Shown: positions 1 to 1,196 of the stretch, piece after piece | Layout of the letters: the number at the start of each line of letters is the position of its first letter | Position numbering within the stretch: the first letter of the stretch is position 1 | DNA from: Escherichia coli | GTDB lineage: Bacteria; Pseudomonadota; Gammaproteobacteria; Enterobacterales; Enterobacteriaceae | Length of the DNA: 1,196 nucleotides | NCBI RefSeq assembly: GCF_003334385.1 | Contig: NZ_QOWN01000122.1 | Direction: 5' to 3' (one strand) | Program-made: the position numbers and the translations under genes | The notes under the pieces: model-generated | Told to the model about the DNA's origin: nothing | Database searches by the model: none | What the model saw: the letters and a program-made list of their open reading frames with translations, nothing else

Positions 1-1196
1 CCCTTTAACATCCGGATGGTCAGGGAGACGGCGGACAGCACCACGGACCAACTGCAGAACAGAACGCTGTGGTCGTCATACACCGAAATCATCGATGTGA
101 AACAGTGCTACCCGAACACGGCCATTGTGGGGATGCAGGTGGATGCGGAGCAGTTTGGTGGTCAGCAGATGACGGTGAACTACCATATCCGCGGTCGCAT
201 CATCCAGGTGCCGTCAAACTATGACCCGGAAAAACGCACGTACAGTGGTATCTGGGACGGCAGTCTGAAACCGGCATACAGCAACAACCCGGCCTGGTGC
301 CTGTGGGACATGCTGACTCACCCGCGCTACGGGATGGGAAAACGCCTGGGGGCGGCGGATGTGGACAAGTGGGCGCTGTATGCCATCGGGCAGTACTGCG
401 ACCAGACGGTCCCGGATGGATTCGGGGGCACAGAGCCGCGGATGACCTTTAATGCGTACCTGGCACAACAGCGTAAGGCGTGGGACGTTCTCAGTGATTT
501 CTGCTCGGCGATGCGCTGTATGCCGGTATGGAACGGCCAGACGCTGACGTTCGTTCAGGACCGCCCGTCGGATGTGGTGTGGCCGTACACCAACAGCGAT
601 GTGGTGGTGGATGATAACGGCGTGGGGTTCCGCTACAGCTTCAGTGCCCTGAAGGACCGGCACACGGCGGTGGAGGTGAATTACACCGACCCGCAGAACG
701 GCTGGCAGACCTCCACGGAACTGGTGGAAGACCCGGAAGCCATACTGCGCTACGGACGCAACCTGCTGAAGATGGACGCGTTCGGCTGTACCAGCCGCGG
801 TCAGGCCCACCGTGCCGGGCTGTGGGTGATAAAGACCGAACTGCTGGAAACGCAGACGGTTGATTTCACACTCGGGTCTCAGGGGCTGCGGCACACACCC
901 GGTGACATTATTGAAATCTGTGATAATGACTATGCCGGGACCCTGACCGGCGGACGTGTCCTGTCCATCGATGCTGCCACCCGCACCCTGACGCTGGACC
1001 GTGAAGTGACACTTCCGGGGACAGGTGCATCGACGGTGAACCTGATTAACGGCAGCGGTAAGCCGGTAAGTGTGGACATCACCGCACACCCCGCGCCGGA
1101 CCGGATACAGGTCAGTACCCTGCCTGATGGTGTGGAGACATACGGGGTGTGGGGACTCTCCCTGCCGTCACTGCGCCGTCGCCTGTTCCGCTGTGT
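1..1196 (+). CDS. J: Internal fragment of a lambdoid phage central tail fibre / tip attachment (host specificity) protein, gpJ family; 5' and 3' ends lie outside the window
   Basis: Seen in sequence: frame 1 (codon phase 0 at base 1) is open across all 398 complete codons (1..1194, plus 2 trailing bases), with no in-frame stop. Recognised from memory, not from a search: long stretches of the translation match lambda gpJ, e.g. PFNIRM...TPDSTTDQLQN.TLWSSYTEIIDVKQCYPNTA, YSGIWDG..KPAYSNN.AWCLWDMLTHPRYGMGKRLGAADVDKWALY.IGQYCDQ.VPDGFGGTEPR, KAWDVLSDFCSAMRCMPVWNGQTLTFVQDRPSD, FRYSFSALKDRH.AVEVN, ELVED..AI.RYGRN..KMDAFGCTSRGQAHRAGLW.IKTELLETQTVDF, PGD.IEICD.DYAG..TGGRVL, TRTLTLDRE.TLP, LRRRLFRCV. 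G/C-rich third positions (ctg, ccg, acg, gcg) are typical of an expressed enterobacterial or phage gene. No start codon with a ribosome-binding site and no stop, so the gene is partial at both ends. Confidence 0.93.

Follow-up and report, generated by a model that had tools for sequence, protein, structure and literature searches.

Introduction

The closest described system is gpJ of phage lambda (1132 aa; PDB 8iyk, 8xcg and 9e7m), the hub of which comprises an HDII-insertion domain with FNIII-A inserted (residues 72–215), HDII, HDIII and HDIV, the last carrying an extra β-sandwich (residues 483–569). After the hub, the chain continues into a linker, FNIII-1, FNIII-2, a three-helix shaft, a β-prism fibre and the C-terminal receptor-binding domain (PMC10721106, PMC11101478). 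[quoted passage not shown] Upon binding of LamB at the far C-terminus, a rigid-body rotation carries HDII–HDIII and the HDII-insertion outward; it loosens the plug and enlarges the channel, initially about 1 nm wide, to about 3 nm (PMC11101478, PMC10721106). The same architecture of four hub domains is found in pb3 of phage T5 and in the J-like hubs of F-type pyocins and other siphophages; T5 differs in that HDI lies within the same protein, whereas the fibre and receptor-binding proteins are separate (PMC10721106).

Here we analyze a stretch of DNA of 1,196 nucleotides, referred to as the window, which a preliminary description made from the letters alone had placed inside a lambda J-like gene. 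We are highly confident that these 1196 bases come from the interior of gene J of a lambda-like siphovirus and cover residues 176–573, i.e. the baseplate-hub portion of the protein; that the source is a prophage or phage of Escherichia coli is almost certain. Nothing counts against this gene identity. The feature is already known; it is a textbook gene segment that is present in most E. coli genomes.

Results

A single coding frame enters and leaves the window

Frame +1 is open across the whole window, with 0 stops in 398 codons (1,196 nt), and the remaining five frames contain 3–18 stops each. In 20,000 mononucleotide shuffles of the window, frame 1 was never open, the mean number of stops being 13.4. 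The GC content at codon positions 1, 2 and 3 of frame 1 is 0.60, 0.47 and 0.75, respectively, which is the pattern of a GC3-rich coding frame and supports frame +1. Considering the stop counts, the shuffles and the codon-position GC, the single long coding frame that enters and leaves the window is real, and chance falls far short of explaining it. The window has neither the start nor the stop codon of the J frame and consists of 398 codons plus 2 bases. On the plus strand, positions 1–1196 were annotated as the internal part of the J gene (residues 176–573 and 2 bases) on the basis of the open frame, the gapless alignment with lambda gpJ, the identity to the J protein of E. coli DETEC-S792 and the match to NF049904. 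Against an E. coli genome average of about 51%, the window (1–1196) is markedly GC-rich, at 60.5% overall and 75% at third codon positions.

The frame encodes residues 176–573 of a lambda-type J protein

In a search of solved-structure sequences, all 398 residues aligned without gaps to residues 176–573 of lambda gpJ, with E values of 5.8e-220 for PDB 8iyk (1132 aa) and 3.6e-220 for PDB 9e7m. The open frame +1 and a gapless gpJ alignment at E of about 1e-220 bear out the proposal that the window is wholly internal to a lambda J-like gene. The position within the protein had been given as roughly residues 200–600, which is about 25 residues too far downstream; the actual placement is 176–573 of the 1132 residues in lambda. 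Relative to lambda (J02459), 303 of 398 amino acids (76.1%) and 76.4% of the nucleotides are identical. The nucleotide differences are distributed as 73, 45 and 164 over codon positions 1, 2 and 3, and the differing codons comprise 108 synonymous and 95 non-synonymous ones. The likeness to lambda gpJ thus extends without gaps over residues 176–573 at 76% identity, with the same Pfam domains at the same position, whereas the 24% of residues that differ are concentrated in the HDIV β-sandwich (54% identity).

Family profiles gave the same assignment. Pfam Phage-tail_3 (PF13550), the domain type that the preliminary description had named, matches residues 156–317 of the window translation (nt 466–951; model positions 2–159 of 164; E 9.5e-39), and FNIII-A_GpJ (PF24801) was found besides, with window residues 1–32 corresponding to model positions 94–125 of 126. 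The NCBIfam profile lambda_TipJ (NF049904) aligns at profile positions 176–573 of 1163 with 920.8 bits, its curated whole-protein cut-off of 1950 bits being beyond the reach of a fragment of one-third of the protein; the full-length J proteins in which this segment is identical (DETEC-S792) or near-identical (a second relative) score 2327.7 and 2135.9 bits, both above that cut-off. PHROG 31, 'central tail fiber J', matches the window translation with E 1.9e-245. Together with the lambda alignment, the lambda_TipJ and PHROG 31 matches confirm the homology to gpJ suggested at the outset. The J protein carrying the window would be about 1130–1180 residues long and belongs to a J lineage common to many Stx-converting and ECOR-derived lambdoid phages.

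The window covers the hub and not the fibre

Reading the published domain boundaries of lambda gpJ onto the gapless alignment divides the plus strand of the window into four parts. Positions 1–120 correspond to the end of FNIII-A (lambda residues 176–215), as indicated by PF24801 and the published boundary (PMC10721106), and are 90% identical to lambda. Positions 121–921 correspond to the hub core (lambda residues 216–482), i.e. the rest of the HDII-insertion, HDII, HDIII and the first part of HDIV, based on the gapless gpJ alignment and PF13550; the order of HDII, HDIII and HDIV inside nt 121–921 is taken from published text descriptions (PMC10721106, PMC11101478). The hub core is 79–85% identical to lambda, with dN/dS values of 0.10–0.16. 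Positions 922–1182 correspond to the β-sandwich in HDIV, called 'OB' in one paper (lambda residues 483–569; boundary from PMC10721106), and positions 1183–1196 to the return into HDIV strand β25 (lambda residues 570–573, –LFRC), as judged from the gpJ alignment and the published extent of β25, residues 570–578 (PMC10721106). With this layout, the window encodes the hub, or cone, of the tail tip, and neither the fibre shaft nor the receptor-binding domain, both of which lie downstream. The window had earlier been called the conserved structural part of a central tail fibre; it is indeed a structural segment of J, but one that belongs to the hub and cone and not to the fibre shaft (PMC10721106, PMC11101478).

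Purifying selection and a less conserved β-sandwich

In pairwise comparisons by the Nei–Gojobori method, the window has a dN/dS of 0.175 when set against lambda and of 0.08 when set against two Stx-type relatives, one of them an Stx1 phage. With dN/dS this low, the J frame is under purifying selection. The least conserved part is the β-sandwich insertion (nt 922–1182), which is 53–55% identical to lambda-type J, compared with 79–90% for the other segments, and has a dN/dS of 0.34, compared with 0.10–0.24 elsewhere in the window. Most of the few replacements within the window's own group also fall in this insertion, and it is inside the β-sandwich, at nt 1016–1076, that nucleotide alignments to several lambda-type phages break off. 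Because its dS of 1.16 is similar to that of the neighbouring segments (1.26–1.30), the divergence of the β-sandwich suggests a peripheral domain under weaker constraint rather than an older imported segment. Positive selection on the insertion found no support in the pairwise comparisons, where its dN/dS of 0.34 is well below 1.

The segment is abundant in E. coli and its phages

In the phage collection, 253 records match the window by megablast. Escherichia phage PhiR12_2 comes first with 98.9% identity, and the matches include about 100 Stx1- and Stx2-converting phages with 95–97%. A more sensitive search resolved two discrete groups, the window's own type, with about 150 phage records at ≥94.7%, and the lambda-type J at 77–79%. 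Among complete E. coli genomes, a match is found in 4,485 of 5,426 (83%), and the number of matching places per genome has a median of 3 and a maximum of 14. The best of these is DETEC-S792 with 99.7% nucleotide identity; the 4 differences are all synonymous, and the window protein is identical in 398 of 398 positions to residues 176–573 of the DETEC-S792 'host specificity protein J' (WP_271290539.1, 1157 aa). No identical nucleotide copy was found in the phage collection or the complete E. coli genomes, 99.7% being the best. The J genes of E. coli lambdoid prophages and Stx siphophages (e.g. DETEC-S792, Stx1_EH1995, CP-1639, VT1-Sakai and PhiR12_2) are 94.7–99.7% identical to the window in nucleotides across its length and share its residue numbering of 176–573, whereas they differ among themselves downstream of residue ~800, as well as in their head and tail-shaft genes, which lie upstream of L. 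The hubs of an F-type pyocin (25vf) and of other siphophages (9l9p, 23gd) also match, with E values of 1e-62 to 1e-91, but are far more distant in sequence.

Gene order in related loci

Six related loci with 96–99.7% identity to the window were read, those of DETEC-S792, PhiR12_2, Stx1_EH1995, CP-1639, E. coli 2015C-3121 and vB_EcoS-569R3. In all six, the order is H-M-L-K-I-J, with the tape measure gene H followed by M, L, K and I upstream of J, and wherever the record continues beyond J, as it does in five of them, lom and/or a side tail fibre gene (stf) lies downstream; lambda has the same gene order. These are the neighbours that the preliminary description had anticipated, and none of the six relatives has flanks other than tail genes. 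Its placement of the locus in a phage tail module therefore agrees with the gene order of the relatives, from which the context is read, since the 1196-base window itself has no flanking gene. For prophage context, completeness of the J gene and phage activity we likewise infer from the relatives, the window being without flanks.

The comparison of DETEC-S792 (9177–14487) with PhiR12_2 (7210–12486) revealed 99–100% protein identity in the window segment, and unrelated head, tail-tube and tape-measure genes. The DETEC-S792 backbone is HK97-like, that of PhiR12_2 is a lambda-like E/FI/FII/Z/U/V/G/T series, and nucleotide similarity between the two sets in no earlier than the M/L junction, from where it extends over L-K-I-J (92%). 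With backbones unrelated and similarity starting only at this junction, it follows that the tail-tip cassette moves between phage backbones.

The window is silent on receptor specificity

The preliminary description held that the window says nothing about receptor specificity, and this stood up to testing. In an alignment of six full-length J proteins, those with 97–100% identity over residues 176–573 reach only 24–62% over the last ~150 residues. Because J proteins with near-identical window segments differ this strongly at the C-terminus, the window gives no information on receptor or host range. Lambda J and the nearest relative share 42% identity at the C-terminus, and since the C-terminal domains of the relatives are only ~42% identical to that of lambda, use of LamB is not to be assumed.

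The J gene of PhiR12_2 (9476–12340) is annotated with 954 aa, and its identity to DETEC-S792 J collapses after approximately residue 850–950. The fibre region downstream (to ~17300) contains IS-type transposase and transposition-helper genes, and we take this to suggest that the distal tail-fibre region of PhiR12_2 is rearranged.

Repeats and a short match to an Aeromonas phage

No direct repeats were found in the window. Two weak inverted repeats, 79–81% complementary, were judged to be chance; one of them, 259–282/515–538, has arms of 24 nt that are 79% complementary, lie 232 nt apart and fall in the coding frame, with no support from structure or family.

Window positions 1–32 match Aeromonas phage AP1 exactly over 32 nt. 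This match was considered as a spacer-like or transfer signal and rejected, as the public record appears to be chimeric. The 32 nt are the end of a 94-nt J fragment that is 100% identical to J of the Stx-phage type and ends at window nt 32. In the AP1 record (MT713136.1, ~242063–242970; T4-like, 254 kb), read-sized E. coli prophage fragments stand side by side, and beside the J piece there are a 273-nt fragment of a P2-type replication gene A (99.6%) and a 271-nt fragment of a P88 tail gene (99.6%). No repeats were found around these prophage fragments. The record looks like a chimeric assembly or contamination.

Discussion

With 76% gapless identity to lambda gpJ, the homologue encoded by the window would gate the tail as gpJ does. 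The hub segment would build and gate the closed tail-tip cone as a trimer, together with the homologues of gpL and gpI. Once the receptor is bound by the distant C-terminal domain, the hub domains would swing outward, the tube would open and the DNA could exit. As for the β-sandwich, the only part of the otherwise conserved hub to diverge fast between J lineages, with a roughly threefold higher dN/dS, a role as an exposed decoration with a lineage-specific function, e.g. weak binding of cell-surface carbohydrates or escape from host defence or exclusion, is conceivable, although we regard it as improbable; alternatively, the insertion may be a loosely constrained spacer.

The segment could belong to a J gene in a defective or cryptic prophage remnant that produces no particles. 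Such a relic, which would leave the gene identity unchanged, is a possibility to be taken seriously, albeit an unlikely one. Many resident lambdoid prophages are defective, E. coli genomes carry several copies of the segment (median 3, up to 14), and the close relative PhiR12_2 combines a 954-aa J with IS-type transposase genes downstream. Against a relic stand the 398 intact codons, the differences from DETEC-S792 that are only synonymous and the dN/dS values of 0.08–0.18; an intact frame with synonymous-only differences fits recent or continuing selection for function. Furthermore, the close relatives PhiR12_2, PhiR5_1 and vB_EcoS-569R3 are recorded with a propagation host, which also argues against a remnant.

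Other readings replace the phage, or the coding frame itself. J-like hubs occur in tailocins, and with the F2-pyocin tail fibre protein (PDB 25vf) the same region gives a match at E 1.4e-91, so that the segment might come from an F-type tailocin, a phage-tail-like bacteriocin, or from some other tail-like particle that has no head. This origin is very improbable given that lambda gpJ is matched far more strongly (E ~1e-220) and that the window shares 95–99.7% nucleotide identity with E. coli prophages and Stx phages in which portal and capsid genes adjoin the tail genes. There is next to no chance that the true feature lies on the other strand or is non-coding, i.e. an antisense ORF, an RNA or a regulatory element. 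One antisense frame does have only 3 stops and contains a 291-codon ORF (214–1089, minus strand), but this ORF has no NCBIfam or PHROG match, and both the substitutions and the third-position bias fit frame +1 only; we regarded it as a shadow ORF cast by the GC3-rich J frame rather than a gene. Scans for non-coding features were likewise empty: no Rfam match on either strand of the window at E up to 1, no tRNA or tmRNA in the window, and 0 promoter-like and 0 terminator-like sites in it, no more than expected from shuffles. The window is best read, as before, as an internal piece of a phage J gene.

In practical terms, the window marks its source genome as carrying a lambdoid tail-tip gene and hence, probably, a prophage, and adds little beyond annotation. 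Caution is required in its use, since the segment, at 97–100% protein identity, is common to phages with strongly different receptor-binding ends and to phages with unrelated head and tail-shaft genes; it is therefore unfit for typing phage, receptor or host range.

Two of the related loci carry further genes beyond the tail. In DETEC-S792, the region downstream of the tail fibre genes (18481–24634) encodes a protein with a YadA C-terminal domain and an S6 family (autotransporter-type) peptidase, and in Stx1_EH1995, the cargo downstream of the tail fibre genes (11733–12719) is the T3SS effector NleC.

Follow-up and report, generated by a model that had tools for sequence, protein, structure and literature searches.

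Divergence from lambda J along an Escherichia coli prophage tail-tip gene fragment: a probable domain-specific substitution rate, and recombination

Why does the similarity of this J gene fragment to the J gene of phage lambda fall so sharply towards one end, and does the fall reflect the ancestry of that segment or a property of the protein domain it encodes? The window, by which we mean the whole 1,196-nucleotide stretch of Escherichia coli DNA analysed here, is 76% identical to lambda at both the amino acid and nucleotide levels. A first-pass annotation noted that this divergence is uneven, and this is indeed so: identity is 53% (aa) and 61% (nt) across nt 960-1196, compared with 82% and 80% across nt 1-959, and 37 of 78 residues differ from lambda in the 3′ part versus 58 of 320 elsewhere (Fisher p = 2.6e-7). 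Amino acid identity is only 42% at nt 1000-1130, and an unbiased maximum chi-square scan picks out nt 1018-1122 as the most divergent segment, with 24 of 35 residues different (permutation p ≤ 0.003). Identity does fluctuate over short windows when a pair is 76% identical, and there are smaller dips at aa 226-255 and aa 356-395; nonetheless, the Fisher and permutation values and the presence of the dip in independent lineages refute a chance fluctuation along a uniformly diverged gene, to which we assign virtually no prospect of being correct.

An internal piece of a lambdoid J gene

Frame 1 of the + strand is open across all 1196 nt, the remaining frames being rich in stop codons, and residues 1-398 of its translation align with aa 176-573 of lambda gpJ with zero gaps at the identity given above. 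The fragment (nt 1-1196, + strand) comprises these codons plus 2 nt, with both the start and the stop codon absent. A phmmer search matches the gpJ chains 8iyk_J and 9e7m_Ja in the PDB (E ~1e-220), and the NCBIfam profile lambda_TipJ (NF049904) scores 920.8 bits over profile positions 176-573 of 1163 for the 398-aa fragment; the NF049904 cut-off of 1950 bits applies to the whole protein and is out of reach for a fragment, and it implies 1.7 bits per residue, compared with 2.3 for the fragment. Near-identical full-length alleles carry the RefSeq name 'gpJ: phage attachment tail tip protein J'. The full-length J of E. coli DETEC-S792 contains all six J Pfam families (6/6) in the order FNIII-A_GpJ, Phage-tail_3, Ig_J, Ig_J_second, Phage_Tail_Tip and Ig_GpJ_C, of which only Phage-tail_3 and part of FNIII-A fall within the window. 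This architecture, together with the colinear match to gpJ, shows that the window is an internal piece of a lambdoid J gene. The genes around the S792 allele are the tape measure gene and tail genes L-K-I-J, followed by lom and stf, and the same J neighbourhood (tape measure, M, L, K and I upstream; lom and stf downstream) is present in every retrieved phage locus; the window itself has no flanking genes, and its neighbourhood is read from the loci of these relatives.

The domains can be followed from left to right. Nucleotides 1-120 (+ strand; lambda aa 176-215) encode the C-terminal part of the Ig-like FNIII-A domain, inserted in HDII-ins, which is 90% identical to lambda at the amino acid level and has low synonymous divergence from it (pS 0.24); the limits of this domain have been given as aa 72-215 (PMC10721106), and Pfam FNIII-A_GpJ corresponds to aa 86-207 of the S792 full-length allele. 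The conserved hub core follows at nt 121-921 (+ strand; lambda aa 216-482), spanning HDII-ins, HDII, HDIII and HDIV as far as strand β24 and having 81% amino acid identity to lambda, with Pfam Phage-tail_3 located at nt 466-951 (+ strand; aa 331-492). Next comes the HDIV-inserted β-sandwich or 'OB' barrel at nt 922-1182 (+ strand; lambda aa 483-569, ~87 residues), which has been described as inserted between β24 and β25 and missing from T5 pb3 (PMC10721106), and as an 'adorned OB domain' in the HDIV loop (PMC11101478). The peak of amino acid divergence, nt 1018-1122 (+ strand; lambda aa 515-549), lies within this barrel and has a family entropy of ~2.8 bits; Pfam provides no coverage of aa 493-608 in the S792 full-length allele. 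Conservation resumes at nt 1183-1196 (+ strand; lambda aa 570-573) with the start of HDIV strand β25 (LFRC...), the strand itself extending over aa 570-578 (PMC10721106), and the sequence LFRCVSIREN is identical in lambda and the S792 full-length allele. The window carries the HDIV hub domain with its inserted β-barrel and, as predicted, the gpJ fold. The variable stretch (gpJ aa 496-573) is almost wholly inside the barrel, and the window stops four residues into β25.

This map allows the early description of the divergence to be refined. The variability at the 3′ end is real, but it is bounded, with identity returning to 86-90% at aa 566-610 in the S792 full-length allele. The block at nt 240-570, described as nearly identical to lambda, is so in protein (91% aa, with sub-blocks at 97-100%), but this overstates the match in DNA (87% nt). 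All of the peptides quoted are present in the translation, although the long one is encoded at nt 1015-1173 rather than at about nt 1000-1130, and the proposed anchor residues GSG.PVSV, PDGV and LFRC are common to both proteins, except that the first residue of the quoted 'DGSG' is N in the window. The region belongs to the hub and not to the host-range-determining fibre tip. The window is a mid-hub piece of an ordinary E. coli-type prophage J; the C-terminal domain expected to bind the receptor, LamB or another porin (aa ~1000-1132), is beyond the window.

The closest relative is the prophage J of E. coli DETEC-S792 (WP_271290539.1), with 99.7% nucleotide and 100% amino acid identity over the window and four mismatches, all of which are synonymous; there is no exact nucleotide match in the collections searched, these four mismatches being the best. 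Phage PhiR12_2 J is 98.9% identical at the nucleotide level over the window and 100% over nt 960-1196, and the J genes of Stx-converting phages are at ~96%. Set against the 76% nucleotide identity to lambda, these values bear out the early view that this is not lambda itself. From end to end the window protein is identical to a J protein annotated in RefSeq. The gene, its domain structure and the mosaicism of lambdoid phages are already established, and there is little new biology in its identification. Of 5,426 complete E. coli genomes, 4,485 contain J homologues, and the copy number per genome has a median of 3 and reaches 14.

Conservation within the gene reaches deepest at nt 190-476 of the window, for which blastn finds matches, at 66-69% identity, to tail genes from Ralstonia, Pseudomonas, Burkholderia, Edwardsiella and Klebsiella phages. 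At the very left end, nt 1-32 match exactly a 32-nt segment of Aeromonas phage AP1 (MT713136.1, 242063-242094, in a 254-kb record) of which nothing else matches; this may be a coincidence, a contaminant or a short tract that the two have in common. We also note that J is often damaged or rearranged in these prophages: the VT1-Sakai J (L008 2476-5948) is annotated as split in two by mutation, and that of PhiR12_2 (L003 2476-5340) stops after 955 aa, with a distinct ORF annotated 'tail fiber protein' coming after it. A 291-aa ORF on the opposite strand (nt 214-1089, - strand) was considered as a conserved antisense gene and rejected, as the synonymous sites of J are not constrained; two internal stops interrupt it in each of three close alleles (Stx1_EH1995, Stx2c_JNE090279 and phage 2851), and codon composition (60% GC) is its most likely origin.

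Amino acid replacement and synonymous change in the barrel and the core

A segment acquired from a more distant J lineage and one whose protein product simply changes faster can be separated by comparing synonymous and nonsynonymous change in many pairs of alleles, and we therefore prepared a codon alignment of the window with 15 J alleles (eight window-type, six lambda-type and Gifsy-1), which has no indels in the range of the window. Relative to lambda, the core (aa 216-482) has dS of 1.00, dN of 0.121 and omega of 0.12, and the insert (aa 483-569) has dS of 1.16, dN of 0.390 and omega of 0.34. The proportion of synonymous sites that differ is 0.59 in the insert versus 0.55 in the core, a difference of 0.04 with a bootstrap confidence interval of -0.10 to 0.18, but the insert/core pN ratio for the same pair is 2.73 (bootstrap 95% CI 1.9-4.0). 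Among codons that specify the same amino acid in both phages, synonymous changes are present in 22 of 47 in the insert and 86 of 256 elsewhere (p = 0.10). Along the gene there is an island of high replacement, with pN at 0.25-0.41 across aa 491-565 and falling to 0.10 at aa 566-595, through which pS stays steady at 0.53-0.70. The between-type pS (~0.55-0.6) is near saturation, such that a moderately older origin of the insert is compatible with this comparison taken alone.

The same contrast is seen in four independent classes of comparison. For the 48 between-type pairs the insert/core ratios are 1.10 (pS) and 2.73 (pN); for the 28 pairs within the window type they are 1.75 and 7.1, for the 15 pairs within the lambda type 1.28 and 3.4, and against Gifsy-1 0.92 and 2.4. 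A dip at aa 495-566 with recovery at aa 567-611 appears in all of the distant pairs tested, these being lambda/P0138, P0093/lambda, P0093/Gifsy-1, S792/P0135 and S792/P0138, pairs chosen outside the history of the window.

A broader view is provided by 7,332 relatives found among 1.84 billion cluster representatives, and it was this library that supplied diversity, the best 120 matches in the protein database being mostly partial, near-identical and of little diversity. Of the best 150 of the 7,332 relatives, ~110 span the insert, which is 79-92 aa long and whose identity is below that of the core in every case, and in 102 representatives of 50%-identity clusters the column entropy is 2.46 bits in the insert versus 1.57 in the core (Mann-Whitney p = 7e-14). 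Insert identity also follows core identity monotonically in 77 database proteins, with a core at 98% accompanied by an insert at 93%, 91% by 86%, and 81% by ~53%. In 50,697 phage records there are 150 window-type cores (at least 90% identity) and 149 window-type inserts (at least 80%), and neither these records nor the 77 database proteins contain an allele that pairs the core of one type, window or lambda, with the insert of the other.

Some truncated-looking proteins (P0131, P0132, P0134, P0136, P0137 and P0140) were considered as candidates for naturally insert-less forms, but they are fragments of lambda J or internal-deletion chimeras. In two of them, P0137 and P0140, an N-terminal hub of the lambda type, with 96-99% identity to lambda, is fused to a window-type C-terminal receptor-binding region that is 87-88% identical to S792 J and 58-63% identical to lambda.

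Taken together, the pN/pS contrast, the recurrent dip, the family-wide entropy and the matched counts of cores and inserts indicate that the excess divergence is a property of the domain and not of allele ancestry. In every lineage examined the barrel evolves faster than any other module of the J hub, and the 3′ dip is probably, with some confidence on our part, a domain-specific substitution rate of the HDIV-inserted barrel and mainly not mosaicism; with the barrel accumulating replacements faster than the core, the unevenness relative to lambda mainly reflects domains that differ in rate. The barrel is a discrete module in the HDIV loop, between strands β24 and β25, that retains its length, its buried hydrophobic residues and, as predicted, its fold, while taking amino acid replacements about 2.5-7x faster than the core of the hub around it. 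This core would be held by its fit to gpL, gpM, gpI and the neighbouring J subunits, and the barrel, as a peripheral decoration domain, would be under weaker purifying selection (omega ~0.34 vs 0.12), with the time since divergence of the window and lambda likely similar in both. In a predicted structure the window-type barrel superposes on that of lambda at 1.4 Å, and from the descriptions in the structural papers the barrel appears to be solvent-exposed and peripheral.

An alternative source of rapid replacement is diversifying selection, with the barrel being a functional surface turned over by positive selection; it might bind LPS or sugars of the outer membrane weakly, touch a partner that itself varies, or be recognized by host defences. 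Omega is well below 1 in every comparison, however, at 0.34 between types and 0.08-0.23 within the clade; the structural papers on gpJ assign the barrel no function or ligand, and the matches of its modelled fold are generic EF-Tu domain-II-like barrels. We consider diversifying selection unlikely, and infer that relaxed constraint and not positive selection lies behind the excess of replacements. The more specific proposal that the barrel is a functional and rapidly adapting surface, either a secondary adhesin for cell-surface glycans or the portion of the tail tip that host defences or exclusion systems recognize, seems to us quite unlikely; were it true, the family-wide hypervariability would represent an arms race and a second specificity site beyond the C-terminal receptor-binding domain.

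Two other candidates were set aside. Mutagenesis of the diversity-generating retroelement (DGR) type would target A residues, and the 100 differences from lambda in nt 922-1182 have no A bias (26 at lambda A and 23 at window A). Docking of side fibres as the role of the variable domain conflicts with the Ur-lambda structure, in which the Stf collar sits where gpV meets gpM; the paper describing that structure gives the J barrel no role.

Recombination within J

The patchiness of identity to lambda had been taken at the outset as typical of mosaic genes, and this is correct to the extent that J genes do recombine. Among nine close alleles the PHI test gives p = 0.001 and the four-gamete minimum is Rmin = 15, and the differences between the window and its nearest relatives are clustered (PhiR12_2, p = 0.0015; PhiR12_1, p = 0.0005; also PhiR5_1 and 783R2; range p = 0.0005-0.01). 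Both marks of a recombinant allele, incompatibility and clustered differences among related alleles, are present. The nearest relative varies by segment, with PhiR12_2 being 100% identical at nt 960-1196 and PhiR12_1 the best match at nt 1-959.

Two short tracts illustrate the scale of these events. A nine-substitution patch at nt 51-162 (+ strand) is carried by the window, and eight of the nine changes also by S792, whereas the other close alleles lack it; it accounts for 9 of the 13 differences from PhiR12_2, none of which lie past nt 861. To judge by this pattern, recombination or conversion on a fine scale produced the tract at nt 51-162 during the history of the window itself, although no donor of the patch was found in the allele panel. 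The second is at the other end of the window, where PhiR12_1, having no differences at nt 421-968, differs at 19 sites within nt 969-1173. At nt 1158-1173 it differs from the window at 10 of 16 nucleotides, with several of its states matching lambda and Gifsy-1, and this looks like a short gene-conversion tract inside the barrel. Within the window-type clade there are conversion-like clusters of 3′ differences at nt 1005-1019 and nt 1158-1173, and together with the within-clade pS ratio of 1.75 they show that recombination adds part of the barrel's variability within the clade.

Exchange between the allele types can also be seen. In the finished genome of E. coli PS1Thumoskin9 (NZ_CP180607.1; L018 2301-5777) the J gene is a clean lambda-type/window-type recombinant: informative sites are lambda-type at 161 of 174 positions up to J nt 790 and window-type at 217 of 244 after nt 792. 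The breakpoint corresponds to window nt 265-267 and adjoins a 21-nt run identical to lambda at nt 268-288 (+ strand). A longer run of 41 identical nucleotides at nt 496-536 (+ strand), in the block of lowest pS, adjoins a junction at nt 489-495 in P0030, which is encoded on a metagenome contig (L017; ENA ERZ504850 NODE_2659, 3001-6692) with 1.7x coverage and with J split into two ORFs. We do not accept this contig as proof of an inter-type recombinant; with metagenome coverage of this depth and a junction that is uncorroborated, being missing from all 5,426 complete E. coli genomes, it is a possible assembly chimera. That J crossovers adjoin the longest identical runs is where homologous recombination would be expected to place them. 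Homologous or homeologous exchange among co-resident lambdoid prophages has been described (PMC3945230 and PMC2327257 being relevant papers), and the patterns in J fit such a process.

Synonymous divergence from lambda is itself mildly heterogeneous (scan p ~0.03), with the boundary near aa 395 and not at aa 483 where the insert begins, and some mosaic history in the window is therefore to be reckoned with. Two blocks, aa 176-220 (nt 1-135) and aa 326-385 (nt 451-630), have pS of 0.21-0.31 compared with 0.55-0.8 elsewhere, and are compatible with past exchange between the allele types or with constraint at the nucleotide level.

Could the 3′ segment then have come from a more distant J lineage, with a longer or different history? 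The recombination within the clade, the change in nearest relative from one segment to another, the inter-type crossover in NZ_CP180607.1 and the within-clade pS ratio all lend this some plausibility. Against it, pS relative to lambda is not raised in the insert (its confidence interval including zero) while pN is up 2.7-fold, the same dip is present in every distant allele pair and family-wide, no allele with core and insert types swapped was found, and the crossovers at window nt ~265 and ~490 are in conserved blocks and not at the borders of the variable stretch. The signs of a deeper history for the 3′ stretch, namely higher pS and breakpoints at its borders, were not seen, with pS being near saturation. 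Mosaicism is thus very unlikely as the source of the 3′ dip, which corresponds better to a rate specific to the domain. Homologous recombination is superimposed on this rate, through crossovers in conserved blocks and short conversion patches between close alleles.

Comparison with known J proteins and hubs

Protein identity that varies along a phage tail gene is, alone, no evidence of mosaicism, and it is the contrast of synonymous and nonsynonymous change, applied to many allele pairs, that separates a domain's rate from mosaicism. Across the family no other part of the J hub is as variable as the HDIV-inserted barrel, which has no role assigned to it, and this could guide domain-swap experiments.

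Among known systems, the window is closest to the J genes of E. coli prophages and Stx phages (DETEC-S792, PhiR12_2, VT1-Sakai and phage 2851), to which it has 96-99.7% nucleotide identity. The S792 full-length J is 1157 aa compared with 1132 for lambda, and its C-terminal receptor-binding domain, outside the window, is divergent. Similarity to the hub protein of T1 (9L9P) and to gp24-type hub proteins fades where the insert starts, at query aa ~329-340; other J-like hub proteins are those of Sf11 (9OCC) and the F2 pyocin (25VF), with T5 pb3 as an outgroup. Lambda gpJ (8IYK, 8K35, 8XCG and 9E7M) is colinear with the window, aligns without gaps and has the same order of hub domains including the HDIV-inserted barrel, but at 76% nucleotide identity overall and 53-54% amino acid identity in the barrel it represents a different allele type.

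Follow-up and report, generated by a model that had tools for sequence, protein, structure and literature searches.

A GC3-rich Escherichia coli fragment that is very probably an internal piece of lambdoid gene J

The window analysed here, i.e. the whole 1,196-bp stretch of DNA from the Escherichia coli contig NZ_QOWN01000122.1, is in all likelihood an internal piece of gene J of an E. coli lambdoid phage or prophage, with a GC content at third codon positions (GC3) that is a signature of the late gene block. Its high GC (60%) and GC3 (75%) very probably represent a feature already known for the late genes (head and tail) of lambdoid phages, namely a broad bias toward codons ending in G or C, G above all, that travels with the phage module. 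Such a bias would reflect neither an adaptation to the translationally optimal codons of the host nor a drift toward the host composition. The lambda-like left-arm composition pattern has already been published (PMC2266997), and the finding is in this respect already known.

Identity, domain layout and relatives of the gene

Frame +1 of the window is free of stop codons over all of its 398 codons, and each of the other five frames contains 3–18 stops. The fragment of gene J, which codes for the tail-tip host-specificity protein gpJ, occupies positions 1–1196 on the plus strand and corresponds to codons 176–573 of approximately 1157; it is open at both ends of the window, with neither a start nor a stop codon. 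The frame +1 protein matched the NCBIfam model lambda_TipJ (NF049904) with an E-value of 9.7e-277 and 920.8 bits over profile positions 176–573 of 1163. The curated whole-protein cut-off of this model, 1950 bits, is out of reach for a fragment of 398 residues, and the bits per aligned position of the window were proportionate to it. The same protein matched PHROG 31, 'central tail fiber J', with an E-value of 1.9e-245, and its residues 1–398 could be aligned without gaps to residues 176–573 of the 'Tip attachment protein J' of PDB entries 8iyk and 9e7m. Pfam domains, too, were shared with lambda gpJ (PDB 8IYK, 8K35, 8XCG and 9E7M).

The domain content expected of a lambda-type J, i.e. FNIII-A followed by a hub region with Phage-tail_3, was present in the window. 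The C-terminal end of the FNIII-A domain of gpJ was found at positions 1–96 of the plus strand (residues 1–32; Pfam PF24801 FNIII-A_GpJ, model positions 94–125 of 126, E = 3.3e-8), and the Phage-tail_3 domain, in the hub-domain part of gpJ, at positions 466–951 of the same strand (residues 156–317; Pfam PF13550, model positions 2–159 of 164, E = 9.5e-39). By homology, positions 922–1182, again on the plus strand (residues 308–394), would code for the counterpart of the additional beta-sandwich that lambda gpJ carries as an insertion in its hub domain IV. The bounds of this beta-sandwich (lambda residues 483–569) were taken, like the naming of the hub domains of lambda gpJ, from PMC10721106 and carried over via the ungapped alignment of the window with lambda J. 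Judged from these matches and the published structure of the lambda tail tip (PMC10721106), the window codes for the FNIII-A end and for the hub-domain region, a part of the trimeric cone closing off the tail tube; the receptor-binding C-terminus and the central-fibre domains of J lie downstream of codon 573, beyond the window.

The closest match of the window was the annotated J of a prophage in E. coli DETEC-S792 with a nucleotide identity of 99.7%, the four differences all being synonymous third-position changes. Phage PhiR12_2 was 98.9% identical, many Stx-converting phages were 95–97% identical, and lambda J was 77% identical at the nucleotide and 76% at the amino acid level. The window is not lambda's own allele but the J variant of Stx-converting and other E. 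coli lambdoid prophages (95–99.7% identity). The dN/dS ratios according to Nei-Gojobori were 0 for the comparison with the DETEC-S792 prophage (no nonsynonymous and four synonymous differences), 0.056 with PhiR12_2, 0.079 with Stx1_EH1995 and 0.175 with lambda. These ratios of 0–0.18 show that frame 1 is a real, constrained coding sequence under purifying selection. Together with the NCBIfam, PHROG and Pfam matches, they also bear out the proposal of an earlier note on this DNA, made from the letters alone, that frame 1 holds a protein-coding gene of a phage or prophage.

The gene order around J was read in the loci with 99.7% and 98.9% identity, as the window itself carries no flanking genes. 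In the DETEC-S792 prophage, the order is M, L, K (C40 peptidase), I, J, lom and tail fibre, and the PhiR12_2 locus likewise shows M-L-K-I-J followed by lom or tail fibre genes. The DETEC-S792 prophage adjoins the trp operon and a truncated ompW. The stretch from its tail-fibre genes to this ompW (26481–32634) is occupied by apparent cargo, namely the genes for a 1335-aa peptidase of the S6 family (SPATE-type) and for a protein carrying a YadA C-terminal domain. In the PhiR12_2 locus, two reverse-strand genes annotated as a transposase/integrase and an ATP-binding transposition helper, which form an IS-like pair, are located at 22340–27227 among the downstream tail-fibre genes, and J is annotated there at just 2865 nt compared to 3474 nt in the DETEC-S792 prophage. 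Nine of the 13 differences between the window and PhiR12_2 fall within positions 51–162 of the window (112 bp), the remainder being nearly identical, and this stretch looks like a small recombination (mosaic) patch. The J of VT1-Sakai (AP000400.1) has a 1-bp deletion opposite window position 585, where the window is intact; this deletion splits J into two CDSs that are annotated as 'truncated protein by a mutation'.

Of 5426 complete E. coli genomes, 4485 carried homologues of the window, the median number of places in a genome being 3 and the highest 14. Altogether, the 4485 genomes contain 15,061 window-like places, 54 of which are on plasmids. A scan of the window against Rfam at E ≤ 1 gave nothing, and neither promoter-like or terminator-like sites nor direct repeats were found in the window when sought. 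Two weak inverted repeats with 79–81% complementarity were present and are probably chance matches. The arms of one of them, at positions 259–282 and 515–538, are 24 nt each, 79% complementary and 232 nt apart, and lie inside the coding sequence.

Base composition and codon usage compared to host and phages

The GC content of the window was 60.45%, with exactly 60.0% in the first 60 bases, in agreement with the roughly 60% that had been estimated from the letters. All sliding 200-bp windows were in the range of 56–63% GC, without any AT-rich stretch, and the earlier statement that there is no sign of an AT-rich island was thus correct. In frame +1, the GC contents at the three codon positions (GC1/GC2/GC3) were 0.595, 0.465 and 0.754, i.e. 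GC3 was elevated over both GC1 and GC2, which had been suggested as a check. The Fourier period-3 signal-to-noise ratio was 13.7 compared to 1.01 ± 0.59 (maximum 3.9) in 500 shuffles, which, with the frame open throughout, substantiates the strong period-3 structure claimed for frame 1. The most frequent codon was CTG (27 occurrences), and CCG (17), ACG (15), CGC (15) and GCG (11) were heavily used as well, as had been stated in the earlier note. The sixth codon listed there, GGC, did not fit, as its 8 occurrences account for 24% of the glycine codons compared to 35% (12 occurrences) for GGG; GTG (21), GAC (18) and CAG (18), which had not been named, were also abundant. The compositional observation as such is confirmed as real and far beyond chance.

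For comparison with the host, 112 other K-12 genes from three chromosomal regions (a 140-kb sample, i.e. part of the genome) were used as background. The GC content of the window was 0.605 compared to 0.520 ± 0.030 for this background (maximum 0.570; z = +2.8), and GC3 was 0.754 compared to 0.552 ± 0.050 (maximum 0.667; z = +4.1), corresponding to differences from the K-12 gene means of +8.5 and +20 points, respectively. None of the 112 genes reached the window in either value, nor did any of 1367 stretches of 1196 bp from K-12 attain 60.45% GC. The Nc of the window was 38.7 compared to 47.6 for K-12 chromosomal genes. The window resembled these genes in GC1 (0.595 compared to 0.605), in the preference for CTG and in a codon adaptation index (CAI) at the chromosomal average. 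Ribosomal protein genes, unlike the window, have a GC3 of 0.50 and are rich in T-ending optimal codons. The earlier note had likened the composition to that of highly GC3-biased Enterobacteriaceae genes. This description is not supported for a window that exceeds 112 of 112 K-12 genes in GC and GC3 and 1367 of 1367 K-12 windows in GC. By the second refuting condition given in the note itself, the composition is atypical of the host, and for E. coli the fragment is foreign in composition through its richness in GC.

The CAI was calculated with a reference set of 30 K-12 genes, comprising genes for ribosomal proteins, EF-Tu and EF-G as well as rpoA. The window had a CAI of 0.425, close to the K-12 background (0.431 ± 0.100) and far under the mean of the ribosomal/EF set (0.68, range 0.55–0.84), which does not support the reading of its codon usage as that of an expressed gene. 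Compared to the ribosomal set, G- or C-ending non-optimal codons were over-used in the window, e.g. GGG (35% compared to 2%), ACG (42% compared to 6%), GTG (70% compared to 14%) and CGG (19% compared to 1%), and so was the rare A-ending codon ATA (17% compared to 0%). The shares of the host-optimal T-ending codons were 26% for GGT, 19% for CGT, 3% for ACT, 4% for GCT, 10% for GTT and 4% for TCT. With this CAI and the avoidance of these optimal T-ending codons, the window falls outside the class of highly expressed E. coli genes.

In a series of randomisations, the amino acid sequence was kept fixed and synonymous codons were drawn 1000 times per usage table. The observed GC3 of 0.754 was reached in none of the 1000 draws under K-12 usage (expected 0.573 ± 0.024) and in none of the 1000 draws under whole-lambda usage (expected 0.565 ± 0.024). 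With regard to CAI, K-12 usage predicted 0.443 when amino acids were fixed and 0.481 when amino acids and GC3 were fixed, 99.4% of the latter draws being equal to or above the observed 0.425. Codon adaptation thus gives no sign of high expression, and the bias is one of composition. Whole-lambda usage predicted a CAI of 0.356 ± 0.021, and the observed value was reached in 0.2% of the draws; when GC3 was fixed as well, it was reached in 8.9% of the draws, i.e. the excess was marginal. On the strength of the CAI comparisons and of the randomisations controlled for amino acids and GC3, we reject the idea that the bias of this fragment arose mainly through translational selection. A weak translational-selection component, as proposed for the lambda structural genes by Lucks et al., may nevertheless contribute.

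The GC content of lambda is 49.9% overall, with 57.0% from nu1 to J, 43.3% in the b region and 46.1% in the right arm. For lambda J as a whole, GC is 0.571 and GC3 is 0.684; the part of it that corresponds to the window has values of 0.586 and 0.716, respectively, and is thus comparably GC3-rich (71.6% compared to 75.4% in the window). The homologous segments of DETEC-S792 and PhiR12_2 have a GC content of about 0.606 and a GC3 of about 0.76, and the structural block exceeds the rest of the locus in GC both in DETEC-S792 (57.4% compared to 51.5%) and in PhiR12_2 (56.1% compared to 49.5%). The log-likelihood per synonymous codon of the window was best under the usage of lambda nu1 to I, J being excluded (−0.987), followed by the K-12 average (−1.069), the lambda right arm (−1.179) and, as the worst, the K-12 ribosomal/EF set (−1.329). 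As in GC3-rich lambdoid late or structural domains, GC3 was above the phage-wide expectation and left-arm codon usage was the closest. The likeness to the left (structural) arm of lambda-like phages that had been proposed for the window is supported by the 57.0% GC of nu1 to J, the GC3 of 68% of lambda J and the best likelihood under nu1 to I.

In the left half of lambda, GC3 and CAI are raised relative to the rest of the phage, and CAI of the structural genes as a class is raised even after control for GC3 (Lucks et al. 2008, PMC2266997). The window resembles the left half in that its GC3 is above both the phage average and the amino-acid expectation and in that its CAI is higher than that of the right arm, but it differs from the result for the class of structural genes in that its CAI excess is mostly accounted for by GC3 (8.9% of draws). 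Within the J of DETEC-S792 (locus 19476–22949), GC3 is 78% at nucleotides 601–1200 and 54% in the last 474 nt, which have a GC content of 50.6%. This is consistent with a separate exchange of the receptor-binding end of J, i.e. the last 474 nt.

The protein family of the window is shared by N15 gp21, the J-like proteins of tiwna and Moraxella phage Mcat16, Burkholderia phage phiE125 gp21 and the F2 pyocin fibre, and the J-like proteins of other siphophages are 35–46% identical to the window over 80–93% of its length. GC3 of the homologous segment was 43% in the T1-like coliphage tiwna, 57% in coliphage N15 (gp21), 48% in Moraxella phage Mcat16 and 81% in Burkholderia phage phiE125 (gp21). The values for N15, tiwna and Mcat16 rule out that high GC3 is intrinsic to the J fold or to coliphages; it is specific to the lambdoid lineage of the J module. 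With GC3 of the J segment ranging from 43 to 57% in other coliphages and amounting to 81% in a Burkholderia phage, GC3 does not serve as an indicator of the host. The enterobacterial host assumed in the earlier note is correct insofar as E. coli is confirmed by homology, but the composition from which it had been derived fits a Burkholderia phage equally well.

Origin of the bias and alternative explanations

Transcription of lambda J is confined to lytic growth, where the gene lies on the long late transcript made from pR' under Q antitermination. By homology, the J of the window would be expressed in the same mode, i.e. under late control as in lambda.

We consider it unlikely that the fragment stems from the J of a defective, decaying prophage that makes no functional tail tip, in which case the coding signatures would be inherited and not maintained. 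In general, lambdoid prophages are often defective. The presence of as many as 14 J-like places in one E. coli genome (median 3), the frameshift that splits J of VT1-Sakai within the homologous region, the annotation of J of PhiR12_2 at only 2865 nt and the IS element among the downstream tail-fibre genes of this phage would be in line with such a decay. The window, however, shows neither stops nor indels when compared to intact J genes, its nearest relative differs by four synonymous substitutions only, and the dN/dS of 0.06–0.08 compared to relatives of 96–99% identity argues against it. Still less probable, in our view, is that the excess of G- and C-ending codons in J and the rest of the lambdoid structural arm, which is well above the level of both the host and the right arm of the phage, is actively maintained, either by GC-biased repair or gene conversion as the several J copies of a genome recombine, or by a physical requirement on this half of the DNA. 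The number of J places per genome (median 3, up to 14), the patchy distribution of the differences to relatives and the decrease in GC3 from 78% to 54% toward the exchangeable receptor-binding end would be compatible with such a maintenance.

Very unlikely, and largely refuted by the above results, is an explanation along the lines of the earlier note, according to which translational selection, or drift toward the host composition, has adapted a native, long-resident and well-expressed gene to its enterobacterial host and thereby shaped the bias. For several two-fold degenerate amino acids, the host-preferred C-ending codons are indeed frequent in the window (AAC 82%, TAC 81%, TTC 73%, CAC 83%), CTG makes up 87% of the leucine and CAG 90% of the glutamine codons, as in the ribosomal set, CAI is above the prediction from whole-lambda usage, and a raised CAI after GC3 control was reported for lambda structural genes (Lucks et al., PMC2266997). 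These points stand against a CAI of 0.425 that is at the K-12 average level (0.431), compared to a ribosomal/EF mean of 0.68 and minimum of 0.55, and that falls under the K-12 prediction once amino acids and GC3 are fixed. In addition, the optimal T-ending codons are avoided, the rare codons GGG, CGG, ACG and ATA are common, and gpJ, with three copies per virion (PMC10721106), is needed at just this number. As GC and GC3 are above those of 112 of 112 sampled K-12 genes, there is no drift toward the host. The composition, in which a native and long-resident gene had been seen, is silent on residence time, and the sequence lacks any drift toward the host composition. Near-identical copies are found in phage records whose stated hosts are laboratory strains (E. 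coli K-12 or C), and also in prophages that vary from strain to strain.

The possibility that a second, overlapping gene on the minus strand accounts for the odd composition is negligible. The antisense ORF at positions 214–1089 (291 aa) is admittedly the sole long ORF listed for the window, and its frame stays open for 317 codons. Synonymous reshuffling of the J frame, however, yielded open runs on the antisense strand of 210 ± 51 codons on average, with 317 reached in 5.4% of the shuffles; the ORF matched no NCBIfam or PHROG family, and the changes that separate the window from relatives are synonymous when read in the frame of J. Codon position 1 of the antisense frame pairs with position 3 of the J frame, where A is rare (9.8%), and this scarcity depletes T-initial stops in the antisense frame. 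The same antisense frame of lambda J has an open run of 262. An antisense gene was rejected on the basis of the synonymous-shuffle null, which accounts for its length, and the lack of family matches in NCBIfam and PHROG; the 291-aa antisense ORF is an expected by-product of the GC3-rich sense frame.

The interpretation of the window as an internal piece of lambdoid gene J with the signature of the late block makes the fragment a further example of a phage gene that ranks among the commonest in E. coli, and as such it matters little. The lesson is that high GC3 and strong period-3 structure mark the coding frame, and not high expression, the identity of the host or the length of residence. Here, composition sets the DNA apart from its host by an excess of GC, a case that is missed by the simple reasoning that AT-rich means foreign.
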